DNA of 64,000 nt. Origin: an uncultured Verrucomicrobiae bacterium (lineage in GTDB: Bacteria; Chlamydiota; Chlamydiia; Chlamydiales; Rhabdochlamydiaceae). Both the position numbers and the translations under genes were made by a program. Of this stretch, positions 1-64,000 are shown piece by piece (position 1 is the first letter of the stretch; the number at the start of each line of letters is the position of its first letter). Under the pieces are notes generated by a model. It saw only the letters and a list, made by a program, of their open reading frames with translations. It searched no databases and was not told where the DNA came from. The stretch is from assembly GCA_963718565.1 (NCBI GenBank), contig OY970364.1:1344001-1408000 (forward strand), in the 5' to 3' direction.

Positions 1-158
1 ATGTTCTCCCAGATGGCATATCCCCAAGGTTTGATCACCATGCAGCCGCGCACGGGTGAGTGCTCCGCTAAGTCACTTGCGCGAATGACCTCTTGAAACC
101 ATTCGGGATAATTCTCTTCTCGGGTAGGTTGAATTGCAGTATGCACTTTTCCTGACAT
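1..158 (-). CDS. proS: Prolyl-tRNA synthetase, archaeal/eukaryotic type, 5' part (runs off the window)
   Basis: Not in the ORF track. Manual translation gives [52 protein letters not shown], a typical ProRS N-terminus. Confidence 0.92.
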
Positions 159-186
159 AAGCCTCTGGGTTAACCTGAGTTTCGGG

Positions 187-915
187 TTATGTTAATGAGG
201 CATGGCTTAAATGTGTAGCCAAAAGGATGCGGAGGCGCTGCTTGGCAGCATTGATCTCAGCTTGATGGGAAGATTTTTCCAAAAGAGGATAGGTGTGTGC
301 CAGCATCGCGTCAAGGACCTTTGTTCCTGGGAGCAGAATGCGATCGAGGTATTCGCTATTTGGATGAGCAAGGGCAATCGTTCCTTGATGCAAAAACCCT
401 TTGCGGGTCTTTCTTTGGGCAGCCCCTGCGATCTTTTTTCCCTCCCACATTACATCGTATTTGGTCGGCTTGGCCATGCAAAAGTGCGCGCAGTTAGAAT
501 CCCAGGAAGCAAAATCTTCAGCTGTCAGTGAAAGCGGCGGCTGATGATCAAGAAATTCTTTTACAGAAGTAAGAACGGCATTGTTGACAAAGGCGTAATT
601 TTCGAGCGTGTTCAAAGAAAATTCAGAACAGGTGGCTGGAACTAAAACAGAAAAGGCCATGTCCCAACCATGGAAAACAATCCCCCCTCCCGTTGGACGA
701 CGCACAAGTTGCAAAGAAAATCGTCGAACATTGTCGAGATTTAAAAGTTTAGAGGGGTCGGTAAAATACCCATGAGTAGCGCTATTTCCCGACCACTCAT
801 AAAAGTGAAGAATAGGATGAGATAAAGTATCCGCTTGTTCCAGCAATTCCGCATCAAAGCGCATATTTTCTTCTGCGCTTTGGTGACCCGTGTCGATAAT
901 CTCCCAATCTGACAT
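187..915 (-). CDS. Lipoate-protein ligase A / LipM family protein
   Basis: Motifs [32 protein letters not shown]. Start moved to the ATG at 915 ([10 protein letters not shown]) because the ORF-track extension lies in a repeat element. Confidence 0.88.
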
Positions 916-918
916 TAA

Positions 919-1065
919 TAACCTGAATTTTGGGTTCCTTTCATAATATCTTGCCGTATCTTTTATTGAACGCGCCAAAAGTGATTTTTGGGGCTAAAAA
1001 AACATGTTACTACACAAGCTTCCCCAAAAAATCACTTTTTGGTCGCTAGTTTTGCAATTCTCTCT
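919..1065. repeat. Composite of palindromic repeats: internally deleted family A copy (919-980), an imperfect IR (975-1042) and a family B end (1048-1065)
   Basis: taacctgaattttgggttcctttcataatatcttgccgtatc matches the arm of the 60495-60665 element. IR is ccaaaagtgatttttgggg / ccccaaaaaatcactttttgg. agttttgcaattctctct matches family B. Confidence 0.7.
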
Positions 1066-1199
1066 TTTAGCAAACTAAATCCTTAATATTTAAATCTTTA
1101 CAATATTAAATATATTTTTTACCACTGGCTCGAGGGTTTGCCAAAAAAGGGAAAAGCGCCTACAATTCATAAAGAGGGCGGTCCCTCAGGGAAGGTGCT

Positions 1200-3748
1200 A
1201 TGTTTGATAAATTTACCAATCGTGCCAAACAAGTCATCAAACTGGCTAAAAAAGAAGCGCAGCGACTCAATCACAATTACTTAGGGACAGAACACGTTCT
1301 TCTCGGGCTTGCTTAAACTCGGCCAGGGAATCGCTGTCAATGTCTTGCGCAACTTCAATCTCGATTACGATACGGTACGCGCGGAAATCGAACGGCTGGT
1401 CGGCTTTGGCCCTGAAATTCAAGTCTATGGAGATCCCGCCCTCACAGGAAAAGTTAAAAAAGTTTTTGAATTTGCCAATGAAGAGGCTGCAAACCTCAAT
1501 CATAATTATGTCGGCACAGAACACCTCCTCCTCGCCCTCTTACGGCAGACCGATGGTGTTGCTGCCCAAGTCTTAGAAAATCTCAACGTCAATCTCAAAG
1601 ATGTCCGCAAAGAAGTTCTCAAAGAGCTTGAAACCTTCAATTTGCAACTTCCTCCGATGGGCACAGCGGGGCAGCGCCCCCTGCACCTTCTTCCTCAAAA
1701 GCTCAAGAACAGCGCTGGGATCTCCGGGGATAAAATGCCAGCTCTTAAAGCTTATGGCCACGACCTGACCGAGATTTGCCGTGAAGGAAAACTCGATCCG
1801 GTGATCGGACGAAAAGAAGAAGTGGAACGGCTGATTCTGATCCTCTGCCGCCGACGAAAAAATAACCCTGTCCTCATTGGAGAAGCAGGCGTCGGAAAAA
1901 CAGCCATTGTCGAAGGTCTGGCGCAAGCCATTGTCAAAGGCGAAGTCCCTGATCACCTGACTAAAAAAAAACTGATTTCCCTCGATTTGACATTGATGAT
2001 CGCCGGAACAAAATACCGCGGTCAATTTGAAGAGCGCATCAAAGCGGTCATGGACGAGATCAAGAAGAATGGCAACGTCCTCTTATTCATCGACGAATTC
2101 CATACGATCGTCGGAGCGGGCGCTGCAGAAGGGCGCAATCGATGCCTCCAATATTTTAAAACCCGCTCTTTCCCGCGGAGAAATCCAATGTATCGGAGCA
2201 ACAACCATCGATGAATACCGCAAACACATTGAAAAAGATGCTGCTTTGGAGCGCCGATTCCAAAAGATCCTCGTCGCCCCTCCTTCTGTCGAAGAAACGA
2301 TCGCAATCCTGATGGGCCTTAAACCTAAATATGAAGAGCATCACAAATGCATCTATACCGATGCAGCATTGAAGTCAGCCGTTTATCTTGTCTGATCGCT
2401 ATATCACAGGCCGTTTCCTGCCCGATAAAGCGATCGACCTTCTCGATGAAGCAGGAGCTAAAGCGCGCATTGCGATGATGCATCAGCCTCAAGACATCAC
2501 TAAAATTGAAGCCGAAATCGAAGAGGTGCGCCTCGGCAAAGAAGAGGCGATCGGCAAACAGGAATATGAAAAAGCGGCAAAATTGCGCGATAAAGAGAAA
2601 ACTTTGCGCGAACATCTTCAGCAAATCCGCACCGAATGGGAAAGCAACAAAGACGAACATCAGGTGATCGTCGACGAAGAAGATGTCGCTCAAATCGTCT
2701 CAAAACAAACAGGCATTCCTCTCACACGCCTTACCGAAGGAGAAACGACAAAAGTCCTCAAGATGGAAGAGGTCCTTAAAGAAAATATCATCGGCCAAGA
2801 CGATGCTGTCAGCACTGTCTGCAGAGCGATTCGCCGCAGCCGCGCCGATATCAAAGACCCAAACCGCCCCATCGGCGCCTTCCTTTTCCTAGGCCCAACA
2901 GGCGTTGGAAAAACGCTTCTGGCAAAACAGCTCGCGATCAATATGTTTGGCGGTGAAGATGCTCTCATCCAAGTCGACATGTCCGAATACATGGAGAAAT
3001 TCGCCATCAGCCGCATGACAGGATCGCCTCCCGGATATGTCGGACATGAAGAAGGCGGACAGCTCACCGAACAAGTGCGCCAGCGCCCTTATTGCGTCGT
3101 TCTCTTTGATGAGATTGAAAAGGCGCATCCCGATGTCATGAACCTCCTCTTGCAAATCTTAGAAGAAGGACGCCTCACCGACTCTTTTGGCCGCAAGATC
3201 GATTTCCGCAATACGATCATCATCATGACCTCCAATCTTGGCGCGGACCTGATCCGCCGTTCAACAGAGGTCGGTTTTGGAGTCCAAGAAGGAATGCTCG
3301 ATTTCAAATCGATGCAGGAAAAGATCGAAGGCTCTGTCAAAAAAGCTTTCAAGCCTGAATTCATCAACCGCTTAGATGGCATTGTGATCTTCAAACCGCT
3401 CGACCGCACTCCATCTGTTCCAAGTCATCGACCTCGAAGTGAAAAAAGTCAGAGTCGCGGCTTGCGCGTAAAAAAATTGGGCTGACTCTCGACGACAAAG
3501 CAAAAGATTTTCTCGTCACCAAGGGCTTTCAGCCAGAAATGGGCGCCCGGCCCTTGCGTCGCGTCATCGAACAATATCTCGAAGATCCGCTTGCAGAAAA
3601 ACTTTTGCTCAACCCAGGCAAAGGTGGCAACTGGAATGTTTCTGTAGACGGCGATAAACTTGTTTTCATCGAACAGGAACCTCCTCCAGAGGAGGCAAAA
3701 AACCACCTCGCCCTCTCAGGGCCGCCTGAGCGTAAAAAAGCACGTTAA
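1200..3748 (+). CDS. clpC: ATP-dependent Clp protease ATP-binding subunit ClpC, interrupted by several frameshifts (about 1310, 2135, 2390, 3410-3480)
   Basis: Starts [20 protein letters not shown]. Two Clp-N repeats, Walker A GEAGVGKT and [11 protein letters not shown] coiled coil, and C-terminal [11 protein letters not shown] are spread over successive ORFs in different frames. Confidence 0.93.
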
Positions 3749-3749
3749 T

Positions 3750-3771
3750 GAGGGAATTGCAAAACTCCCTC
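3750..3771. terminator. Short hairpin (family B repeat end) between convergent clpC and glgB
   Basis: gagggaattgcaaaactccctc pairs gaggga with tccctc. The same core occurs at 12986-13007 and, reversed, at 36155-36176. Confidence 0.5.
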
Positions 3772-6452
3772 TAATTCCATCTTTCTTCAAAAGCAACTAG
3801 CGATAAAGGTGGCAAAGCAAAACGGAAATGTGTCGGATCCCCGGAGCCGTCTCTTCTGAGAGTCGCCCAATTGTTTCTAAACTGTCCTGTCCCACCATAT
3901 TGAGTTCCATCGGTATTGAAGATCTCTTTTGCTCCTTTAATCCAATGGAGATCGGGATCTTCGTGCAAAGAGGCTAAAGGAAAATCGTATTCTGGATGGC
4001 CCGTAGGAGAAAAATTAAAGAACAGGGCGATGCGCTGTCCTTCATAGTCAAAGCGATGAATCCCAATGACGTTGTTAGAGGCACAATGAGAGATGAGCTG
4101 ATAACCTCGACTCCCCTGTTTCCAAAAAGCTGGCCGCGATCGATACAAACGATTCAGATCCCCGACACATTCTTGCAAACCGCGATGAAAAGAGGCTTCC
4201 GCGTGCCCATCTAATAGGTTCCATTCTACTGCTCCTTCTTGAGTCTGCAATCGTTCGTTCCAGGGCCATCTTTGGCTGATTTCATCACCCATATGGATCC
4301 CATGACCGCATCCGGGAGACAACAAGTTCCACGCATGAAAAAGACGCATGTCAGCAAATTTTTTCCAGGAATCCAATGTGGGAATGGATCCATAAATCGT
4401 GGAATAGTGATAAAGAGCGCCTGAAGCCGCATCATCGTGCGAATGAGCGATTAACCAATGTTCGCCTTGTCCTATTTCATGGATATTAGCGAGAAGTTTT
4501 CCATAATGATGCTCATCCCAGCTGCGCTGATCATAAGGCGTCCGGAAATAATTGCGCATGCGGCATTGCATAGGAATGCCCAGTTTGACATCAAATCCTA
4601 GTCCGTCTTCAAAAGTCGGTTTAGTGACATTCGGGAAGCCACTTGTTTCTTCTGCAATCATCAGAATGCCAGGGTACTGTTCATGCACGAGATGATTAAG
4701 CTCCTTAAGAAAGTGGATCGCAGCCCATTGTTTAACTCCAGATCGGTCAACCATCGGACCAACAGCATCAACTCGCAAACCATCGATGTGCATCTGTTCA
4801 ATCCAATACAAAGCACTAGCGAGTAAAAGACGGCGAGTCTCTTCTTTATTAAAGTCAAAAAAGATCGTTCCCCAATAAGAGGGCTCCGAACCGAATAGAG
4901 GTGTGCCATCATAATCATGGAGGGATTGAGAACGATCGCCGTTGTGCTCATGTTTGTAATGGGCAGGGATCCAATCGATGATCACCCCAATCCCGTGCTG
5001 ATGGCAGAGATCGACGAGAAATTTGAAATCATCGCTATTGCCAAGTCTGCGATTGGGAGAAAAAAAGTGATCCGTCTGGTATCCCCAAGAACAGTCGTTT
5101 TTGTTATCGAGCACGCCATAAATCTGAACATGGGTGAAAGGGATCTTTTTTTGATATTCGACAATGGCCCACGCAAGTTGACGAAAAGACAAAGGCTTGC
5201 CATTCTCTTTTTTCCATGAATCGGCATGCATCTCATAAATCGAAAGAGGTTTTTTGCAAGGATCGCTGCGCGATCGTTCGATGACCCAGCCTTGATCGTT
5301 CCAGGGAAATGCTTCCATATCTGTGACAACCGATTCCACAGCAGATCCTGTGTCCGCCACGGAAAAACTGAACGGATCGGTACGATAGCTCCAACAACCC
5401 TGACAATCCTCGATAAGAAAACGATACGTCCTGCCAGGATGGGCATGATGCGTAAACGTTTCAAAGAGCCCAAAATTCTTTCGCTGCATTGGAATGCAAT
5501 GTTCTTCTTTTCCATAAGCCGTCAGGATTAATTGGACTTGGCGTGCGTGAGGAGCAAAGACTTGAAATTGTGTTCCATCGAGTTTGGGATGAGCCCCTCG
5601 CCACTGATAAAGATGCTTCGGATCTGAACGCATCTTTTCGCTTTTTAGAGCCGTACCTTCAATGACACCGATCCATTCGCGAACTCTTCCAGAAACCTTG
5701 CTAAGCACCGCCTGCCACTGTTCTCGATTGAGCATTCTATACAGTACAGTCAATCGATCGAAATCCTCGATCTCTCTCATCTTTTCTAACCCATCCAGCA
5801 GTGCGGTTTGTTCTCGCAATTGCTGCTCATGAGTGTGAATGTCGTTTAAGGAGGTTTTATCAGAGACGCTTTGTATACCGCGCTCCGTCAGGTATAACAG
5901 TTGAACCGTATTCTTCTGCTTTTCTAAAACAGAGCACATTTCATAGTGATGAATCATCTGTTCGCAAAGCGTCTTTCCCTTAAGATGAAGAAGCGGCATC
6001 TGAATTTCAGAAAGAAGGGAAAGTCGTCCTTTAAGCCTTTTTTCACCCAATTTGTCGCCAAAAGTAGCCCCATGATCAACCCAGACCGACCAATAGAATA
6101 AACACTGAACATCTGCGGGCAAATCATCAAAAGCCGATCTGACATCGCCACTTGCCGCGTCTTCTTTCAATAGAGTGAGGAGATGGAAAAGCTTACCCTG
6201 GGTTAACCCCAGGGCCTCTACTGTCTTATTCGGCTGATGTGGACGTAAAACCCTGTTGACAGCCCGGTTCAATCGATCCTCGCTGATAGACCGAACTAAC
6301 CAAGCCCGTTCAGGAAAGACTTTCTCATTGGTCAAAAAATCAGGAACTTTGCGCTCGATATGAGATAAGCGGTCTAAATGTGGGTCCTGTCTATCAAAAC
6401 CCCAATATCGCCGCCATTCATGAACATGGTCGATACATCTTGCTTGAATCAT
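3771..6452 (-). CDS. glgB: 1,4-alpha-glucan branching enzyme (GH13) with about 275-aa N-terminal extension
   Basis: CBM48-like GAHP..GTQFQVFAPHA, SIYEMH..SW, SWGYQ, DWIPAH, catalytic GLRVDAV, IAEET and SHDD. Confidence 0.9.
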   Translation of the reverse strand: MIQARCIDHVHEWRRYWGFDRQDPHLDRLSHIERKVPDFLTNEKVFPERAWLVRSISEDRLNRAVNRVLRPHQPNKTVEALGLTQGKLFHLLTLLKEDAASGDVRSAFDDLPADVQCLFYWSVWVDHGATFGDKLGEKRLKGRLSLLSEIQMPLLHLKGKTLCEQMIHHYEMCSVLEKQKNTVQLLYLTERGIQSVSDKTSLNDIHTHEQQLREQTALLDGLEKMREIEDFDRLTVLYRMLNREQWQAVLSKVSGRVREWIGVIEGTALKSEKMRSDPKHLYQWRGAHPKLDGTQFQVFAPHARQVQLILTAYGKEEHCIPMQRKNFGLFETFTHHAHPGRTYRFLIEDCQGCWSYRTDPFSFSVADTGSAVESVVTDMEAFPWNDQGWVIERSRSDPCKKPLSIYEMHADSWKKENGKPLSFRQLAWAIVEYQKKIPFTHVQIYGVLDNKNDCSWGYQTDHFFSPNRRLGNSDDFKFLVDLCHQHGIGVIIDWIPAHYKHEHNGDRSQSLHDYDGTPLFGSEPSYWGTIFFDFNKEETRRLLLASALYWIEQMHIDGLRVDAVGPMVDRSGVKQWAAIHFLKELNHLVHEQYPGILMIAEETSGFPNVTKPTFEDGLGFDVKLGIPMQCRMRNYFRTPYDQRSWDEHHYGKLLANIHEIGQGEHWLIAHSHDDAASGALYHYSTIYGSIPTLDSWKKFADMRLFHAWNLLSPGCGHGIHMGDEISQRWPWNERLQTQEGAVEWNLLDGHAEASFHRGLQECVGDLNRLYRSRPAFWKQGSRGYQLISHCASNNVIGIHRFDYEGQRIALFFNFSPTGHPEYDFPLASLHEDPDLHWIKGAKEIFNTDGTQYGGTGQFRNNWATLRRDGSGDPTHFRFALPPLSLVAFEERWN

Positions 6453-6532
6453 CCCACTCTCGTTTTTTTAAAAGCATGAGGATGAAGTTTATCAAAACGG
6501 CGTTGTTGCGCAAATAGACAATTTTACCACAG

Positions 6533-6615
6533 AGTGGTCCTTAATAAAAATTCTGGCGATAATTTCGGCGTCAAAAACGCCGAAATTATCGCCAGAATTT
6601 TTGTTAAGGACCACT
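6533..6615. repeat. Near-perfect long palindrome (39-bp arms, 5-nt loop), possibly also terminates the upstream minus-strand gene
   Basis: agtggtccttaataaaaattctggcgataatttcggcgt-caaaa-acgccgaaattatcgccagaatttttgttaaggaccact, one mismatch. Confidence 0.9.
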
Positions 6616-6619
6616 AGTT

Positions 6620-6997
6620 TTAGACGTGTATTCTCCTCATAAGAGCGGACTCCTCGGCGGCCTTTCTTACTTCTATGACCTTTCTTGCTGCGCCGATCAT
6701 CCCCCGAATAACAGGGTCGTCGTTTGTTAACACATAGGTAAGAGCACAAACTCTACCAGCCTTAATAACATTTTTTGCTGCTTCCTCATCTTTGATATGT
6801 TTTGGTGTTCCTACAACACTATTTGGCGTTCCTACATATTCGAGAATCTTATTCAAAACGTCTTGTTCAAATAGAAGAACAGGAACCCGTCCATCGGGGT
6901 CGGCTTGTCTTAATTTCTTGTTCTGCACAGCAGTCAGATCATTGTAGGGCAGGGCAATCGGACCATTGGATTGTTGCACTGTTGCTTGAGTAGCCAT
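6620..6997 (-). CDS. Hypothetical protein (125 aa)
   Basis: ATG start with an AGGAAGG ribosome-binding site upstream and an AT-rich promoter region beyond. No recognised domain. Confidence 0.7.
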   Translation of the reverse strand: MATQATVQQSNGPIALPYNDLTAVQNKKLRQADPDGRVPVLLFEQDVLNKILEYVGTPNSVVGTPKHIKDEEAAKNVIKAGRVCALTYVLTNDDPVIRGMIGAARKVIEVRKAAEESALMRRIHV

Positions 6998-7203
6998 AAT
7001 TACCTTCCTTGATTCGAGATGATGATTATTTGGTTTTTATTTATTCTCGAACAACTTGATTATATTATATTTATTAATTAATAACAAATTTAATTAATAA
7101 ATATAATAAAAAAAATTTGAGTTAAATAAGTTGTTAATAATTAGATATTTACTTAAATTACCCTCATGTTTTATGATTTCTTTTTCAAAAAGGCCATTTG
7201 TTA

Positions 7204-8286
7204 ATGGGTATCAAAACTGTTGTTGTCGGAATGTCCGGAGGGGTAGATTCTTCTGTATCCGCACTTCTGCTAAAAAAGCAAGGCTATCGCGTCATTGGGA
7301 TGTTCATGAAGAATTGGGAGGAAAAGGATGAAAATGGCATCTGCACTTCCACTCGCGACTACGAAGATGTCGTCAAGGTCTGCGAGCAGATCGATATTCC
7401 CTTCTATTCGGTGAATTTTGTCGAAGAATATCGTCGCCAGGTGTTCTCTCAATTTCTTTCCGATCTTGAGGCGGGTTTTACGCCAAACCCCGATATTCTC
7501 TGTAACCGCGAGATCAAATTTAAAGCTTTTCTCGAAAAAGCGATCGCGCTGGGTGCAGATTATCTTGCGACGGGCCATTATTGCCGAAAAAGAGAGCCAT
7601 CCGATTTTCCCGAATTGTGGAAAGGAACCGATCCCAATAAAGATCAAAGTTATTTTCTCTATACACTTTCCTCCTCCACTTTAAAAAAAGTGCTTTTCCC
7701 CATTGGCCATTTGCTCAAAGCGCAGGTACGCCACATTGCGAAAGAATTTGGGCTCATCACTTCGGAAAAAAAAGACAGCACCGGGATTTGTTTCATTGGC
7801 AAGCGCGATTTTAAAGAATTTACAAGCCGCTATTTGGGATACAAACCGGGAAAGTTTGAAAACCTCAAAGGCGAAGTGATCGGCGACCATGATGGTGTTG
7901 CCTTTTATACCATTGGGCAACGGAAAGGGCTTAGGATAGGCGGTCCTGGAGAGGCTTGGTTTGTCGTCGGAAAAGACGTAGAACGCAACGTCGTCATCAT
8001 TGAACAGGGTGAAGGTCATCCAGCACTTTACAAAAGTGAATTGACCGCTACAGAACTGTCTTGGGTGGCCGGGTCTCCTCCTTTGACTCTTCCTTTCTTA
8101 TGCCTAGCAAAAGTGCGCTATCGACAACCTGAGCAACCCTGTACGATTGAAAAGATTAAAGAGGGCAAAGCAACGATCACTTTTAAACAGCCGCAGCGTG
8201 CGATCACACCCCGGCAATCGATTGTATTTTATGAAAATGATCGCTGCCTCGGCGGCGGCATCATTCAACCAGAAAAAGCAGTTTAA
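7204..8286 (+). CDS. mnmA: tRNA-specific 2-thiouridylase
   Basis: VVGMSGGVDSSV, TPNPDILCNREIKF, ATGHY, KDQSYFL, KKDSTGICFIG, YTIGQRKGL. Confidence 0.97.
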   Translation: MGIKTVVVGMSGGVDSSVSALLLKKQGYRVIGMFMKNWEEKDENGICTSTRDYEDVVKVCEQIDIPFYSVNFVEEYRRQVFSQFLSDLEAGFTPNPDILCNREIKFKAFLEKAIALGADYLATGHYCRKREPSDFPELWKGTDPNKDQSYFLYTLSSSTLKKVLFPIGHLLKAQVRHIAKEFGLITSEKKDSTGICFIGKRDFKEFTSRYLGYKPGKFENLKGEVIGDHDGVAFYTIGQRKGLRIGGPGEAWFVVGKDVERNVVIIEQGEGHPALYKSELTATELSWVAGSPPLTLPFLCLAKVRYRQPEQPCTIEKIKEGKATITFKQPQRAITPRQSIVFYENDRCLGGGIIQPEKAV

Positions 8287-8366
8287 ACGCCCAGACCCAT
8301 TAATAAAACTTTCGCTATCAAACAGCCTCTCCGGCCACACCTTGACTGATAGCACGTACATTAACT

Positions 8367-8492
8367 TCCTTGAAGACTCTGGCACAAGTTGAAGACCATT
8401 TCGATCCGTGCCCAATCAAGATCGATAAGTGGTAAGTTTGGCATGGATCAAAATGGTCTTCAACTTGTGCCATGAGTTTTTAAGGACGCACC
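8367..8492. repeat. Palindromic element family C (about 125-bp hairpin)
   Basis: Arms tggcacaagttgaagaccattt / aaatggtcttcaacttgtgcca. Near-identical inverted copy at 13448-13552 and a diverged partial copy at 56480-56533. Confidence 0.88.
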
Positions 8493-8656
8493 AAATTTGA
8501 CAAGTTTTTTCTCAATTCTTCAGTTTTCTTGTGTATAATTATTTTTTATTAAAAAAGTGACATAAAATAATCTCTGTCCACACCTTCTTTTTTAGTGATT
8601 CAAAATCGATTTTAATCTATTTGTAAGAATAGGCACAAAAATATAATTATTGAGTT

Positions 8657-10132
8657 ATGTCTTTAAACTATTTCAAAACAATCGGTTTATTTCTTTTAAT
8701 TTTGGCCGGTTGCGGAAGAGTTTCAGATCGTGAATTAGCGCAAATTTCGCCACCCATCTCCTTAGAAAGTTCCATAGAAGAGGCCTTTGCCCGAGAGTTT
8801 TTCGAACAAGGGGGATGGCCCACGGAACGTTGGTGGGAAATGTTTGAAGACCCCCAGCTCAATGAAATCATCGAACTTGCTTTAAAAGAAAGTCCCACTT
8901 TGTTTAAAGCTTTAGCAAAAGTCGATGAGGCAGAAACTGAGGCACGAAAAGAGCGCGCTGCACTTTTTCCTCGCCTTGATTTGGAATATTTAGAACAATG
9001 GAACTATTTTAGTAAAAATGGCTTCGACCGTTCGTTCTTTCCTATACCTCCCAGTTCGCCTCCCATTCCGGCCACAGATAATCAGATCGATCTCACGCTG
9101 AACTTTAACTACGAAATCGATTTCTTTGGAAAAAATCGCAATCTGTATAAAGCAGCCCTCGATAAAGCTCGGGCTGAGCGCGCAGAAGCCATACAAGCCA
9201 CCTTGATACTCACGACGTTGATCACACAAACTTATATCGAACTGCAGACCAAACTTTTGCAAAGAGAAGCTCTCCAAGATCGCTTAAGAGAACGGAATAT
9301 GCTCTTTGCACTCGCTGTCTCTAGAAGCGAGCATGGACTTGATCCTGCTTTACCTGTCCTCGAAAGAGAGCAGAATGTTTATAACATTGAGCAATCGATC
9401 CTTCAGCTCGATAAAGGAATTGCACTCGATCGTCACATGTTGAGTGTGCTCGTCGGTGTGGGTCCTGATCAAAACATCGCACAGAAGCCCATGACGGCAA
9501 TCTTTGAAAAACCGTTTCCCATTCCCACGCACCTCTCCAGCGATTTGCTCGCACGACGCCCCGATCTTACCGCCCAAATTTGGCGTGTAGAATCTGCGGC
9601 AAGAGAAATCAGCGCTGCCAAAGCCGATTTCTACCCCAGCGTCAATCTCCTCGCTTTTGCAGGCTTAGAAAGCCTTTCTTTCAACAAGCTATTTCACATC
9701 GGCAGCAGGCAAGGAAGTTTAATTCCAGGTGTTCACCTACCGATATACACGGGTGGAAAATTGACCGCTAATTTGAAGAACAAGGTCGCTGCTTTTAATG
9801 AAGAGACTTATCGATACAATGAGCTTATCCTCAACGCCGCTCGCGATGTCGCCGATCAAATCACAACTCTCATTGCTGCCTTTGATATCCTAAAATGCCA
9901 GATCAATACTCTGGAAACATTAGAAGAGCAGGTCGAATTGCAATATTCGCGTTATCGAAATGGCATCAATAATTTTCTCTCTGTATTAGAACGAGAAGAT
10001 GATCTGCAGGTCCAACGGTTGCAATTATTTGGCTATGAGAGAGACTACCTGCTCGCCGTATTGATGCTGGTCAAAGCCTTAGGCGGAGGATATTACACTC
10101 ATCCCCCTCACATTCAAACGCGAGGGGCTTAG
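8657..10132 (+). CDS. Efflux outer-membrane lipoprotein, NodT/TolC family
   Basis: Lipobox LAGC, WWEMFEDPQL, YEIDFFGK, LLARRPDL, ADFYPSVNL, LVKALGGG. Confidence 0.93.
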   Translation: MSLNYFKTIGLFLLILAGCGRVSDRELAQISPPISLESSIEEAFAREFFEQGGWPTERWWEMFEDPQLNEIIELALKESPTLFKALAKVDEAETEARKERAALFPRLDLEYLEQWNYFSKNGFDRSFFPIPPSSPPIPATDNQIDLTLNFNYEIDFFGKNRNLYKAALDKARAERAEAIQATLILTTLITQTYIELQTKLLQREALQDRLRERNMLFALAVSRSEHGLDPALPVLEREQNVYNIEQSILQLDKGIALDRHMLSVLVGVGPDQNIAQKPMTAIFEKPFPIPTHLSSDLLARRPDLTAQIWRVESAAREISAAKADFYPSVNLLAFAGLESLSFNKLFHIGSRQGSLIPGVHLPIYTGGKLTANLKNKVAAFNEETYRYNELILNAARDVADQITTLIAAFDILKCQINTLETLEEQVELQYSRYRNGINNFLSVLEREDDLQVQRLQLFGYERDYLLAVLMLVKALGGGYYTHPPHIQTRGA

Positions 10133-10134
10133 CA

Positions 10135-11448
10135 ATGCCTACGCGGAAACCGCCTCCTTCCGAAGAAAAACATCTCCCCGAGAAAATCAATCGTCTGCAA
10201 GATGCCATTCCTCCTAAAGATTCTCCAACCGGAAAAGAAAACGCTCGCGAAGAGAAAAAACCGCCTGAAGAAAAGCCAAAAAGCAATCGCAAGAGAAATA
10301 AAGCCATTTTTATTACTCTGCTTATCTTTGTCATCCTGGGGTGTGCTTGGTTTGCTTACTGGCTACTCTATGGTCGATTCCATCAATACACAGATGATGC
10401 TTACGTCGATGGCAATAACGTCGTATTGACCCCACAAGTTCCAGGCATTGTTGTTTCTTTTTCGGCCATGGACGCCGACTATGTTCCGAAGGGAAGAATT
10501 TTAGTCGAGCTAGATAAGACCGATGCGAAAATTGCCCTAGACAAAGCCGTTGCTGATTTAGGCAGTGCAGTTCGCAATGTGATGCAAATGTTTGAGCAAG
10601 CTAAGCAATATGAAGCCCTAGTTGCGATGCGCAAAGCAGAATTCATTAAAGCCGCTCAAGACTATGAGCACCGCAGAAACCTGGTCGATGAGGGTGGCGT
10701 CTCCCTAGAAGATTTCGAGCATGCGGAAGCAGAATTGCAAGCGAATTTTGCCAATTTTATCGCCGCGGAGCATCAATATATCGCAGCCCAAGCACAGATT
10801 GAAAATACAACGGTCGAAACACATCCGATGGTCGACCAAGCGAAAAACCGAGTGCGCGATACCTTCGTCGCTTATCAGCGTTGTACAATCAAAGCTCCTG
10901 TGAGCGGACTTGTGGCACAGCGCACAGTCCAAGTCGGTGAGAGGGTGGACAAAGGACAAGCTTTAATGGCTATTGTTCCCCTGGATCAGATGTGGGTCAA
11001 TGCTAATTTTAAAGAGGTACAGCTCACAAAAATGCGTGTCGGACAACCTGCTGTTGTTCATTCCGATATTTACGGCAGAGAAGTCAAATTTCATGGAAAA
11101 ATTGCCGGCATCGGCGGCGGAACAGGAAGCGTCTTTTCTGTATTGCCCCCGCAAAACGCGACGGGGAATTGGATTAAAATCGTTCAACGGATTCCTGTTC
11201 GAATTATTTTAGATCAAAATCAGATCAAACAATTTCCTCTACGACTTGGCCTTTCCATGGAAGTCACTGTGGACATCAGCGACATAGAAAAACCCTTTGT
11301 CCCCTCGATACGCCCAGAGGGCCCGCTTTATACAACAGATGTCTTCGCAGACCAAGAACAAGGGGCAGAAGAGCTGATTGTTGAAGTGATCGTTGCTAAT
11401 CTTGCCCCCACCTTTATCGAAGACATGACAGAAAGTGAAGGACCATGA
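10135..11448 (+). CDS. emrA: EmrA/HlyD-family membrane fusion protein
   Basis: One TM segment, TDDAYVDGN, ANFKEVQL, SVLPPQNATGNWIKIVQRIPVRI. Confidence 0.93.
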   Translation: MPTRKPPPSEEKHLPEKINRLQDAIPPKDSPTGKENAREEKKPPEEKPKSNRKRNKAIFITLLIFVILGCAWFAYWLLYGRFHQYTDDAYVDGNNVVLTPQVPGIVVSFSAMDADYVPKGRILVELDKTDAKIALDKAVADLGSAVRNVMQMFEQAKQYEALVAMRKAEFIKAAQDYEHRRNLVDEGGVSLEDFEHAEAELQANFANFIAAEHQYIAAQAQIENTTVETHPMVDQAKNRVRDTFVAYQRCTIKAPVSGLVAQRTVQVGERVDKGQALMAIVPLDQMWVNANFKEVQLTKMRVGQPAVVHSDIYGREVKFHGKIAGIGGGTGSVFSVLPPQNATGNWIKIVQRIPVRIILDQNQIKQFPLRLGLSMEVTVDISDIEKPFVPSIRPEGPLYTTDVFADQEQGAEELIVEVIVANLAPTFIEDMTESEGP

Positions 11449-12980
11449 ACGCCTTGACAGGATGGATTCGTTATATTGTCATGTTCGCCTTATCCTCAGC
11501 GACGTTCATGATTGTTCTCGATTACTCCATCGCGAATGTCTCAATTCCCTATATTTCGGGCGACCTTGCTGTAAGCACCGATCAAGGAACTTATGTCATT
11601 ACTTCTTTTGCTGTCGGCAACTCGATCGCTTTACCTATTACTGGATGGCTGACAAAAAGAATAGGCGCGGTTAAATTAATTTGTATTTCTTTATTGCTTT
11701 TCACTTTTTTTTCCTGGGTTTGCGGATCTTCCATCAACATTGAAATGTTAGTCGTCTCGCGTTTTCTGCAAGGCTTCTGTGCTGGACCTTTGATTCCGCT
11801 CAGCCAGACACTTATTGTGATGATTAATCCTCCCGAGAAAAAAAATGCCGCACTCGCCTTTTGGAGTACTATTGTCATCGCCGCTCCCATTTTAGGGCCG
11901 ATCTTAGGAGGGTGGATCTCTTATGATTATCATTGGCCGTGGATTTTTTATATCAATCTTCCTGTTGGTATCGTGAGTGCAGGAATGATCTGGTTTTTTT
12001 TAAAAGACAAAGAAACTCCTCTCAACCGCCCTCCTTTAGATTGGATAGGATTGTTTTTACTGGCTTTAGGTGTGACCTGTTTGCAATTTCTTCTCGATAA
12101 AGGAGAACAATACGACTGGTTTAGATCTGGCCTAATGAGAACAATGGGGATCACCTCTTTTATTTCATTTGCTCTCTTGACTGTTTGGAGTGCCACTACA
12201 ACTCATCCCTTGATCGACCTTAAACTCTTCAAAATCCGCACCTACGCTCTCTCTGTCATCTATATCGGAGTCATGTACGCTCTTTACTTCGGCTCGATTG
12301 TTTTGATCCCCTTGTGGCTTCAAACCAGTATGGGTTACACGTCCATTTGGGCAGGTCTTGCTGTCGCTCCCGTCGGAATAATACCCCTGATTTTTGGTAA
12401 GTTTTCAGGAAAGCTGATGACTAAATATGGCCACACGATTTTGCTCGGAATCTGCTTTGTTTTCTTTGCAATTTCTTGCTTTTTCACAGCCTATATCGAC
12501 ACCGATGTCGACATTTGGCATATCGGTTTCTCGCGATTCTTGGTGGGCTGTGCCCTCTTGTTTTTTATCACTCCTCTGTTTGCTTTAAGCATACAAGACG
12601 TCCCTGAACTAGAACTGGCCAGCGCGACAGGACTGTTTCATTTTGTTCGCGCAATGGTCGGCGGTGTTGGAACTTCCGTGTTTACAACCCTATGGATCCG
12701 CCGCAGCGCTTATCACCATGCTACGGTTGGAGAAAATCTCACAGTCTTTTCCCAGCAGACCACCTCTTTTCTCGAGAAGCTCGGCGAACTGAATCTTCAT
12801 GGCCAAAAAGCTTTGGAACAAATGAATCTGATTTTAGAACAACAGGCGGAAGTGCTTGCCATCAACGACTGTTTTTATCTGATGGGATGGATCTTTTTAG
12901 GCCTGTTAATTTTTCTACCGCTCAGCAGAACAAAAAAGACTCGACCAAACAATGCGCCGACCCTTACCCCTCAAGATTAA
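11445..12980 (+). CDS. emrB: DHA2-family MFS efflux permease
   Basis: FMIVLDYSIANVSIP, GPLIPLSQ, PILGPILGGWI, WIFYINLPVG, LDKGEQYDWF. Start overlaps the emrA stop. Confidence 0.93.
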   Translation: MNALTGWIRYIVMFALSSATFMIVLDYSIANVSIPYISGDLAVSTDQGTYVITSFAVGNSIALPITGWLTKRIGAVKLICISLLLFTFFSWVCGSSINIEMLVVSRFLQGFCAGPLIPLSQTLIVMINPPEKKNAALAFWSTIVIAAPILGPILGGWISYDYHWPWIFYINLPVGIVSAGMIWFFLKDKETPLNRPPLDWIGLFLLALGVTCLQFLLDKGEQYDWFRSGLMRTMGITSFISFALLTVWSATTTHPLIDLKLFKIRTYALSVIYIGVMYALYFGSIVLIPLWLQTSMGYTSIWAGLAVAPVGIIPLIFGKFSGKLMTKYGHTILLGICFVFFAISCFFTAYIDTDVDIWHIGFSRFLVGCALLFFITPLFALSIQDVPELELASATGLFHFVRAMVGGVGTSVFTTLWIRRSAYHHATVGENLTVFSQQTTSFLEKLGELNLHGQKALEQMNLILEQQAEVLAINDCFYLMGWIFLGLLIFLPLSRTKKTRPNNAPTLTPQD

Positions 12981-13027
12981 GAGTCTATAGAGGGAATTGC
13001 AAAACTCAGGTTAAAAGTCTGTCTGCA

Positions 13028-13222
13028 TTATGTGCGGCTCGCCGTAAAATCCCAGACTCCTATTGTCCCTATTGTCTCGTCAGGGGAGTCTGCGTAATAA
13101 GAGCCAGCAGAAAAGAGTTTCCCTTTAATAACAGCAATAGAGCGAATACACTCTTTGCTGTGCGCTTGCAAGATCTCCGTGCCTTTCCCTGTTTCTAAAT
13201 CCCAGACATAAAGTTTGCCTAA
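13028..13222 (-). pseudogene. WD40-repeat gene fragment (C-terminal part)
   Basis: LYVWDLETGKGTEILQAHSKECIRSIAV...IGVWDF. Flanked by family A repeat ends at 13000-13013 and 13225-13251. Confidence 0.7.
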
Positions 13223-13255
13223 GATATGAAAGGAACCCAAAACTCAGGTTAAAAA

Positions 13256-13329
13256 TGCACCGAACAGGACTCGAACCTGTAACCACCCGGTTCGAAGCCG
13301 GGTACTCTATCCGATTGAGCTATCGGTGC
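13256..13329 (-). tRNA. tRNA-Arg(TCG), intact copy
   Basis: GCACCGATAGCTCAATCGGATAGAGTACCCGGCTTCGAACCGGGTGGTTACAGGTTCGAGTCCTGTTCGGTGCA. Perfect acceptor stem, anticodon TCG, GTTCGA T-loop. Confidence 0.95.
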
Positions 13330-13447
13330 AGAAGTTGGCATAGAATAGCGTTCTGAATAGAAAAAGACAAATTAAAAAAATTCTTAATATGGTGCATTTG
13401 GAAGAAAGATCATGTATACCGCGCGCGGGAAGAAAAGGTGGCTTACT

Positions 13448-13552
13448 GGTACGTCCTTAAAAACTCATGGCAAAAGTTGAAGACCATTTTGATCCATGCC
13501 AAACTTACCACTTATCGATCTTGATTGGGCACGGATCGAAATGGTCTTCAAC
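13448..13552. repeat. Palindromic element family C, second copy (inverted, one arm truncated)
   Basis: Reverse complement of about 8388-8492. Its end supplies the TGA stop of the WD40 ORF. Confidence 0.88.
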
Positions 13553-13988
13553 CTCCTGTCTTCAGATCCCAGATCTTGATTGTACCGTCAAGATCGCACG
13601 AAAAGAGTTGCCCGCCAGCACTTGCAAGAGAGATAACCCCGTTTGTATGCCCTAGAAGAGTCGCTATGCATTTTCCTGTTTCTGGATCCCAGACCTTGAT
13701 TGTATGGTCGAAAGAGCTAGACAAGAGTTCCTCGCCGACAGCAGTAAGAAATAAAATCCCCTCCTGATGACCTTTAAGAGGATCATACGAAGGGTACTCT
13801 TTTCTATTAAGATTGAAATAAAAAGTTCTGTAGGCGTCCTGAACATTCTCAATGGTGCTCGAGTCACTATCTGGAAAACGCCTGTCAAAGAGTGCGCGCC
13901 AAATACAGGGACTGTTTTTATCGTTTAGTAACTGATACCAGTCTTTGCAGACTAGGGAGATTTTTCCAATATCATTGGCAAATAAACA
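13548..13988 (-). pseudogene. F-box/WD40-repeat eukaryotic-like protein fragment, 5'-truncated by IS256
   Basis: F-box tail ISLVCKDWYQLLND...IWRALFDRRFP, then WD40 repeats LKGH...SSSFDHTIKVWD and LLGH...DGTIKIWD. The ORF-track N-terminus is IS sequence. Confidence 0.8.
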
Positions 13989-15475
13989 GGTAGTGTAACA
14001 TTGTTTCTGTAAATTCAATTTTTCAAGAAAGTGTTTTGATAATTGAAAAAAAAGTTTGAGATCACATTCTCTTAAGTTTAGACAAACAAACAAAAGAAGA
14101 GGTTATGATCTCAAACAGCACATATGCCCCTGTAATCAACGCATTAGTGGAAGAACTCGGACAACAAGGCTTACACGGCCTCAGCGAACTCTTGAGCAGG
14201 CTCTTCAATGAATTAATGAAGACCGCACGAGAGCAGGTTCTTCAAGCTGGTCCATATGAGCGGACAGAGGCTAGAAAAGGTTATGCTAATGGTTTTAAAG
14301 ATAAAACGGTACAGACTCGTTTTGGAAAATTAGAACTCCAGGTTCCACAAACTCGAGAGATTGCATTCTACCCACAGTGCTTAGAGAAGGGAGAGCGATC
14401 AGAAAGGGCATTAAAATTGGCAATTGCAGAAATGTATGTTCAGGGTGTTTCAACGCGGCGAATAGCTCCAATTGCAAAAGAGCTGTGCGGCTTTGATTTG
14501 AGTTCAACCCAAGTTTCTCGGGTTGCAATGATTCTCGATGAGGAGCTTGAAAAATTCCGCAGGAGAAATTTAGGTCACATCGTTTATCTTTATCTCGATG
14601 CCGATTATCAAAAGGTGAGACACGATGGACACGTCAGAGACATTGCAGTACTAAAAGCTGTTGGAGTGAACAAAGATGGATTTCGAGAAGTGCTTGGCAT
14701 TTCATGCAGTTTATCTGAGGCCGAAGTGCATTGGAGGACATTCCTGGAAGACTTACTCTCTCGAGGATTAAGAGGAGTAGAAATGGTGATTAGCGATGAT
14801 CACTCTGGGCTAAAAGCTGCACTAAGGGCAGTGCTTCCATCGGTTCCTTGGCAGCGCTGTCTTTTTCATCTTGCTCAAAACGCTCAAAGCTATGTCCCAA
14901 ACACGGCAATGCGAGGAGAAATTGCACAAGCGGTACGAGATGTTTATCAAGCCTTGAATCAACAAGAGGCTGAAAAACGAGTTAAGGAAACAGTGCAAAG
15001 ATATGAAAAAAGAGCGCCCAAATTTTGCAATTGGTTTGAAATCAATGCAATTGAGGCAATGACATTTTATCATCGGCCAAGAAGGCACTGGAAACAGATA
15101 AGGACTGTTAATATTGTTGAAAGGCTTAATGGAGAGATTAAGCGGCGAACAAGAGTAGCAAGATTATTTCCCAATGAAGCGTCTTGTGAAAGATTGGTCA
15201 CTGCCGTGGTATCTGAGATACACGATGAATGGATAAGCGGAAAGAGGTATTTGACGTTAGAATAAAATATTGAGGAAAACAACGCTAACACCGATGGAAC
15301 ACTTTTTGTTTAGGGGTGAATTATCTGGCATAAAAAAGTGTCAGATTCGAAAAATTTTTCCTCAAAAGCAAAGTAAAAAGCCGAAGCGTCTCTGACGCGA
15401 GAGGCCGTTTTTATAGTAAGAAATTGACCTAAGTGAAGAAGATTTCAGATTTTACAGAAAAATTGTTGCTTGATC
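13989..15475 (+). mobile_element. IS256-family insertion sequence
   Basis: Imperfect terminal IRs ggtagtgtaacattgtttctgtaaa / tttacagaaaaattgttgcttgatc enclose the transposase. No target-site duplication is visible. Confidence 0.85.
14105..15265 (+). CDS. IS256-family DDE transposase
   Basis: EMYVQGVSTRRI, YLYLDA, VISDDHSGL, WQRCLFH, ERLNGEIKRRTRV..FPN. Confidence 0.96.
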   Translation: MISNSTYAPVINALVEELGQQGLHGLSELLSRLFNELMKTAREQVLQAGPYERTEARKGYANGFKDKTVQTRFGKLELQVPQTREIAFYPQCLEKGERSERALKLAIAEMYVQGVSTRRIAPIAKELCGFDLSSTQVSRVAMILDEELEKFRRRNLGHIVYLYLDADYQKVRHDGHVRDIAVLKAVGVNKDGFREVLGISCSLSEAEVHWRTFLEDLLSRGLRGVEMVISDDHSGLKAALRAVLPSVPWQRCLFHLAQNAQSYVPNTAMRGEIAQAVRDVYQALNQQEAEKRVKETVQRYEKRAPKFCNWFEINAIEAMTFYHRPRRHWKQIRTVNIVERLNGEIKRRTRVARLFPNEASCERLVTAVVSEIHDEWISGKRYLTLE

Positions 15476-15660
15476 AGCTGGGCTAGAGGCCAAGAGAAAA
15501 CTGCTTGGTTCGATCTTTCCAGCAAAATTGACTTTTCAAGATGGAAAATATCGAACCAATGGTCTGAATCCAGCGCTCGCAACTATCCTACAGAAAACCA
15601 AGAACTTACAAAAAGAAAAAACGGGAGACATCGTCATTTCTGAAAATGTCTCCGGGGATG
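15476..15660 (+). pseudogene. C-terminal remnant of a probable large serine recombinase reading into the antisense of tRNA-Arg
   Basis: LEAKRKLLGSIFPAKLTFQDGKYRTNGLNPALATIL...VHQTGLEPV resembles the C-terminal tails of tRNA-targeting recombinase-family proteins. The upstream part is replaced by IS256. Confidence 0.55.
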
Positions 15661-15734
15661 TGCACCAAACAGGACTCGAACCTGTAACCACCCGGTTCGA
15701 AGCCGGGTACTCTATCCGATTGAGCTATCTGTGC
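15661..15734 (-). tRNA. tRNA-Arg(TCG), second copy with an acceptor-stem mismatch (possible pseudo-tRNA)
   Basis: Identical to 13256-13329 except two acceptor-stem changes (GCACAGA/TTGGTGC), giving an A-G mismatch and a G-U pair. Confidence 0.85.
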
Positions 15735-15831
15735 AGAAGTTGGCATGGAATAACGTTCTGAATAGAAAAAGACAAATTAAAAAAATTCTTAAGATGATGC
15801 ATTTGGAGGAAAGATCATGTAATATAGAAAT

Positions 15832-16509
15832 ATGCAGGAAGAAAAGACAGAAGGCATTGTTTTACGCTCTCAAGACTATAAGGAGCGCCACCGCATCATT
15901 ACTCTATTTTCCCCACATGGATTGATCAGCCTGATCGTCAAAAATATCTCACGCAAAAATGCCCGCCTTCTCGCTCTCACTACTCCTTTTAGCCATGGGG
16001 AATACATTTTCCGCCAAAATCGATCAGACCTTTTCCGTTTTTGGGACGGCACCGTTTTCAATGATCATCTCGATCTGCGTCAACATTTAAAATCCCTGCA
16101 AGCAGCTGGAGCCTTAGCTAACGCCATTCTTACCTCTCAAATGATGGGAAAGCCTGCGCCGGCACTGTTTGCTCTTTATAAATCTTATCACAAACAAATC
16201 TGCAGCTTCGAGGATCCTGCCCCGCTGCTTGCGAGTTTCTATCTTAAGCTTCTAAAACACGAGGGGCTTCTCTCACTGTCTCCTCATTGCGCTAGATGTG
16301 AGAAAAACGCAGCGCAGGCCCTTGATAGTGGGGAAAGCTTTTGTTCTCAACATGCGGCGCAAGATTCCATTGTATTTTCTTCTTCCGAATGGAATATTCT
16401 TTTTGCTCTCCATGGTGTTCAACAATTCTCAACGCTGCGCAATCTGACCTTTCCTTTTCTTTTTTTAAAGAAGGTCCAAGCACTTTTTCTCTCCAGGATC
16501 ACCCTCTAG
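15832..16509 (+). CDS. recO: DNA repair protein RecO
   Basis: EGIVLRSQDYKE..RIITLFS..G, FYLKLLKHEG, Zn finger CARC...FCSQH. Confidence 0.93.
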   Translation: MQEEKTEGIVLRSQDYKERHRIITLFSPHGLISLIVKNISRKNARLLALTTPFSHGEYIFRQNRSDLFRFWDGTVFNDHLDLRQHLKSLQAAGALANAILTSQMMGKPAPALFALYKSYHKQICSFEDPAPLLASFYLKLLKHEGLLSLSPHCARCEKNAAQALDSGESFCSQHAAQDSIVFSSSEWNILFALHGVQQFSTLRNLTFPFLFLKKVQALFLSRITL

Positions 16510-16643
16510 TGTAAGGCTTTTGTTCCAGTGGACATTGGGACATGGATCAGCTTATTTAAATCATCAGGGACACAACACAATGAGTGCCCTTAAAAGCAGC
16601 TTGCCCTCACTACTGCAGTCCTTCCTTGGTGATTACACTAAAG
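16504..16643 (-). ncRNA. Candidate structured RNA (rod-like, 6S-RNA-like fold)
   Basis: On the minus strand: 11-bp closing stem CTTTAGTGTAA/TTACACTAGAG, nested CCA/TGG, GGAC/GTCC, AGCT/AGCT, and apical GGGCAC/GTGTCC. G-U pairs favour the minus strand. Confidence 0.4.
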
Positions 16644-16769
16644 CAAATGGATCAGACAAAAAACCCACATTTTTTTTCATCTTTTAACCTGAAGTTGGGT
16701 TAATATTATGAGCAGGGGCATGTAACAGAATCCATTGAACTTATTCAAACCTGATTATATATTATCAGA

Positions 16770-17192
16770 ATGAACAAGTTTTTAAGCATTCAGGAAGCAG
16801 CAAAATGTTTGGGAGTTTCTCCACAAACACTCCGCCGATGGGAAAGACAAAAGAAAATCGTTCCCTGTCATCGCATACAGGGCGGCCAACGCCGCTATAG
16901 TCTCACTCAGTTACAGCCATTTAATTGCGGAGATAAAACCTCTGATCGTCTAACTGTTGCCTACGCAAGAGTTTCGAGTCATGATCAAAAAGAAGATTTA
17001 CAACGACAAGTCCATATGTTAGAAATTTACTGCTTTGCAAAAGGATGGGTGTTTTCGGTAACCAAAGACCTCGGTTCCGGGATGAACTATAATAAACGTG
17101 GGCTAAAACAACTGCTTGAGCAAAATGGTTCAAGAAGCCATAAGAACAAACAGCTTTTGGCCAACCTTCAAAATGCGGTCGCCAATGTCTAA
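16770..17192 (+). pseudogene. tnpA: IS607 TnpA serine recombinase with in-frame internal deletion
   Basis: MerR-like HTH (LSIQEAAKCLGVSPQTLRRWE), YARVSSHDQKEDL and DLGSGMN are present. GLKQLLEQ is fused almost directly to GSRSHKN, so the DRL.RFG...FSARLY segment is missing. Confidence 0.85.
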
Positions 17193-18651
17193 AGAGAATC
17201 TGGTTCTTAAGCTGGGAATTGAAGCAGACCCTCAAACAATTTCTGAGCTCGATGGGCAATCGCGGATCTGTAATTGGCTTTATAATCATCTGCTAGAAAA
17301 AAGCCTGGAACTCAAGCGGGAATTTATCCATTCCGGCAACCCGGAGGCATCAAAGACCCTCTATACAGAAAGAGGACTCAGAAATGAACTTCCAAAACTC
17401 AAGGAAGAGCACCCCTTTCTAAAAGTCGTCCACTCTTCTCCATTAAAAAATACCGCTTTGAGACTTAGTGAAGCAATCCGGGTTCATCAAAAATCAAAAA
17501 AAGGAAAACGGAAAGGCAAACAGATGGGTTGGCCCAAATTTCGGGCCTGGAAACGGGACTGGTTTTCTCTTTTTTACGATGAACCAGAAAAAGGTTTCAA
17601 GATTCACGGCAAAGCCTTGTTCCTCTCCCTTGGAATGGGCCAGGACCGCAAGCGCCGCTTCCTCACTCTCGAATTACCCGAAGCACATCTCCTCAAAGAC
17701 AAAACCCCACGCAATTTGCGCATTATCTCCGAACTGGGAACCTACTATGCCATTTTTACCATTCAGAAAGAACTCCCCATCCGAAAACCCATTTCTAAAA
17801 TCCTCGCACTCGATCCCAATCACAAAAATCTCGCCTATGGTGTTGACACAAGTGGAACAGCCATTGAGATTGCATCTCCTCACTGGCTCAAAACTTACGA
17901 TAAACGCCTGGACGAACTAAAAAGTAAAAGAGACCGCTGTGATAAAAAATCTAAAAAATTCCATGTTCTGGATGAAAAAGGCAATCCCACAGGAAAAGAA
18001 TTCCATCTTCCTTCCAGGCAATGGAGAAAATACGATCATGCCCTAAAAAGCGCACTGCGTAAACGCCGAGAACAGACCAAGACGTTTATGTTTACAAGCG
18101 CACATCGCCTTTTCCGAAATTACGACTGCATTGGAATCGGAGACTATACACCAAATGGCGAAGGCATTACTAAACCAATGCGGCGAGCGATGAATAACCG
18201 ATCCTTGATTGGACGTTGGAAAAACACCCTCTCCTGGGTAGCTCGAAAATCGGGAAAAACCTTTATTGAATTCGACGAGAAAGGGACAACCCGGACCTGT
18301 AGCCACTGCCTGCGGATTGAAGAGCGGGGAATCCCTGTCTCATTGAGACAATGGCAATGTCCACAGTGCAAGACCGTTCACATTCGCGACGAGAATGCCG
18401 CAATTAACGGCTTGAGAAAGATCTTGCGAGATCTTTCAGCAAAAAATGAAGGAGGATATCCTTCAATAGTGTCTGGCTCAGACCTCGCTTTTATCCAAAA
18501 GCGATGGGCCTGGTGTGTTTTGCCTAATGGTGTACATGTGACACCGTGGGGGCAAGACAGCAAAGCAATTTGCAGCATCAGGAAATTAAACCGAGGGCAT
18601 GATAGCCCTCGATCAAAAGTTGATAATTTGGTTATATATGATCAGGTTTGA
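17185..18651 (+). CDS. tnpB: TnpB RNA-guided endonuclease with rearranged (Fanzor-like) RuvC site
   Basis: CNWLYN, GWPKFR, RuvC-I ALDPN, RuvC-II IGIGDY, FDEKGTTRTCSHC...WQCPQC, RuvC-III RDENAAING. Confidence 0.92.
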   Translation: MSKENLVLKLGIEADPQTISELDGQSRICNWLYNHLLEKSLELKREFIHSGNPEASKTLYTERGLRNELPKLKEEHPFLKVVHSSPLKNTALRLSEAIRVHQKSKKGKRKGKQMGWPKFRAWKRDWFSLFYDEPEKGFKIHGKALFLSLGMGQDRKRRFLTLELPEAHLLKDKTPRNLRIISELGTYYAIFTIQKELPIRKPISKILALDPNHKNLAYGVDTSGTAIEIASPHWLKTYDKRLDELKSKRDRCDKKSKKFHVLDEKGNPTGKEFHLPSRQWRKYDHALKSALRKRREQTKTFMFTSAHRLFRNYDCIGIGDYTPNGEGITKPMRRAMNNRSLIGRWKNTLSWVARKSGKTFIEFDEKGTTRTCSHCLRIEERGIPVSLRQWQCPQCKTVHIRDENAAINGLRKILRDLSAKNEGGYPSIVSGSDLAFIQKRWAWCVLPNGVHVTPWGQDSKAICSIRKLNRGHDSPRSKVDNLVIYDQV

Positions 18652-20549
18652 TCAAGTTTTGAAGAGCGGAAGATCTTTTTAATTTTCTGATTAGCCAGGC
18701 GCACTCCGCGAGTGTGGGCCCCTTTGATCGGGATTTGTTTCAGCTCGTAGATCAGTTTTTTCGCTTTTTGGCGAGCGGATGATGGCGCAAAGTGAAGTTC
18801 CACAGCGGGATCGGGATGTGCCGAAAAGTGTAGCAGTTCGCTCTTTTCATCGAGGTATCTGTACACTTTTTGAAGGATAAACTTATCGACGACAAAGCGC
18901 TTACCCCAAACGTGGCCAGTCGCGCAGTGTTTGTAGACTATGCTAATCACCGTCTTTTTATCGGCAATCATGACCCAGGCGACATTTTCGACATATTGCT
19001 TTTCTGGGATATTGATCACAGAATAAGTTCCATCCTTGCAAAAGATGAGTAGCTTGTCAAAGTTGGTGCATTCCAGTTGAACAGATCCTGGAATCTTGGT
19101 TCCGACAAAGCCGCTTTTGGGATCAAAACCCACTTTGATCTGTTTGGTCTCGATGGCGCGGCGGTCGATCTCTTCGATCGCTTTAATCCGAGTTTTTCGA
19201 GGGAAATCTTTTCCAAACTTCTCAATGAGGTTCTTGAGATAGCGGATCGTGTACTTCTTGACATTCTTAAGATCTTTTTCCACTTTGACTAAGCTCTCTT
19301 TGAGAAGGGCGATTTCTTCCTGGTTTTTATCGATGTCAAAGCGGGAAATGCGGCGGATGGGGATTTGAAGCAGCTTTTCTCGGTCTTCAATGGTTGGCTT
19401 GCGTAAAAGCTTTTTCATATAAGGCTTGAAGGCCGCCTCGAGGGTCTGATGAATGCCTTCCAGGGTTTTGATCGTCTCGATTTTCTTATAGATACGCTTT
19501 TCAATAAAAATGCGCTCCAACGTTTGATAAAAGATCTTCTCAAGCAGGCGATCGCGTTCAATCTCGAGCTCGCGCTTGAGGAATTCCATCAGTTTTTCTG
19601 CATTATAGCTCAGAATTTCATGGACATCGGTCTCCCAAGGAAGCCCCTCTTTGATCACGATGATTTGCGAGTTGAGTGCCACTTCACATTCTGTAAAGCC
19701 ATAAAGAGCATCTAAGATCTCTTCAGCATATTGGCCGCGTGGGAGTTTGATCTCGATTTCGATGTCTTTGGCAGTATAATCGTTGATCGCCTCGATTTTG
19801 ATTTTCCCTTTTTTGGCCGCTTCATCGATGGAGCGAATGAGACTTTCTGTCGTCGTGCCGTAGCAGATTTCGCTGATGACAAGCGTTTTTGGGTCCTTGA
19901 TTTCGATTTTTGCTCGGAGTTTGATCTTGCCTCGGCCTTTGTCGTACTGGCTTTTGTCCATGATCCCGCCCGTGGGGAAATCGGGATAGATCTTAAACGA
20001 TTTTCCTTCAAGATAAGCGATTTCCGCTTCGAGAAGTTCTGTGAAATTATGCGGCAAGATGTGCGTCGACATCCCCACCGCAATCCCATCTGCTCCTTGC
20101 ATGAGCAAGAGAGGAATTTTTGCAGGCAGTGTCACTGGCTCTTGATTTCTGCCATCGTAGGAAGGGATTTTTTCTGTGAGATCGGGATTAAACATTGTCT
20201 CGCGTGCAAGCGGCGAGAGGCGCGTTTCGATATAACGGGCAGCCGCTGAAGGGTCTCCTGTAAAGATATTCCCGAAGTTTCCCTGTCTGTCTAGAAGATA
20301 GCCTTTGTTTGCCAAGTTGACGAGAGCCTCGTAGATCGGGGCATCTCCATGCGGATGGAATTGCATCGTCTGGCCGACAATGTTGGCAACTTTGTGGAGT
20401 TTTTCATCGCTTTGCCTCCACAGTGTTTCCAAAATCCGCCTTTGCACAGGTTTGAGCCCATCGACGACATTCGGAATCGCCCGATCGAGAATGACATAGG
20501 AAGCATATTGGATGAAGTGATCCTTCATCTGTTGTTTAAGATCATCCAT
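18642..20549 (-). CDS. parC: DNA topoisomerase IV subunit A (chlamydial gyrA-2 type)
   Basis: DRAIPNVVDGLKPVQRRIL, FHPHGDAPIY, AAARYIETRL, PDFPTGG. Confidence 0.93.
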   Translation of the reverse strand: MDDLKQQMKDHFIQYASYVILDRAIPNVVDGLKPVQRRILETLWRQSDEKLHKVANIVGQTMQFHPHGDAPIYEALVNLANKGYLLDRQGNFGNIFTGDPSAAARYIETRLSPLARETMFNPDLTEKIPSYDGRNQEPVTLPAKIPLLLMQGADGIAVGMSTHILPHNFTELLEAEIAYLEGKSFKIYPDFPTGGIMDKSQYDKGRGKIKLRAKIEIKDPKTLVISEICYGTTTESLIRSIDEAAKKGKIKIEAINDYTAKDIEIEIKLPRGQYAEEILDALYGFTECEVALNSQIIVIKEGLPWETDVHEILSYNAEKLMEFLKRELEIERDRLLEKIFYQTLERIFIEKRIYKKIETIKTLEGIHQTLEAAFKPYMKKLLRKPTIEDREKLLQIPIRRISRFDIDKNQEEIALLKESLVKVEKDLKNVKKYTIRYLKNLIEKFGKDFPRKTRIKAIEEIDRRAIETKQIKVGFDPKSGFVGTKIPGSVQLECTNFDKLLIFCKDGTYSVINIPEKQYVENVAWVMIADKKTVISIVYKHCATGHVWGKRFVVDKFILQKVYRYLDEKSELLHFSAHPDPAVELHFAPSSARQKAKKLIYELKQIPIKGAHTRGVRLANQKIKKIFRSSKLDQT

Positions 20550-22359
20550 TTTCGTTCACAAGGTTATGCATGATAAAGGCTTTGCGCTCAGGAGTATTTT
20601 TCCCCATATAAAATTCAAGAGTTGGCTTGATATCGGAAAGGTTTTGAATCATCACTGGCAATAGTCGAATATCTTTCGGCGATAAACTGTTTAAACTCGT
20701 TTGGAGAGATCTCTCCAAGCCCTTTAAAACGCGTGATTTCAATGCCTCTTTTTCAGCTCGCGCAGCGCGTCTTCTTTTTCTTCTTCCGAATAGCAATAGA
20801 TTGTTTTTTCTTTATTCCTCACTTTAAAAAGGGGGGTTTCCAGAATATGAAGATGGCCGTTTAAGACAAGCCCTTCAAAATAGGTGAGAAAAGAAAGTGA
20901 TCAGAAGATTGCGGATATGCATCCCGTCGACATCGGCATCGGTGGCAAGGATCACTTTGTTGATAGCGGAGATTGGTGAGATCCTCTTCGATATTCAAGG
21001 CTGACATGAGATTGTACATCTCTTCATTTTTATAGAGCTGATCGAGCTTCATGCCATGGACATTCAGCGGTTTGCCGCGAAGAGAAAAGACAGCCTGTGT
21101 CAGTGGATCGCGCGTCATGACGATCGATGCTGAGGCAGATTCCCCTTCTGTGAGGAAGATCATCGACTCTTCGCCCTTCTTTTGTCCCATCGCCGAAATG
21201 GAATTTGGAATCGCGCAGTTTTGGGATTTTGAATGAGATTTTTTTCTGTTTTTCTTTCGCCTCTTTTTTAACCGCGGCGAGCTCTTTCCGCAGCTTTTCA
21301 TTAAACAGAGATCCGCTCGATAATCTTGCTTGCCATCCTCGGGAAATTTATAGAGAAGGTTTTGAACAGCATCTTTAACTTCTTGGACAATGGGCGCGCG
21401 GATCTCATTATTGGACAATTTATTTTTCGTTTGAGATTCGAAGACAGGGTCTTTGACTTTGATGAGGATCGCCCCGACGATCCCTTCGCGCACGTCGACG
21501 CCTTGGAAATTTTTCTTCGCATAACTCATTGATCCCTTTCAATATTCCTTCTCGGAATGCAGAAAGGTGGGTCCCGCCATCTTGCGTATATTGGCCGTTG
21601 ACAAAGGAAAAATAGCGTCTCGCCATAACTTGAGGAATGCAGAAAGGCAAATTCGACATGTTTTCCGCGCTAATGCAGCGGTTCATACAGGCGATCTTCT
21701 TTGACCTCGTCATTTAAAAGATCGAGCAATCCATTTTCCGATCGGATCGTCTTGGCCATTGAATAGAAGAGCAAGCCCTGTATTGAGATAGGCATAATGC
21801 CAGAGGCGCTTGAGGATCGTCTCTTTTTGGAAGGAAAACTTTTTAAAGATGTGGGATCGGGAATGAATTCGATCCAAGTGCCATCCGCTTCTTTTGTTTT
21901 TCCTTTCTTCTTTTCTTTAAGGACACCTTTCGACAAAGCGCGCTTCGACAAATTCCCCTTCGCGGAAGCTTTTCACGACAAAGTGAGAAGAAAGAGCGTT
22001 AACCGCCTTTGTACCCACCCCATTGAGGCCCACAGAAAACTGAAAAACATCATCATTGTATTTGGCGCCTGTGTTGATCTGACTCACGCATTCGATAACT
22101 TTGCCGAGAGGAATCCCGCGTCCCCAGTCTCGCACTGACACTTTTGAGGTTTTCTCATCGAGCTCGATCGCGATCTTTGGCCCTGATGCATGATGAATTC
22201 ATCGACGGAGTTGTCGATCACTTCTTTGAGCATGACATAGATTCCATCATCGGGATGGGAACCATCGCCAAGACGGCCAATGTACATTCCTGGACGAAGC
22301 CGAATGTGAGCCAATGCATCTAAAGATAAAACTGTACTTTCATCGTATTTTTTAGCCAT
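20542..22359 (-). CDS. parE: DNA topoisomerase IV subunit B (chlamydial gyrB-2 type), with multiple frameshifts
   Basis: [68 protein letters not shown] and MGKNTPERK lie in several different frames. Confidence 0.9.
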
Positions 22360-22481
22360 AATGGTCTATATTATCACTTTATATTTATTTATTGCATAGA
22401 TATTTTGCTTATATTTTTTAAAATCAATTATTTTGAATTAATTGTCAATTAATTACAAACCATTCATTATGAATGCTTCAA

Positions 22482-22675
22482 ACTGAAGAGTTGAGAAGAA
22501 CTTGTCCACACCACTAGTAGCGTCGCCGGCCTCAATTCTAGAAAGAATATTTTACCACCCGCTTCGCAAGCTCGCTCGAGAGCGAGCTTGCGAAGCGGGT
22601 GGTAAAATGGATTTCTTTTAGAACCGAGGTTGGAAAGGGCAGCGATTTTGACAAATTTTTTCTCAACTCTTCAGT
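22482..22675. repeat. Palindromic element family D (194-bp hairpin, perfect 29-bp inner arms)
   Basis: Termini actgaagagttgagaa / ttctcaactcttcagt. Core attttaccacccgcttcgcaagctcgctc-ga-gagcgagcttgcgaagcgggtggtaaaat (22549-22608). Confidence 0.92.
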
Positions 22676-22687
22676 CTTCTTGCCTAT

Positions 22688-25600
22688 TTACAAGCAGATG
22701 CGGATGCCAGCGTCGAATAAGTGGTCCCAATCTCCGCCTGAGATTACTTCATAGCCAGCATACAAAGTGGTGATCTTTCCCACTTGGAACCCAAAGTTGA
22801 CTCCACCGTTCACCCGGGTCTTTGCTGCCTTAGGAAGGGAAAGCGCATAACGGATATTGGGACTTGCGACGATATACACGTCTAGATTGTCCCTAAGAGA
22901 GGTAAAGGGCTGCTCTACCCCGAAGATAGCCTCGATCGCGAAATTCGAAGCCGAATATAATGCTGAAAGACCTAATTCACCTGTAAAGAACCTGGCGCTA
23001 AAATCGCTGCCATGCAAAGCATCGATCTCTCCTTTTTCTTTGAAATGGTTCACAGAGGCTTGAGAATAGACGATATTGGCTCGAGGAGAAATGGCAAACC
23101 GATGGTGGGTCCACCCTTTGAAGAGCAAGCTCAAATTACTCGTGATGGCAGTCATGTTGCTCCTGCTTCTCACTCTTCCGTTCAATGTCGGGCGATGGAA
23201 ATGGTTTTCCAAAGTGGAGCCGGAAACTGTTCCATAGGCGGTAAAGTAAGCACCTAGGTTTTTCCTAAAGTAAACAAGCCCTGCAACTCCATCGATATGC
23301 CCTTTTCCAAGGCTTTTTACAGATTTGATCTGTCCCATCACATCGGAAATGGCCGCGCCGACAGAAAATCCTCTGCAGGTCGCATAATCAACTCCTCCAA
23401 AAATATCCTGGCGTACCAGATTAGCCCCATGGATCTTTCTTTCGTCGGTTTGAAGATACCCCCCAAACACTGAAACATGTGGACAGCACCTCTCCGGCAG
23501 GCTAGCAAAGACCGAGACACGGTCCCAGATTTGGCTGGCTAATGCGCGATCGCCCGCAAATGCAAAATCTGCTTCAGCACCGTAAAAAGTAGGAGTAAAA
23601 AGAGAGAGATTGTCGCAAGCGTTCCCTTCAAGGATCTCCTTAGCCAGGAGGCCAGCTACAGTGTTCGAATTGATCTGATTGGTCCCAAACAAGGCAGCTT
23701 TGAAAATGGCCTTCGATGCGGCATTCTCATTGCTAGTACAGCCGAGGCTAAAAAAAGGATTGGGACCGGGGGTGGGAGGAATAGGAGGAAAAGGACTGAT
23801 CCCTGTCACGATGATTTGACCCGTACCCGAATCGAAAAGAATCGCATTGACATTGGCAGGAAGCATATTCACAGTCAGACTCATGTTCCCTAAAATCCCA
23901 TTGACGAAGATCGGACCGCCGCCTCCATTAGCAATGACTTGAAAGATATTTCCTGGGACAAGAGCGCCGCTTAACATTTGGACATTGAAATAACTCGAAG
24001 GCAGCAAGGTGGCAACGCCCCCCACACGGACCTGATCATATCCTGTGACAGGCACTGTATTATCGATCTCGATGAGGTACTGGTTTGCTTCGGTGTAGTT
24101 TCCATTCACTACCGTTAATCCGGGAGAGGTCCCTGGACTCAAAATTCCTTGGTTTGTAAAATTGTTAAGAAATGTCAAATTGCCGCCGACCGTACCGAGA
24201 TTTACAAAAGTATTTCCCAGACTGTTGATCGTTCCGTTGCCTGTCAAAAGAGTGTAGGTCAATCTGGAGCTGTCTGGGACAATGATCGTCGAACCTGCCC
24301 CCGTGATAATATCGATTGCGGTAATGGAACCGGTGGTATCGAGCTGGACAATCCCATTATCGATCAGATTAGCGCCCGCGTTCAACGCGGCACTGGTGGC
24401 TACATTTAAAAACCCGCTAGGTTGGACCGTGACATTGAGTCCATTGGTAACCGTCGCGGCATTAGAGACATTGAGCTCTGCGCCAGCATTGATAATCATA
24501 TCCGCTGAAAACGATGTCGCCCCACTGAAATTCATGATCCCGCCGGCAGTAATGAATGTCGATGTGTCGATAAGTCCGGAATACGTTCCTCCATTTTGAA
24601 TCTGGAAAGTATTTGCGAACAGATCTCCTGTCCCATTCAACGTATTGATCGTCTGGGACACTCCCTCGACATTTAAGGTTCCAGCCACGTTCACATTCGA
24701 TGTACTGCCTAGGCGTTGGGCCCCCAGGAGATTAAAAGTACTGCCCAAGGAAACATTCACGCTAGTTGCCGCGCTTGTTCCGCTAAGGTTGACCGTTCCT
24801 GTTGTTGTCAGGGTGCCCGTACCGAGATTAGCGTTGATATTCGATCCATTTTGAAGCAAATAAGTGGCTGCAGTCAATGTGTTGATCCCGTCCACTGCTC
24901 CAGAATTGACAAGCGAGCTCACCGTATTGTCCGATTCAAGAAAAAGAATGCCATTGTTCGTCACCGCTGCAAGGCTGGAAAGGCCGCCGCTTTGGTCCTG
25001 AAGCGTTGCGCCTGCGGCAATATTGACGATTTGGCTGGCCAAAGAACCTGTGAGCAGCAATGTGCCCGCATTAACCTGGGTGGGTCCAATATAAGTATTC
25101 GTACCAGACAAGGAGAGCGTCCCCGCAGAAATCTTGGTAATTCCACTATTTGATGCCGTGCCGGTAATTGGACCTGAAAAGGTTCCGCTATTGACAGTTA
25201 AGGTGCCTCCATTAAGACTGACGGATCCGCTGCCCGCCAATGTCGCAATCGCATTATTCGCGTCGAGAATAAAAAGGCCGTCTGCCAACAAAGCTGTCGT
25301 CGTGGCAAGTCCCCCATTGACATCTTCCATCGTCCCCCCTACTTCGATATTGATAGTCGGGCTTCTCAAAGTGCCTTGTAAAATTAAAGACCCTGCATCT
25401 ACCTCTGTAAATCCTGTATAGGTATTGTTCCCTGAAAGGGTCAGCGTGCCGGTACTGTTCTTTGTCAGTCCGAACGCAGTGTTCGACCCTGAGATCACTC
25501 CTGCAAAACTGCCGCTGCCGACAGTCAAGGAAGCATTTTGGATGGAGGCGGCGCCATTGCCGAATAAAGCACCGATGGCCTGATTTGCCCCTAGAAGCAA

Positions 25601-28090
25601 ACTGCCATTATCAGTGACTGAAGTTGTACTGCTTAAACCCGCATTGATATCATTAAAAGTTGCTCCTGGAGAGATGTTGACCGCTTGGCTTCCAAGCGTG
25701 CCTAATAGAGAAAGCGTCCCGTCTTCGAGATTCGTAGGGCCCAAATATGTGTTGGACCCGGATAAAATCAGCGCCCCTCCCGTCACTTTTGTGATGCCGC
25801 TACTTAGGCTCGAGCCGGCGATCACACCGGCAAATGCCCCGCTATTTAGAGTCAAAGTCCCTCCATTGAGGTTGATCGCTCCACCTCCTGTAAGGGTGGC
25901 AATTTCATCGTTGGCATCGAGATTGAAGGTCCCACTCACAGTCAGTGCTGTCAGATTGTTCAAACCAGAATTGACGCATTCAAGAGTTGCGCCGCTAGCG
26001 ATCGTAACGTTGGTACTCGCCAAACTCCCCGTTAGAATAAGAGAACCCCCACCGATCTGCGTTGCACCCAGATAGGTATTTGCTCCACCTAAAACAATCG
26101 CTCCCGTATGGGCATTATCGCCGACTATCAGAGATCCATTAGAAAGAGCCCCGCTCAAAATAGCTTGATTCGTATTCCCGGTATTTGAAGTGGCAAGAAT
26201 CGTGCGCGTTGCACTGCCAAGATCGATGGGATTATTAAATGTCACTTGGTCAGAAGCGCTGGACGACCCGAAAAGAAAATCCGCTCCGTTTGTCAAAAAA
26301 AAGGGAGTCGTATTCCAAATGAGAGTTTCTCCGCAATTGAGAGTGATGTCGAAATCCCCTCCTGCCGATGAAAATCCACTCGACACTCCTGAGCCTGCAA
26401 ATTGGAGTTTGCCAGACCCTGTGCCTAAAAAGCGGGTCATCGTTCCATTGCCTTGAAAAATCCCTCCGGCAAGATTGATATTGCTGTTAAGATTAACTCC
26501 GACGCTGTCTTGCGCTTGCAAAACGCCTCCGGTGATCAATGTCTGTCCTGAATAGCTGTTCCGCCCATCAAAAATGACAAGCCCACTATTTACAGTAAGA
26601 CCTGCTCCATCGCCTGCGCCAAACGAAGCATTGGGCAGAGTTGCCGCTGAATCATCCACAATGGATCCCTCGAAATACACAGTATTACCGCTTCCGGGAT
26701 CCAATAGGAGAGAGGAGCCGGTCATCATGAAAATATCTGTTCCAGCCGCACTGCCTGCAATACCTCCATTGAGGCTGGACCCTCCTTGAGTGACATTGCT
26801 GCAAAAATTAGCTGGCCCTGTAATACTTAATGTTCCCCCGTCTGCAAGAAAAATAGCTCCGCCGAATCCCGAACCTCCCCCTCCGCTGATTCCATCTGGG
26901 CTAGTGGGACCATAACTCCCTACTCCTCCTCCAAATCCTCCAAATCCTCCTACCCCACTCATCGGTATGATCAACCCATTGACGACAGGAGTAAATGTTC
27001 CATTGGCGCCACTGGTTCCTGGAATGCCGCTTCTTCCTCCGCCTCCTCCAAAACCTCCATTGCCTCCATTGCCGGAACTGCCTCCCAGTCCTCCTACGGC
27101 CACAGAATCAGGGGTCGCATCTCCTCCATCCCCACCATCTCCTCCTCTTCCCCCTCCAAATCCAAAACTTCCATCTCCTCCATTGTTCCCATCCCCACCT
27201 ACCCCTCCCATCCCAGAGGTCCCCGTGACCTCATAGGCCGTCACCGCGGTTGCAGTCTCAAAAGCAGCAGTTGCTGCGACCAGTGCGGTAGCTGCGGGAA
27301 TATCCGTAGCTATTGCTGCAGAAAGCGTTACGATGGCAGCTGTTATTGCCTCATCGACAACTGCCTGTACCAAAGGATATCCAAGAAGAAAGGGATTGGC
27401 ATCTTCTGCTTGCGAGAGGAGAATCGCCGCCTCGATCGCGGCAATTTCAATATCTAGTGCCGTATCGGTCGTCGCATCATTGGCGAGGTCAAATATAGAT
27501 TTTACTGATTCGGCAGTGGCAATGTCTATTGTCGAATTGTCCGGAAGGCCAACAGCTCCGACTCCTCCGGCTCCTCCATTTCCTCCGAAGCCATCCGTTG
27601 CGTTTGAACCTGAATATCCATTAGTGCCCGGCCCTCCATTTCCTGAGTTTGTGAAGGCACTGATATCAGAAGCTTCTACACCGTCAGTTCCATCGACTCC
27701 ATTCGATGTGGGGATTAAAAAGCCGTTCAAAATTCCGCCATTGTTCCCGGTCCCTCCCATTCCGCCTATTACGGTGCTACCGTAGATATTGACATTGCTA
27801 AGCGTGACCATCACACCTTGATTGATAAAAAGCGTTCCCCCTAGGCCGGCGCCCCCACCGCTGCCAGTACCGCCGGTAGTTTGAAAATTTTGCAAGGTGA
27901 CGTTACTCATGTCCAGTGTTCCGGACATCAGAAAATACCCTGTGAGGTTGGGCAGGTTGTTCGCATCGATCGTTGCACCAGCTCCATCCAAAGTAAAACT
28001 ACCCGTGAGGACAGTATTTGGAGTGGGGTAATCCGCCCACCCATAAAAAGGAGCGATCAATAAAATCAAACCAAAAGAAGAAGTTCGCAA
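22688..28090 (-). CDS. Autotransporter with passenger-associated beta-strand repeats and Gly-rich N-terminus (1800 aa)
   Basis: Signal peptide, GGAIF motif, repeats such as GLTKNSTGTLTLSGNNTYTGFTEVDAGSL, LSPGTSPG, and a C-terminal beta-barrel-like domain. Confidence 0.88.
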   Translation of the reverse strand: MRTSSFGLILLIAPFYGWADYPTPNTVLTGSFTLDGAGATIDANNLPNLTGYFLMSGTLDMSNVTLQNFQTTGGTGSGGGAGLGGTLFINQGVMVTLSNVNIYGSTVIGGMGGTGNNGGILNGFLIPTSNGVDGTDGVEASDISAFTNSGNGGPGTNGYSGSNATDGFGGNGGAGGVGAVGLPDNSTIDIATAESVKSIFDLANDATTDTALDIEIAAIEAAILLSQAEDANPFLLGYPLVQAVVDEAITAAIVTLSAAIATDIPAATALVAATAAFETATAVTAYEVTGTSGMGGVGGDGNNGGDGSFGFGGGRGGDGGDGGDATPDSVAVGGLGGSSGNGGNGGFGGGGGRSGIPGTSGANGTFTPVVNGLIIPMSGVGGFGGFGGGVGSYGPTSPDGISGGGGSGFGGAIFLADGGTLSITGPANFCSNVTQGGSSLNGGIAGSAAGTDIFMMTGSSLLLDPGSGNTVYFEGSIVDDSAATLPNASFGAGDGAGLTVNSGLVIFDGRNSYSGQTLITGGVLQAQDSVGVNLNSNINLAGGIFQGNGTMTRFLGTGSGKLQFAGSGVSSGFSSAGGDFDITLNCGETLIWNTTPFFLTNGADFLFGSSSASDQVTFNNPIDLGSATRTILATSNTGNTNQAILSGALSNGSLIVGDNAHTGAIVLGGANTYLGATQIGGGSLILTGSLASTNVTIASGATLECVNSGLNNLTALTVSGTFNLDANDEIATLTGGGAINLNGGTLTLNSGAFAGVIAGSSLSSGITKVTGGALILSGSNTYLGPTNLEDGTLSLLGTLGSQAVNISPGATFNDINAGLSSTTSVTDNGSLLLGANQAIGALFGNGAASIQNASLTVGSGSFAGVISGSNTAFGLTKNSTGTLTLSGNNTYTGFTEVDAGSLILQGTLRSPTINIEVGGTMEDVNGGLATTTALLADGLFILDANNAIATLAGSGSVSLNGGTLTVNSGTFSGPITGTASNSGITKISAGTLSLSGTNTYIGPTQVNAGTLLLTGSLASQIVNIAAGATLQDQSGGLSSLAAVTNNGILFLESDNTVSSLVNSGAVDGINTLTAATYLLQNGSNINANLGTGTLTTTGTVNLSGTSAATSVNVSLGSTFNLLGAQRLGSTSNVNVAGTLNVEGVSQTINTLNGTGDLFANTFQIQNGGTYSGLIDTSTFITAGGIMNFSGATSFSADMIINAGAELNVSNAATVTNGLNVTVQPSGFLNVATSAALNAGANLIDNGIVQLDTTGSITAIDIITGAGSTIIVPDSSRLTYTLLTGNGTINSLGNTFVNLGTVGGNLTFLNNFTNQGILSPGTSPGLTVVNGNYTEANQYLIEIDNTVPVTGYDQVRVGGVATLLPSSYFNVQMLSGALVPGNIFQVIANGGGGPIFVNGILGNMSLTVNMLPANVNAILFDSGTGQIIVTGISPFPPIPPTPGPNPFFSLGCTSNENAASKAIFKAALFGTNQINSNTVAGLLAKEILEGNACDNLSLFTPTFYGAEADFAFAGDRALASQIWDRVSVFASLPERCCPHVSVFGGYLQTDERKIHGANLVRQDIFGGVDYATCRGFSVGAAISDVMGQIKSVKSLGKGHIDGVAGLVYFRKNLGAYFTAYGTVSGSTLENHFHRPTLNGRVRSRSNMTAITSNLSLLFKGWTHHRFAISPRANIVYSQASVNHFKEKGEIDALHGSDFSARFFTGELGLSALYSASNFAIEAIFGVEQPFTSLRDNLDVYIVASPNIRYALSLPKAAKTRVNGGVNFGFQVGKITTLYAGYEVISGGDWDHLFDAGIRICL

Positions 28091-28103
28091 GCAACCTTCC
28101 CGT

Positions 28104-31100
28104 TTAAAAAGCTTTTCTAAGTTCTACTTCAGCGGCATTCACAATGAAATGTTTGCCATATTCTCCATGATAGCCCAGCAAGAGTGAAAGCCCATATTTT
28201 GTCGACCCGACGCTCAAAGCTGCCGAGGGACAGATCAAACTATTATCCGGTTTAAGACCTTTGACGCTGAATCGACAGGGTTGTTCTCTTGAACTCACCT
28301 CTACCATTTTCCCAAAAATGGTAATGTCGGTGAATTGAGGTGGCGATCTGTATTTAAATCTCGCCTTTGTCTTTTTCCCTAAAAATCTAAATTCATAAAC
28401 ATAGGATCCTGAAATGTCCAACGCCAGATCGATATCGTGGATGCATCCTCGATACGCAAAGCCAAGACCTCCCTCGGGGCGTAATAGGTCGTACTGCTTG
28501 CTGTAGACTTTTAGATCCAGGCTGTGTGCTCCTTTCTCTCTGTATCCCGCTTGATCGACATAGATATAGTCCAAGTCGGCGAAAGGATAGATATCCAGAT
28601 GGTGCTTCTTACCCCAGTGCATTTTGAAATCATAGCCAAACCCGAAATGTCCCATCAGCTCGTTAGAGCGCTGGTGATGCGATGCCTCTCTCTTAGTTGA
28701 AGCAGAGAAGAAGGGTGTGGTCACATGGAATCTCATACGTCTAGATGCATGGACGCTATTGTAAAGATAAGAAAAAAGAAGATCTGCAAAAACGCTTGAT
28801 TGTGTCCACTGAGCGCCTACTGTCCCAGCATAGGTATTGAAGTCCGCCTTGGTGCGGCCTCCCACGACATCCAGATCGGCGTGTGCATAGGAAAATCCTG
28901 CAGTGACTGCACAATGGCTAAACTGATAGCCTGTCGCCGTCGTCACACCCACGAATTTTTCCTTGTATCCCTTTGAACTGTAATATCCACTCTGATCGGC
29001 CCATTGCATAAAAGGCATCATCCAAAGGTCCCAACCGCATTTTTTTCGGCATTCTTGTGTTCGAAGCTCTAGAAAATGATCTGTGAAGGTTTGACGGATT
29101 CTTTCAGCGACATTTTCTTGTCCCAAGCCGATATCGTTTCCGTTGCCAGGCTGCATCTGGTTAAAAGAGCCCGCCATTTGGCTGGGCGTCTGCACATTGA
29201 GAATCTCGATCACATCGGCAATATCCGATGGGTTTTTCGATGAGAGGGCATCAAAGCACCTGGCAACAGCACCTGGATTTCCTGAGGTGACCAAATTGCT
29301 AAAAGGAATGGGCGCGCCTGCAAGAGTTAAAAGGACCTCAGTGGGATCGTATTGTACGGAAAAATTAAAGCGCGTCAAAGGGTTGACCAGAGTAAAAGGG
29401 CTATTTGTCGTCACTGTTGAAGCTGTGATGATCGTATAGGATCCTGCTGGCTCGGTCAGTCCGAATGGGATTAACACTAATTGGCCCCCATCGATCGTCA
29501 CGGAATTTGACGCTGAGATCAAATCAGAGGTCGTATTGTCAAATTCCAGGAGATAAGAGCTAGTGGGAGAAAGAGTAAAATTCATGCCTTGAATAAGCCC
29601 AATGCTATTTCCTGGAGAAATATTTCCTTGAATAAGCGCATTGCCAACAGTCCCCGTTCCCCCTAATGTCCCCGGATGGTTGACGGTGATGGGTGCGGTC
29701 ACAGACCCATCGACGATGAGCTCCCCTGCATTGACGGTCGCAGATCCAAGAAAGGTATTGGTCCCATTGAGAACAACTGTGCCTGGCCCTTGGATTGTCA
29801 TTGTTCCAGATCCTGTAATATTGCCTGAGACAACAGCTGTACCGGAATTGCTGAAAACAAAACTTCCATTGTCAATCACGTTGCTTGTGGTCGGAACAGC
29901 ATTTGCACTAGCGATTTGTACCGTTCCGGCATTGATCACAAGAGGGCCTGCAAAACTGTTACTGCCCGAAAGGACCAATGTTCCAGGACCTTGCGCCGTC
30001 AATGAGCTTTCTCCATAGATGTCGCCTTGTAAAGTCACCACACCAGCAGGATTACCTACCAAGACAGTCCCCGGCCCGCGCAAAGCGACGGGGCGAGCAG
30101 ATGTCAACGATAGCGTGCTTGAAGGGATATCCAGCGTTCCATTGTTGAAGGTGATCAGACCCAAAGAGTTTCCCAATTGCGCATCACTTGTCCATTGAAT
30201 CTTTCCAGCTCCTGTAATGCTTGTGCCTCCGGAATAGCTATTGCTGCCATTTGAAAGAAAAAGAGTCCCATTGCTGATCTGGTTCACCGATCCTGTGCCT
30301 GTGATCTGCCCATTAAATGTGAACGTACCTGGAATATCAAAATTCACAATTCCATTGTCTGTCAGATTCGTTCCTGTGGGGAGGCTGCTTGCTGTATTCA
30401 CTTGAAGGGTTCCTGTCGAAACGAGGGTGGGCCCGAGATAAGAATTTGTTCCGGAAAGAATAAGCGTGCCCGGCCCTTGCATCGTCAGCCCGCCGCTTCC
30501 GCTGATCATTCCTGAAAAATTAGCTGTTCCGGGCTGATTGAACACAAGGGTGCCATCATCGATCACATTGCTTGTCATGGAAAGCGCGGACAAGGCATTG
30601 ATTTGCAATGTTCCAGTGGCAATAGTCGTCGTTCCTGAATAGTTGTTATTGCCTTCGAGGATCAATATCCCTGATCCCTGTTTTGCAAAAGAGCCAGCCC
30701 CGCTGATATTTCCTTGCAGCGTCACGATGCCCAAAGGATCGTCTACCGACACCGTTCCTGGCCCATTCAAGTTGATGGGATTTTTTAATAATAAAGAAGT
30801 CGTCCCCACGGGAACATCTAATGTCCCACTGTTCAATGTCAGTGCAGAAAAAAGATTTCCCATTTGTCCAGCGCTACTGATTTGAAGCGTCCCGCCGTTT
30901 GAAACAGCCGTTCCTCCCATGTAACTATTGGAGCTATTTGAAAGAACTAAAGTCCCGCTATTGATAAGGTTTACAGAACCGCTTCCACTGATCGCTCCAT
31001 TCAGAGTGGTTGTCCCTGTGGCATTGATATTCAAAACCCCATTGTCAACAATGTTGGACCCCGCAGGTAAACTGCTAGCGGCATTAATTTGAAGTGTTCC

Positions 31101-34100
31101 AGAAGAAATCGTCGTCGTTCCGGTATAGCCATTCGTCCCGCTTAAGATGAGGGTGCCGGCCGCGATTTGAGAAACGCCACCAGTCCCATTGATCGTCCCT
31201 GAAAAAGTGGATGTGCCGGGAATATTGAAAACAAATGCCCCATTATCTGTCACAGATGAACCTGCGGGTAAACTCCCTGAAGCATTGATCTGCAAAGTTC
31301 CAGAAGAGATAGTTGTTGGCCCCATGTAACTATTTGCACCAGACAAAATCAAGATCCCAGTCCCCTGCATCAGCAACCCCCCCGTCCCACTGATGTCATT
31401 TGAAACCGAAATCGTTCCGGGAAGATTGAATGATAAAGTTCCATTGTCGACCACAGAGGTAGATGAAGGGAGGCTATTGGAGGCGGTGACCTCTAATGTT
31501 CCCGAGGAGATCGTCGTGGTCCCCGAATAGGAATTATTTCCAACGATAATCACGGTTCCGGGGCCCTGCGTTGTCAAGGAGCCCGGTCCGGTAATATTAC
31601 CCTGCAGATAGGCTGTGACGGCAGCATCGTCAACAGCTACGATCCCTGGCCCGCTCAGAAAAATAGGCTGAGTCACAAAGACTTCAAAGGGTGAACCCAC
31701 GGGAATGTCCAATGTTCCACTGTTAAGAGTGAGTAAATTACTAGATCCGCCTAATTGAAAACCGCTGGTAACTGCGACAGTTCCACTATTGGAAACACTG
31801 GTACCGCCGGTGTAACTATTCCCCGTATTCGAAAGCACGACAGTGCCTCCGCCGATGTTTGAGAGCAATCCTACACCACTGATGTTCCCCGACAATGTTT
31901 TTGTCCCAGAATAATCGAGAAGCAATGTCCCTTGATTGTAAATGTTTTGTCCCGAAGGTAAGCTATTGACCGTACTGATGCTCAATGTGCCGCCGTTGAT
32001 GGTCGTCGTTCCAACATAAGAATTACTACCCGCTGCATCTAGAACAAGAGTTCCAGATCCTTGTTTTGTCAAAGATCCTCCCCCTGTGATATCTCCCTCC
32101 CATGTCACAGTACCTGCAGGATCATCGACAGAGAAAGTTCCGGGTCCATTGAGTGTGATCGGACGTGTAGATGTCAACGCAAGCGTGCCTGTAGGGAAAT
32201 CTAGGATTCCTCTATTCAAAGTGATACCTGTGCCCGACATGCCCAGCTCTCCATCATTGGTGATTTGCACTGTCCCATTATTGGATACAGAGGTCCCTCC
32301 TTGATAGCTGTTAGAAGTATTGGTCATCGCAAGAGTCCCGTTGCTAAGCACGTTGACCGGTCCGCTTCCGCTGATCAAACTAGTGACTGTCGCCGTTCCC
32401 GAATGAGTGAAATTGAGCACACTATCGTTGATGACATCGCCTGTGCCTGCAAGACTATTGAAAGCATTGATCTGTAATGTTCCTGAAGAGATCGTTGTTG
32501 TTCCGGTATAGATATCATTGCCGGACAAGATAAGCGTTCCAGCACCCTGCATCGTCAACGAACCAGAGCCTGAAATCCCCCCGGCCAAGCTCGCTGTCCC
32601 GGATTGATTGAAAATAAACGACCCATTATTAATGACATTGCTTCCAAAGGGAAAACTATCAGCATTATCGATCTGGAGAATCCCAGAACTAATTGTTGTT
32701 GTACCGCTGTAAGTATTATCCCCTGTAAATATCATTTCTCCAGGTCCGGTCAAGGTCAGCTGGCCCGGACCGATGATGTTCCCCGCCTGAGTGACGATTG
32801 TCGCCACGTCTGAGACATCAATCGTGCCCCCCTGGCCTGTCAGAATAATGGGATGCTGTGATGTAAAGGAAGGGGTAACAGGAACAAGAAGGGTTCCATC
32901 ATTGAGAGTCAGCGTTGAAGTCGGAGCCCCGAAGCTGCTGGTCCCGGTAAATATCCCAATAGCGCCATTTGTGAACGCCAGCCCTCCGGTAAAATTATTA
33001 CTCGGATTAGAAAGGATGAGTGTCCCGCTTCCGATATTATTGACAGATCCCGACCCTGTGATGAATCCTGAAAATGTATAAGTTCCCGGGACGTTAAAAT
33101 TCAAAATCCCGTTGTCATTGACTTGATTCATCGGCAGGCTATCGGCATTATTGATCTGCAATGTCCCTGTCGAGAGCGTCGTTTGCCCCATGTAGGTATT
33201 CATCCCGGAAAGAATCATGGTGCCGGTTCCTTCCATCGTCAAGGTACCCGTCCCGGAAATGTCTCCAGAAAAAGTCCCCGTCCCGGAATTATTAAACACA
33301 AGCGAGCTGTCGTCTACCACTGTTCCGGATGTAGGAAGGCCATTGTTGGAATTAATTTGCAAGGTTCCCGCTGAAATCGTCGTCGTCCCCAAATAAGTAT
33401 TGTCGCCTGCGAGAATGACCGTTCCAGAGGCTTGCAATATCAAGGCTCCGCTGCCGCTAATCGATCCATCGACAGTCAATATTCCGGACTGATTGAAAAT
33501 GAGAGTATCGTCATTCACGACCGTACTAAAGCGCGGAAAGCTGGTGGCATTATTGATTTGCAGCGTTCCTAAATCAATGGTTGTTGTCCCTGTATAGGTG
33601 GCGTCCAATCCAATAAAAATGACTGAAGATCCTCCTTGTATGGTCACAGAGCCTGTTCCGGAAATATTTTCATTGACTATAATAGGTGAACTATTGTTGA
33701 AAACAAGCGCTCCATTATCTACAACTTCTGATCCAGATAAACTATAAGTATCATCGATTTGCAGTGTGCCTAAAGCAATCGTCGTTGGCCCTAAGTAAGT
33801 ATTTTCTCCGGAGAGAATCACAGTTCCCCCTCCTGTGACGGACAAGCCGCCGGTCCCGTCGATCATTCCTGAAGCAGTAATGGTTGTGGATAGAAGATTG
33901 TTAAAAATCAATGTTCCGTTGTCAGTAACGTTAAGAGAAGGGGGAAAGCTGCTCGTCGAATTGAATTGAAGAGATGCCATGCTTCCGATGGTCACCGGAC
34001 TTGTGAAAGTATTCGCCCCTGACAAAACCAACGTTCCCATCCCATCGACGGTGATTCCTCCGCCTCCCGTCACCGCTCCTGCAAAAGTTCCCGTTGCCAA

Positions 34101-35879
34101 AGCATCGACAAGAAAAGTCCCTGGCCCAGTAAAAGTAACGGGTCGGTTAGAGCTTAATGGCGTAGTGATCTCTAAAGTGCCTCCGTTGAACTGCAGACTG
34201 TTCGTGCTGAATCCTAGATTGTTATCGCTTGAAATCTGAACTGTTCCTCCATTGAGATAGGTCGTTCCCAGGTAGGTATTCGTTCCTCCTACTAGCGATA
34301 ATGTTCCGGTGCCGTTCATCATCAGCCCGCCGCCTGTGCCCCCTCCGGCGCCTAAGTCGCTCGTAATATTGGTCGGTACACTAATGGTTCCTGAATTGGT
34401 GAATTCCACCAATCCTCCTGACATCAAAAAAATGTCAGGACTTTGGCCCTTGCCTACGGTACCGGAAGATCCCGTCATAAATCCTATTCCACCACCTCCT
34501 CCTGTCGCACTGTTGGTATTAAACAATGGAGGCGAGGAAGGATCGCTGATAATCAACGTCCCCCCTCTTTGCACAAAGATCGCACCGCCTAGGCCAGCGC
34601 CGCCTCCTCCCCCATTCCCTGATGCCACGCCGCTGCCGCCAAAGCCTCCTCCGAACCCTGCAAGAGCAGCGGCACTTCCGCCTCCGCTTCCACCGCCCAA
34701 TCCTCCGACTCCAGCTGTACCATTCGAACCGCCGCCGCCGCCGCCACCGCCAAATCCTCCTGTTCCCCCACTCGTTCCAGGCCCGGCACCGCCTCCACCG
34801 CCTCCAAAAGATCCCGCACCTCCAATGCCACCGGTCGTTCCATTCCCGCCTCCGCCGCCACCTCCAAAAGATCCCGTAGAATTTCCTCCTGCCCCTCCAG
34901 TGACAGTTCCACCACCGCCGCCGCCGGCTCCCATTGCAGAAGTTCCCCCTCCACCTCCATTGCCGGAAGTATTTCCGCCTCCTCCTCCGCCGCCGCTGTC
35001 GCCCGTACCGCTTCCGCCAGCGCTTCCTGATGATCCGCCCGTTCCCCCCGGATTGCCTAAAGAATCAGCTCCCCCATTCCCTCCTGTAGTCGAAATCCCG
35101 CTGCCATTTTGTCCTACATTGGCATCCGATCCACCTCCGCCACCTCCCGAATTGCCAGACGCAGCGCCATCACCCCCGCCGAAAAATAGTCCGCCGCCTC
35201 CGCCTCCCCCGGAATCTCCCTCGCCCCCATCGCTGTCATATCCACCACCGCCACCGCCGCCACCACCGCCAGTCGTATTCCCTCCGGTCCCATCATTCAT
35301 ACCACCACCACCACCGCCGCTGGTGCCAGTCACCGTTTGAACGCCTCCATTTCCCCCAACAGCTTGACAATTTGAAAATGTACTCCCGGTCACAGTGACT
35401 GTTGCGCCAGTACCCACAAATAGCCCTCCGCCGGCGCCCAAGCCGCCGCCGCCGCCATTTCCTCCCAGACCTCCTCCAGAGCCGCCAATCGATGTGCCCG
35501 ATAAAAATGTGATGTCGCTTTCTATCGCCAATGTTGTCACATTGGGCGATACAAAAAATATCTGGTACAAACTGTTCCCGTTAATCGTCACGCTATTTCC
35601 ATTCGAGTCTATCGTCGAAATGCTAGATCCTATAAGAGGCAATGAGCTTGCCAAAGAGATTGTCCCGCCTGTCATAAATTGAATGAGGCTGTTTGGCACC
35701 GCTGCTGTATTGGCATCAATAATCGCCTGGCGCAAAGAACCGGCCCCACTGTCACTAGTATTGGAAACAGTATAGGTAACGCCGAAAAGCGAAGCATTGG
35801 CCGACAGCAAAGAAAAACAGATGAGCGATCGCGCTCGCAGCCATGGGGAGTTTTTAATCGGAATTCGAAAAAATCTCAT
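28104..35879 (-). CDS. Giant autotransporter/adhesin with poly-Gly N-terminus and many beta-strand repeats (2591 aa)
   Basis: Signal peptide, VSNTSDSGAGSLRQAI, long Gly-rich tract, GGAIF, many GSGSLTMQGAGTLILSG.N.Y.G.TTI..GTLQI units, ISPGNSIG, barrel ending in F. Confidence 0.9.
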   Translation of the reverse strand: MRFFRIPIKNSPWLRARSLICFSLLSANASLFGVTYTVSNTSDSGAGSLRQAIIDANTAAVPNSLIQFMTGGTISLASSLPLIGSSISTIDSNGNSVTINGNSLYQIFFVSPNVTTLAIESDITFLSGTSIGGSGGGLGGNGGGGGLGAGGGLFVGTGATVTVTGSTFSNCQAVGGNGGVQTVTGTSGGGGGGMNDGTGGNTTGGGGGGGGGGYDSDGGEGDSGGGGGGGLFFGGGDGAASGNSGGGGGGSDANVGQNGSGISTTGGNGGADSLGNPGGTGGSSGSAGGSGTGDSGGGGGGGNTSGNGGGGGTSAMGAGGGGGGTVTGGAGGNSTGSFGGGGGGGNGTTGGIGGAGSFGGGGGGAGPGTSGGTGGFGGGGGGGGSNGTAGVGGLGGGSGGGSAAALAGFGGGFGGSGVASGNGGGGGAGLGGAIFVQRGGTLIISDPSSPPLFNTNSATGGGGGIGFMTGSSGTVGKGQSPDIFLMSGGLVEFTNSGTISVPTNITSDLGAGGGTGGGLMMNGTGTLSLVGGTNTYLGTTYLNGGTVQISSDNNLGFSTNSLQFNGGTLEITTPLSSNRPVTFTGPGTFLVDALATGTFAGAVTGGGGITVDGMGTLVLSGANTFTSPVTIGSMASLQFNSTSSFPPSLNVTDNGTLIFNNLLSTTITASGMIDGTGGLSVTGGGTVILSGENTYLGPTTIALGTLQIDDTYSLSGSEVVDNGALVFNNSSPIIVNENISGTGSVTIQGGSSVIFIGLDATYTGTTTIDLGTLQINNATSFPRFSTVVNDDTLIFNQSGILTVDGSISGSGALILQASGTVILAGDNTYLGTTTISAGTLQINSNNGLPTSGTVVDDSSLVFNNSGTGTFSGDISGTGTLTMEGTGTMILSGMNTYMGQTTLSTGTLQINNADSLPMNQVNDNGILNFNVPGTYTFSGFITGSGSVNNIGSGTLILSNPSNNFTGGLAFTNGAIGIFTGTSSFGAPTSTLTLNDGTLLVPVTPSFTSQHPIILTGQGGTIDVSDVATIVTQAGNIIGPGQLTLTGPGEMIFTGDNTYSGTTTISSGILQIDNADSFPFGSNVINNGSFIFNQSGTASLAGGISGSGSLTMQGAGTLILSGNDIYTGTTTISSGTLQINAFNSLAGTGDVINDSVLNFTHSGTATVTSLISGSGPVNVLSNGTLAMTNTSNSYQGGTSVSNNGTVQITNDGELGMSGTGITLNRGILDFPTGTLALTSTRPITLNGPGTFSVDDPAGTVTWEGDITGGGSLTKQGSGTLVLDAAGSNSYVGTTTINGGTLSISTVNSLPSGQNIYNQGTLLLDYSGTKTLSGNISGVGLLSNIGGGTVVLSNTGNSYTGGTSVSNSGTVAVTSGFQLGGSSNLLTLNSGTLDIPVGSPFEVFVTQPIFLSGPGIVAVDDAAVTAYLQGNITGPGSLTTQGPGTVIIVGNNSYSGTTTISSGTLEVTASNSLPSSTSVVDNGTLSFNLPGTISVSNDISGTGGLLMQGTGILILSGANSYMGPTTISSGTLQINASGSLPAGSSVTDNGAFVFNIPGTSTFSGTINGTGGVSQIAAGTLILSGTNGYTGTTTISSGTLQINAASSLPAGSNIVDNGVLNINATGTTTLNGAISGSGSVNLINSGTLVLSNSSNSYMGGTAVSNGGTLQISSAGQMGNLFSALTLNSGTLDVPVGTTSLLLKNPINLNGPGTVSVDDPLGIVTLQGNISGAGSFAKQGSGILILEGNNNYSGTTTIATGTLQINALSALSMTSNVIDDGTLVFNQPGTANFSGMISGSGGLTMQGPGTLILSGTNSYLGPTLVSTGTLQVNTASSLPTGTNLTDNGIVNFDIPGTFTFNGQITGTGSVNQISNGTLFLSNGSNSYSGGTSITGAGKIQWTSDAQLGNSLGLITFNNGTLDIPSSTLSLTSARPVALRGPGTVLVGNPAGVVTLQGDIYGESSLTAQGPGTLVLSGSNSFAGPLVINAGTVQIASANAVPTTSNVIDNGSFVFSNSGTAVVSGNITGSGTMTIQGPGTVVLNGTNTFLGSATVNAGELIVDGSVTAPITVNHPGTLGGTGTVGNALIQGNISPGNSIGLIQGMNFTLSPTSSYLLEFDNTTSDLISASNSVTIDGGQLVLIPFGLTEPAGSYTIITASTVTTNSPFTLVNPLTRFNFSVQYDPTEVLLTLAGAPIPFSNLVTSGNPGAVARCFDALSSKNPSDIADVIEILNVQTPSQMAGSFNQMQPGNGNDIGLGQENVAERIRQTFTDHFLELRTQECRKKCGWDLWMMPFMQWADQSGYYSSKGYKEKFVGVTTATGYQFSHCAVTAGFSYAHADLDVVGGRTKADFNTYAGTVGAQWTQSSVFADLLFSYLYNSVHASRRMRFHVTTPFFSASTKREASHHQRSNELMGHFGFGYDFKMHWGKKHHLDIYPFADLDYIYVDQAGYREKGAHSLDLKVYSKQYDLLRPEGGLGFAYRGCIHDIDLALDISGSYVYEFRFLGKKTKARFKYRSPPQFTDITIFGKMVEVSSREQPCRFSVKGLKPDNSLICPSAALSVGSTKYGLSLLLGYHGEYGKHFIVNAAEVELRKAF

Positions 35880-35993
35880 TTTCTTGTATGTAAAAAATAT
35901 TTTAAATCTGAAAAGGCCTGTAAACTAAAATTTAGTTGATAAACCAGACACGATTTTTTTTCAAATTTTTTACAAACAAATCGTAAAATTTTT

Positions 35994-36353
35994 CTTTGAG
36001 AGGGTGTTTTCAAACTTAATTTGAAAACGGGGTATATTAAAGTTGCCAGAACCCGCACAGCGGGTCCGGTTAGCGGCGGCGAAAGCATACTTGGATAAAT
36101 AGGAGAGCCGCCGCCAAGGCGACAGGTGCCAAAAGCGCGATTTTATGCGGCGAGGAGTTTTGCAATTCCCTCTATACCATCGCGAAGCAGTTTCCGCCCA
36201 AAGCAGCATCTATTACCTGCTCTGTCAATCTGTTTTCAATTTTCTCCGGGTCTTTGCGGCTCTGCGTTGATTTCATCCGTCGCGCTCATGTGGCCTTTAA
36301 ACATATGTCACAGGAAGCTAATCTGTCAGAAGTTTGAAAATACCCCCTTAAAG
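35994..36353. mobile_element. MITE-like element with 23-bp terminal IRs containing a nested family B end
   Basis: ctttgagagggtgttttcaaact versus agtttgaaaatacccccttaaag (20/23 match). gagttttgcaattccctctata lies at 36155-36176. Confidence 0.55.
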
Positions 36354-36379
36354 GAACGCATCCAAGAAAAAGAGAATAA

Positions 36380-36461
36380 TGCGAGAGAGGGGACTCGAAC
36401 CCCTACGAGAAACCCCACTACCACCTCAAAGTAGCGCGTCTACCAATTCCGCCACTCTCGC
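36380..36461 (-). tRNA. tRNA-Leu(GAG)
   Basis: GCGAGAGTGGCGGAATTGGTAGACGCGCTACTTTGAGGTGGTAGTGGGGTTTCTCGTAGGGGTTCGAGTCCCCTCTCTCGCA. Anticodon GAG, long variable arm. Confidence 0.95.
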
Positions 36462-36591
36462 AAGAAATGAAAGGAAGATCTTACTTTTTCATTCAAATCC
36501 CTTCAAGGAAATTTGACAGGAAATTTGCAGGGGATGTATCTCCGCTGAATATACAAAACTCATTGCTAAGCCTCGTTGCTATGTCTCATCC

Positions 36592-36644
36592 TTAACTTAA
36601 TTTTAAAACCCAATTGACTTCTTTGGGCGTTTTTGTTAAGTTAA
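36592..36644 (+). promoter_or_regulatory. Putative abiE promoter with overlapping inverted-repeat operator
   Basis: Arms ttaacttaa-N8-cccaa / ttggg-N8-ttaagttaa surround -35 TTGACT (36614-19). -10-like TAAGTT is 17 bp downstream. Confidence 0.65.
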
Positions 36645-36660
36645 AGAAAAGGATATTTCC

Positions 36661-37257
36661 ATGCGACCAAAGGCCTGTCTAATACTTCTTATTCCTTTAC
36701 TTGATCAGCCATCTTTCACAGCAAAAGAGGCCAAAAACTTGGGAGTCTCTGCCGCAGTTTTAAGCTACTATGTTAAAGCTGGACAACTAAAAAGAATTCG
36801 GCATGGAGTATATCAAGCAATCAATTATCAAAATCCTGAAGCTTTCCGTTGGATAGACCTCATAGAAGCTGTTCATTCCATTAGTGGTGGAGTGGTATGC
36901 CTGATTTCTGCGCTTGCTGTGTATGATTTAACTGAAGAAATCCCTCGTCAACACTGGATTGGAATTCGACATGGAACTTCAGCTCGAAGTAGTCGTCAAA
37001 TTAAAATCGTTCGCTTTCGCGATCTCGATTTAGGCAAAACCGAAATCGAACTAGAAGGAGCCCGCATTTCAATTTTTGACAGGGAACGCACAATTATAGA
37101 TGCATTTCGCCTCTTGAGTCGAGAAACTGCTATTAAAGCTTTAAAATCAGCTGTAGCACAAGGTGGAAAAAACCGCATCGACCTAATAAAGCTTGAAGCC
37201 TATGCTAAAAAGCTTCAATTCGATATTTCACCTTATTTACTGAGTATAACCACATGA
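36661..37257 (+). CDS. abiEi: Type IV TA antitoxin, AbiEi family
   Basis: wHTH (GQLKRIRHGVY), VVCLISALAVYDLTEEIP, IFDRERTIIDAFR. Confidence 0.9.
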   Translation: MRPKACLILLIPLLDQPSFTAKEAKNLGVSAAVLSYYVKAGQLKRIRHGVYQAINYQNPEAFRWIDLIEAVHSISGGVVCLISALAVYDLTEEIPRQHWIGIRHGTSARSSRQIKIVRFRDLDLGKTEIELEGARISIFDRERTIIDAFRLLSRETAIKALKSAVAQGGKNRIDLIKLEAYAKKLQFDISPYLLSITT

Positions 37258-38096
37258 TAAATGAACAAGCTCTCAAGGATAGACTCCAAACCATCGCCAA
37301 AGAAAAAGAGATTCCTTTTAATGCCTGCTGGAAACAACTTCTTTTAGAAAGATTTCTGACTCGATTAGCCCGCTCTTCCCACGTCAATAAATTTATATTT
37401 AAAGGTGGATTTCTACTTTCCTACATGATGAAAATTGGAAGAGAAACCGTAGACCTTGATTTTCTTTTAACGCAGATGAATGCCGAAGTAAAAGGGCTTC
37501 AAGAGGTTTTTGAAGAGATCGTATTGATACCGTCGGAAGACGGATTTACTTTTTCTTTTGAAGGCATTGAAATACTTTCTCAGCCGCATATGGAGTATTC
37601 CGGGTATCGTACAACTCTCAAAGTTTCTTTTGCCAAGATGAAAGATAAAATTCATGTAGATGTTGGCATAGGTGATATCGTAGAACCGCAGTACAAAGAA
37701 ATTAAACTTTTTGAATATCGTGGAAAGCCATTTTTTGAAGAATCCATTTCACTTTTAGTCTATCCTATCGAAACAATTTTTGCAGAAAAATTAGAGACCA
37801 TTCTTTCAAAAGGCTCTAGAAATAACCGGATGAAAGACTTTCATGATCTACTTTTACTTTTGCGTGATAAAAGCTTGCAAAGCTCTACAAAGCTGCATGA
37901 AAATGTGCAAAAAACATTTGAGCATCGTGGAACGACATTAAAGCCTATTCAGTTTGAGGAAGCAGGTCATAAGGCTCTTCAACAATTGTGGACAGCACAT
38001 CTACAGGGTCTTGGCGATGTAGCTAAAGAGCTTGAACTGCCAGAAAACATTAAGGAGGTCATAGACATACTCAATAGTGGTATAAGTCTATCTTAA
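37254..38096 (+). CDS. abiEii: Type IV TA toxin, AbiEii nucleotidyltransferase
   Basis: LERFLTRL, FIFKGG, RETVDLDF, HVDVGIGD, AEKLETI, RMKDFHDL. 4-bp overlap with the antitoxin. Confidence 0.92.
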   Translation: MINEQALKDRLQTIAKEKEIPFNACWKQLLLERFLTRLARSSHVNKFIFKGGFLLSYMMKIGRETVDLDFLLTQMNAEVKGLQEVFEEIVLIPSEDGFTFSFEGIEILSQPHMEYSGYRTTLKVSFAKMKDKIHVDVGIGDIVEPQYKEIKLFEYRGKPFFEESISLLVYPIETIFAEKLETILSKGSRNNRMKDFHDLLLLLRDKSLQSSTKLHENVQKTFEHRGTTLKPIQFEEAGHKALQQLWTAHLQGLGDVAKELELPENIKEVIDILNSGISLS

Positions 38097-38221
38097 CCTA
38101 ATTTCCCTCAATTTTCATGATCTCCTTGGAAATTTCTTGAGATTAGAATACCCTTATATTTTTCTTAAGCTTTAAAAGAATAATTACAACGAAACATATT
38201 AAATAAAAGCTTGGTTACTTA

Positions 38222-38488
38222 ATGTACACTAAAGCGTTCCCTTATAATGACGATGTGATTTTTTATTTCGATCTGATGGTGTTTGATAAACCGAATCTTT
38301 CAACTCTATTTGGCTTAATGATCATTTTTGCTTTCTTCTGCATTCCCTTTTCCATCCTCCCATCAATCGTTTTTATCTGGTCGAACTATTCCAAAAAAAA
38401 ATACAAGAAGATGTATTTTTACTGCTGTTTACCTGTTCTAATTTTTGTTCTGAGTATGCTACTGGTAATGGGACTAGCAGATACATGA
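38222..38488 (+). CDS. Small hypothetical membrane protein (2 TM)
   Basis: Two hydrophobic stretches separated by a basic loop, in AT-rich sequence. Confidence 0.5.
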   Translation: MYTKAFPYNDDVIFYFDLMVFDKPNLSTLFGLMIIFAFFCIPFSILPSIVFIWSNYSKKKYKKMYFYCCLPVLIFVLSMLLVMGLADT

Positions 38489-38839
38489 TCATCATTATTT
38501 TAGGCAAAGAAATATTTCATTTGTAACCCCACAGAATAAGACGGTTATGTTCTCTATGAAAATAATGTGAGCATCATTGTTTCCCCACTTACTGACTATC
38601 CGCGGAAGTCAGGATATATATTGAACAGACAGAAAAATTGAATAGTTAGATAAAAAATGAAGATGGCTCTTGAAAATTTTCTATTTGTCTTATTTTTAAC
38701 GACTCAAGAATTCAGGGAGTTATCGTTATGCTGAAATACTCTAACCATTCTCTTTTCGAATTTCGACTCGACACATCAAACCGAAGGAAGGCTATTTATT
38801 TACCCAAGGGACGTAAGTGGCCTAGAAAAAAACTGATTT

Positions 38840-40459
38840 TCAAGGCCCAATTGCGTTAGTTTGCAAGCTGTCTTTTTGAAGATCGATATAGATTAGCCTG
38901 TTGGAGTAGTCAATAAAGAGAGGAAATTCGCGAAGAAAATCCATGCCGAGAAATCCATCAAAATCAAATTGTGGGCTCACATCAAGCGCCTTAATAAAAC
39001 GCTCCCCAAAGTCATGCCCCATCATACAAAATCGCGCCGTAGAGGCCGGCTGTGGCGATCGTATCGCCGTAAACGTGCTACCCGTATCAAGCATTAAGCG
39101 ATAGGTTCCCGCATCTATTTCAACGGAAAGAAGAATGCCATCTGGGTGAAGGGTAAAGGGAATAGCGAGAAGATTGTGAGAGAAAAGGCTGGCTTGTTGA
39201 AGAAGTAAGTGATCGGCACTGGCATAAATTGCAAAATGGGGGAAATCCAGAAACAGATTGTATTTTTCGAGGATGGGCAATCCGATAACTCCAATAGGTT
39301 GTTGAGGAAGACCATTTAACGTTACGCCAACGTGAAAATCATCTTTATCCAGTTTGGTAAACACATGAGCAAATCTCAGATTGTTAATTTTAATTTCTGG
39401 AATGGTATAGGTAGGTGCTTCATATTTTCTTCCTCTAAAATCATACCATGAAGCAGTACCATATTTGGACTTGCATATGTTTTGTAAAATCTCCTCTCGA
39501 AAAGCAAAAGGAAAGGAGCTGCCAAGATCGAGTTGTAGAGGATACACATTGCCTTCAACAGTTACATCGATAACAGGATTGCCATGGCTAGCAAAAGTCA
39601 CGGGAATACGTTCAAAATATTTCCCTGGCGGCTCTACATAAGCGATTTTGTGCGCATAATCGAGATAGATAGCATGCTCTTTCAGAAAATCCATACCGAT
39701 AAACCCAGCAATTTCATCAAGCCCTTCTGGTAAATCTATTGATTCGAACGTGACGTTGCCAAATTGTTGTTCCCCAAGAACAAGTGGAGATGAGACAAAA
39801 GGAAATGGGTTATTAGGAGGAATGAGAGAGGAACGAAGGTAAGTGATCATAAATGCAGTGCTCATGACAAACTTGGAAGTCCCTAAATCGGTATTGACCT
39901 GAAAAACGATCCCGCCACGATGCATTTCAAAAGGCACGCTTATCCAATTCTTACCAACAAGTTTCTTGGCCTGAAGTTTAGAAAATGTATCGCAAGCAAC
40001 AACACGATGGTGAGGAAAATCAAGGAGAAGATTAAATTCCTCTCCTAAAAATCTACCCAAGATACCATAATCTTCTTCATCAGATTCATAAGCAACAATA
40101 TTTTTTAACTCTAAGTCTCCCACTTTCAACTTTGGAATAACATAAGCGGAAGCTTCATATTTGCATCCGTTAATGCCATGCCATTCGCCTATCCCTTGCG
40201 GTTGTTTATCAACCGTGTCGAGCATCTCCTTACGTAAAAATAAGGGGAATCGAGATCCGATACTAAGTCCTAAGGTACAACTTTTTCCTTGCAATTCCGC
40301 AGTAATAAGAGGACGGTCACGCCTACCATAAGCGACATCGAAGTAACTATAATAACCCGTTGCAAAGGAGTACCACAGAAGCAACCCAATACCAAGAGTT
40401 ACAATTGTTAGAAGTAGTGGAACAACATATTTGGGTCTACTAGAAATTGTATCCCCCAT
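38840..40459 (-). CDS. Membrane-anchored retropepsin-like aspartic protease with four tandem lobes
   Basis: N-terminal TM. Four repeats with catalytic-position motifs SIGS, STAF, DLGS, DTGS, each followed by GILGRFL, GFIGMDFL, GVIGLPIL or GFLGMDFL. Start chosen at the ATG 40459 after GGAGG. Confidence 0.8.
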   Translation of the reverse strand: MGDTISSRPKYVVPLLLTIVTLGIGLLLWYSFATGYYSYFDVAYGRRDRPLITAELQGKSCTLGLSIGSRFPLFLRKEMLDTVDKQPQGIGEWHGINGCKYEASAYVIPKLKVGDLELKNIVAYESDEEDYGILGRFLGEEFNLLLDFPHHRVVACDTFSKLQAKKLVGKNWISVPFEMHRGGIVFQVNTDLGTSKFVMSTAFMITYLRSSLIPPNNPFPFVSSPLVLGEQQFGNVTFESIDLPEGLDEIAGFIGMDFLKEHAIYLDYAHKIAYVEPPGKYFERIPVTFASHGNPVIDVTVEGNVYPLQLDLGSSFPFAFREEILQNICKSKYGTASWYDFRGRKYEAPTYTIPEIKINNLRFAHVFTKLDKDDFHVGVTLNGLPQQPIGVIGLPILEKYNLFLDFPHFAIYASADHLLLQQASLFSHNLLAIPFTLHPDGILLSVEIDAGTYRLMLDTGSTFTAIRSPQPASTARFCMMGHDFGERFIKALDVSPQFDFDGFLGMDFLREFPLFIDYSNRLIYIDLQKDSLQTNAIGP

Positions 40460-40841
40460 GAGCCTCCCCATGCACTTCAGTCCTTGTATTCCCATCTCTA
40501 TCTCTACCACCAGATACTCCTGCACTTCCCCCTACGTCCCACCCACTATCGGAATGATAGGAACCTCCAACATCAACCGATGCACTCTCATTGCCATTTG
40601 AGTCCCTACCTCCACCTACTGACCCGTGCACTTCTCCCTTTCCTCCTCCACCTCCCTCACCTTTGTCCTTGTCCTTTCCTCGATTGAAGATATAATCAGA
40701 CATGTGTGTTTGCGCATTCCTTAACGAAGTTGATGCAGGAAGGGGCTCTTGAGCAATTAAGATGCCCTCTGAAGGCTCTCCTCCAAACAGAACAGAAGCC
40801 AGCCAGCGGTTAGCTGCATCATGGACATCTGCGGTTTCCAA
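40440..40841 (-). CDS. Small protein with Gly-rich, beta-hairpin-patterned C-terminus ending in YNF (start uncertain)
   Basis: GEVHGSVGGGRDSNGNESASVDVGGSY...VGGSAGVSGGRDRDGNTRTEVHGEAHGGYNF. Stop overlaps the protease start. Confidence 0.6.
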   Translation of the reverse strand: METADVHDAANRWLASVLFGGEPSEGILIAQEPLPASTSLRNAQTHMSDYIFNRGKDKDKGEGGGGGKGEVHGSVGGGRDSNGNESASVDVGGSYHSDSGWDVGGSAGVSGGRDRDGNTRTEVHGEAHGGYNF

Positions 40842-41085
40842 ATCATGGCCATACCCTTCTAAACGAAGGTAGGAGCGCTTGCCTGATCGTTTGGGGTATC
40901 AACGATAATACTCGTCAGGTTGTCGGCACAACATTCCTTCCTAAAAAGAAAAAAATCGGCAACCAAGAATTGGAAAGCTGGTTATTAAATCAGTTAACTC
41001 CTGGAATTGAAGTGCATTTTCTTGAAGGTTCAGTCGATAGTCTGCCTGTTGTAATATTTGCAATTCAAGCTGCGTTTTCTCATAA

Positions 41086-41463
41086 CCCAAGTTCGCGGCT
41101 TTCCCAGTTGTTACCACTCCGTGTAATTACGGCGGGGTGCGTCACTGGTTCCTCTGTACAAACCCAGACTGTCGCCGCCGAAGTAAAAAGCTGTATTTGA
41201 ATCGTCAGGGCATCTTTTTCTGCAGAAAATGTCTCAAACTTGCCTATTCTACTCAAAACCGCTCTAAGCTTGATCGGATCATTGACAAGAAGTGGGCACT
41301 GGTGCGTAAGCTGGGCGCAGATTCCGATTGTATTTTGGATAATCAAAAACCAAAAGGCATGCATTGGAAAACGTTTGAAAAAATCAGAAGCGAAATCGCA
41401 TCCCTAGATGAACAGGCTGTCTTCGGCATCGCGACAATGCAGGCAAGCATATATCAAAAGTGA
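41086..41463 (+). pseudogene. 5'-truncated Cys-rich (zinc-ribbon-like) hypothetical of a type common in mobile elements
   Basis: TTPCNYGGVRHWFLC..CRRRSKKLY...FCRKCLKLAYSTQ...KPKGMHWKTF. The conserved-looking sequence begins before any start codon in the frame. Confidence 0.55.
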
Positions 41464-41489
41464 GAAAGTAGTATTTCTCCATGGAAAAG

Positions 41490-41543
41490 ATGGGTATGCG
41501 ACAATTGTCGTATCATCGGTACGACAATTGTCCCCACCCCATA
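41490..41543. terminator. Hairpin between convergent genes
   Basis: atggg..gacaattgtcgta-tcatcgg-tacgacaattgtc..cccat, with 13-bp perfect inner arms. Confidence 0.55.
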
Positions 41544-41574
41544 AGATTTTTCGGTAAGAACAGCGTGCGACATA

Positions 41575-41835
41575 TTAATCACAGTCTCCGCCATTACCCC
41601 CATCTCCTCCAGACCCCCAATCGCTATCCCCTCCTCTGCCTCCGTTGCCACCGTTTTGCCCATTTTCCCCGTTTTGGCCATTCTGACCATTTATCCCTGG
41701 GCAACCATCCTTGCCATGTTTGATCAGGGAACCAATTAAATCCTGTTCATCGATTTCGGGTGTGGAATTATCACATTGGACAAGTGCAATTGGAAAAAGC
41801 ACCAACGCTCCAAGTAGAGTTGTTAAAATTTTCAT
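41575..41835 (-). CDS. Secreted Gly-rich microprotein 3 (G-X-X repeats, possible lipoprotein)
   Basis: Signal peptide ending LVQC, then GKDGCPGINGQNGQNGENGQNGGNGGRGGD...GGDCD. Confidence 0.78.
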   Translation of the reverse strand: MKILTTLLGALVLFPIALVQCDNSTPEIDEQDLIGSLIKHGKDGCPGINGQNGQNGENGQNGGNGGRGGDSDWGSGGDGGNGGDCD

Positions 41836-41850
41836 GTTTTTGAAGCTCCG

Positions 41851-42174
41851 TTATTTCTTGTTTCCATTATTTCCATTGCTCCCATTTCCGCCAGGCCCTT
41901 GACCACCGGTGCCACCTCTACCGCCTCCAGCGGGACCGTTGCCACCATTGCCGCCGTTCCCGCCTTTGCCCAGTTCGCTGTTACCACCATTGCCTCCATC
42001 GCCACCGCGACTGGAAGAACTGTTTCCGCCATTTCCCCCGTTGCCACCCGATCCATGCTTGCTGTCGCCGCCATTTCCTCCACGGCCGCCGTCAGCATGG
42101 ACATTAACAAACGAGATCAACATGACTATAACTGAAATTGAAAATGGGAATCGAAAAAAATGCTTTTTTTTCAT
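41851..42174 (-). CDS. Secreted Gly-rich microprotein 2
   Basis: Signal peptide (MKKKHFF...VHA) followed by GGNGG/GGDGG repeats. Confidence 0.8.
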   Translation of the reverse strand: MKKKHFFRFPFSISVIVMLISFVNVHADGGRGGNGGDSKHGSGGNGGNGGNSSSSRGGDGGNGGNSELGKGGNGGNGGNGPAGGGRGGTGGQGPGGNGSNGNNGNKK

Positions 42175-42176
42175 CT

Positions 42177-42413
42177 CTATGCTCCGTTACCACCATTTCC
42201 CCCATTCCCTCCGCTAGCTCCACCGTGTCCACCGGCTCCCCCGTTTCCTCCATTACCAGATCCACTATTTCCCCCATTACCTCCATCACCACCACTACCA
42301 CCTGCATGACCGCCATCTCCGCCATTTCCGCCATTACCAGCATGCAGGCCAGTCGACACCACAAAAAAAGAAATCATCGCTAACAAGCCAATTTTCTTCA
42401 ATTTCATATCCAT
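42177..42413 (-). CDS. Secreted Gly-rich microprotein 1
   Basis: Start MDMKLKKIGLL after a GGGAGA RBS. Signal peptide ends LHA. Mature part GNGGNGGDGGHAGGSGGDGGNGG... Confidence 0.8.
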   Translation of the reverse strand: MDMKLKKIGLLAMISFFVVSTGLHAGNGGNGGDGGHAGGSGGDGGNGGNSGSGNGGNGGAGGHGGASGGNGGNGGNGA

Positions 42414-42526
42414 TCTCCCGTAAAGAGCATTCATATTTAATCCCCTGATCTCCGTGATCATGAGCGATACGTTAACTAAAGAATTTGTCGCATTATTACT
42501 GCTTTCATTTTTTGGGAAGCACTCAA

Positions 42527-43651
42527 ATGACAACAGCCAATGCCTCTCTTCAACAAGAACTCATCCTATTGCGCAATGAACAGGCCTCTCTCCGAGCAAC
42601 TGTGTCGAATCTTTTGAATCAACTGAGCATGGCCATACAGGCCAATGCTGAATTGCGCATCGAAAATCAAACTCTCAGAGATGAAATTGCTCGCCTCAAG
42701 CAAACGCCCCCGCGCCCTAAAATACCTCCCGGCGATTTAGAAAATTCCGAGAAAGAACCAAAAGATGGGAAGGGGAATAGAGGGAACTCTGGTCGAGGCA
42801 AGCACCCGCGCAGTAAAAAAACAGGACTGACTTTCCACAATATCAACCGACTTAAGCCAGATACCATTCCCGAAGGGGCTATTTTTAAAGGCACTCGGAA
42901 GTATGACATTCAAGATCTCGTTTGCCAGGCATATAACACTCGATACGAGATCGAACGCTGGCAACTGCCAGATGGGACATACATCGAAGGTCAGATTCCA
43001 TTGCATATTCAGGGGCATTATGGAGCGGCCTTGAGAGCGCATGTCATCACGTTAGCCCATTCTTGCCGTGTTTCAGAAGAGCTGATTTTAGAGCAATTGC
43101 GTAGATACAAAATCGCAATTTCTGCCGGGCAATTGCATGCGATGCTGACAGAAAAACACGACCAGTTTCACGCTGAGAAAGCCGACCTTTTGGAAGCTGG
43201 AATAACATCCGGTCAAATTCAGACAGACGATGTGGGCACACGACATTGCAGCAAAAACTGCTACACCAATGTGATTTGCAACGAATATTTCGTCCATCTA
43301 ACGACGACCAACAGCAAAAATCGTATTAATTTCCTCACGATTTTGGCGCAGGGCCGAGGAGAATACCGATTTAACCAAGATGCCTATGATTACCTAGCCA
43401 CTCATAGGGATACAGAATGGTTGATTCAAGCGTTTAAAATTCGTCAAGATCCTGTGTTCCATACACAAGATCCTGGGAAAACATTTCTGGAAGAATTTGG
43501 GCATCTAAACTCAAATACCATTCGATTGCTTACTGAGGCCGGGTTGTTTGCCAGTCTAATCGAGCATGGTGTGCCCAAAAATCTGAATATCCATAGCGAC
43601 GATTTAATTTCCTATACCCTGCCTTCTTCAACCTCAATAATTTCTTTTTAA
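42527..43651 (+). pseudogene. IS66-like transposase, 3'-truncated
   Basis: Coiled coil LRDEIARLK, YDIQDL, GHYGAALRA, ISAGQL, QTDDVGTRH. Breaks off just after HSDD. Confidence 0.75.
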
Positions 43652-43708
43652 TGGCCGATCAGCTATAAAGATGAAGACTGTAGGCCTTGTCTTAAGGATT
43701 GAAAAAAC

Positions 43709-44503
43709 ATGCGCTGTACTTGCTATTGCACTGCTTCTACCTATGATATTCCTCGTCTGTTTCAATACCTGCAACGGCTAGGTTCTACTCAGCTTTTTCG
43801 CGATGTCATCCATATTCAAATTAAGGAAGATAAGCAGATTAAAGGAGACATCTTTTATTTCTCTTACGGCGCTGTCGTCTGTTGGGGATTTGCAGAAGAA
43901 GAAGAAAGAGAAATCCTGCAATCTCTCAAGGAATTTGAAAAAGAATCTTTAGCAAAAATCGAACTGGATGAATTCACATTCACTTATGGCGATACGATCA
44001 AGATTGAAGAGGATGAAATCTTTCTTCACAATAAAAGCACTCTGACCAAACTCGCGATCTCTCACGGAATTGCCCAGTCGGTAAAACTTTCGACCTTTGA
44101 AGAGCTCATTCAAAAAACCATCGATCACACCAAACAATTACCCACCAACCTTGCCCAAAAAGGAAAAATCCCGCTTTCTCGCAAGGAGATTTCCAAAAAA
44201 ATGGGTGAAATCTTCATTGAACGCAGCTTCATCAATCTGCATAGCGAAATCCTCGATACCCCTGAATTTTTTTGGGATTATCCTGAACTCGAGCCGTTCT
44301 ATCGCCGCGCTGCGCATTATCTCGACGTCACCAAGCGCGTCGAAATTCTCAATAAACGCCTCAATGTTGTCCACGAACTTTTCGAGATCCTTTCCAGCGA
44401 GCTCAACCATCAACACACTTCGCGCCTAGAGACGATCATTATCCTCTTGATCCTCATCGAGGTTACCATCGCGCTGCTGCGCGACTTGTTCCACTTGATC
44501 TAA
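43709..44503 (+). CDS. RMD1/YagE (DUF155) family protein
   Basis: AYCTA-like start (CYCTASTY), FSYGAVVCWG, SHGIAQSVKL..FE, LDTPEFFW, RVEILNKRL, C-terminal TM. Confidence 0.88.
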   Translation: MRCTCYCTASTYDIPRLFQYLQRLGSTQLFRDVIHIQIKEDKQIKGDIFYFSYGAVVCWGFAEEEEREILQSLKEFEKESLAKIELDEFTFTYGDTIKIEEDEIFLHNKSTLTKLAISHGIAQSVKLSTFEELIQKTIDHTKQLPTNLAQKGKIPLSRKEISKKMGEIFIERSFINLHSEILDTPEFFWDYPELEPFYRRAAHYLDVTKRVEILNKRLNVVHELFEILSSELNHQHTSRLETIIILLILIEVTIALLRDLFHLI

Positions 44504-44511
44504 GACGCTTT

Positions 44512-46089
44512 TCACTCTGCAAGGGATAGGCCTTTGAAATCGACATATCCGGACCGATTAATCGCATAGCCTCTTAATTTCTCATTCAAAAGAAATTTAC
44601 AGGTTTCCATGTGAATCGGAATCACAGGCATTTCATCCATCAGTAGTTGCTCAGCTTCACGAAGATGCTGATCTCTTTCCTTCATATCAAAAGTAGCGCT
44701 TGCTCGAGTGAGCAGCTGTTGATAAGTCTTATTTTCCCATCGGGAAAAATTGTAAGAGCAGCTTTTTTCCGTGAAAATATCTAAAAAATAAAACGGATCT
44801 TCATAGATGGAATTTCGAGTGCAGCTTGCGATTTGGAATTGACCGTGAATGAGATGATCTTGCAAGACATTCCACTCAAACGCTTGGATGTCTACCTCAA
44901 TCCCTAAAGCCTCCCTCAGGTTTTCTTGAAGGATTTGAGTCAAACTTTTCTGACTTCCATAAGTGCAATAGCTCATGGTCACTTTAGGAAAAGTTTCCCT
45001 CGTTAACCCAAGTTCTTGAAGGCCCTGTTCAAAATAGTGGAGAGCCTTTTCTCGATTTTCATCGATCCTCGATGTTTCATCGAGCAAGGTCAATGTTTTA
45101 GGAAGAATAGTTGTGCACGAGATATCCGTAGTAAGAAAATTTTTAACAAGGTTTTGACGATTGATAGCATAGGCAAATGCTTTGCGAATCCAAGCAGAGT
45201 TAAAAGGAGGGGTTTCCGTATTCAGGTAAAGCCAATAGACCCGGGAGATTGCCTCCGTGTGAAATCGAGGATCTTGTTTTGCGGTGGGTAAAAGATTCGC
45301 AGGAATGGAGTCAAAAGTATCCCCCATGACGTCATACTCTCCTTTTTCAAAAAGGAAAAACTCAGTATTGGGATCGGCAATCATCGAAATACTCACTTTG
45401 TCCAACTTAACATTCTCTGCATCCCAGTATCTAGGGTTACGCTCGAGTTCAAACACAGATCCGTGTTTCCAATTTCCTAAAACAAAGGGGCCATTAAAAA
45501 TGGTGGGCTCATCTTCCTCGCCACAAATAGGGGAAAAAATCGGATGAGAAATTAGGGCAAGAAAATAGGGAGCAGGTTGTTGCAATTCCACAATCAACGT
45601 GGTCGCATCCAGGGCCTTCACTCCTAAAGCCTCTAAAGGAACTTCGCCGCACTTGGCCTTTTTAGCATTTTTAATGATATAGAAAAGGTCGGCGCGAGAA
45701 CAACGTGTATTAGGATGAAGGGCTGTTTTCCACGCTTTCTCAAAATCATAAGCAGTGACCACCTGCCCGTTAGTCCAGCAGTGGGGTCTGATTGAAAATC
45801 GGAAATGCGTGTAAGAATCATCGATCTCTACTTGATTTGCGGCAGCAAGCTCGGCTTTGCCATGAGTGCCAAGCCTTGTAAGGCCTTCAAAAAGAGCCTT
45901 ACCAATGATGCGCCCTCGCACATCCACATTTCGGTGAGGATGCAAAGAAGAAGGATCCCCCTCAGATAAATTCACTCTCAAATGATTAGATATGGCTTTC
46001 ACACCTTTCTTGGAAATACGACCTGGCATAAACAGAATCCAACTGAAAATGACTGCAACAAGAAGGAAAATGAGAGAAAACGTTTTCAT
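44512..46089 (-). CDS. oppA: Oligopeptide ABC substrate-binding protein (SBP family 5)
   Basis: N-terminal anchor, DPSSLHP, LFEGLTR, WTNGQVVTAYDF..AW, NGPFVL, IRKAFAYAINR, EMPVIPI. Confidence 0.88.
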   Translation of the reverse strand: MKTFSLIFLLVAVIFSWILFMPGRISKKGVKAISNHLRVNLSEGDPSSLHPHRNVDVRGRIIGKALFEGLTRLGTHGKAELAAANQVEIDDSYTHFRFSIRPHCWTNGQVVTAYDFEKAWKTALHPNTRCSRADLFYIIKNAKKAKCGEVPLEALGVKALDATTLIVELQQPAPYFLALISHPIFSPICGEEDEPTIFNGPFVLGNWKHGSVFELERNPRYWDAENVKLDKVSISMIADPNTEFFLFEKGEYDVMGDTFDSIPANLLPTAKQDPRFHTEAISRVYWLYLNTETPPFNSAWIRKAFAYAINRQNLVKNFLTTDISCTTILPKTLTLLDETSRIDENREKALHYFEQGLQELGLTRETFPKVTMSYCTYGSQKSLTQILQENLREALGIEVDIQAFEWNVLQDHLIHGQFQIASCTRNSIYEDPFYFLDIFTEKSCSYNFSRWENKTYQQLLTRASATFDMKERDQHLREAEQLLMDEMPVIPIHMETCKFLLNEKLRGYAINRSGYVDFKGLSLAE

Positions 46090-46142
46090 ACACAAGACTC
46101 AAAGAAAAGACGCAAATAACACGCTCCTAGCCGGAAAGGCTA

Positions 46143-49007
46143 CTATACTGTTGAATTTCGGGAAATCGAAATCCACTTGAAATCGACATCTCCATTGGGA
46201 GCAATGACTGCTTTTTCGACTTTTCCGCCTAAAATATACATGTAATTCGGGAAGAAGATGGGAATAATCGGCATTTCATCCATGAGGATCTGCTCTGCTT
46301 TGATCAGCCATTTTTCTCTTTGTTCCGCCTGAAAACATTGTAAAGCTCGATCTAGATAATTCGTGTAGTGGATGTTTTCCCATTGAGAAGAATTGTACAG
46401 ATTTGAACGGTCGCGAAATAGTTCCAAATAAGATCTTGGATACAGCGGAGATGTTGATCGATAACAAGACGCCATTTGGTATTCTCTTTTATCCAATAAA
46501 TAAGAAAGAGATTTCCATTCCATGTTCTTCAAGTGAATTTTAATCCCAAGAACAGATTGGATCTGTTCTTGGATGGTAAGGACTAGGCTTCGCTCTCCAT
46601 CTGCACTCCAATAAAGGGTGATTGGAGGGAATTCGTCGGGATGTATTTTGAGTTCTTTTAAACCTTCTTGGAAAAATTCTCGGGCCAATGAGGGATTACC
46701 ATCCCAATAAGGGATTTTTTGGCGAGACAAGTTGAAAATCGCATTAAAAATACAGGGCTCGCCCCCGAATTCTTGAGTGATTTGCTCTCGGTTAATCGCA
46801 CAAGCCAGCGCTTTTCGAATATGGGCTGAAAACAAAGGGAAAGAATGTGTATTCAGATAAATCCAATAGACTTGTGAAACGCTCTTTTGATGATAAGAGG
46901 CTAAGGTGTGAAATGGCCTTATCGATGAGGTCGTAAAAGGCTCTCCCACCCAATCCAGCTCTCCATTTTCAAACTGTTTGCCTATTAAGTTCACGTCTCT
47001 GACCATGGAAATGGTAATATCTTTTAGTGGAACATTCTTTTTATCCCAATAATAGGGATTCGATGTTAAATGAAGGCAGCTGTCCCGTTTCCATTGCTTC
47101 AAAAGAAATGGGCCATTGAAGTGATAAGGTTCTTGTTCTCCTCTATAAACTGGGGAAAAAATGGGATTAGAGATCAGGTGTAAAAAGTAAAAAGCGGGAT
47201 ATTCTAATTCGACAATAAGTGTTTTGGCATTGATCGCTTTGATTTTCACCTCATCTAGAGATTTTAGTCCTAAATGAGCCTTCTTTGCATTTTTTATGAT
47301 AAAAAAAAGGTCGGATCGCAAGCAATGAGATTGAGGAGCGATCGCCTTTTTCCAACTCTGTTCAAAATCGAAAGCAGAAACTTCTTCTCCATTGGACCAA
47401 CAATGGTTCCTCAAAATAAACGTGTAAATAGTATCTGAAGAAGAACGACGGATCTCTTTTGCCGCTGCAAGCTCAGGCTTGCCCTCAACACTGAGGCGCG
47501 TTAGCCCCTCGAATAAAGCCATTGCCAAGCAGCGGCATCGCTGATCAATGGCAATTTGTGGATTTAACGAAGGAGGATCTCCTTCTTGAAAATTCAGCCG
47601 GAGAATATTATCGCGCTCCTTGGTTTCGTCGATCTTGTGGATAGTGTGCTCTAAATTTGTCAATATATTCGAGCCCGATAAGACATCCAAATCCACAAAA
47701 CAAAGATAATGCTCACGTTCATACTCAAAAAAGCTATACCCTGCAGAGTGCATTTCTTTCTGCGTGTTTCTCAACTCTTTCAGCAAAGCATGATGAAAAG
47801 AAGGCGTAGATATCTTCAATAATGCAAATAGAGAATTTCCTTCTATTCTCTTTGCTACTCTTCCTCCGCATTCTTTTAAGTGCGAAATGACAAATGAAAA
47901 TAGCCGATGCGCCAAGGGAAGGTTGAGCAAAACTTGAAAATTCGCCGGTCTAAAAGCTTGGAAGATCTCTTGAATCAAAAGATGATCGTTTTCATGTTTA
48001 CTTCTAAAATGTTTTTTAATTTGCTCTAGCTGTTTGCTCTGTTGTGATAAAAGCCCTCCATTATAATCACGAAAATTTCCAAACATTTGTTCGACCAGTT
48101 TGGCAACATAACTTCTCGCTCGATCCAGATCGATTGACCAATTTTTTCCTAGAAATAAAGCACATTCTACTTCAAGAGAAAATAAAATCGCCTCTTTGAT
48201 ATCTCCCTTGGAAAAGGACATCAATGATTGCACTTTCTCCAAAGTCAAGTGGCAAGAAGAAGGTAAAGGATGCCTTTTTGAACAAAAAGGAGGTTCATTT
48301 TGCTTTCTCACACGCACTAGAATCACTCTGAAAAGTAAAACCTCTTGAATCTGTGATTGAAAGAGAATGATCACCTGAGGAAGATCCCTCTCAGATTTTA
48401 ATTCTTTAGCAAGCCGAACAGCACTCTTGTACGCCTCTTCTTCATTGCAAGAAAAAAGAAGTGAGGAGGAAAGAGATTGAATATTCTGCTTCAATTCACC
48501 AGGCAGTTGAGAGCGCAAAAGACTCATATCTTTTGCAGTGAAATTGTTTCCTCGCAGTCTTTCGACTTCTAAATAACAAAATAGAAAAGATCGGTCTCTT
48601 TCTCGGCAACAGTAAAAAGATTCCGGAATTGCTCCAATCCCTGGAAGCAGATTGACAATAGCGCGACTAATATGCTTTTCTTCCAGAACATCATAAGAGG
48701 ATTCCAAATTGACACCAATAGACACCCCGAAAGTGTCTCTTCCCGACGCTGGTGGCCGCGATAACTTTAGACTCAAAGCATATGGCTCCGATTTAATCCC
48801 ATGAAGCTTATGCCGAAGATGATATTGCAAACAAACGAGATGCTCAAGTTTTCTGAAATCTTTTCTCAAGAAAGAGGATGGATTAATTTCAACCAGGGTA
48901 CGCATTCCAATCTCGAACAATAGATCTCGATCGTAAATTTTAGAAAATCGCCGCTGTCGTTTCTTGAGAAGCTTAAAAAGCTTTAGCATGCATCCAATAT
49001 GGTCCAC
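46143..49007 (-). CDS. OppA-like protein with about 465-aa N-terminal extension
   Basis: C-terminal half has the same SBP5 motifs (DPPSLNP, LFEGLTR, WSNGEEVSAFDF, NGPF, EMPIIPI). N-terminal half is unrecognised. Confidence 0.8.
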   Translation of the reverse strand: MDHIGCMLKLFKLLKKRQRRFSKIYDRDLLFEIGMRTLVEINPSSFLRKDFRKLEHLVCLQYHLRHKLHGIKSEPYALSLKLSRPPASGRDTFGVSIGVNLESSYDVLEEKHISRAIVNLLPGIGAIPESFYCCRERDRSFLFCYLEVERLRGNNFTAKDMSLLRSQLPGELKQNIQSLSSSLLFSCNEEEAYKSAVRLAKELKSERDLPQVIILFQSQIQEVLLFRVILVRVRKQNEPPFCSKRHPLPSSCHLTLEKVQSLMSFSKGDIKEAILFSLEVECALFLGKNWSIDLDRARSYVAKLVEQMFGNFRDYNGGLLSQQSKQLEQIKKHFRSKHENDHLLIQEIFQAFRPANFQVLLNLPLAHRLFSFVISHLKECGGRVAKRIEGNSLFALLKISTPSFHHALLKELRNTQKEMHSAGYSFFEYEREHYLCFVDLDVLSGSNILTNLEHTIHKIDETKERDNILRLNFQEGDPPSLNPQIAIDQRCRCLAMALFEGLTRLSVEGKPELAAAKEIRRSSSDTIYTFILRNHCWSNGEEVSAFDFEQSWKKAIAPQSHCLRSDLFFIIKNAKKAHLGLKSLDEVKIKAINAKTLIVELEYPAFYFLHLISNPIFSPVYRGEQEPYHFNGPFLLKQWKRDSCLHLTSNPYYWDKKNVPLKDITISMVRDVNLIGKQFENGELDWVGEPFTTSSIRPFHTLASYHQKSVSQVYWIYLNTHSFPLFSAHIRKALACAINREQITQEFGGEPCIFNAIFNLSRQKIPYWDGNPSLAREFFQEGLKELKIHPDEFPPITLYWSADGERSLVLTIQEQIQSVLGIKIHLKNMEWKSLSYLLDKREYQMASCYRSTSPLYPRSYLELFRDRSNLYNSSQWENIHYTNYLDRALQCFQAEQREKWLIKAEQILMDEMPIIPIFFPNYMYILGGKVEKAVIAPNGDVDFKWISISRNSTV

Positions 49008-49041
49008 CTTCCCGTTTTTGATCCATATAAAGAAAATTTTC

Positions 49042-49392
49042 TCAGAGCCTGCTTATGGAATTAAAATGTCGTTTATAGAGAACGACTTCCTGGGCAGCTT
49101 CCGCTTGTTTCGCCCGATCAATGATGGAATATTTTCTTGTGTTTTTCGGATCGATATTTGGCCTATCGAGACATCCCTTGCCCCAATGTTGAGGGGCGTT
49201 GAGCGGTACATTTCCTGCATGCAGGCATACTGGTTCTATCCCTGACTGCATGATCACCAAGTTACATCCAGCCTGAATGTTGGATGGCACAGACTTGTAA
49301 TAGTGATTGATAATGCCTTGGATTTTTTCCGTTTGAAACTGCGGAGTCGGATGAACTCCGCCCGAGCTACTAAGAGGAGGAATGAGAGCCAT
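49042..49392 (-). CDS. Hypothetical protein (116 aa)
   Basis: ATG start with Ser/Pro-rich N-terminus. No known domain. Confidence 0.55.
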   Translation of the reverse strand: MALIPPLSSSGGVHPTPQFQTEKIQGIINHYYKSVPSNIQAGCNLVIMQSGIEPVCLHAGNVPLNAPQHWGKGCLDRPNIDPKNTRKYSIIDRAKQAEAAQEVVLYKRHFNSISRL

Positions 49393-49645
49393 AATTTGGA
49401 TTATTCACAAATCATGTTAAACTACAATAACATCGGTTATTACAGAATAATACGCGATGAGCAACTTTTTGGATGCGCTTGACGATCTCGATTCGCCCAA
49501 AGAGCCTTCAGACCTTCATATCTCGGGCTTGACCTGACTTGCTCAATTGCTGCAGAAGTTGGAGAATTTGCGCATTTTGCTCTTTCATTATCCTCATTTC
49601 TTCACTCAGCTCTTCGATGCGAGATTCGAGCTGGACGATCTTGAT

Positions 49646-50857
49646 TTAAAATCTCTTTGCTGAAAGCTTTTCGAATTGTCTGAATGGAATCAAAGTGACA
49701 AGAGCTGCGATAAAAGAAACACAAATAAGATAAAAAATACTCAAAGAATAATATTTTAGAACAATTATTGCTGATCCTGATATTAAAAAAGCAATTGAAT
49801 CGGCAGATTCGGCCAATCCGTATGTTTTTCCACGCTCATGCACTTTTCTGAGTTTGGAAATGATTGAAAACATAGTAGGAGATAAAAGAGCATTGCCTAT
49901 CGCGTGAAAAAAGTAACAAGCTGCTAGAACTGCATCAATATTATTAACAAAATGAGAAAGCGCAAAATAAGGCAACAAAGACACTACCGAAATTGTGTAG
50001 CCTACTTTTACTATTTTACTATCAGAAACGTTGGGGAAAAACTTTACAGAATAAGTGCCGCATAAATATCCGATCATCATCAAAATTTCTATAATAAAAG
50101 ATTCGTAATTGCTGAAGTCAGCATAATATATCAGAACGATGTATATTGAAATTTCAAATGAAATCCAAGTGAGCAGAACCATTTGAATGGATTTGTCTTT
50201 GAGATCTTCTATAATCTCACGGCAGATTAGAGCGAAAAATTGAATAACTTTCACTCTTCTAACTTCCTTAAACTTAGCGTCTTTTAAATCAAAGAAGTAT
50301 TTGATGCAAATTATTAATATAAATATGAACAATATCGACAATAACAATGTTGCGTTTATGTCAGAAAATTTCTTTTTTAGTAAAATCAATATCAAATAGC
50401 CAATTGCATAAGAAGCTGTTGCTAACGCGAAAGAAAAACGCAAATTCTTGCCCTCCGCATTACCCAAATCGCCGACCGCTGCCCAGCAGATTGGAACTGT
50501 ATTTCCTAGAACCCCCTTCGAGAGATTTAATAGACAGAGTAGAGTAATGTAATTAAGAAACTGCAAGTCGTAAAGGTATACAAATATTAGACCTATAAGA
50601 GAAAATGTGATAGAAACAATCAAACTAATTTTTCTTCCATAGAAGTCTGAAATACCAGCTTGGATGGGAGAAAATATGATCTGTAAAAAAAGAAAACCAG
50701 AAAATAGAAGGATTTCGCGAAATGTTGACTCATTTCCAAAAGAGCCAGCTATGTAGTTATCGCAGAGAACGTCGAAAGCGACAAAAAATAAAATTAAAAC
50801 AAGAAACTTAGTTTGCTTTGAATGTTTCTTTAACATTTGCTTTGTTGAGTGGCGCAC
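49646..50857 (-). CDS. MFS transporter (probable exporter)
   Basis: Multiple TM helices, motif A-like GISDFYGRK, HERGKTYGL. AT-rich. Confidence 0.85.
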   Translation of the reverse strand: MRHSTKQMLKKHSKQTKFLVLILFFVAFDVLCDNYIAGSFGNESTFREILLFSGFLFLQIIFSPIQAGISDFYGRKISLIVSITFSLIGLIFVYLYDLQFLNYITLLCLLNLSKGVLGNTVPICWAAVGDLGNAEGKNLRFSFALATASYAIGYLILILLKKKFSDINATLLLSILFIFILIICIKYFFDLKDAKFKEVRRVKVIQFFALICREIIEDLKDKSIQMVLLTWISFEISIYIVLIYYADFSNYESFIIEILMMIGYLCGTYSVKFFPNVSDSKIVKVGYTISVVSLLPYFALSHFVNNIDAVLAACYFFHAIGNALLSPTMFSIISKLRKVHERGKTYGLAESADSIAFLISGSAIIVLKYYSLSIFYLICVSFIAALVTLIPFRQFEKLSAKRF

Positions 50858-50931
50858 TTAAAAGAATGAAATGCACCGCAACCCTACTTAAACACAATGT
50901 CAAGGACAATTGTCAACAAGTTTTTTTGTTG

Positions 50932-51720
50932 CTAATTTTTTGTTTTTCGCGCTTTGATGGTTAGCTGTTGGTACGGCAAAAGAATCTCACCATCTGCCGT
51001 GCTCACATTCACTTCCAGACTTTCTTTTACAGCTTTGTTTAGAAAGGATTCATGTAGTTCTTCTGGCAACGGAACATAACAGGTTAGCCAGCCTTTAAGA
51101 TAGGCTTTTAGCTCTTCAGTATTTTTATATGCTGAAAGCCGCCATTCGGGGAGAAATTCTTCAAATTTCATGCCGTTGGATTCAAGTATACTACGGTATT
51201 CGTCGATAGAAAGCATGGTGCGGGCAGCAGACAAAAGCTTGTAGGAAGAAAATTCCTCGAGGGTTTTTTCAAGGAAAGTAATATAAGCTGATTCTTTTAA
51301 GTATGTCAGGATCAATAAAGTTCCACTTGGCTTAAGAAACCTGCACATCAAATCAAGGGCTTTTTTAGGCTCTCTTACCCACAACAGGCAGCTGAAGCAG
51401 ATGATTACATCAAAGCTGCCGTTATCAAAATCCATTTCTTCCGCTTTTGCTTCTTTGAAGTCGAGATTTGGATACCTTGCATTCGGAAATTCTTTTTTTG
51501 CCAGTTGGATCATGTTTGCAGAGGCATCGATGCCGATGGAAATGCCTTGAGGTGCTTGCAGCGAGATTTCTGCGATAATATTTCCAAAACCACAACCTAC
51601 GTCCAATACAGAAGAGAATTTTGTCAATTCTAGTGATTTTAGGAGCTCTTGAGCTCGTTCGAATTGAGGTTTTGAATTATTTTGATAATAAGACGCATCA
51701 ACGTCAACTATTTCTTTCAT
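50932..51720 (-). CDS. Class I SAM-dependent methyltransferase
   Basis: VLDVGCGFG, GIDASANMIQLA, FDVIICFSCLLWV, LKPSG. Confidence 0.92.
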   Translation of the reverse strand: MKEIVDVDASYYQNNSKPQFERAQELLKSLELTKFSSVLDVGCGFGNIIAEISLQAPQGISIGIDASANMIQLAKKEFPNARYPNLDFKEAKAEEMDFDNGSFDVIICFSCLLWVREPKKALDLMCRFLKPSGTLLILTYLKESAYITFLEKTLEEFSSYKLLSAARTMLSIDEYRSILESNGMKFEEFLPEWRLSAYKNTEELKAYLKGWLTCYVPLPEELHESFLNKAVKESLEVNVSTADGEILLPYQQLTIKARKTKN

Positions 51721-51816
51721 AAAATGGATACAGGGGTTTTCATTTTTCGAGCATATTTTATTAAAAAATGGTATTATTATCCCAGCTTGAATTTTTCCTC
51801 AATTAAATAATTTATT

Positions 51817-53634
51817 ATGAGAATAGCGCACCAGGTATCTCAAAATTTTCAAAGTTTCTGCGATCTTTTCCGCTCTCAGGTTTCAAAAAATCCCGAAGCA
51901 ATAGCAGTTGTCTTCGAGGAGAATTCTCTGTCATATGCAGAGCTGGACAAGAGATCTTCTCAATTAGCGAACTTCTTAGAGGAAAATAATGTTAAATCAG
52001 AAAGCATAGTTGCATTAAGCCTCCACAACAGCATCGAGCTTTTAGTTGGGATGTTAGGCATTATTAAATCGGGAGGGGTTTATCTCCCAATCGATCCGAA
52101 TTATCCGAAAGAAAGGATTGAATCAATAATCAGAGATTCTAACCCAGTTCTTGTGTTAACGGAGGATAAATTAAAAAGCTTATTCCTTTCATTTCCATGC
52201 AAAGTCGCTCTAGTCACTGAAATCCCTTATAGTGATCTCATTCACAAAAAACTCATCAAACCCGATCATGCAGCTTATGTCACCTATACTTCTGGGTCTA
52301 CAGGAAAACCAAAAGGGATTGTGATGGAGCATCGAGCTCTATCACATGCAGCTTTGTGTTATCAGAAATTGCATCCAGACCGGCTGGTTTCGCTAGTGGC
52401 TGGTAGTATAAGCTTCGATGCGGGTTTGCTCGTCATTTCGCACACTTTATCTCTTGGAGGGATGGTGTGCATCCCTAAAAATGAAAGTGTTGTGGATCCT
52501 CAATATTTCATTGAGTTAATCCAAAAACACAGCATCAATTATACTCTCTGCGTTCCTTCCTTTTATTTGATGATATTGAGTAAATCACGAAAATTGCCTT
52601 CTTTGCTTTGTGTTGATTTGGGAGGAGATACTCTTCCGAATGAGCTGCCCGCCCTTCATGCTGAGATTGCTCCCAACGCGATTCTACACAACGTCTATGG
52701 ACCTTCGGAATACGCTGTGGGTGCCACATTTGAAAAAATTTACGATCCCGCAAATAAGCAATTCAATAGAATTTCTATTGGAATGGCTTTGCCCAACACT
52801 CAAGTCTACATTTTGGATGAAAGCTTAAAAGAGGTTGCTCCTGGAATAAAGGGCGAAATTTACATTGGAGGCGAAGGGCTTGCCAGAGGCTATCTGAATA
52901 GAGATGTTCTTACAAACGAAAGATTCCTCTGGGTCACTTTTCTGGGGCGATCCCCGATTCGCCTATACAAAACCGGAGATTTTGGCCGATTTTTATCCAA
53001 TGGAAATATCGAATTCCTTGGCCGAATGGACCATCAAGTGAAAATTCGAGGATACCGTGTAGAGATGAGAGAAGTCGAACACGCCATTTCTCAATACCCG
53101 GATGTAAAAGAAGTTGTCGTGATGGCCCAAGAGGGACAATTAATCGCCTATTTCTGTTCTAAGAATGAGATTTCGAAGAAACTGCGCATTTATCTTCAGG
53201 ATATTCTCCCTCAATACATGGTCCCTTCTGCCTTCATTCAGATTGAAAGTTGGCCTCTGACGCCCAATGGAAAAATAGATAGGAATGCCCTAGTTGCACC
53301 GCTGAAGGGGGCATCTTTTGAACGGCCCCTATCCGAAATGGAACGAACACTATTTCAAATCTGGAAGCAGGTGTTAGGCAACGATAGATTTGGGACAAAG
53401 GACAATTTTTTTGAGCTGGGAGGTGACTCGCTCCAGATTGTGAATGTACAGACAATTCTCGAGGAAGCAATCGGGAAGAACATAAGCATCGCAGTACTTT
53501 TCCAGTATCCAACGATTTCCCAACTTGCAAACTATCTTTCAACAGATGAAGCTGTTCCGCAGAAAAACCACGAACGTAGGGAAAAACAAAAATCTGCTTT
53601 TCAACACTTTAAAAAATTCCACAATCGAGAATAA
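51817..53634 (+). CDS. Standalone NRPS loading module (adenylation + PCP)
   Basis: LSYAELD, AYVTYTSGSTGKPKG, SFDA, NVYGPSE, GEIYIGGEGLARGYLN, YKTGD, GRMDHQVKIRGYRVE, PNGKIDR. PCP motif FFELGGDSL. Confidence 0.95.
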   Translation: MRIAHQVSQNFQSFCDLFRSQVSKNPEAIAVVFEENSLSYAELDKRSSQLANFLEENNVKSESIVALSLHNSIELLVGMLGIIKSGGVYLPIDPNYPKERIESIIRDSNPVLVLTEDKLKSLFLSFPCKVALVTEIPYSDLIHKKLIKPDHAAYVTYTSGSTGKPKGIVMEHRALSHAALCYQKLHPDRLVSLVAGSISFDAGLLVISHTLSLGGMVCIPKNESVVDPQYFIELIQKHSINYTLCVPSFYLMILSKSRKLPSLLCVDLGGDTLPNELPALHAEIAPNAILHNVYGPSEYAVGATFEKIYDPANKQFNRISIGMALPNTQVYILDESLKEVAPGIKGEIYIGGEGLARGYLNRDVLTNERFLWVTFLGRSPIRLYKTGDFGRFLSNGNIEFLGRMDHQVKIRGYRVEMREVEHAISQYPDVKEVVVMAQEGQLIAYFCSKNEISKKLRIYLQDILPQYMVPSAFIQIESWPLTPNGKIDRNALVAPLKGASFERPLSEMERTLFQIWKQVLGNDRFGTKDNFFELGGDSLQIVNVQTILEEAIGKNISIAVLFQYPTISQLANYLSTDEAVPQKNHERREKQKSAFQHFKKFHNRE

Positions 53635-53636
53635 CC

Positions 53637-56375
53637 ATGGACCAAATTCCAGAACATGCCATTGCAATCGTCGGTATGTCAGGCAGGTTTCCTGGCGCTC
53701 ATAACATTGAAGAATTTTGGGGAAATGTTCTTCACAAGAAAGAAACGATTACCGCTTTCACCGACCAGGAGTTGTTTGAATCGCGAATTCAATCGCCCAA
53801 TTATGTAAAAGCCAGAGGAATTTTAAAGGATGTCGAGTATTTTGACGCAGATTTCTTTGGAATTCCGCCTCTAGAAGCACGGCTTACAGACCCACAGCAT
53901 CGAATTTTATTAGAATGCGCATTAGAAGCATTGGAAAATGCTGGATATTGCCCCGACTCTTATTCAGGTTCGATTGGGATTTATGCAGGAACGTCAAGGA
54001 GCACTTATTTTCTCAACAACATCCTTCCGCATCGCGATCTCATGGAGACAATGGGTGACTATCTCGTGCGGATTGGGAACGAACAAGATTTTTTAACGAC
54101 AAAAATCTCTTACAAGCTGAACTTAAAAGGTCCAAGCCTGACGGTACAGACGGCTTGTTCGACATCCCTTGTGGCCATTTGCACAGCTTGCAATCAACTC
54201 CTCACCTACCAATGCGATATGGCCCTGGCGGGAGGAGTGTCCATTTTTATACCTCAACATAGTGGTTATGAATATCAAAAAGGGATGATCTTTTCACCCG
54301 ATGGCCATTGCAAACCTTTCGATGTTGATGCTCAGGGAACAGTCCCGAGCAATGCCGCTGGCATTGTTGTTTTAAAAAGATTGGAAGACGCTTTAGAAGA
54401 CAAAGATCACATCTATACTGTCATTAGAGGCTACGGCATGAATAATGATGGCGGGGGAAAAATGAGCTTCTCTGCTCCTAGCGTCAAAGGGCAAGCCGAG
54501 GCAATAGGGGCTGCGATTTCTATGGCTGGAATCGATCCAGAAACGATCGGGTATGTGGAAGCGCATGGCACAGCAACCCATCTAGGAGATCCCATAGAAA
54601 TGGATGCTCTTACTAAAGCCTTCAGAAGCCATACTCAACGAGATGGTTTTTGTGCGATTAGTTCTGTCAAAAGCAACATTGGACACTCTATGGAGGCAGC
54701 TGGAGTCGTTGGATTCATCAAGGCTGTTCTAGCCTTGAAAGAAAAAATAATTCCGCCCGCGCTCCATTTCAATACTCAGAACCCGCAAATTAATTTTAAA
54801 AATTCCCCTTTCTACGTGAATACTGAACTGAAGAATTGGTCTCCTGGAATCGCCCCGCGGCGTGCGGGCGTGAGTTCTTTTGGCATCGGTGGAACAAATG
54901 CCCACATGATTCTCGAGGAAGCTCCGAACGTCAAAAATTCACGTGAAGTAGAAGGCCCCCACCTTTTAATTCTATCGGCAAAAACGAATTCCGCATTAAA
55001 TGCAATCACCCGCAACTTATCAAATTATTTAAAAGAGAATCCTGAAGTCTGTCTAGCCGATGTTTCTTTTACTTTGCAAATGGGCAGAAAAGCATTCGAC
55101 CATCGACGCGCAATTGCCTGTCGGAATCGAAGCGAAGCGATCGAATCATTGCTAACTTCTGATTCTAAGCCCTTCGCCCCGCAAACATCTATGGAAGAGT
55201 ATGTCTCTAATACAGGAAAATCATGGGCATCAGGAGAGATCATCGATTGGCAAAATTACTGGGTCCATCTAGAAAGAAAGCCTTCCCGCATTTCTCTTCC
55301 GACTTATCCTTTCGAAAAAAAAAGGCACTGGATCGATCCGCCCATAACAACAACTGTACCACAACGATTTGAAGCTTTTCCCCAAAACTTAGAGCTTGCC
55401 TTGCTAAACATTTGGAAGAAGTTTTTGGGAATGGATAGTATCGGAATCCATGACAATTTTTTTACTTTAGGTGGAGACTCCCTTTTAGCGATCCAAGTTA
55501 TCACTCAAATACAAGATGAAATTGGATTTTCCGTAAGATTGCAATCGTTTTACCAATTTCCCACTATTGCTGAGCTTGCCGAAGTCATTTCCCAACAACT
55601 AGATTCCAATTCCTGCATTGTCCAATTAAAAAGCGGAGACGAACGTTTACCCCTTTTTTTAATTCACGGTATAGATGGCAACATTTTTTCTTTTAGATCT
55701 CTTGTCGATTCAATGTCTTATAAGGGGCCCATTTTTGGAATCCAGGATAATAGTTTTGCCAAAAAGGATGTGAAAATTGAAGAGATGGCTTCCTCATACA
55801 TTAGCGAAATTAAGAAAAAATACCCTGATGGACCTTATCTTATTTGCGGCTTTTCATTTGGCGGGATCATCGCTTACGAAATAAGTCGGCAGTTACATCA
55901 AATGGGGAATTCACCCAAATTTATTGGGATGATAGATACGATAAACCCTCAATACGACTCTGTGCCTTTAAGCAATGATTTGGAGATGCTCACCTTTTTA
56001 ATTGAACTTTTGGAGGGAAATGAAATTTCCCGTGAAAAGAATTTCTTAGAAGAAAGATTGTTAAAAAGCATGGGAATGGATGTTTTTCCTGAAAATGAAC
56101 GAAAAAATTACTTCGAGCGAGTCCAATGTTACTTAAAATCATTAAAGCACTATTTTCCAAAAGAGAATCATCAGGATCTGACATTTTTCGAGGCTAAGGA
56201 TCGCTTCATCCGCATGAAGGACATTCCCTTGATCACCACTTGGCGATCGTTACTTAAAGGAGCTGTAACCGTTCGTGAAATAACAGGCAATCATTTAAAT
56301 ATTTTAAAGCCCCCTCACCTCAAAAATCTTGCCCATCAATTGGATCTTTCTCTTGAAGAAGCTCTGAAAAAATAA
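53637..56375 (+). CDS. Type I PKS module KS-ACP-TE lacking an AT domain
   Basis: KS triad TACSTS, EAHGTAT, KSNIGHS. SSFGIGGTNAH. Short linker straight to IDW...LPTYPF with no GHSxG AT. ACP GGDSLL. TE GFSFGG...GNH. Confidence 0.93.
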   Translation: MDQIPEHAIAIVGMSGRFPGAHNIEEFWGNVLHKKETITAFTDQELFESRIQSPNYVKARGILKDVEYFDADFFGIPPLEARLTDPQHRILLECALEALENAGYCPDSYSGSIGIYAGTSRSTYFLNNILPHRDLMETMGDYLVRIGNEQDFLTTKISYKLNLKGPSLTVQTACSTSLVAICTACNQLLTYQCDMALAGGVSIFIPQHSGYEYQKGMIFSPDGHCKPFDVDAQGTVPSNAAGIVVLKRLEDALEDKDHIYTVIRGYGMNNDGGGKMSFSAPSVKGQAEAIGAAISMAGIDPETIGYVEAHGTATHLGDPIEMDALTKAFRSHTQRDGFCAISSVKSNIGHSMEAAGVVGFIKAVLALKEKIIPPALHFNTQNPQINFKNSPFYVNTELKNWSPGIAPRRAGVSSFGIGGTNAHMILEEAPNVKNSREVEGPHLLILSAKTNSALNAITRNLSNYLKENPEVCLADVSFTLQMGRKAFDHRRAIACRNRSEAIESLLTSDSKPFAPQTSMEEYVSNTGKSWASGEIIDWQNYWVHLERKPSRISLPTYPFEKKRHWIDPPITTTVPQRFEAFPQNLELALLNIWKKFLGMDSIGIHDNFFTLGGDSLLAIQVITQIQDEIGFSVRLQSFYQFPTIAELAEVISQQLDSNSCIVQLKSGDERLPLFLIHGIDGNIFSFRSLVDSMSYKGPIFGIQDNSFAKKDVKIEEMASSYISEIKKKYPDGPYLICGFSFGGIIAYEISRQLHQMGNSPKFIGMIDTINPQYDSVPLSNDLEMLTFLIELLEGNEISREKNFLEERLLKSMGMDVFPENERKNYFERVQCYLKSLKHYFPKENHQDLTFFEAKDRFIRMKDIPLITTWRSLLKGAVTVREITGNHLNILKPPHLKNLAHQLDLSLEEALKK

Positions 56376-56479
56376 TTTTTTTGTTTTATTTTCTTTTTCA
56401 AAGAAATTTCCTATGGAATATCAGTTTAGATCAGATGAAACAGGTCGCGAAGCAGGGCCAGTTTCTATAATGCAAAGCC

Positions 56480-56533
56480 TGGCATGGATCCAAATGACAT
56501 TCAGTGCTTTCCATAGGTTTTTGAGGACGTACC
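56480..56533. repeat. Diverged partial family C element
   Basis: tggcatggatccaaatg...tttttgaggacgtacc resembles the right arm of 8367-8492. Confidence 0.55.
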
Positions 56534-56645
56534 CATCTAGATACTATACTTAGTCACCGCTATGCTTTTGAAAAGATGGCATAAAACAATGGCCAAAGAA
56601 CATAGGCATAGAAAAACTTTCTAAAATACTCTTGACTTCTTACTG

Positions 56646-57152
56646 CTATTTAGCCTCTTTCTTTTTTTCCCTTAAAATGGCCCGGCTTAAATGTTCTTGA
56701 AGGTCCGTAAGCGCAAGTGAAATGCCATGGTTAAAGTGGTTTTTAGCCATCGTTTGAGTAATATCATTCATAACCAGCCGCAGTCTTTCATTTCTATCAG
56801 ATCGCGTGGACGTAAGCGCTTCTTCCGCATCACTGTAAATCTCATTGTAGATGAACAATTTTTCTTGCGTTTTAGAAATACTTTTTAAGTGAGTTGACGC
56901 TTCGGTAAGTCTCAGTGAAATCTGCACACATTCATCGATGTTGAACAAAACAGTTTTCGAATAAAATGCTTGGACTTTTTCCTGCAGGTCCAGAAATTGT
57001 TGCCGTTCTGTTACAGCTACTTGATGAACTGCAGGCAATTGCTGTGCAATCGGCATATTCGAAATTTGTTGATTAATTTGAGCTAACTTTTGCTGCAATT
57101 GCGTCACTTCTAACAAGAGCTGGCTACTAGTAATTTGAGACATCATGGCCAT
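56646..57152 (-). CDS. Hypothetical helical protein, short paralog of the adjacent gene
   Basis: QLLLEVTQLQQKLA...VQISLRLTEASTHLKSISKTQEKLFIY aligns with the neighbour's N-terminus. GGAGA RBS before the ATG at 57152. Confidence 0.78.
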   Translation of the reverse strand: MAMMSQITSSQLLLEVTQLQQKLAQINQQISNMPIAQQLPAVHQVAVTERQQFLDLQEKVQAFYSKTVLFNIDECVQISLRLTEASTHLKSISKTQEKLFIYNEIYSDAEEALTSTRSDRNERLRLVMNDITQTMAKNHFNHGISLALTDLQEHLSRAILREKKKEAK

Positions 57153-57183
57153 GGAAATTCTCCAGGGTGTTGTCTTCACGCTT

Positions 57184-58461
57184 TTAGATTCCCCAAGCTG
57201 ATTTCAAGCTGTTTTGGATTTCAACAATCGATTGAAGTTTGGTCTTTTTTTCTGGCCCATTAGTAAAAATTACAAAAGCATTTCTTCCGAAATCTCCATG
57301 AAATCGAGAATCATCAGGATTTATTAGAGCTGGGTTACTTTTTCTGGATTCAGTATGTAATCGATACAGGTTTCCAAAAAGAGCATGGGCGATATTCCTT
57401 TCATTTGGCAAGTTGACTTCTTCAAGAACCTTCAAAAATGCAGAGGTCGCGTGGGCATCCTCGGAATTAACCGCACCTTCTAGTCCAGACAGGGCTTTAA
57501 GGAGTACACTTGCTCCAACAACATCGGGTGTTTCTCCTTTGAGAAGAATTAGGGCGTCTTGTAATTCTTTTATAGATGTCTGTAAAGTCACCATCCTGTT
57601 TTCTTCTGGCTTAACCGGAATTGGAGTGACTTGCTGAGAGCCCGGGCTTGTTGCTGATAGGATCGCTTTGAAGTCTGCCATCATTTGTTTGGATAGAGCT
57701 TCATCTGTGCGGGTTAGTAAAATGTGGAGATTACTGAACGTATTGAAAACGGTATTGTACATGTGAAGAAACTGTGTATCTTCTTTTAAAGAAGGATTTG
57801 CATTAGAAGCAATTCTCAGCTTTTTGAAGAGATATAAAAGCCGCCCTTGGATGTCTTCAGAAGAGCCTTTTTGTTGCATCCGTACATCGTATTCTTTCCT
57901 AAGCAAACCCAGATCAGAATTTTGTGAAGTTGAAAAATTTTGAGGGGTAATAGGAGTTTTATGCTCTTCCTTTTTTCCCTCTAAAGTAGCCCGGATTAAT
58001 TCTTTTTGAAGGTCTATAAACGCAAATGCAATATCACGATTAAAGGTGTTTTTGGTCGTTGTTTGAGTGATATAGCTCACGACTGACTGCAATTTTTCAT
58101 TTCTATCAGGTTGTGTGGACTTTAGCGCCTCTTGGGCTCTACTATAAACTTCTCTGTAGATCAACAATTTTTCTTGTGTCGCTGAGATGTTTTTCAAATG
58201 GGTTGACGCTCCAGCAAGTTGCTGTGAAATTTTGACAGAATCAGTGATATCGAACAGATCCGTTTTTGAAAAGAACGTCTCTACTTTTCTATGCAGTTCC
58301 TGAAATTGTTTCTTATCTTCAGCCACTTTATCAATTGCAGACAATTGCTGTTTGATCGGCAACTTCGAAATATCTTCATCAGTTTTAGCTAATCGTTGCT
58401 GCAGTTGTGTAACTTCTAATAAGAGTTGTTTGCTAATCACTGAAAAAGTAAGTGCGGCCAT
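57184..58461 (-). CDS. Hypothetical helical protein (425 aa)
   Basis: Long ORF with AGGAG RBS and coiled-coil character. Confidence 0.82.
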   Translation of the reverse strand: MAALTFSVISKQLLLEVTQLQQRLAKTDEDISKLPIKQQLSAIDKVAEDKKQFQELHRKVETFFSKTDLFDITDSVKISQQLAGASTHLKNISATQEKLLIYREVYSRAQEALKSTQPDRNEKLQSVVSYITQTTTKNTFNRDIAFAFIDLQKELIRATLEGKKEEHKTPITPQNFSTSQNSDLGLLRKEYDVRMQQKGSSEDIQGRLLYLFKKLRIASNANPSLKEDTQFLHMYNTVFNTFSNLHILLTRTDEALSKQMMADFKAILSATSPGSQQVTPIPVKPEENRMVTLQTSIKELQDALILLKGETPDVVGASVLLKALSGLEGAVNSEDAHATSAFLKVLEEVNLPNERNIAHALFGNLYRLHTESRKSNPALINPDDSRFHGDFGRNAFVIFTNGPEKKTKLQSIVEIQNSLKSAWGI

Positions 58462-58561
58462 AAAAAATTCTCCTGTCTATAATTGTGCATGTTGTTTCAG
58501 TACAGAGGAACTAGATTAATCTTCTTAAGGGAAATTTTTCTAGCATTTAATCACCTGGACT

Positions 58562-58735
58562 TATACCGAAATGAACTCAAGATTTGGTTTTTGGCTACGT
58601 CGGGCAGCCACTGTATTTGAGCCCACCTGCATCGCACAACTTATTCAAGTTGTGCTGCTTCGGCGTCGCATACGCTGGCTCAAATTCAGGGCGCCTCCTT
58701 GCCAAATTCCCAAATCTTGAGTTCATTTCGGTATA
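58562..58735. repeat. Palindromic element family E (perfect 26-bp terminal IRs, TATA ends)
   Basis: tataccgaaatgaactcaagatttgg / ccaaatcttgagttcatttcggtata. Internal hairpin gcacaactt-attc-aagttgtgc. Confidence 0.9.
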
Positions 58736-58808
58736 GGCCAAGATTTGAACTGATTTCGCGAGCGTCAGCGAGTGAAATTAGTCCAAAGTCCAGAATCACC
58801 AAGCTTTT

Positions 58809-59018
58809 ATGCGATTTTTATTGTTGAAATTGATCCAGTTGTATCAGCTTTGTATTAGTCCTTTTCTGGGACAATGCTGTCGATTTTATCCTACGTGTTC
58901 AGATTATGCGATAGAAGCTGTTCACAAGCATGGCTGCTTAAAAGGGATTTGGCTCGCTGTGAAACGCGTCGTCAAATGTCATCCTTGGCACAAAGGCGGG
59001 GTGGATCATGTTCCTTGA
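58809..59018 (+). CDS. yidD: Membrane protein insertion efficiency factor
   Basis: YQLCISP...[19 protein letters not shown]...R..KCHPW..GG.D.VP. Confidence 0.95.
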
Positions 59019-59025
59019 AGCGGAC

Positions 59026-59197
59026 TATACGGCGCGCGGTTAGGTTTGGCGAATTTTGACTCTGCGAGACGAAGCAAAAGCGAAGCGAAGCGGCCGAACG
59101 AGCGAGACCATTGCTGAATAGCAAGGCAAGCGAGAAGGATCGATTTGGCAAAGTCGCAGCCTGTCAAAATTCACCAAACCTAATCGCGCGCCGTATA
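59026..59197. repeat. Palindromic element family F (35-bp terminal IRs, TATA ends)
   Basis: tatacggcgcgcggttaggtttggcgaattttgac / gtcaaaattcaccaaacctaatcgcgcgccgtata. Overlaps the LysM gene 3' end. Confidence 0.9.
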
Positions 59198-60454
59198 TCT
59201 CTTTTCAGTTTTTTCCGGAATTTCGAGCTGTTTGCCTGGGCGCAGTTTCTCTGTGTCCATCTGATTTAAGCGCATGATGTCTTCGATACCGACGTGGTAT
59301 TTGCGCGCAATTTTCCAGAGGCTGTCGCCAGGTTCGACAATGTGTAACTTCCTTTTGGGCTTTACAGGTAATGGTGCAGAGATTGGGGCTTTTGTCGGAG
59401 TGATCGCAGTAGGAGGTAGCTGTTCGATAGGCTTGGGAGCCAGTCGAGGAAGAAAACGTTGGAGTGCACGCTCGTGACTGTAGGGTTCGGGAAAGGGCTC
59501 GCCGGCAAGGGAAAAAAGGATGAAAGCGGCGTGTTTCCTCATGGTGTCGGTGCGAGGAGATGCGAGCAGCTCTTTAGCAATACTTTCCAAATGAGAATTT
59601 TTATCAGGATACACATCGAGAAGGGTCAAAATTTGGGCATCATCGAGGCGTTTGGAGATAAAATCGAGATCAGAATCGAGAAGGATTTTAGCGGCAAGCC
59701 TAGAATGGTGATTGAGATATTCGAGAAGAAGAAGGCGTCTGCGATCGGGAGACAAATCTAAAGAGATGCGCTGCTGCTCCGTGAATGCAGAAAGGGTTTT
59801 CCATTCGCCATCGCAAATGAGATCGATGATCTGCTCGCGGGTAATATTGATCCCAGTTTTGATGAGAAGCGTGTAAGCGGCATGATATTCCTGGGAAAGA
59901 TAAAACGCATCGAGAAGCATCGGATCTCTGGGGCTGGGCGAGCGTTTTAATTCATAGAAAAGACCTTGGCTGGTCAGAGGCCATTTTTCTGTTTTCGCAT
60001 AGTGGAGGATCGCCTGAAACTGATAATCGGCAAGGCCTGGAAAAACAGGGACGTCGATGGTTTCTTGTCCTTCACTGTTGGTGAAAGGGATCGTTCTTTT
60101 TTGAAGAATTAGGCCGCCAAGGGCTTTGTCAAGGTTGAAATGGTGAAAGGCGACAAGACAAGCCAGCGCTAAATCGCGTCTGGTCAAACCCTCTTCGATC
60201 AGATCTTTATTCTCGAGGCGGAGCAGAAGCTCTTGATAAGGAAGGAGAAAATAGGAACGCAAGAGTTGTGAATTCGTCGCAGGGGCTGAAAATTCTTTTG
60301 GGGCGGGTTTGAGCTCGATCGCCAAGGTCTCTTGTTTTTCTTTCAGGACAAAATAAGCAAAAGTCGCGACAAGGCCGATATTCAATGTGCCGCTAATAAT
60401 AAGAGCCTGCGTCAGCCATTTGGTGCGGCGTGCCCAAGAATTATCGTGAAGCAT
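59180..60454 (-). CDS. Membrane-anchored LysM-domain protein
   Basis: N-terminal TM and C-terminal LysM HIVEPGDSLWKIARKYHVGIEDIMRLN...LRPGKQLEIP. Confidence 0.9.
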   Translation of the reverse strand: MLHDNSWARRTKWLTQALIISGTLNIGLVATFAYFVLKEKQETLAIELKPAPKEFSAPATNSQLLRSYFLLPYQELLLRLENKDLIEEGLTRRDLALACLVAFHHFNLDKALGGLILQKRTIPFTNSEGQETIDVPVFPGLADYQFQAILHYAKTEKWPLTSQGLFYELKRSPSPRDPMLLDAFYLSQEYHAAYTLLIKTGINITREQIIDLICDGEWKTLSAFTEQQRISLDLSPDRRRLLLLEYLNHHSRLAAKILLDSDLDFISKRLDDAQILTLLDVYPDKNSHLESIAKELLASPRTDTMRKHAAFILFSLAGEPFPEPYSHERALQRFLPRLAPKPIEQLPPTAITPTKAPISAPLPVKPKRKLHIVEPGDSLWKIARKYHVGIEDIMRLNQMDTEKLRPGKQLEIPEKTEKRYTARD

Positions 60455-60494
60455 GAGTCATCCTGATATTCGAAAAAGAGGGAATTTAGTATAG

Positions 60495-60665
60495 TAGCCT
60501 GAGTTTTGGGTTCATTTTATAGTAGATTGTCGTAGGTTTCGAGGCAATTTTTGCAAGTTTTGGCGCGTTCAATAGTCTGGAGGCACCTATGGGCGCGCCA
60601 AAATTTGCAAAAAGTGCCCGAAAGATACGGCAAGGTACTATGAAAGGAATCCAAAACTCAGGTTA
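60495..60665. repeat. Palindromic element family A (full-length, about 70-bp imperfect arms)
   Basis: tagcctgagttttgggttc...ttttggcgcg / cgcgccaaaa...ggaatccaaaactcaggtta. Partial copies at 919-980, 13000-13013 and 13225-13251. Confidence 0.88.
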
Positions 60666-60701
60666 ACAACAAACTTGCATGTTAAATTTTTCCACACTTT
60701 T

Positions 60702-63098
60702 ATGAAAGCCCCGTTATCTTGGTTAAAAGAATATTTGAATTTCACGCAGTCCCCAGAAGAACTTGCCGATGTATTGACGTTGGCAGGAATCGAGGTGGAG
60801 GGCATGGAGTCTTTAGCGCTGAAATTTTCTGGAGTTGTCGTCGGTGAGGTTTTAGAGACGCACAAGCACCCTTCTGCTGATCGGCTTTGTGTCGCAAAAG
60901 TCAGCGATGGTCAAGAAGAATTTTCAGTTGTCTGCGGAGCTCCGAACTGTCGCGCAGGGATGAAGACAGCTTTTGCGAAGGTCGGCGCCACACTTACCGA
61001 TGAAGAAGGCAAAGCGTTCAAGATTAAGAAAAGCAAATTGCGCGATGTTGAATCGTACGGAATGCTCTGCTCAGGAAAAGAACTCGGGCTGGGAGACAGC
61101 CACGAGGAAATTGTGGAGCTTCCCGATGCGTTCGAGGTGGGTAAGGACTTAGCTTCTTATTATTCGGATCTGATTTTCGACGTGGCGCTAACGCCAAATC
61201 TCGGTCATTGCATGAGCATTTACGGCTTAAGCCGCGAACTCTCCGCTCAACTCAATATCCACTTGAAAAAACCTTCCTTTGATTGCAGCGAAAACGAGGA
61301 ACCCATTGAAAAACGCGTTCAAGTCTTGCTCATCGATAAAAAGCAATGTCCTCGTTATTCTTGCCGTGTCGTCAAAGGCGTTACAGTCGGCCCTTCTCCT
61401 GACTGGCTACAGAAAAAAATCGAAGCTTGCGGCATTCGGAGTATCAATAACATCGTCGACATCGGCAATCTCGTCATGCTCGAATTCGGCCAACCCTTGC
61501 ATATGTTCGATGCGGACAAAATCGATGGAAAAAAAATCATCATCACCGCGCAAACAGATTATCAAGAACTGGAAACTTTGGACGATGTGAAGCGGCCGAT
61601 CCCTCCAGAGGCTCTGCTGATCTGCGATGAGGCCAAGCCTCTGGCTTTTGCTGGAGTGATGGGTGGAAAGAGTTCTGCCGTCTCTCATCAAACCATCAAT
61701 GTCGTGATCGAAGCCGCGTATTTTACGCCTCAAGCAATCCGCAAGAGCGCCCGTCTGGTCGGGCTCAAAAGCGACTCTTCGCAAAGATTTGAAAAAGGGA
61801 TTGATCCCAATGCGATCATCGATGCCCTGAATTACGCCGCTTTTTTACTGCAAAAAGTGGCGGGTGGAAAAATTTGCAAGGGCCTTATCGATCAAAAGGC
61901 CCATGAGTTTGTCGAAAAAAAAATCGCTTGCCGCATTCAGCGTGTCAATGCATTGCTAGGAACTCATCTCAGTGCAGGAGAAATTGCGGGACTTTTACGC
62001 CGTCTAGAAATGAAAGTCTTGCAAGAGACAAACCACGAACTACTCGTCGCTGTTCCGACCTATCGCAATGATATTACAATCGAGGTCGATTTAATCGAAG
62101 AAGTCGCGCGCGTCTACGGGTACAACAATATCCCGAAGCCAATTCCCCTTCTCACGGCTTCTACGATTCCTAACGCTCCCCTTTATCTCATGGAAAAAGA
62201 AATCCGGATGCGGCTCATTGAGGAAGGCCTGCAGGAATTGATGACATGCGACTTGATTAGTCCGGCGCAAGCGGCGATGACACTAGAGCACTCGATGAGC
62301 AAAGAGGCACTGATTTCGGTCCTCCTTTCGCATTCGGTCGATCAGTCCGTTTTAAGAGCTTCATTATTTCCCGGTCTTTTACAGACCGTCAAATACAATA
62401 TCGACCATGGGATGACAAATATTGCAGGATTTGAGGTCGGTAGAATTCATTTTAAAGAAAAAGATCACTATGTTGAGCCGACAGTTGTCGGAATCATTCT
62501 TAGCGGTAAGCAAGCCCCTTATCATTGGGACCCTAAACCTGGAGATTTTGATGTTTACGACCTGAAAGGAGTCATCGAAAATCTTCTCGTGTCACTAAAA
62601 ATTGAAGATGTGGAATTTGAACCTTCCCATCTCCAAAATTTCCATCCTGGAAGACAGGCTAAAATTAAAAAAGGGCAAGCTATCCTTGGCGTGATGGGAG
62701 AGGTTCATCCTGAACATGTCGCAAAACTCGATATCCTTCAGCGGATTTTCTTTGCTGAAATCAATCTTCACGAGTTAATGCCCCTCATTCCAAAACAGTG
62801 GAAAGTGGCAGATCTGGCTCAATTTCCAGGTTCAGAACGCGATTGGACAGCCACCTTGAAAGAAGAGCAGCCTATCGCTGAAATTTTACGCGCCTTGCGC
62901 TCAGTCCCCTCGCACCTATTGGAGAAAGTAATACTTTTAGATCTTTACAAAAGCGAGCAAATCGGCAAAGATAAGAAAAATGTAACTTTTCGCTTCTTCT
63001 ATCGCGATTTGGAAAAAACGGTTGCCTATGAGGCAGTAGAGCAGGAACACGCTCGCATTATTGCGGCAGTAACGGAACAATTGAGGTCTCCCTTATGA
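60702..63098 (+). CDS. pheT: Phenylalanyl-tRNA synthetase beta subunit
   Basis: MKAPLSWLKEY, VVCGAPN, SYGMLCS, GQPLHMFD, RFEKGID, DLIEEVARVYGY, C-terminal FDX-ACB domain. Confidence 0.97.
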   Translation: MKAPLSWLKEYLNFTQSPEELADVLTLAGIEVEGMESLALKFSGVVVGEVLETHKHPSADRLCVAKVSDGQEEFSVVCGAPNCRAGMKTAFAKVGATLTDEEGKAFKIKKSKLRDVESYGMLCSGKELGLGDSHEEIVELPDAFEVGKDLASYYSDLIFDVALTPNLGHCMSIYGLSRELSAQLNIHLKKPSFDCSENEEPIEKRVQVLLIDKKQCPRYSCRVVKGVTVGPSPDWLQKKIEACGIRSINNIVDIGNLVMLEFGQPLHMFDADKIDGKKIIITAQTDYQELETLDDVKRPIPPEALLICDEAKPLAFAGVMGGKSSAVSHQTINVVIEAAYFTPQAIRKSARLVGLKSDSSQRFEKGIDPNAIIDALNYAAFLLQKVAGGKICKGLIDQKAHEFVEKKIACRIQRVNALLGTHLSAGEIAGLLRRLEMKVLQETNHELLVAVPTYRNDITIEVDLIEEVARVYGYNNIPKPIPLLTASTIPNAPLYLMEKEIRMRLIEEGLQELMTCDLISPAQAAMTLEHSMSKEALISVLLSHSVDQSVLRASLFPGLLQTVKYNIDHGMTNIAGFEVGRIHFKEKDHYVEPTVVGIILSGKQAPYHWDPKPGDFDVYDLKGVIENLLVSLKIEDVEFEPSHLQNFHPGRQAKIKKGQAILGVMGEVHPEHVAKLDILQRIFFAEINLHELMPLIPKQWKVADLAQFPGSERDWTATLKEEQPIAEILRALRSVPSHLLEKVILLDLYKSEQIGKDKKNVTFRFFYRDLEKTVAYEAVEQEHARIIAAVTEQLRSPL

Positions 63099-64000
63099 AC
63101 ATTAAGCTGAACAACAAGCTTTTCGCACTCTTCGGTCTTTTAAGCCTTCTCTCTTTGTGCGGATGTAAGAATGATGAGCAAGATGACAATGTCATCTCTG
63201 AGCGCTACATCCACAAATACGGCTACGCCGTTTCCAAACAAGATTGGGAAGAGAAAAATTATCCGGGCCAGGTCATCACCGATTTGAGCGATGGAGTGAC
63301 GCTCACCACAACTTATGAAAATGGCCTTAAGCACGGACCCACAACGTATACATTCCCCCACAGCCAAGCCGTCGAACATTATTGCTTGTACAATCAGGGA
63401 ACTCTCGTCAAAGAAATCAAATATGATCCCGCTGCGACTCCCATTAAAGAATGGGTACAGCTCTCCCCAACGCGTTATTCCATTACCACCTGGTATTCTC
63501 AAGGATCGCCCATGGCCGTTGAGGAATTTGTCGGCCAAGAGCTTCTCGATGGCCAGTATTTCACTTTAGCCAATGATTTGGAATCTCGTGTGGAAAAGGG
63601 AATTGGGCAAGCGACCCGTCGTGACCGCAATGGCCAACTCTTAGCAAATGAGCTCTTTGAGCAAGGCTATGCGATTAAAAAAGAGACATTTTACCCCAAT
63701 GGCGCTCCTGAATCGATCGCCTATTATTATCGCAATAGCCTGCATGGTGAAAAACGCACTTTTGCTCAAAGTGGTGAACCTCTAGCCATCGAAGAATGGG
63801 TCAACGGCCAACTCCATGGAAAATCCACCTACTTTAAAAATGGAAACCGTTATCTCGAAATTGCTTATCTTTACGGGCAAAAAAATGGAATCGAGCGTCA
63901 TTTTATCGATGGGGATATGATCTCTCAAGAAATCACTTGGGAAAATGATTTGAAACATGGCCCTTCTGTCTTCTACGCCGATGGAAAACCGGAATACCAC
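63095..64000 (+). CDS. MORN-variant repeat (YwqK-like) lipoprotein, runs off the window
   Basis: Not in the ORF track. MNIKLNNKLFALFGLLSLLSLCGCK..., with repeats YENGLKHGP, WVNGQLHGK, WENDLKHGP. ATG overlaps the pheT stop. Confidence 0.85.
   Translation, partial: MNIKLNNKLFALFGLLSLLSLCGCKNDEQDDNVISERYIHKYGYAVSKQDWEEKNYPGQVITDLSDGVTLTTTYENGLKHGPTTYTFPHSQAVEHYCLYNQGTLVKEIKYDPAATPIKEWVQLSPTRYSITTWYSQGSPMAVEEFVGQELLDGQYFTLANDLESRVEKGIGQATRRDRNGQLLANELFEQGYAIKKETFYPNGAPESIAYYYRNSLHGEKRTFAQSGEPLAIEEWVNGQLHGKSTYFKNGNRYLEIAYLYGQKNGIERHFIDGDMISQEITWENDLKHGPSVFYADGKPEYH

Follow-up and report, generated by a model that had tools for sequence, protein, structure and literature searches.

Introduction

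ISDra2, a member of the IS200/IS605 family, has a tyrosine (Y1) TnpA and transposes as single-stranded DNA. Its TnpB (PDB 8h1j/8exa) has a WED/REC/RuvC/ZF layout, carries the canonical RuvC-II glutamate and reads D-V-G at RuvC-I. A class of TnpBs with a rearranged RuvC site goes by the names 'Ealt' (Yoon et al. 2023; ISXfa1 is an example), 'RIIr' (Altae-Tran et al. 2023) and 'TnpB2' (Jiang et al. 2023). These proteins are partnered by a serine-recombinase TnpA in elements with GG core ends. They have a glycine at the canonical glutamate position, a glutamate six residues ahead of the zinc finger and a 3' structured guide RNA extending to the right end; RuvC-I reads D-Phi-G (ISXfa1-type) or D-P-G. 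Fanzor2 of Acanthamoeba polyphaga mimivirus (ApmFNuc / L79, PDB 9b0l) has D-P-G at RuvC-I, the same glycine, the alternative glutamate in a TTKTCxxC zinc-finger context and an IS607 setting. According to Jiang (2023, PMC10530073), rearranged TnpBs and Fanzors cleave DNA, the D324A and E467A mutants of ApmFNuc/L79 are catalytically dead, and the Fanzor-type active site operates without collateral cleavage.

Two further systems are relevant. The cyanobacterial 'pro-Fanzors' described by Yoon et al. (2023) are prokaryotic and IS607-associated, with a proline after the RuvC-I aspartate and an alternative glutamate; in the same work D-P-G plus alternative glutamate is the Fanzor/pro-Fanzor fingerprint. 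The IS607 IStron of Clostridium botulinum has a GG core dinucleotide, a target/TAM TGGG and a scaffold end UCGG (Zedaveinyte et al., bioRxiv 10.1101/2023.11.20.567912).

Here we analysed a window of 64,000 nucleotides from an uncultured bacterium of the Rhabdochlamydiaceae (contig OY970364.1, positions 1,344,001 to 1,408,000). It contains a well-preserved case of a described type, an IS607 TnpB with alternative glutamate, and not a new kind of system. It differs from the named class in two respects: RuvC-I reads D-P-N, and TnpA is internally deleted in each copy in which TnpB is intact.

Results

Extent, ends and copies of the insertion element

The element, its left end and its two genes are as follows.

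16715..18669, + strand: whole IS607-family element, 1955 bp, delimited by blastn against its own genome
16715..16769, + strand: left end (LE), retained by relatives at ~58 nt ahead of the tnpA ATG; junction GGGG
16770..17192, + strand: tnpA with an internal deletion, 140 aa (in Pfam, MerR at 2.3e-13 and Resolvase over positions 2-58 of 145)
17185..18651, + strand: tnpB, 488 aa, intact, single terminal stop

The host genome is a prokaryotic single contig of 2.28 Mb. When positions 16400-19000 of the window were compared with it by blastn, six other copies matched 16713/16715-18669 at 99.3-99.6% identity and one more matched only 16715-18638. Identity between copies ended at 16715 and 18669. In total the genome holds seven complete copies and one interrupted copy, 99.3-100% identical, and the tnpB frame is open in all eight, with no internal stops. 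Remnants, either truncated or internally deleted, and solo ends together number at least ten in this genome. Decayed copies are abundant, which indicates that loss of the element is ongoing.

The left terminus reads GGGGC(A/T)TGTAACAG and the right terminus TTTTGAAGAGCGG. All complete copies start with GG(GG) at left and finish with GG at right, i.e. the core dinucleotide of the IS607 family is present at both junctions; at left the outer GG may be derived from the target. The left junction is GGGG in 14/15 cases in this genome (AGGG in the remaining one) and in 12/13 cases in close relatives (TGGG once). Upstream of GGGG, neither the 15 junctions of this genome nor the 13 of relatives showed a preferred base, and the copies in this genome share no flanking sequence outside the element ends. 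The right flank of the window copy is the 3' end of a parC-like gene. Two genomes of the same genus lack the element at this 3' end; the target site could not be read from them, as their flanks are 70-75% identical and the upstream gene is different. A gyrB/parE-like gene nearby is split across frames, which suggests a genome tolerant of gene decay (or errors of assembly).

A serine-recombinase TnpA is encoded directly upstream of tnpB in 25/29 related loci. Together with the GG at both ends this bears out the original prediction of an IS607-type element, and on sequence grounds we assign it to this type.

A deleted tnpA in every TnpB-intact copy

The tnpA reading frame of the window retains a MerR-type HTH, but of its serine-recombinase catalytic domain (145 positions) no more than the initial ~58 are left. 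A blastn split placed the junction of a 198-bp in-frame deletion (66 aa) between 17124 and 17125. The deletion is present in every TnpB-intact copy, and Resolvase is limited to positions 2-58 at ten genome loci (the window copy and nine others). A full-length tnpA (206 aa; Resolvase 2-137, 211-codon frame) was found at only two genome loci, and in both tnpB is broken. Neither the deletion, nor the restriction of full-length tnpA to copies with broken tnpB, nor the difference between D-P-N and D-P-G had been part of the original prediction.

Judged from its reading frame, the window element is not expected to transpose autonomously by its own TnpA. Excision and new insertion at GG require a serine recombinase. 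Because the TnpB-intact copies lack 66 aa of the TnpA catalytic domain, we infer that they move by a recombinase supplied in trans, for which the two tnpB-defective copies with full-length TnpA are the likeliest source.

TnpB and its active site

The start of tnpB at 17185 is supported by relatives which align to TnpB residues 1-488; the gene overlaps the stop of the upstream ORF (17190-17192) by 8 nt. The translation scored 55.6 bits for PF07282 (TNB, RuvC-C and zinc ribbon; curated cut-off 26.3), with E 5.8e-15. The score for PF01385 (OrfB_IS605) was 25.5 bits vs a cut-off of 30.5; many close relatives are annotated with this domain. An AF2 model (pLDDT 84.6, pTM 0.74) was compared by Foldseek. 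It matched the ISDra2 TnpB ternary complex 8h1j with a TM of 0.80 normalised to the target and 0.61 to the query (E 3.2e-18), and Fanzor2 9b0l with a TM of 0.59. ISDra2 TnpB was the top structural match and also the top natural sequence match of the family profile in PDB. The ESM Atlas returned nothing beyond generic TnpB clusters. Profile and model thus agree with the earlier identification as TnpB, and the modelled protein has the TnpB/Cas12f fold with the WED/REC/RuvC/ZF layout of ISDra2 TnpB. The residues of interest are the following.

17812..17814, + strand: codon of D210, RuvC-I Asp of ALDPN; invariant, aligns with mimivirus Fanzor2 D324
18139..18141, + strand: codon of G319, canonical RuvC-II Glu position; invariant Gly
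18277..18279, + strand: codon of E365, alternative (relocated) RuvC-II Glu; invariant, aligns with mimivirus Fanzor2 E467
18298..18369, + strand: C4 zinc finger C372, C375, C392, C395
18388..18390, + strand: codon of D402, RuvC-III Asp of RDENAA; retained by at least 90% of the 43 aligned relatives

ALDPN, IGIGDY, the glutamate-bearing FDEKGTTRTCSHC and RDENAA had all been named from the sequence beforehand; each is present in the translation of 17185-18651, which is one uninterrupted frame of 488 aa as stated at the time. Conservation was examined in an alignment of 43 relatives with identities down to 25%. D210, G319, E365 and C372 are invariant; N212, C375, C392, C395, D402 and N404 are conserved in at least 90%. 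Invariance over such a range argues against a chance assignment of the motifs. In phmmer and profile alignments the RuvC-II glutamate of ISDra2 TnpB ('iigtEhlkp') is opposite G319, the second glycine of IGIGDY, which in turn faces the glycine of Fanzor2 'iciGk'. E365 faces the glutamate of 'vnvnEylttktCsnC', residue 467 of the mimivirus L79/Fanzor2 chain, and D210 the aspartate of 'giDpG', residue 324. E365, which in the stretch E365-KGTTRT-C372 stands six residues ahead of the first CxxC, is invariant in 43/43 sequences, and a glutamate occupies the alternative position in all 29 representatives in which a zinc-finger pattern was found. Thus, both the exchange of the canonical glutamate for glycine and the relocated glutamate before the zinc finger were correctly predicted. 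In the AF2 model D210 ends the strand 206-211, E365 is located just past the strand 359-363 and D402 opens the helix 401-420.

By these sequence features TnpB belongs to the rearranged-RuvC ('Ealt' / RIIr / TnpB2) class, having glycine for glutamate plus a relocated glutamate, and D210, E365 and D402 are the candidate catalytic triad. ISDra2 TnpB differs in its canonical glutamate and in D-V-G at RuvC-I. The third RuvC-I residue sets the family apart from the named class: the motif reads DPN in 28/29 related genome loci and in 73/80 metagenome loci.

A structured RNA at the 3' end

The following segments are located at the right end.

18476..18669, + strand: structured RNA, presumed omegaRNA/reRNA scaffold, ~200 nt; single-sequence fold z = -7.13
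18670..18689, + strand: putative guide segment, flanking DNA past the right end, here the parC-like gene's 3' end

The structured RNA overlaps the final ~58 codons of tnpB and has the 3' end ...GAGCGG, abutting the right end of the element. A hairpin at 18449-18465 may be part of the same RNA. In an alignment of 17 sequences, 58 consensus pairs were obtained, 32 of them with compensatory changes, and 93.4% of the cells were paired. None of 500 shuffled alignments scored as high, and slid alignments gave 6-18 pairs. Among 29 related loci, 18 retain the right terminus TTTGRAGAGCGG, with protein identities as low as 48%. Rfam contained no family at E<=1 for positions 16000-19500; accordingly, the group I intron of the C. 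botulinum IStron was not detected here. Parts of the element are represented in contigs assembled from metatranscriptome libraries, among them an exact match of 171 nt at 18346-18516. No such contig spans the right end; they may stem from DNA, neither strand nor termini can be read from them, and gaps in their coverage have no meaning. The RNA is presumably the guide-RNA scaffold, in the same place as in the named class.

The copies diverge in sequence exactly past GCGG. By analogy to ISXfa1 and the C. botulinum IStron, from which its extent is taken, the guide would comprise ~16-20 nt; this length is assumed from other TnpBs. The predicted TAM is NGGG, probably GGGG, i.e. the left junction motif, which is one base off the scaffold end GCGG. 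In the IStron the mismatch between TAM/left junction and scaffold end is at the same position (TGGG/UCGG; here GGGG/GCGG). The TAM prediction is weak because the origin of the outer GG from target or element is ambiguous and no conserved bases are present upstream of GGGG.

Relation to Fanzors and pro-Fanzors

The original prediction took the proline after the RuvC-I aspartate, the glycine at the glutamate position and the relocated glutamate as a mark of Fanzors and their prokaryotic relatives. The residues are indeed present; as a mark the pattern is overstated. A relocated glutamate is also present in an IS605 TnpB (Jiang 2023), so on its own it is no marker of Fanzor relatives, and the window TnpB and its family read D-P-N instead of the D-P-G of the fingerprint. 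Both published regular expressions need glycine at the third position and therefore miss D-P-N proteins.

The implied closeness to Fanzors was not borne out. The family profile scored ISDra2 TnpB with 119 bits vs 95.6 bits for Fanzor2 L79, and Fanzor1 was not matched at E<=0.01. A profile of the D-P-G subclade gave the same order, 50.6 bits vs 40.9. At its N-terminus L79 is extended by ~130 aa (the profile aligns from chain residue 133 onwards), and in the structural alignment identity is ~15%. Foldseek reported 13-20% identity to TnpB-like proteins of giant viruses and phages, among which mimivirus was not specially close. Judged by profile score and modelled fold, the family is no nearer to Fanzor2 than to canonical ISDra2 TnpB.

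The window TnpB is encoded in a bacterial chromosome and not, like Fanzors, in a eukaryotic or viral genome. Its nearest relatives are located in bacterial MAGs; related loci are labelled Chlamydiae and several other phyla. A search of viral contigs with the window TnpB gave no close relative. An alignment-based scan of viral contigs returned 80 loci, none with D-P at RuvC-I and two reading DLN; six had a glutamate at the alternative position and most did not. A second such scan returned one D-P-N member on a 47.8-kb IMG/VR contig.

Compared by description, the cyanobacterial pro-Fanzors of Yoon et al. (2023) are D-P-G proteins, whereas the present family is D-P-N and its related loci are labelled Chlamydiae and several other phyla. 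We fetched four TnpBs from cyanobacterial plasmids. In 4/4 the RuvC-I aspartate is followed by a hydrophobic residue and glycine, and the alternative glutamate was absent from the three in which a zinc-finger pattern was found. Ten members with D-P-G and alternative glutamate form a clade (SH-aLRT 100), and the union of this clade with the D-x-N family has a support of 99. A quick tree nests D-P-G inside D-x-N; the AU test does not reject a single D-x-N clade (p = 0.12). The single named match among the homologues of one member of the D-P-G subclade is a hypothetical protein from a Bdellovibrionia MAG. The contig of this member lacks tnpA. The nearest named relatives of the FtsH encoded beside this member, at ~50% identity, are from MAGs labelled Limnocylindrales/Chloroflexota, Methylomirabilota and Acidimicrobiales; cyanobacteria are absent from its named matches, which is too weak for a host assignment.

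Discussion

We consider it likely that the window element is one copy of an IS607-family insertion sequence which was recently amplified, is non-autonomous and carries an intact alternative-glutamate TnpB endonuclease. By analogy to described systems TnpB is probably an active homing nuclease. Transcription would begin at the left end, traverse the deleted tnpA as well as tnpB and continue beyond the right end. The omegaRNA scaffold bound by TnpB would be the ~200-nt 3' segment at about 18476-18669, which terminates in GCGG, with the following ~16-20 nt of flank as guide. The complex, with D210, E365 and D402 as putative triad, would cut DNA that matches the guide and adjoins a 5' TAM. Guide match and TAM would come together only at the 'empty' donor joint after excision; cleavage there would therefore provoke recombinational re-copying of the element, i.e. 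homing or retention, a logic adopted from the work on the C. botulinum IStron (Zedaveinyte et al.). The activity of the nuclease, the extent of its guide, the TAM, homing and mobilisation in trans are all proposed here.

Alternatively, the element may have burst recently and now be decaying, with TnpB intact only through youth and useless to element or host in this genome. With more than 99% identity between the copies, intact frames in this genome could be owed to recency and not to selection; at 99.3-100% identity there was little time for decay. A tnpA deleted in all copies with intact TnpB, the remnants and solo ends in 2.28 Mb and the split gyrB/parE-like gene are in line with such a course. 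Yet all eight full-length tnpB frames are open while both copies with full tnpA lost tnpB, and the tnpA-deleted form occupies at least ten loci, a pattern expected if TnpB aids persistence. Moreover, catalytic residues and RNA structure are clearly constrained across genomes. We regard decay alone as an unlikely account. Far less credible is a nuclease-dead, domesticated TnpB, an RNA-guided regulator of the TldR type, which the original prediction had named as an outcome against it. G319 in place of the canonical RuvC-II glutamate could, taken alone, be read as inactivation; however, an invariant compensating glutamate stands at the position proven catalytic in Fanzor2, the aspartates of RuvC-I and of RuvC-III are conserved, and the gene is multi-copy within the ends of a mobile element instead of a fixed single-copy host gene. 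We see hardly any room for this explanation.

A further proposal is compatible with the homing nuclease described above as to mechanism and differs on ancestry only: that Fanzor2 has its prokaryotic sister, or its source, in the D-P-N/alternative-glutamate IS607 family which abounds in genomes labelled Chlamydiae. This family has in common with mimivirus Fanzor2 the proline after the RuvC-I aspartate, the glycine at the glutamate position and the pattern 'E-x2-TT(K/R)TC-x2-C', and it has an IS607 TnpA partner. The well-supported union of the D-P-G clade with the D-x-N family, the D-P-N member on the IMG/VR contig and the blindness of the published regular expressions to D-P-N proteins also speak for it. 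On the other side, ISDra2 outscores L79 with both profiles, Fanzor1 is not matched, the low Foldseek identities do not single out mimivirus, the search with the window TnpB gave no relative in viral contigs and the nesting of D-P-G within D-x-N is insecure. On balance we find this ancestry improbable.

If active, TnpB would be a compact RNA-guided nuclease of 488 aa with a Fanzor-type active site and a well-defined presumed scaffold for its guide RNA, and dozens of natural variants are at hand to compare it with. Published searches for D-P-G and D-{P}-G miss a large alternative-glutamate clade because of its D-P-N motif, and this clade bears on claims which restrict Fanzor-like active sites to cyanobacterial TnpBs. 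There is a slim chance that the D-P-N family of Chlamydiae-labelled genomes and the D-P-G subclade of uncultured bacteria constitute the neighbourhood from which the Fanzor2 of amoeba giant viruses originated. If so, the 'pro-Fanzor' state would extend beyond cyanobacteria, amoeba-associated bacteria would be a conduit, and the family would have been overlooked because published patterns demand glycine after D-P. Finally, the genome is a natural experiment: a TnpA-deleted derivative which carries TnpB outnumbers the autonomous form from which it descends and in which TnpB has been lost. Such a picture is in line with a role of TnpB in promoting the persistence of the element.

An uninterrupted TnpB with a relocated active-site glutamate

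Translation of window 17185-18651 (+) yielded 488 residues with zero internal stops, in which the motifs ALDPN, IGIGDY, FDEKGTTRTCSHC and RDENAA were read. This bore out the reading frame of the original prediction. An alternative, longer frame with a TTG start from 17116 is also open; relatives, however, align from the first residue of the protein read from the ATG. The tnpB ATG and the stop of the upstream ORF overlap by 8 nt. In Pfam the protein scored 55.6 bits against Cas12f1-like_TNB (PF07282; cut-off 26.3) and 25.5 bits against OrfB_IS605 (PF01385), slightly under the cut-off of 30.5.

The active-site residues were compared with PDB sequences by phmmer. The segment 'ydcIGIGDYtp' paired with 'yeiIGTEHLkp' of ISDra2 TnpB. 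Because IGIGDY is thereby set opposite IGTEHL, the canonical RuvC-II Glu position is the second Gly, G319. The segment 'tfiefDEkgTTRTCSHC' paired with 'tevvnvNEylTTKTCSNC' of mimivirus L79/Fanzor2, with E365 opposite chain residue E467. The profile of a 43-sequence family alignment paired 'iiaiDpNhkN' with 'nscgiDpGlrd' of Fanzor2, D210 lying opposite D324, and 'liaiGdYtp' with 'kiciGklnv', Gly opposite Gly. D210, G319, E365 and C372 were invariant in this alignment, which extends down to 25% identity to the query; N212, C375, C392, C395, D402 and N404 were conserved in at least 90% of the sequences. The predicted exchange, Gly at the canonical RuvC-II Glu and a Glu relocated before the zinc finger, was thus confirmed by the invariance of G319 and E365 and by the pairing with E467, and judged by sequence the active-site type had been named correctly. 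Jiang et al. (2023; PMC10530073) list the substitutions D324A and E467A of the mimivirus Fanzor as catalytic-dead, and show that DNA is cleaved by an archaeal TnpB rearranged in the same way.

An AF2 model built on the family alignment reached a pLDDT of 84.6 and a pTM of 0.74. In it D210 closes strand 206-211, G319 closes strand 315-319, E365 directly follows strand 359-363 and D402 opens helix 401-420; the C-terminal 32 residues are at pLDDT <50. The top Foldseek TM score was to the ISDra2 TnpB ternary complex 8h1j (0.80, target-normalised); the mimivirus Fanzor2 complex 9b0l gave 0.57 and 0.59.

The insertion sequence and its deleted recombinase

The ends of the element were set by blastn of window 16400-19000 against its own 2.28-Mb genome. 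It covers 16715-18669 (1955 bp), and six further end-to-end copies have 99.3-99.6% identity. One additional copy matches up to 18638 and picks up again about 1.1 kb further on; therefore, it is interrupted 31 bp short of the right end. The tnpB frame is open in all eight long copies, and numerous fragments lie elsewhere in the genome. Each copy has GGGGC(T/A)TGTAAC at its start and GAAGAGCGG at its end, and outside these bases the flanks are unrelated. Three internally deleted derivatives in the own genome (G000) kept both ends: G000:C1:679225-680792 (window-equivalent 17831-18217 deleted), 1190630-1191481 (17366-18465 deleted) and 1864645-1865128 (16840-18160 deleted), the last form being seen also as a contig joint in DNA run X1.

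The ORF upstream of tnpB is:
16770-17192 (+), tnpA, deleted form; 140 aa, comprising a MerR-type HTH and a Pfam Resolvase match limited to positions 2-58 of 145

A Resolvase search of the own genome found the shortened form at ten loci and a 211-codon frame with Resolvase positions 2-137 at two; two larger unrelated recombinases were also matched. The two full-form loci encode a TnpA of 206 aa, and the 140-aa product is the same protein minus an in-frame segment of 66 aa (deletion junction between 17124 and 17125). In both copies with a full tnpA, tnpB is broken: in one an internal deletion joins about residue 6 to about residue 427, in the other tnpB is cut off after about residue 180. Since the truncated tnpA is present at ten loci and the full tnpA only together with a broken tnpB, one deletion derivative has spread. 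A single derivative without most of the recombinase catalytic domain now occupies at least ten sites, and the autonomous form persists solely without TnpB. The IS607 context of the original prediction was right, as TnpA homologues are located directly upstream of tnpB in 25 of 29 related loci examined in detail (19 of the 25 near full length); the internal deletion of TnpA had been overlooked.

The right-end RNA and a predicted target motif

The final 270 nt of the element fold with z = -7.13 versus shuffles; no Rfam family matched the right-end RNA. We aligned the final 240 nt with those of 16 related loci (TnpB identity 48-87%). The RNAalifold consensus of these 17 sequences has 58 pairs, 32 of them with compensatory changes, and 93.4% of the cells are paired. 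Across 500 column shuffles no observed measure was ever reached, and when partners were slid by 1-3 columns double-change pairs fell to 6-18 and pairing to 42-49%. GCUC (18476-18479) pairs invariantly over long range with GAGC, three bases short of the 3' end. The terminus TTTGRAGAGCGG is at the right end in 18 of the 29 loci. The tnpB frame ends 18 nt before the right end in the window and in close relatives, and 67-96 nt earlier in distant ones. This earlier stop fits the low-confidence C-terminal tail of the model, which would be read-through over RNA-constrained sequence.

Parts of window 18200-18900 were found in twenty public runs. Soil and freshwater metagenomes contain the greater part of this segment; five runs are RNA libraries, with small shares. 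Contigs of three RNA libraries partly cover the element. A contig of run X16 matches exactly over 171 nt (18346-18516), and one of run X17 carries a 172-nt piece (18479-18650) with six differences. Because they are assembled and possibly DNA-derived, RNA-library contigs are no proof of transcription.

For IS607, Yoon et al. (2023) describe an RNA of about 150 nt at the right end that reaches beyond the boundary, a fixed right-flanking nucleotide being part of the scaffold. In another IS607 element TnpA inserts at GG, target and TAM are TGGG and the scaffold ends in UCGG; TnpB cuts the donor joint and lowers element loss (bioRxiv 10.1101/2023.11.20.567912). Here the left junction is GGGG at 14 of 15 sites in the own genome, where one left-end remnant has AGGG, and at 12 of 13 in close relatives, and the presumed guide-RNA scaffold ends in GCGG. 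Since the mismatch between GGGG and GCGG is located where TGGG and UCGG also mismatch, an NGGG TAM, probably GGGG, is predicted by analogy. Further upstream of the left junctions no base preference was seen (15 own, 13 related junctions).

Genomic neighbourhood

The features around the element are:
13548-14093 (-), ORF with WD40 repeat (PF00400, 1.2e-14)
14105-15265 (+), intact Mutator/IS256-family transposase (PF00872, 1e-107), 1.5 kb upstream
15660-15734 (-), tRNA-Arg(TCG), between both mobile elements
15832-16509 (+), RecO-like gene, between both mobile elements
18642-20549 (-), parC/gyrA-like gene, DNA_topoisoIV family (PF00521, 3.3e-105), convergent, its 3' end overlapping the right end of the element
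20861-22141 (-), gyrB/parE-like gene, apparently split into several ORFs that overlap and differ in frame, with PF00204 (DNA_gyraseB) matched by two of the pieces

The final eight codons and the stop of the parC/gyrA-like ORF are element sequence; without the element its frame would be 12 codons longer, into the left flank (16480-16715). In two genomes of the same genus, G005 and G001, this gene is present and the element absent. The split gyrB/parE-like gene is either a pseudogene or reflects assembly frameshift errors. With the IS256-family transposase nearby, two unrelated mobile elements are found in this stretch. Amoeba symbionts typically carry eukaryote-like repeat proteins; an F-box was not detected by Pfam in the WD40 ORF.

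A D-P-N family and its relation to Fanzors

A word-indexed search returned 840 clusters (E<=1e-5); the best matches that bear a name are Chlamydiae MAG proteins. In species-representative genomes 37 loci were found, in their majority titled Chlamydiae, Chlamydiales or Waddliaceae, the remainder Verrucomicrobiae, Acidobacteriota, Anaerolineae, Haloplasmataceae, Bacillaceae, Syntrophomonadaceae and Desulfovibrionaceae; these labels are record titles, and MAG bin labels may be unreliable. RuvC-I reads D-P-N in 28 of the 29 loci. An exhaustive representative search gave 1849 clusters at E<=1e-3, of which 116 remained at E<=1e-30. Pattern matching in 59 representatives, each 380 aa or longer, counted DPN 28, DQN 6, DLN 3, DFN 2, and DMN, DPG and DLG once each (13 without call); the Glu was at the alternative position in 29 of 29 that matched the zinc-finger pattern.

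Some single members were recorded. The nearly unannotated record of the 1.19-Mb megaplasmid p1 of Cupriavidus necator holds an unannotated D-P-N member of 41% identity (486848-488173; YIDPNQKN, VGIGDYVP, LDETGTTRTCHVC). In two of 80 metagenome loci the RuvC-I Asp position reads APG or AVG; by sequence these may be nuclease-dead derivatives. Among the tree rows, P0179 has Ala in the RuvC-III Asp column.

Kinship with Fanzors had also been proposed. For Yoon et al. (2023) the defining mark of Fanzors is D-P-G combined with the alternative Glu, a fingerprint present in <1% of homologues, and they name IS607 TnpBs carrying it, mostly cyanobacterial, pro-Fanzors. Altae-Tran et al. list Chlamydiae among TnpB-poor phyla. 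Our tree (74 rows, IQ-TREE quick mode, LG+G4, SH-aLRT support only, rooted on seven viral TnpBs with canonical Glu) was a hand-picked subset of fetched proteins without any Fanzor or pro-Fanzor. It had a single alternative-Glu clade (support 96) and, inside it, a 63-row clade (99) with every D-x-N row and ten D-P-G metagenome proteins, the latter monophyletic (100); P0001, the TnpB of the window, fell in a 14-row D-P-N group (89). Constraining the 53 D-x-N rows as one clade cost 29.8 log-likelihood units and was not rejected (AU p = 0.12); therefore, nesting of D-P-G inside D-x-N is not established.

The family profile scored 119 bits against ISDra2 TnpB versus 95.6 bits against L79, and had no Fanzor1 match at E<=0.01. 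A profile of the D-P-G subclade likewise gave 50.6 versus 40.9. BFVD structural matches to giant-virus proteins had 13-16% identity and did not rank above phage TnpBs. These indirect measures, profile scores and structural matches, do not show a special closeness to Fanzor2. With D-P-N instead of D-P-G and a profile favouring ISDra2 TnpB, the proposed kinship went too far.

No relative of P0001 was found in IMG/VR. A 47.8-kb AT-rich IMG/VR contig (L130) encodes at 2938-4371 (+) a 477-aa TnpB with D-P-N and alternative Glu (CSIDPNHKN, IMIGDYTP, IIDEKNTTSDCSQC); it has no upstream recombinase, and the contig no tnpA. Two IMG/VR contigs of giant-virus or jumbo-phage size, L097 (437 kb) and L116 (179 kb), carry TnpBs of the alternative-Glu type (VDEKNTTRTCHSC), in which RuvC-I reads D-L-G and Gly replaces the canonical Glu. 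Full-text literature searches pairing Fanzor with words beginning Chlamydi, or Chlamydiae with IS607 and TnpB, returned only a census paper and an unrelated review.

P0001 is a new, well-preserved TnpB of an already known type. What stands out most is that one genome holds reciprocal TnpA-only and TnpB-only copies, and that the family carries the D-P-N motif. Because both patterns of Yoon et al. (2023), as published, demand Gly in the third position, D-P-N proteins would be retrieved by neither and escape the published searches.
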